From the NCBI GenBank assembly GCA_016840425.1, contig JAEOSI010000167.1, forward strand, positions 1 through 5,194: DNA of 5,194 nucleotides, given 5' to 3'. The translations under genes were made by a program, and so were the position numbers. Under the pieces are notes generated by a model. That model ran no database searches and had not been told where the DNA came from. It saw only the letters and a program-made list of their open reading frames with translations. The stretch comes from Candidatus Wukongarchaeum yapensis. Lineage in GTDB: Archaea; Asgardarchaeota; Wukongarchaeia; Wukongarchaeales; Wukongarchaeaceae. This document shows, piece after piece, positions 1 to 5,194 of the stretch (position 1 is the first letter of the stretch; each line of letters begins with the position of its first letter).

Positions 1-293
1 CTATAGGCTACGAAAACATAAGGTTGAGTTGGACATTTTGCAGCAACCGAGTGCCCCTGACCTTGAACGTTTGTAGCTACAAGTCGATTATCTGTAATGT
101 CGATTACGCTGTACTTAATTCCTTGGACGGTTACACTGGGTTGTTTTTCTGCCCATACTTTTAGGAGTTCAGCTCCGTTAATTTCCCAGTTCCCTGAAGT
201 CCAGTAAATGCTCCCATCGTTTATGTTTACTATGACCAATGCTTGAATCGTTCCCGCCTTAATCATTCTCTCGTAATCTTGCTGAAAACTCAT
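1..293 (-). CDS. Asgard-type profilin (3'-truncated by window edge)
   Basis: Not in the ORF track. Manual translation from ATG at 293 gives MSFQQDYERMIKAGTIQALVIVNINDGSIYWTSGNWEINGAELLKVWAEKQPSVTVQGIKYSVIDITDNRLVATNVQGQGHSVAAKCPTQPYVFVAY..., open to the edge. The segments NW, S-v-T-v-QGIKYS-v, R-l-vaTN-v-qGqGH and the final AY match the pattern I recognise from Loki/Odin profilins. An SD (GAGGAG) lies 7 nt upstream. Confidence 0.9.
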   Translation of the reverse strand, partial: MSFQQDYERMIKAGTIQALVIVNINDGSIYWTSGNWEINGAELLKVWAEKQPSVTVQGIKYSVIDITDNRLVATNVQGQGHSVAAKCPTQPYVFVAY

Positions 294-300
294 TTTTTGT

Positions 301-306
301 CTCCTC
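301..306 (-). promoter_or_regulatory. Shine-Dalgarno of profilin gene
   Basis: The minus strand reads GAGGAG-acaaaaa-ATG. Confidence 0.6.
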
Positions 307-425
307 GCCTTATTAAATTAGTTATGGGGGGAATTTTTATTGGATTTTATTTTGCTGTTATTTATTTAGTTTTTTATGGTTAAAAAACTGATGGTTGGTT
401 TTCAGTGTAATATCTGAAAACAATT

Positions 426-2699
426 TTATATTTGTATGTATATTTTGTCGTTGGTTATCTTTGTTATTTTTTTTAGTGGAATGGTTTTTGTGCCTAATAG
501 TTCTAGCAGTTGGTTATAGTTTTCTTTTTCTGTTATTATTCCTTTTTCTATGGCATATTTAATAATTGTTTCGGGGCATAAGGCGGTTTCTGTGCTTTCT
601 TTTAAAGTGTTTAGTATATTGGTTTTTTCTTCTTCTTCGAACTCTTCTAAGGCGGTTTCTTCTAAGGTTTTTGTGCTGTATTGAAGTACTAGTTCTTCTC
701 CGTTTTCATTCTTTTCTATTGTTATCCCGATGGCTGTGCCTAAGGGATTTTCTTCTTGGTCTACTACTTTTTTACAGGCGACGGGATAGGCGTGTTTTAT
801 TGGTTTCTGAAATGCATTTCTTTTTAAAATAACGCGATCTTTCATTGTTTCGGATATAAAACCCATGAAAACCCATTTTAGGTATCCGCTAATCACTTCG
901 TGGGGGGGTAGGGGTATTTGTTCTAATAGGCAAAATTTTGCGAGTATTTCAGGGTTTAAAGCATCTCCTTCTCCTATGTTTAATTTTTTTGCTATTGAAA
1001 ATCTTAAATACCACAATTTTTCTTCATAATCGTTTTTTATTGATTTTTTCAAATTTTTTAGTGTTTGATCTAAAATTTTTTTGTCGGGGTAAAAGGCTTC
1101 ATAAACGAGAATTGCACCGTTATTTGGGTGGTTAAGGATCTCGATTATGGTGCCTAAATGTTTTTGTAAATGGGAGGTTAGGGGTTTTTTTGTGAGAGTT
1201 TTTTCTTCTATTTTGGAAATAGGAAAAGGCACTATTTTCATCTTAGCGAGGTGTTTTCTTTGATCAGTATTAAGGAGATTTATGTCGTTTTCATTAGCGA
1301 TGATTGTCCCGTTTTCCCTTTTTATTTTTTGGAAGGATATTATGCCTTTGATTTTCTGTTTAAATTCTTCGGGTTTTAGGGGGCACTTAATGTTTTTTTT
1401 CGCGCAATAATTTCGAATATATCTGGGTAAAAGGGCTATATATTCTGGAATTTTCAAAAAAGAGCTTATTTCCGATCTTAAGTATTCTTTTCGCTGTTCT
1501 GAGTCGCTTTCAAATGATCCGGGATGCATCGTTTCAAAAACCCTATCTAAGGACTCGTGGGATGGTTCATTTTCAATCAATATTGGGATCGTGATGGAAC
1601 CTTGGTGTAACAAAGGAGGACCGGTAAAACCGATAAATCTTTTTTGAGCATCGGCTATGATTTTATCGACGATATCCCATGCTGCGATAGCATCATTATT
1701 TTTTAAAAGAGCTGAAATATCATCTGATTTTTCAGGAGGCTCTTCACTTTTAGGCTCATCAAAAAAGGGTTTCTCAGGAGCACTAATCTTTTTCATCGGT
1801 ATACGTATACCCTTTTCTTTTGAAGCACTATCACTCTTTTTTTCTCCATATACGAGGAGGGGCATGAGGGATTTTTGATCCATTTCTTCTATCTTTTGAA
1901 TGATTTTCGGAGGTAGAATTGAGGAAAATTTCACAATATCAGAGGATAATAGGTTGATGTGTGTTTGTAAAGCAGAGATTTCTTCTCGTAACTTTTCTGG
2001 GTGGTCTTTTTTTTCTTTAAGTTCTTTCTTTTTTTCCTGTAATTTATCTTTAAGAATTTGTAAGTAGGTTTTGTATTCTTTTATTTCTTCCCCTAGAGCT
2101 TTAGCGGTCTCCATATATTCTTTTTCCAAAGCGGTCTTTTGAGTTCTTAATGAGTAAGTTGTATCCCCTTTTTTAATCTCTTTTTCTAAAGTGAAGAGTT
2201 TCCCCTTTAAATCGCGGGATTTTCTATATAAGTCCATAATTTTTGGCTGATTCTCTTCTAAAAAGCGGGTGTGTGCAGCTACCTTTTGGTTCAAATTGTT
2301 AATTTTGTTTTGATACTCTTTTACCTGTGGCCATTTTTTTAACCCTCCACCCTTTTTCTTTATTTTTTCTGAAAGTTGGTAGAGTTTAAAAGCATAAATG
2401 CTGCGTTCTTTAGAAAATTGAAGAAGTCTTCTCTTTATTTCCAAATTTTCATGCAAAGTAATCGGGATTTCTTTTTCTAAACTTTTAAGTTTCCTTTGCT
2501 CTATTTTTCCCTCCTCTAATGTCTTTTCTTCCTTTTCTTTGACCTTTTCAGACTTTTCTTTTGATGCTTTTTCTTCCTCAATTTCTGAAAGTTTTTGAAG
2601 ATATGTTTTTGTTAAATCCTCGTATGTTACCTCATCAATCTCTCCCGACCTAAACTTCTCTTCAAGCTGATCCAGCAAAAACCTTATTCGCTTCTCCAT
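426..2699 (-). CDS. 757-aa hypothetical protein: N-terminal SHOCT/CdvA-like helical motif, Lys/Glu-rich coiled coil (~aa 41-260), Pro/acidic linker (~285-326), three tandem ~125-140-aa repeats resembling PRC barrels split by a helical insert
   Basis: Long uninterrupted ORF with K/E-rich heptad-like N-terminal half. Internal repeat motifs are visible by eye (see repeat feature). Function is not identified. Confidence 0.9.
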   Translation of the reverse strand: MEKRIRFLLDQLEEKFRSGEIDEVTYEDLTKTYLQKLSEIEEEKASKEKSEKVKEKEEKTLEEGKIEQRKLKSLEKEIPITLHENLEIKRRLLQFSKERSIYAFKLYQLSEKIKKKGGGLKKWPQVKEYQNKINNLNQKVAAHTRFLEENQPKIMDLYRKSRDLKGKLFTLEKEIKKGDTTYSLRTQKTALEKEYMETAKALGEEIKEYKTYLQILKDKLQEKKKELKEKKDHPEKLREEISALQTHINLLSSDIVKFSSILPPKIIQKIEEMDQKSLMPLLVYGEKKSDSASKEKGIRIPMKKISAPEKPFFDEPKSEEPPEKSDDISALLKNNDAIAAWDIVDKIIADAQKRFIGFTGPPLLHQGSITIPILIENEPSHESLDRVFETMHPGSFESDSEQRKEYLRSEISSFLKIPEYIALLPRYIRNYCAKKNIKCPLKPEEFKQKIKGIISFQKIKRENGTIIANENDINLLNTDQRKHLAKMKIVPFPISKIEEKTLTKKPLTSHLQKHLGTIIEILNHPNNGAILVYEAFYPDKKILDQTLKNLKKSIKNDYEEKLWYLRFSIAKKLNIGEGDALNPEILAKFCLLEQIPLPPHEVISGYLKWVFMGFISETMKDRVILKRNAFQKPIKHAYPVACKKVVDQEENPLGTAIGITIEKNENGEELVLQYSTKTLEETALEEFEEEEKTNILNTLKESTETALCPETIIKYAIEKGIITEKENYNQLLELLGTKTIPLKKITKITNDKIYIQI
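429..1691 (-). repeat. Three tandem protein-level repeats in the 757-aa ORF (aa ~337-470, ~490-627, ~636-757)
   Basis: Repeat starts: DKIIADAQKRFIG / KKPLTSHLQKHLG / KKVVDQEENPLG. Helical inserts: YLRSEISSFLKIPEYIALLPRYIRNYC / YLRFSIAKKLNIGEGDALNPEILAKFC / ILNTLKESTETALCPETIIKYA (ALxP at aa 422, 580, 706). Repeat ends: IISFQKIKRENGTIIA / VFMGFISETMKDRVIL / TIPLKKITKITNDKIYI. Confidence 0.65.
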
Positions 2700-2792
2700 A
2701 CCAACTTCCCATCTAAAAAGATTCCTATTTAGCTTATGTAGTTAGACATAAAAAAGTTAATGTAATGTAAAAATAATTGTTATAATCTAAAT

Positions 2793-3287
2793 TTACTTTT
2801 CTTCGATTAAAACCCCTTCCCATAAGGTTTCTGAAGACTCTTTTAAGACTCCCTCCGTTAAAAAATAATGCCGCCTACTTAGGAGATACCAAAATATTAA
2901 CAGGTTTATGCCGAGACTCGTCATCTGCCAGTAAAAGATTTTATCTATTTCAGGATTTAAGGACGAGTCTAGGATTTGAAATATCATATAAGTTAATCGG
3001 GCTATAGCGGGGAGTAATACTATGGCTAAAACAACATTATATGCCCAATATTTCCTCGAAAATAGGCCCATAGATAAAAATACTAGGATCACGCCTGCTA
3101 CGATAAGAATTATGAAATTAGTTTCAGCATCACTTCCCGTAAAAAGTTCTGAAGCAGGATAGTCTTCAGGAAACGAAAAATAACCTGCTAAAAGAATCAA
3201 GCCTGCAACTATGCCCAAAATGCCTCCTAGCAAGAATAAAAAGGAAAGTATAGATATGCCAACAGGACGGTTAGATGACAATAACAA
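2793..3287 (-). CDS. Hypothetical 4-TM integral membrane protein (RPxG...GL...WA...YL...YF archaeal type, DUF2127-like)
   Basis: Four hydrophobic stretches (~aa 9-37, 58-77, 81-104, 117-136), N-terminal RPVG and an acidic C-terminal tail. The start is TTG. The SD GGAGG (3289-3293) is only 1 nt from the TTG at 3287 but 7 nt from the in-frame TTG at 3281, so the true start is probably 3281. Confidence 0.85.
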   Translation of the reverse strand: MLLSSNRPVGISILSFLFLLGGILGIVAGLILLAGYFSFPEDYPASELFTGSDAETNFIILIVAGVILVFLSMGLFSRKYWAYNVVLAIVLLPAIARLTYMIFQILDSSLNPEIDKIFYWQMTSLGINLLIFWYLLSRRHYFLTEGVLKESSETLWEGVLIEEK

Positions 3288-3510
3288 GCCTCCAATAATT
3301 GTACATGAATTAAAAAATTATTCTTAGAAGAGATGAAAAACTTAAAAGGTAAAAAGTTGAAAGAATATGATCTTTCGTTAGCTTACTTATTAAATTTTAT
3401 TGCTTCTAAAATATTTAAACTATTGTTTGAATGATGGAACATATTAGGACTTTTTACGCTTCTTTATGATATTAACCGAATGAAAAGGCGATTAAAAAAT
3501 AGGGGCAAAT

Positions 3511-3519
3511 AAAAAAAAA
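3511..3519 (-). terminator. Putative archaeal oligo(T) terminator (T9) of the CBS-zinc finger transcript
   Basis: T9 run on the minus strand. If the 3541-4060 insertion is removed, it lies ~36 nt after the zinc-finger stop codon. Confidence 0.4.
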
Positions 3520-3569
3520 GGGCAGCTTTCTTGTTTTTAACTTTGTCGGCGGGAAGTCTCCCTGCGAAA

Positions 3570-3594
3570 CAGTCTATCCGCGTGTTAAATGCTT
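3570..3594. repeat. Left TIR of MITE (preceded by TSD GAAA 3566-3569)
   Basis: 20/25 ungapped identity to the reverse complement of 3851-3875; the first 7 nt are identical. Confidence 0.85.
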
Positions 3595-3609
3595 GGTTGG
3601 TTAAATAGA

Positions 3610-3843
3610 TCACTTCCTTATGAAATAGGTTTTTTCAGGGGTTCGTCGGAGCGGTGGTTTGTCGGGGAAGTCTATTGTCCGTCTCAACAAGCGGAAGAGA
3701 AGAGCTGCTTTACTTCTATTCTGATAGTGTTCGATGGCCTTCTTGAAATCGTGACGCCCTCTATGATCGGTGGAAAAAAGGGATAAGTTGCCCGTTACGA
3801 CGGCATAACTCCACTTACTTCAACTTTTCCCAAAAACAACCAT
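3610..3843 (-). pseudogene. Possible degenerate IS4-superfamily transposase fragment inside the MITE
   Basis: The frame reads MVVFGKS*SKWSYAVVTGNLSLFSTDHRGRHDFKKAIEHYQNRSKAALLFRLLRRTIDFPDKPPLRRTPEKTYFIRK*. YQNRSKAALLFRLLR has the spacing of Y-(2)-R-(3)-E-(3)-R/(6)-K, but Ala replaces the catalytic Glu. The resemblance is weak. Confidence 0.35.
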
Positions 3844-3850
3844 CTAAAAA

Positions 3851-3875
3851 AAACACTTAAAACACGGGTAGACTG
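3851..3875. repeat. Right TIR of MITE (followed by TSD GAAA 3876-3879)
   Basis: Reverse complement is CAGTCTACCCGTGTTTTAAGTGTTT. Confidence 0.85.
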
Positions 3876-3904
3876 GAAAGCTGGGGGATGAAAGCCGAAT
3901 AATA

Positions 3905-3918
3905 ACAAGATATTTATA
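3905..3918 (+). promoter_or_regulatory. Putative archaeal BRE/TATA promoter driving the omega-RNA (former tnpB promoter)
   Basis: Purine-rich ACAAGATA is followed by TTTATA (3913-3918), about 20-25 nt upstream of the start of the structured region and of ATG 3936. Confidence 0.5.
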
Positions 3919-3935
3919 GTCATAATAATAACAAT

Positions 3936-4060
3936 ATGAGAGCGTAGGGTAGGGACTACCCGAATTTACGCCTGCGGAGACAGAACCTCTACCGGGAGAA
4001 ATCTCGGCAAGTTCAGTCGTTGAACCAGGAAGCTCCCTGCGACTGCTGGAAGTAGTTCAC
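3936..4060 (+). pseudogene. tnpB: tnpB remnant (possible first codons plus 3' tail only)
   Basis: 3944-4060 translates as VG*GLPEFTPAETEPLPGEISASSVVEPGSSLRLLEVVH, the typical low-complexity C-terminal tail that overlaps the TnpB right-end RNA. ATG AGA GCG TA at 3936 resembles a TnpB start (MRAY...). All nuclease domains are absent. Confidence 0.6.
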
Positions 4061-4080
4061 TCATTCTTCCTCTTCTTATT
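3940..4080 (+). ncRNA. TnpB omega-RNA (reRNA): ~120-nt scaffold ending at TCAC 4060 plus flank-derived guide UCAUUCUUCCUCUUCU...
   Basis: Stems seen by eye: CGTAGG(3943-48)/CCTGCG(3971-76); GGGTAG-gga-CTACCC (3947-3961); CCGGGA-GAAA-TCTCGG (3992-4007); GTTCA-gtcgt-TGAAC (4011-4025), with alternative pairing of TGAAC to the terminal GTTCA (4055-59); and the right-end hairpin 4033-4052. It ends in GTAGTTCAC, typical of IS605/IS1341 right ends. The 5' and 3' limits are estimates. Confidence 0.75.
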
Positions 4081-4309
4081 TTTTGCTGAACAGTTTATGT
4101 TTTGGTTTTACGACGCAGTTGGGGCATACACGCATTGTTCTGAGTCGGCGATGGGGATAGTCGTCCACGTAAACCGCCATCCATCTAGCACAGTCTGAGC
4201 AAACGTATTTTCCACAGTAACGACAGCGGTAGTGCTCTTCGTTAGGAACCTCATTTTTTCCGCATATTTCGCATAAAACCTTCTTCGGGTCGTCTGATGA
4301 TTTACTCAA
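4076..4309 (-). CDS. 77-aa 8-Cys zinc-finger protein, FYVE-like / DUF2180-like
   Basis: Four CxxC pairs (C13/16, C29/32, C37/40, C62/65), with HYRCRYCGKYVCSDC and MRVCPNC. TTG start with a strong SD (GGAGGT, 6-nt spacer). It lies 34 nt downstream of the CBS gene. Confidence 0.9.
   Translation of the reverse strand: MSKSSDDPKKVLCEICGKNEVPNEEHYRCRYCGKYVCSDCARWMAVYVDDYPHRRLRTMRVCPNCVVKPKHKLFSKK
4079..4084 (+). terminator. Possible oligo(T) terminator bounding the omega-RNA guide
   Basis: T6 run 18 nt downstream of the right end, preceded by a pyrimidine-rich tract. It coincides with the antisense of the Lys codons ending the zinc-finger gene. Confidence 0.3.
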
Positions 4310-4315
4310 TTTTTT

Positions 4316-4321
4316 ACCTCC
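4316..4321 (-). promoter_or_regulatory. Shine-Dalgarno of zinc-finger gene
   Basis: The minus strand reads GGAGGT-aaaaaa-TTG. Confidence 0.7.
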
Positions 4322-4343
4322 ATTTACTGTTTTTTAAGGGGAT

Positions 4344-5192
4344 TTATTTTTTGGTTAGACGCTGCATAGCCACTTTGAGTAGGTCGCGCTCAGTTATTAT
4401 GCCCACTAGTTTTGAGTCGTCTATTACTAAGAGACAACCGATGCCTTTATCATGCATCTTTGCCGCGGCTTCTTTTACTGATACCTCTGAATTAACAGTT
4501 ATCAAGATTTTTGCCATAATTTCGTTTACCTGTTTATAAAGCACTTTTTCGTAATTTCCTTCTTTTAATCCTTTTATGGTCTCAGGGTCATTGAGATATT
4601 TTAGGATGTCACTAGCAGTAATGAGGCCGGCAAGTTTTCCTTCATCGTTAACTGCTGGTATTCTGCGAATATTAGCTTCAACCATCTTTTTTAAACAATC
4701 AAAAAGGTTTGATTTGTCGTTTACTGTGATGACGTTTTTTGTCATGTAGTCTGATACTTTTTCTTCAACCGGAAGTTCTGCTACTGAGGAGATTACATCG
4801 CGTTCTGTTATAATACCTCCGAGACGGCATTCTTCATCTAAAAACACCGGTAAGCAACCGATATTATTTTCTACCATTATTTTTGAGGCTTCATCTACCG
4901 TAGAACGTATCGAGATTGAAATAAAGTCAGGGGTCATAATTTCTGTGAGAGGAGTTTCTAGAAACTCTTTTGCAAAGGAGGTTTTTCCTTTCTCTATATC
5001 TTCAGAAACTTTCTTGGCAAATTCCCTCATAATATCGCGGAAAGTTATCATTCCGACAAACTTTTTATCTTTGACTACGGGTAGTCTGCGAAACCCGTTT
5101 ACATCCATTATGCAGATTGCTTGTTCTACTGTTTGTCCTTCTTCCGCGATGAAAACCTCTTTTGTAGCATATTTGAAAACTTCTAAACTCAT
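4344..5192 (-). CDS. CBS-domain protein with four CBS motifs (two Bateman modules; adenylate-sensing, MJ1225/AMPK-gamma-like architecture)
   Basis: Four repeats: GFRRLPVV..GMITFRDI, GCLPV..GIITERDV, IRRIPAV..GLITASDI and GIGCLLV..GIITERDL. 282 aa. The ATG is 2 nt from the window edge, so upstream context cannot be checked. Confidence 0.95.
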   Translation of the reverse strand: MSLEVFKYATKEVFIAEEGQTVEQAICIMDVNGFRRLPVVKDKKFVGMITFRDIMREFAKKVSEDIEKGKTSFAKEFLETPLTEIMTPDFISISIRSTVDEASKIMVENNIGCLPVFLDEECRLGGIITERDVISSVAELPVEEKVSDYMTKNVITVNDKSNLFDCLKKMVEANIRRIPAVNDEGKLAGLITASDILKYLNDPETIKGLKEGNYEKVLYKQVNEIMAKILITVNSEVSVKEAAAKMHDKGIGCLLVIDDSKLVGIITERDLLKVAMQRLTKK

Positions 5193-5194
5193 CT

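Follow-up and report, generated by a model that had tools for sequence, protein, structure and literature searches.

What kind of element occupies the spacer between two minus-strand genes of Candidatus Wukongarchaeum yapensis, and could an RNA made from it still guide a TnpB nuclease? The window, that is, the whole stretch of 5,194 nt that was analysed, is the complete contig G000:C175 (5.2 kb) of an assembly of 2.16 Mb in 277 contigs, referred to below as the own genome. The segment in question, 3541–4084, lies within the spacer between a gene for a DUF7144 membrane protein and a small gene for a FYVE-like zinc-finger protein; a profilin is also encoded in the window, which, together with a congeneric Ca. 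Hodarchaeota genome, bears out an Asgard host. The features of this region, with their coordinates and strands, are as follows.

2793–3287, minus strand: DUF7144 membrane-protein gene
3536–3540, plus strand: TTTAA target or transposon-adjacent motif (TAM), host DNA outside the element
3541–3569, plus strand: left end with the 5′ half of its hairpin, as far as the GAAA loop, aligning with 13 other copies
3570–3875, plus strand: nested insert of 306 bp with 22-bp inverted ends at 3570–3591 and 3854–3875
3876–3899, plus strand: left end, 3′ half of the hairpin (GAAAGCTGGGGGATGAAAGCCGAA), contiguous with 3541–3569 in uninterrupted copies
3900–3944, plus strand: AT-rich spacer with the TATA-like box TTTATA at 3913–3918; predicted transcript start about 3940–3943
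3945–4060, plus strand: putative omega-RNA scaffold of 116 nt with five stems, TTCAC at 4056–4060
3947–3952/3956–3961, plus strand: stem 1 (S1)
3971–3974/4026–4029, plus strand: stem 2 (S2)
3979–3986/4011–4018, plus strand: stem 3 (S3)
3992–3997/4002–4007, plus strand: stem 4 (S4)
4032–4040/4045–4053, plus strand: stem 5 (S5), at once the right-end hairpin and the guide-proximal stem, with a C4035–A4050 mismatch
4061–4084, plus strand: flank-derived putative guide (TCATTCTTCCTCTTCTTA) followed by a T6 run at 4079–4084, host DNA
4076–4309, minus strand: small FYVE-like zinc-finger gene (77 aa), stop codon at 4076–4078

The element boundaries named in the original prediction, 3541 and 4060, turned out to be exact. 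At the right, GTAGTTCAC forms the end in all 26 aligned copies from the own genome, and the flanks are unrelated directly beyond it. At the left, 12 of the 14 short copies in the alignment begin immediately after TTTAA, the exceptions being those on C268 (TTTTA) and C201 (one extra A), and TTTAA also precedes the left end in C143, C5, C137, and C232. The empty-site allele that had been foreseen is present in the congeneric genome G001 (Ca. Hodarchaeota DZ1B.339), whose contig C15 matches the window at 2700–3504 (85%) and 4061–5194 (90%), the two flanks abutting. At its junction CTTGTTTTTAA runs directly into TCATTCTTCCTCTTCTTC, so that position 3540 of the window is fused to 4061 and TTTAA is joined to TCATTCTTCC, with neither a scar nor a duplication. 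Scarless insertion on the 3′ side of a short conserved motif is a hallmark of IS200/IS605 transposition, and here the short target is kept, there is no target duplication, terminal inverted repeats are missing, and the two ends are asymmetric. Segment 3541–4060 is a real and well-delimited non-autonomous, protein-less derivative of the IS200/IS605 family (IS1341/TnpB type).

Without its nested insert the element comprises about 214 bp, made up of the left-end hairpin, the TATA-like box, the 116-nt scaffold, and the TTCAC end. The uninterrupted copy at C268:8872–9084 displays the same order: a nested left-end hairpin is followed by an AT-rich spacer containing a TATTTATA box, then by the scaffold, and finally by TTCAC. 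Its left end folds as a nested hairpin in which TCGGC...GCCGA surrounds TCTCCC-GC-GAAA-GC-GGGGGA. The GATGAA motif that follows the hairpin is common to the left ends of the tnpB-carrying elements C137, C143, and C5. The element had been said to lack tnpA and tnpB; indeed, 3541–4060 contains no open reading frame of at least 40 aa except three inside or overlapping the nested insert (49, 65, and 42 aa), none of them conserved, and the region matching the 65-aa frame is disrupted by two deletions in the C253 copy. The remaining parts listed in the prediction (left end, TATA-like box, multi-stem scaffold, right end, and T6) were each found in the sequence.

Both ends carry imperfect subterminal hairpins on the same strand with related stems (CTCCC..GC-loop-GC..GGGAG). 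The TnpA proteins of IS200/IS605 elements work on top-strand hairpins at both ends, and the similarity of the left and right hairpins here is what would be seen if the stems were single-stranded DNA signals for a Y1 TnpA, the element being a still-mobile PATE for which the RNA is irrelevant. Queried with 3541–4084, the own genome yielded 36 DNA matches, which fall into three classes. In the first, 3945–4060 is 82–91% identical to 14 loci, 10 of which lie directly behind a match to the TnpB zinc ribbon (PF07282). The second comprises about a dozen loci that match 3541–3569 and 3876–4060 only, and thus represent protein-less elements of 200–215 bp. In the third class, segment 3570–3875 recurs in the own genome only in C253 and, truncated, in C121. 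The search for further copies that had been proposed thus brought to light 13 or more copies in the own genome that have no protein gene; their flanks are mutually unrelated, so they occupy many distinct loci and the family has been mobile, in line with the DNA-level reading.

The origin of these mini-elements can be read from their tnpB-carrying relatives. At no fewer than 10 loci the final ~100 nt of tnpB lie within a segment 86–91% identical to 3945–4060; where the copy is full-length, the reading frame enters the segment for ~100 nt and stops ~16 nt before its end. The tnpB-carrying elements C137, C143, and C5 have a homologous left-end hairpin followed by TTTATAAAA at the place equivalent to the TATA-like box, and in C137 TTTATAAAA stands before the tnpB start codon. 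Since all short copies share one spacer/scaffold junction, a single internal deletion of a tnpB-carrying element would account for them. In the simplest history suggested by the sequences, this deletion removed nearly all of tnpB and joined the left-end/TATA region to the scaffold, and the product then spread. Two subfamilies can be told apart: type A (the window copy and C268) has the full tnpB-type scaffold, and in type B (C253, C88, C168, C160, C177, the two C77 copies, and C147) the central stem is shortened; C201 falls between the two, its stem 1 being of type A.

Whether the scaffold is an RNA was approached by comparison, along the lines of the covariance-model check proposed for it. 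The covariance model R1, of 125 positions with 31 pairs in five stems, was built from 15 tnpB-type copies; with it, the window scaffold scores 144 bits against 145–156 bits for the 11 best tnpB-type copies. R1 finds 27 strong matches in the own genome and 5 in G001, and when applied to 67 loci of TnpB homologues in other taxa, mainly archaea, it gives one match at the 3′ end of tnpB in 50 of them. Within the own genome 96.6% of the cells are paired, and many of the changes are from G-C to G-U. Among the 50 loci from other taxa, 28 of the 31 pairs have changed on both sides; in the alignment of these sequences (A4), which was fitted to R1 and therefore has inflated pairing counts, 94.8% of the cells are paired versus 71% in shuffles and at most 46% in slid controls, and there are 310 double-change cells versus 81 and at most 83, respectively. 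Stem 1, GGGCAG/CTGCCC in tnpB-type copies, has become GGGTAG/CTACCC in the window copy and C268, or GGACAG/CTGTCC in type B, the changes compensating each other, and in type B the GAAC/GTTC part of stem 3 is replaced by GGAT/ATCC. The C-to-T change in stem 1 of the window creates a TAG stop in the frame of the C59 tnpB, so coding does not explain the conservation there.

The family structure is predicted to be as stable in the window copy as its minimum free energy fold (–36.3 versus –36.4 kcal/mol). The single-sequence fold of 3940–4084 is no better than that of shuffles (z = –0.49), and the support for the structure comes for this reason from comparison and not from folding energy. An Rfam scan of the whole window (E ≤ 1) returned nothing beyond a chance match to CrcZ in the AT-rich spacer; having no match itself, the scaffold falls outside the curated RNA families. 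Judged by its sequence relatives, the scaffold is a conserved structured RNA with a strongly covarying five-stem fold.

This outcome bears on the proposal that the stems act in DNA. In IS608, TnpA requires just a subterminal hairpin and a cleavage site, roughly the last 35–40 nt; here, four further stems are kept and co-vary over 116 nt, which goes beyond those needs. The many G-U pairs (39 of 50 sequences at one pair) would be tolerated in RNA and weak in DNA, and for the homologous ISDra2 system a TnpB–omega-RNA complex has been solved. The assembly, which is 92% complete, contains one intact Y1 tnpA, in C70, and one remnant, in C117; the C70 gene, the sole intact one found, sits in a different IS605-type element, whose left end has the hairpin–GATGAA layout in common with the family but not the sequence. 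That the stems serve TnpA only, with the RNA irrelevant, is hence very unlikely.

A more serious competitor is the view that the window copy is an inert fossil, a decaying copy that is untranscribed or whose RNA is unused by TnpB, its likeness to functional scaffolds reflecting no more than fairly recent descent from a master copy. The one change in the window that disrupts a pair is G-to-A at 4050, which puts A opposite C4035 where the consensus has G; the original prediction had rightly pointed out this C-A mismatch in the right hairpin. The same change at 4050 occurs in C160 and C77b, and S5 with the mismatch, taken alone, is predicted to refold. The prediction had set damaged mobility hairpins against intact RNA stems, and this contrast does not hold, as the right-end hairpin is also the last RNA stem and the mismatch affects both. 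Nor is the accompanying claim, that RNA function and not mobility is being retained, supported: there is no sign of selection on the window copy after its insertion. Because all the mini-elements come from one deletion founder, retention of the whole scaffold could be inheritance and not selection, and the single junction in all short copies is itself a founder effect of the kind that a fossil would display. The window copy carries a nested insertion in addition to the mismatch in its terminal stem, stem 4 of the sister copy C268 contains two mismatches, which shows that decay is tolerated, and many tnpB copies in the own genome are broken. Against this, only one of the ~8 differences between the window scaffold and the tnpB-type consensus breaks a pair; two of them form a compensating double change, another makes a G-U pair G-C, and a further one makes an A-U pair G-U. 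The equal stability of the family fold and the minimum free energy fold in the window copy argues in the same direction, as does the TATA-like box, kept across diverged lineages and in a second species. A fossil thus seems possible rather than probable, and the preferred reading remains that of a protein-less mini-element whose putative omega-RNA could be used by TnpB.

Upstream of the scaffold, 13 of 14 protein-less copies retain the core ATTTAT (it is mutated in C147) within a spacer that otherwise varies. The core is also present in the copy of the second species, G001:C79, where the spacer has diverged; the distance from the box to the TAGGG that opens stem 1 is 26 nt in the window and 24 nt in G001:C79. 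Against a promoter role stands the frequency with which TTTATA occurs in AT-rich DNA. Given its conservation and spacing, TTTATA is a putative archaeal promoter box. In work on ISDra2-type TnpB the omega-RNA derives from the tnpB transcript, and this family is not known to have a stand-alone promoter.

Downstream of the scaffold, the sequence at the guide position differs in every copy. In the empty-site allele of G001 the first 17 nt of the putative guide are identical and directly adjoin TTTAA, and the T6 at 4079–4084 is already there. By analogy with the ISDra2/TnpB paradigm, 4061–4084 may serve as guide and terminator. A scan of the own genome for the guide, which is of low complexity, revealed none with two or fewer mismatches directly after TTTAA among the matches listed, the first dozen at each length, and is a provisional negative. 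The guide region, 4061–4078, also lies just past the stop codon (4076–4078) of the minus-strand frame 4076–4309, so that the flank-derived 3′ part of the RNA would be antisense to the transcript of the neighbouring FYVE-like gene at its 3′ end and could in principle act as a regulator directed at the host. Insertion at a TTTAA site is enough to explain this position, the flanks of the other copies are unrelated, and no conservation points to such a role, which makes a host-directed regulator extremely improbable. The same nucleotides, host DNA next to the mini-element, are better read as a putative guide.

A candidate partner for such an RNA is encoded in the own genome, as the original prediction required. 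The assembly contains 31 matches to the TnpB zinc ribbon; most members of the tnpB family that bears the scaffold are broken, and two genes, in C59 and C137, are intact. They encode proteins of 397 aa each, with HTH_OrfB, OrfB_IS605, and TNB domains and readable RuvC Asp/Glu/Asp motifs, and both match the ISDra2 TnpB structures 8H1J and 8EXA with E ~1e-43 over residues 7–370. The scaffolds beside these two genes are only 86–87% identical to that of the window, a point against the use of its RNA in trans.

Taken as a whole, the locus is best explained, with moderate confidence, as a protein-less IS200/IS605 mini-element with a putative omega-RNA that TnpB could use in trans. The element entered the DNA between the FYVE-like and DUF7144 genes, immediately 3′ of TTTAA and leaving no scar, and the 306-bp inverted-repeat element later landed in the GAAA loop of its left-end hairpin. 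Archaeal RNA polymerase may start ~25 nt downstream of TTTATA, at roughly 3940–3943, and the transcript would pass through the scaffold into the flank and end in the T6 run, giving an omega-RNA of ~140 nt. The guide would be the 17–20 nt of host DNA to the right of the element, and intact TnpB from C59 or C137 could load the RNA in trans. The complex would then cut alleles in which TTTAA directly precedes a match to the guide (TTTAA followed by TCATTCTTCCTCTTCT), i.e., the empty or excised site. Such cutting would help the element to be kept or re-copied, in agreement with the homing/retention model that Meers et al. published.

The insertion within the left end deserves separate treatment. 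The left hairpin was correctly described as interrupted: the 306-bp insert at 3570–3875 is missing from 11 uninterrupted copies, which have a single GAAA loop, and in the window GAAA is duplicated on either side of the insert (3566–3569 and 3876–3879). The pattern formed by its inverted ends gave 2 matches versus 0 expected. The insert has no Rfam match and no conserved open reading frame. Its three copies in the own genome (C175, i.e., the window, C253, and the truncated C121) share the same loop position and the same orientation; no further copies were found in the rest of the own genome or in 30 relatives, and a metagenome scan with the inverted-end pattern yielded a C121-like locus, two solo ends, and four chance matches in unrelated coding DNA, with no autonomous relative in either the 30 relatives or the metagenome scan.

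The elements that host the insert differ by subfamily, the window copy belonging to type A, C253 to type B, and C121 to a third variant. The host parts of C253 are typical of type B, with a left end identical and a scaffold ~95% identical to other type B copies, but its insert is only 77–80% identical to that of the window. As the type B host parts of C253 are young and the inserts much diverged, independent insertions are to be preferred over one inherited event. Read from these sequences, independent insertions into the same loop suggest a target preference, with recombination as an alternative. Two other histories were considered and rejected. Movement of the mini-element and the insert as a composite unit disagrees with the young type B host of C253 and the far more diverged pair of inserts, and an ancestral 306-bp segment, with the short forms as deletions, disagrees with the inverted ends, the GAAA duplication, and the tnpB-carrying left ends that have no such segment.

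In a single-stranded DNA fold of the left end with the insert, the left-end stems are still predicted, and they continue into a stem formed by the ends of the insert itself, a result that also suits the reading of the stems as DNA-level mobility signals. Going by this model, the insert need not abolish the left hairpin, which probably still forms. The description of the window copy as immobilised is thereby weakened, the more so as the same insert occupies the same loop in C253 and C121. The insert could, tentatively, be a hyper-parasite with one specific target, the apical GNRA loop in the left-end hairpins of this IS family, a proposal that we regard as doubtful. If it were true, the window would contain three nested levels (host, guide-RNA mini-transposon, and loop-seeking MITE), and the nested ends may extend, and not destroy, a hairpin needed by TnpA. 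Like MITEs that insert into loops, the insert has inverted repeats (22 bp), a short duplication (4 bp, GAAA), no coding capacity, and a position at the apex of a palindrome; it differs from them in having no recognised autonomous partner or transposase family and just three known copies, which are confined to one and the same loop of a single IS family.

As to its significance, the window offers a cleanly delimited Asgard example with an exact empty-site allele, a TTTAA TAM, and two candidate TnpB partners in the genome. It also indicates that an internal deletion can fuse a left-end/promoter-type region straight to a guide-RNA scaffold, and the presence of dispersed guide genes for few nuclease genes bears on how guide arrays may have separated from nucleases.

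Among known systems, ISDra2 has TTGAT as its TAM, versus TTTAA in the window family. The window scaffold resembles the omega-RNA (reRNA) bound to ISDra2 TnpB in the structures 8H1J, 8EXA, and 8BF8 in that its family shares sequence with the 3′ end of tnpB and stops where the right end stops, the adjacent flank taking the place of the guide; it differs in having no Rfam match and in comprising the RNA part only. SisTnpB1 of Sulfolobus islandicus, for which the 5′-TTTAA beside the left end was shown experimentally to be the TAM for RNA-guided cleavage (10.1101/2023.03.06.531077), is likewise an archaeal IS200/IS605 TnpB with TTTAA, although it comes from another archaeal phylum and its element carries tnpB, whereas that of the window is protein-less. 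The closest counterparts are the stand-alone omega-RNAs used in trans in OMEGA systems (Altae-Tran et al. 2021, according to the summary in PMC10691335) and the PATE-like IS200/IS605 elements that encode omega-RNAs (Meers et al., 10.1101/2023.03.14.532601). In common with these, the window element is protein-less and has IS200/IS605 ends, a full scaffold, and a flank-derived putative guide, and it occurs in multiple copies with different guides in a genome where effector-carrying copies have near-identical scaffolds. The window family differs by its Asgard host and by the archaeal TATA-like box fused directly before the scaffold, and the window copy by the second element in its left-end loop; use in trans is putative here. 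The suggestion that such an element may be undescribed was therefore too strong, since stand-alone omega-RNAs acting in trans and PATE-like elements have been published and the own genome alone holds many copies; with both the concept and the trans function already in print, no new question is opened. The window element is an Asgard addition to a known class of protein-less guide-RNA mini-transposons, ordinary for its kind apart from a single curiosity, the second element nested in its loop.

The 306-bp insert nested in the left-end hairpin of the protein-less element is one of three copies in the Candidatus Wukongarchaeum yapensis genome (C-numbers denote its other contigs):

Window 3570-3875: nested insert of 306 bp, inverted ends of 22 bp, flanked by a duplicated GAAA
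C253:10004-10271, minus strand: nested insert copy
C121:838-905, minus strand: nested insert copy

The only location of this insert is the apical loop of the left-end hairpin of the IS family, and its orientation is identical in all three copies, which reside in host elements from different subfamilies. No autonomous relative of the insert was found in this genome, in 30 relatives, or in a metagenome scan with the inverted-end pattern.

The whole genome yields 31 TnpB zinc-ribbon matches. Just a single Y1 transposase gene is intact, at C70:7637-7990, adjoined on its downstream side by a tnpB of another clade; a single Y1 transposase remnant is present on C117. Further members of the IS family lack tnpB or any protein gene:

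Ending at C143:6000 and at C5:241: elements with a tnpB-type left end and TATA box, without tnpB
C144:3474-3746, minus strand: protein-less copy with additional sequence between TATA box and scaffold
C154:4357-4634, plus strand: protein-less copy with additional sequence in the same interval

In the C143 and C5 elements tnpB is replaced, 3' of the promoter, by a common, different sequence opening with an ATG-led basic peptide, which may represent alternative cargo or a rearranged element. The TATA box and scaffold of the C144 and C154 copies are separated by ~70-75 additional GC-rich bases, and RNA from these copies would be longer, with a 5' extension.

The following features surround the element in the window:

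3-293, minus strand: partial ORF at the contig edge, Pfam Profilin match above cut-off (E 1.3e-6)
426-2699, minus strand: 757-aa ORF
~3492-3500, minus strand: T run, presumed terminator
4076-4309, minus strand: 77-aa cysteine-rich ORF, FYVE zinc-finger family match just above cut-off

The element was inserted 15 nt beyond the stop codon of the FYVE-like ORF, so that the T run, taken to be the terminator of this gene, now lies 520 bp farther from it. No Pfam family was assigned to the 757-aa ORF, its sole match, Baculo_PEP_C, being below threshold. The final 144 bases of the contig (5051-5194) are identical to C82:1-144, the start of that contig, probably an assembly overlap by which the two would be joined. 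Profilin is a eukaryote-signature protein, and its presence fits an Asgard host.

What the first reader, a model, noticed from the sequence alone, without database searches (positions are those of the whole stretch)
3558..3887. MITE inserted precisely into the GAAA loop of the IS200/605 left-end hairpin
The duplicated target GAAA is exactly the tetraloop of the TnpA-recognition hairpin (CTCCCTGC-GAAA-GCTGGGGG). This should disable excision of the host element and fix the guide cassette in place. On single-stranded DNA the MITE TIRs could also pair and extend the hairpin, so the PATE might still move and carry the MITE as cargo. Either outcome is an element-on-element interaction, and it may reflect a targeting preference for extruded hairpin loops.
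Basis: partly seen in the sequence, partly recalled or inferred. Interest (0 to 1): 0.65.

Follow-up and report, generated by a model that had tools for sequence, protein, structure and literature searches.

The report
Small transposon lodged in IS605 hairpin loop
A 306-base gene-less jumping element sits exactly in the four-base loop of the end hairpin of another miniature (IS200/IS605-type) mobile element in an Asgard archaeon, and every copy of it in this genome lies at that same spot, which points to targeted insertion; similar element-on-element attacks were described in salt-loving archaea in 2011.

Summary
Window 3570-3875 is a 306-bp non-coding element with about 20-bp terminal inverted repeats. 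It is flanked by a duplicated GAAA (3566-69 and 3876-79).

- **Host element.** The host is a 210-bp TnpB-type IS200/IS605 miniature (PATE), 3541-4060 with the insert. A sister species has an empty site that fixes its boundaries: ...TTTTTAA|TCATTC....
- **Uninterrupted paralogues.** C268 (93% identical) and six subfamily-B copies read ...TGC-GAAA-GCT... intact.
- **Other insert copies in this genome.** All insert-derived pieces with a readable junction abut this left-end loop: C253 (full length, 75% identical, same GAAA duplication), C121 (truncated) and probably C117 (inverted).
- **Independent hits.** The two complete insert-bearing hosts belong to different PATE subfamilies (AU test p = 5e-57). 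Independent hits on the palindrome axis are therefore the most parsimonious reading (about 0.6). An old composite carried as cargo and repeatedly lost is the main rival.
- **Not tested.** Whether excision of the host is blocked could not be tested.
- **No parent found.** No autonomous parent or further copies turned up in 400 Asgard genomes, species representatives, or viral and metagenome scans.

The kind is known. Haloquadratum SMR-A repeats and MITEs insert in PATE/IS605 palindromes (PMC3119063), and several IS families target REP hairpins (PMC1525189). Earlier notes from this scan describe loop-nested repeats in other genomes. Verdict: a new member of a known kind, of moderate interest.

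The parts
3534..3540 (+). Flanking target word TTTTTAA, 3' of which the host PATE is inserted.
   Evidence: The sister-species empty site reads ...GTTTTTAA|TCATTCTTCC.... Nearly all paralogous copies are preceded by TTTAAC or TTAAC.
3541..4060 (+). Composite unit of 520 nt: a 210-nt TnpB-type IS200/IS605 miniature (PATE, subfamily A) carrying the 306-bp insert plus a 4-bp duplication.
   Evidence: Absent from the orthologous site of G001:C15. With the insert removed it is 93% identical to the empty copy C268:8872-9083.
3541..3565 (+). Left half of the left-end structure: outer-stem arm TCGGC (3546-3550) and inner-stem arm GTCTCCC-T-GC (3556-3565).
   Evidence: Single-stranded DNA fold of the restored left end. 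Conserved in about 17 paralogues and in 14 other Asgard genomes.
3566..3569 (+). GAAA, the hairpin tetraloop and left copy of the target-site duplication.
3570..3875 (+). 306-bp non-coding MITE-like element with terminal inverted repeats.
   Evidence: Empty-site paralogues. A second copy, C253:10002-10271, is 75% identical with indels of 28, 16 and 7 nt, so no conserved reading frame. The 65-aa ORF at 3589-3786 has no Pfam hit.
3570..3591 (+). Left terminal inverted repeat, CAGTCTATCCGCGTGTTAAATG.
3854..3875 (+). Right terminal inverted repeat (reverse complement CAGTCTACCCGTGTTTTAAGTG).
   Evidence: Matches the left repeat at 18 of 22 positions.
3876..3879 (+). GAAA, right copy of the target-site duplication.
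3880..3898 (+). Right half of the left-end structure: GC-T-GGGGGAT (inner stem), GAAA, GCCGA (outer stem).
3899..3944 (+). AT-rich spacer of the PATE with a conserved TTTATA (3913-3918).
   Evidence: Conserved in PATE subfamilies A and B. The promoter reading is inference only.
3945..4060 (+). Right end of the PATE: 116 nt homologous to the 3' end of tnpB genes (the region where the omega-RNA scaffold is expected), the right-end hairpin CTCCCTGC-GACT-GCTGGAAG (4033-4052), and the terminal TAGTTCAC.
   Evidence: 86-91% identical to the 3' ends of TnpB ORFs on C137, C59, C205, C134 and others. TnpB domains were confirmed for family members.

Best explanation
A non-autonomous transposon of 306 bp, with about 20-bp terminal inverted repeats, was pasted into the centre of the left-end palindrome of a 210-bp transposase-less IS200/IS605 (TnpB-type) miniature.

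Its transposase is unknown. It is supplied in trans and is most likely of the DDE cut-and-paste or copy-and-paste type. It made cuts staggered by 4 bp at the two stem-loop junctions, so the whole GAAA tetraloop was duplicated. This step is shown.

The transposase is site-selective for this palindrome axis. The same position was hit independently in at least two, and probably three or four, different copies of the host family. This step is inferred from phylogeny and parsimony.

The likely consequence is that the hairpin tip which the Y1 transposase TnpA must bind now carries a 310-nt insert. The interrupted PATE, with its omega-RNA/guide end, is then frozen in place. This step is inferred and untested.
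For: **Insertion, inverted repeats and duplication.**

**The duplication is target-derived.** The partial copies have GCAA and TTGC flanks instead of GAAA.

**The host is an IS200/IS605 PATE.**
- Its right end matches the 3' ends of tnpB genes.
- The sister-species empty site shows no duplication and insertion 3' of TTTAA.

**Every copy touches this element family.**
- All insert-derived sequences in the 2.16-Mb genome touch IS200/IS605 DNA.
- Three abut the loop of this left-end family: C175, C253 and C121. C117 abuts a degenerate left-end arm in the inverted orientation (P about 0.007). C61 is fused to a truncated tnpB.
- About 3 of roughly 20 left ends are occupied.
- 45 other GCGAAAGC sites outside IS ends are not hit.

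**Independence of the insertions.**
- C175's host is 93% identical to the empty copy C268.
- C253's host is 94-96% identical to six empty subfamily-B copies and differs from their consensus only by 4 private changes.
- The two hosts are 80% identical to each other, and the two inserts 75%.
- An AU test rejects the two hosts as a clade (delta lnL 79, p = 5e-57). They are monophyletic in 0 of 200 bootstrap trees.
- The C121 insert end is closer to C175's (82%) than to C253's (74%), although its left-end arm is closer to C253's (93% against 83%).

**Precedent for axis-centred insertion with short duplications.** ISPsy8 and ISRm22 in REPs (PMC1525189). SMR-A elements and MITEs in PATE/IS605 palindromes (PMC3119063).
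Against: - There are only 2 complete and 2-3 partial copies, so the statistics are thin.
- No autonomous parent and no source copies were found.
- Insert divergence (25%) is close to host divergence (20%). Co-divergence of an old composite would predict exactly this.
- Trace-free, repeat-mediated loss of transposons flanked by target duplications is documented in haloarchaea (PMC3119063). Repeated loss is therefore mechanistically possible.
- The three clear insertions share one orientation.
- Right-end hairpins with the same 12-nt core (4 copies) are not hit.
- No test of TnpA binding or excision was possible.
Confidence: 0.6

Rival explanations
1. One ancient insertion produced a composite. 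The Y1 transposase kept moving it as a unit, because the insert's inverted repeats pair and merely lengthen the hairpin. The insert co-diverged with its host. Empty PATEs arose repeatedly by trace-free deletion between the two GAAA copies and then amplified.
For: - The predicted single-stranded DNA fold keeps both left-end stems with the inverted-repeat stem on top.
- The composites lie at different loci, each 3' of TTTAAC.
- Insert divergence (75% identity) is similar to host divergence (80%).
- All three clear copies have the same orientation.
- Repeat-mediated trace-free removal of transposons is reported in Haloquadratum (PMC3119063).
Against: - It needs one gain plus at least four precise losses (the C268, C201, C147 and subfamily-B lineages) and at least three composite transpositions. 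The targeted-insertion model needs only 2-4 gains.
- C253's host is an ordinary member of the star-like subfamily-B burst.
- The insert and left-end similarities of C121 are incongruent.
- C117 appears to be inverted.
- No composite exists in the sister species G001, although it carries the IS family.
- No two composites are closely related.
Confidence: 0.22
2. The insert is not a DDE-type MITE. It belongs to the enigmatic SMR-A-like class, or to another element moved by a single-strand or hairpin-specific enzyme (HUH/Y1-like or a recombinase). That enzyme would recognise the extruded loop. The GAAA repeat would then be a by-product of that chemistry.
For: - No DDE transposase with matching inverted repeats occurs in the genome or the searched collections.
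- The target is a single-stranded loop within GCGAAAGC. From general knowledge, this motif forms an unusually stable DNA mini-hairpin.
- Haloquadratum SMR-A elements have prominent inverted repeats and the same target class, and their mobilisation is unexplained (PMC3119063).
- Earlier notes from this scan report small inserts at fixed positions in repeat hairpin loops elsewhere.
Against: - A true 4-bp target duplication plus about 20-bp terminal inverted repeats is the signature of DDE transposition. SMR-A elements make no duplication and are about 110 bp.
- No conserved subterminal hairpins were seen at the insert's own ends by eye, comparing C175, C253 and C121.
- Y1 elements insert without duplication.
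Confidence: 0.13
3. The shared position is secondary. The insert was copied from one left end to others by gene conversion or recombination between homologous PATE flanks, with no site preference of a transposase.
For: The left-end flanks are 83-93% identical between copies and could prime recombination.
Against: - The flanks of C253 are pure subfamily-B sequence on both sides and those of C175 are pure subfamily A. A conversion tract would have to coincide exactly with the insert.
- The inserts are only 75% identical.
- Only 29 nt of homology exist to the left.
Confidence: 0.05

Closest known systems
[quoted passage not shown] 2011, PMC3119063)
   Same: - Both are archaeal, gene-less elements with terminal inverted repeats.
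- Both have a strong preference for the near-terminal palindromes of PATEs and IS605-type elements. In Haloquadratum, 9 of 19 and 12 of 23 copies of one PATE are hit. Here about 3 of 20 left ends are hit.
- No cognate transposase is evident in either case.
- The Haloquadratum elements were interpreted as inactivating the host element.
   Different: - SMR-A elements are about 110 bp, make no target duplication and reach up to 54 copies.
- This element is 270-306 bp, duplicates 4 bp (the whole tetraloop) and has 2 full copies.
- It is in an Asgard archaeon, not a haloarchaeon.
REP-targeting insertion sequences: IS1397/ISKpn1/ISPsy8 (IS3 family), ISRm22 (IS4), ISPpu9/10 and IS621 (IS110) (Tobes and Pareja 2006, PMC1525189)
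   Same: - Transposable elements that insert at one fixed position of a repeated extragenic palindrome.
- ISPsy8 and ISRm22 insert exactly at the symmetry axis, with short direct repeats of 3 and 6 bp.
- REPs are relatives of IS200/IS605 end hairpins (PMC3333891 abstract).
   Different: - Those are bacterial, autonomous ISs with known transposases, and they target REPs.
- Here the element is non-autonomous, is in an archaeon, and targets the functional left-end hairpin of a TnpB-type IS miniature.
PATEs (palindrome-associated transposable elements): transposase-less IS200/IS605 derivatives (this comparison concerns the host element)
   Same: - Subterminal imperfect palindromes at both ends.
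- No inverted repeats and no duplication.
- Insertion 3' of a fixed word (TTTAA/TTTAAC).
- An internal deletion derivative that keeps the left end and the tnpB 3' region with the right end.
   Different: This is a new family. It is widespread in Asgard genomes (15 of 400 genomes by left-end pattern). A cognate TnpA was not found in this assembly.

Membership tests
MITE (non-autonomous DDE-type element) | Terminal inverted repeats | tested here: met
   The termini match at 18 of 22 positions in C175 and 17 of 22 in C253.
MITE (non-autonomous DDE-type element) | Target-site duplication of fixed length, derived from the target | tested here: met
   GAAA/GAAA flanks both full copies. Empty sites carry one GAAA. 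The partial copies are flanked by GCAA and TTGC.
MITE (non-autonomous DDE-type element) | Too short to encode a transposase, and non-coding | tested here: met
   The copies are 306 and 270 bp. Indels are not multiples of 3. The only ORF has no Pfam hit.
MITE (non-autonomous DDE-type element) | An autonomous parent IS sharing the inverted repeats | tested here: not met
   No further ends bearing these inverted repeats were found in the genome, 400 Asgard genomes, GTDB species representatives, metagenome contigs or viral contigs. The assembly is 92% complete and fragmented, so absence is not proven.
MITE (non-autonomous DDE-type element) | Multiple dispersed copies | tested here: inconclusive
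   There are 2 full and 3 partial copies, all inside or beside IS200/IS605 DNA.
IS200/IS605 PATE (host element) | Subterminal imperfect palindromes at both ends, with no inverted repeats | tested here: met
   Both the left-end and right-end hairpins share the arm CTCCCTGC and a T.T mismatch.
IS200/IS605 PATE (host element) | Insertion without duplication, 3' of a conserved short word | tested here: met
   The sister-species empty site reads TTTTTAA|TCATTC. TTTAAC lies upstream of nearly all copies.
IS200/IS605 PATE (host element) | Ends shared with full-length tnpA/tnpB elements | tested here: met
   The right-end 116 nt overlaps the 3' ends of TnpB ORFs. The full-length elements C137 and G001:C37 carry the same left end.
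IS200/IS605 PATE (host element) | A cognate Y1 transposase (TnpA) available in trans | tested here: inconclusive
   There is one intact Y1 gene (C70) and one remnant (C117). Both belong to an IS605 family with a different left end.
SMR-A-type repeats (Haloquadratum) | Preference for the near-terminal palindromes of PATE/IS605 elements | tested here: met
SMR-A-type repeats (Haloquadratum) | No target duplication, and a length of about 110 bp | tested here: not met
   This element makes a 4-bp duplication and is 270-306 bp long. It works like an SMR-A element but is not a member.
REP-targeting IS (IS1397-like) | Autonomous IS with its own transposase that determines the target | tested here: not met
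   The element carries no gene, and no parent was found.

The most novel reading that the evidence does not exclude
This element family may be an obligate parasite of IS200/IS605 ends. Its still unknown transposase would recognise the left-end hairpin of TnpB-type elements, either extruded or as a palindrome, and cut at the two stem-loop junctions. Each hit would permanently disarm one transposon end and freeze its omega-RNA guide cassette. That would make it an anti-transposon system convergent with Haloquadratum SMR-A, but with a defined, duplication-making chemistry that could be reconstituted.
Probability: 0.3. Interest if true: 0.55.

Novelty: new member of a known kind. Interest (0 to 1): 0.38.

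Why it matters
The case is clean and bounded at base-pair resolution. One mobile element has inserted in the recognition hairpin of another, in the archaeal lineage closest to eukaryotes.

If the site preference is real, it extends the targeting of PATE/IS605 palindromes by small repeats from haloarchaea to Asgard archaea. It also adds a variant with a clear 4-bp duplication, which points to a conventional transposase that reads a palindrome axis. The mechanism left unexplained for SMR-A elements then becomes approachable.

There is a practical point for annotation. TnpB/omega-RNA cassettes can be split by such inserts and would then be missed or mis-bounded.

Tried and rejected
**Searches that found nothing useful**
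- Rfam scan of the window: only a chance CrcZ hit (E = 0.25).
- More copies or a parent of the insert:
  - 40 relatives and 400 genomes of the phylum gave chance hits only (E > 1e-3).
  - The GTDB species-representative pattern scan gave one chance hit in a gammaproteobacterial coding region.
  - The metagenome scan returned only orthologues of my own contigs C121 and C211.
  - The viral contig scan returned nothing.

**Leads rejected**
- A candidate 3.6-kb unit on C61 bounded by inverted repeats holds housekeeping genes (GNAT, ThiS, AOR). Rejected as a chance pair.
- The 933-aa ORF beside the repeat-like sequence on C211 has no Pfam hit. There is no evidence that it is a transposase.
- The C211 flank is not significantly like a left end (P = 0.65). 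It is left unclassified.
- The internal near-copy of the left-end flank (3658-3673) is not conserved in the C253 copy. It is probably coincidental.
- A reading of the insert as a Y1-type (IS200/IS605-like) element nested after a target word is rejected. The 4 nt on both sides are target-derived, and the ends are inverted repeats, not subterminal hairpins.

Full report
**Observation**

The window reads ...GGGAAGTCTCCCTGC-GAAA-CAGTCTATCCGCGTGTTAAATG...(306 bp)...CACTTAAAACACGGGTAGACTG-GAAA-GCTGGGGGATGAAAGCCG.... The insert occupies 3570-3875. Its termini are inverted repeats matching at 18 of 22 positions. GAAA flanks it on both sides.

BLAST of 3520-4080 against the window's own genome (G000, 277 contigs, 2.16 Mb) finds uninterrupted paralogues. 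In these, the matches to the left and right flanks overlap by exactly four bases (GAAA): C268, C160, C168 and C88. This is classical empty-site evidence for an insertion with a 4-bp target duplication.

The 65-aa ORF inside the insert has no Pfam hit. It is also not conserved in the second copy, which differs by indels of 28, 16 and 7 nt. The insert is therefore non-coding.

**What is interrupted**

The flanks belong to a repeat family with more than 30 matches in the genome.

- The last 116 nt (3945-4060) are 86-91% identical to the 3' ends of ORFs with TnpB hallmarks: OrfB_IS605, the Cas12f1-like TNB domain, and HTH_OrfB_IS605. This is where the omega-RNA scaffold of TnpB elements lies.
- The left part is a conserved structure. 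As single-stranded DNA it folds into a 5-bp outer stem (TCGGC/GCCGA), an internal loop, and a 7+2-bp inner stem with a T.T mismatch closed by GAAA. The right end carries a similar hairpin, CTCCCTGC-GACT-GCTGGAAG.
- The same-genus genome G001 has the orthologous locus. Its flanks are 85-90% identical and its junction is uninterrupted...GTTTTTAA|TCATTCTTCC....

The element is therefore exactly 3541-4060 (520 nt). It made no duplication and sits 3' of TTTAA. That is IS200/IS605 behaviour.

Without the insert it is a 210-nt transposase-less derivative, a PATE.

The assembly has only one intact Y1 transposase gene (C70) and one remnant (C117). Both belong to an IS605 family with a different left end. 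The enzyme that moves the host family was not found.

I did not otherwise check the taxonomy.

**Other copies of the insert**

The genome holds one more full copy and several pieces.

| Copy | State | Junction |
|---|---|---|
| C253:10002-10271 | Full, 270 bp, 75% identical | Same position of another PATE, same orientation, again GAAA on both sides |
| C121 | Left 64 nt only | Behind ...CCCCTTGC-GCAA|; the same locus recurs in a metagenome contig |
| C117:11257 | About 65 nt of the right end | Abuts ...GAAGACCCTTCC-GCAA|, which resembles a left-end left arm (P about 0.007 against random genomic 25-mers); this would be an insertion in the opposite orientation |
| C61 | 40-nt internal piece | Fused to a truncated tnpB |
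| C211 | Tandem sequence resembling the inverted repeat | 130 nt from an inverted left end; its flank is not significantly left-end-like |

The GCAA and TTGC flanks of the partial copies show that the four flanking bases come from the target. They are not part of the element, so the duplication is real.

No copy lies away from IS200/IS605 DNA. About 3 of roughly 20 left ends of this family are occupied. The genome has 56 GCGAAAGC sites. Eleven unoccupied ones lie in IS ends (7 left ends, 4 right ends). None of the 45 sites outside IS ends is hit.

**One event or several?**

- With the insert removed, the C175 host is 93% identical to the empty copy C268 but only 80% to the C253 host.
- The C253 host is 94-96% identical to six empty copies of a star-like subfamily B. 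It shares that subfamily's 14-nt deletion and differs from its consensus by four private substitutions.
- A maximum-likelihood tree never joins the two insert-bearing hosts (0 of 200 bootstraps). An AU test rejects their monophyly (delta lnL 79, p = 5e-57).
- The C121 insert end is closer to C175's (82%) than to C253's (74%), while its left-end arm is closer to C253's (93% against 83%).

Two to four independent insertions at one position are therefore the most parsimonious history. They imply a strong site preference for the palindrome axis.

The rival is an old composite moved as cargo and co-diverging with its host. It needs one gain, at least four trace-free losses and several composite transpositions. 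I do not dismiss it, for three reasons:

- Insert and host divergences are similar (25% against 20%).
- The three clear copies share one orientation.
- Repeat-mediated, trace-free removal of transposons is documented in haloarchaea (PMC3119063).

**Mechanism**

Shown: cuts staggered by 4 bp at the two stem-loop junctions, placed symmetrically on the palindrome.

Inferred: a transposase supplied in trans, probably DDE-type, that reads the palindrome. Sequence cannot tell whether it reads a duplex or an extruded hairpin.

Inferred: the interrupted left end is a poor substrate for TnpA. The only indirect support is that each composite is single-copy while empty subfamily-B copies number six. The predicted fold keeps both left-end stems with the inverted-repeat stem stacked on top, so the cargo idea remains physically plausible.

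**Distribution**

The insert was not found in:

- 40 relatives;
- 400 genomes of the phylum;
- GTDB species representatives by inverted-repeat pattern;
- viral contigs.

The metagenome scan returned only orthologues of my own contigs.

The host's left-end arm occurs in 15 of 400 Asgard genomes, with up to 26 copies in one genome. About 28 left ends inspected in other genomes are all uninterrupted. G001 has the IS family but no insert.

**Comparison with what is known**

The closest precedent is Haloquadratum walsbyi (Dyall-Smith et al. 2011, PMC3119063).

- Three families of about 110-bp SMR-A repeats have prominent inverted repeats and make no duplication. They insert within the near-terminal palindromes of PATEs and IS605-type transposons. 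They account for 104 of 192 nesting events, and 9 of 19 copies of one PATE are hit.
- 30 of 31 nested MITE insertions were in such elements.
- The authors proposed that this inactivates IS605-type elements. The mobilisation mechanism was left open.

In bacteria, ISs of five families target REP palindromes. ISPsy8 and ISRm22 insert exactly at the symmetry axis, with 3- and 6-bp repeats (PMC1525189). REPs are kin of IS200/IS605 ends (PMC3333891).

Earlier notes of this scan also report small inserts in hairpin loops of repeats in other genomes. I did not check them.

The present element works like these. It differs from SMR-A by its size and its clean 4-bp duplication. It differs from the REP-targeting ISs by being non-autonomous and archaeal.

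**Verdict**

The insertion and the site preference hold. The effect on mobility is untested.
- The phenomenon is a new member of a known kind, with moderate interest.

**Limits**

- Very few copies.
- A fragmented MAG, 92% complete.
- No parent element.

Noticed in passing
L064 (G001:C15) about 2020-2050, against window 3534-3540 and 4061-4080: The sister species has a clean empty site for the whole 520-nt composite: ...GTTTTTAA|TCATTCTTCC.... The PATE arrived, or was precisely excised in G001, after the two species split. The sequence right of the right end (TCATTCTTCCTCTTCTT) would be the omega-RNA guide.
   Followed up: partly
G000:C160 about 808-850 (L103:281); also L083, L084 and L102 (other Asgard genomes): Terminal-only mini-elements of about 45 nt. 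The left-end left arm and hairpin run straight into the right-end terminus (...GGGAGTAGTTCAC), as if the core were deleted by recombination between the left-end and right-end hairpins. They resemble the 52-bp terminal-only PATEs of Haloquadratum.
   Followed up: no
G000:C211:860-1140 (L037); orthologue L042: A 63-nt tandem duplication. Each unit ends in a sequence like the insert's left inverted repeat (CAGTCTACCCGYGTATGAAATAG). It lies 130 nt from an inverted left end of another IS200/IS605 subfamily and is followed by a 933-aa ORF (L037:1275-4073) with no Pfam hit.
   Followed up: partly
G000:C61:1141-1204 (L061): A 40-nt piece of the insert's right subterminal region (38 of 39 identical to the C253 copy), lacking the inverted repeat. 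It sits between a GNAT acetyltransferase gene and a truncated TnpB C-terminus. It looks like the remnant of an insert-bearing full-length IS that suffered a deletion.
   Followed up: partly
It is therefore unlikely to be a functional feature of the element family.
   Followed up: yes
window 3899-3944 (TTTATA at 3913-3918): The AT-rich spacer with a TTTATA box is conserved in both PATE subfamilies just upstream of the retained omega-RNA-like 3' part. It may act as an archaeal promoter driving a gene-less guide RNA cassette.
   Followed up: no
L073 (G001:C79), left end at about locus 340-300 on the minus strand: A PATE copy in the sister species has an enlarged left-end loop (...CCCCGTTC-GAAGAAAG-GTGGGGG...). 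It could be an excision footprint of an element flanked by a duplication. This is a single case and speculative.
   Followed up: no
window 3564-3569 + 3880-3881 (restored GCGAAAGC): The restored hairpin tip is d(GCGAAAGC). From general knowledge, this motif forms an exceptionally stable DNA mini-hairpin. That may help the left end extrude and could be what a loop-targeting enzyme senses.
   Followed up: no
G000:C117:8440-10000 (L038:1440-3000) and G000:C70:7440-8568 (L039): A second, unrelated IS605 family (tnpA plus tnpB) with left end AAAGCTCAAATCCTYCAGGGTTGAGATGAATTAGGGG. The C117 copy has an internal deletion that leaves a 58-aa TnpA remnant. The C70 copy has the only intact Y1 transposase in the assembly.
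   Followed up: partly
window 3-293 (-), 426-2699 (-), 4076-4309 (-): A profilin-domain protein (Pfam 29 bits), a 757-aa protein without a convincing Pfam hit, and a 77-aa FYVE-like zinc finger flank the element. Earlier notes of this scan already cover them.
   Followed up: no
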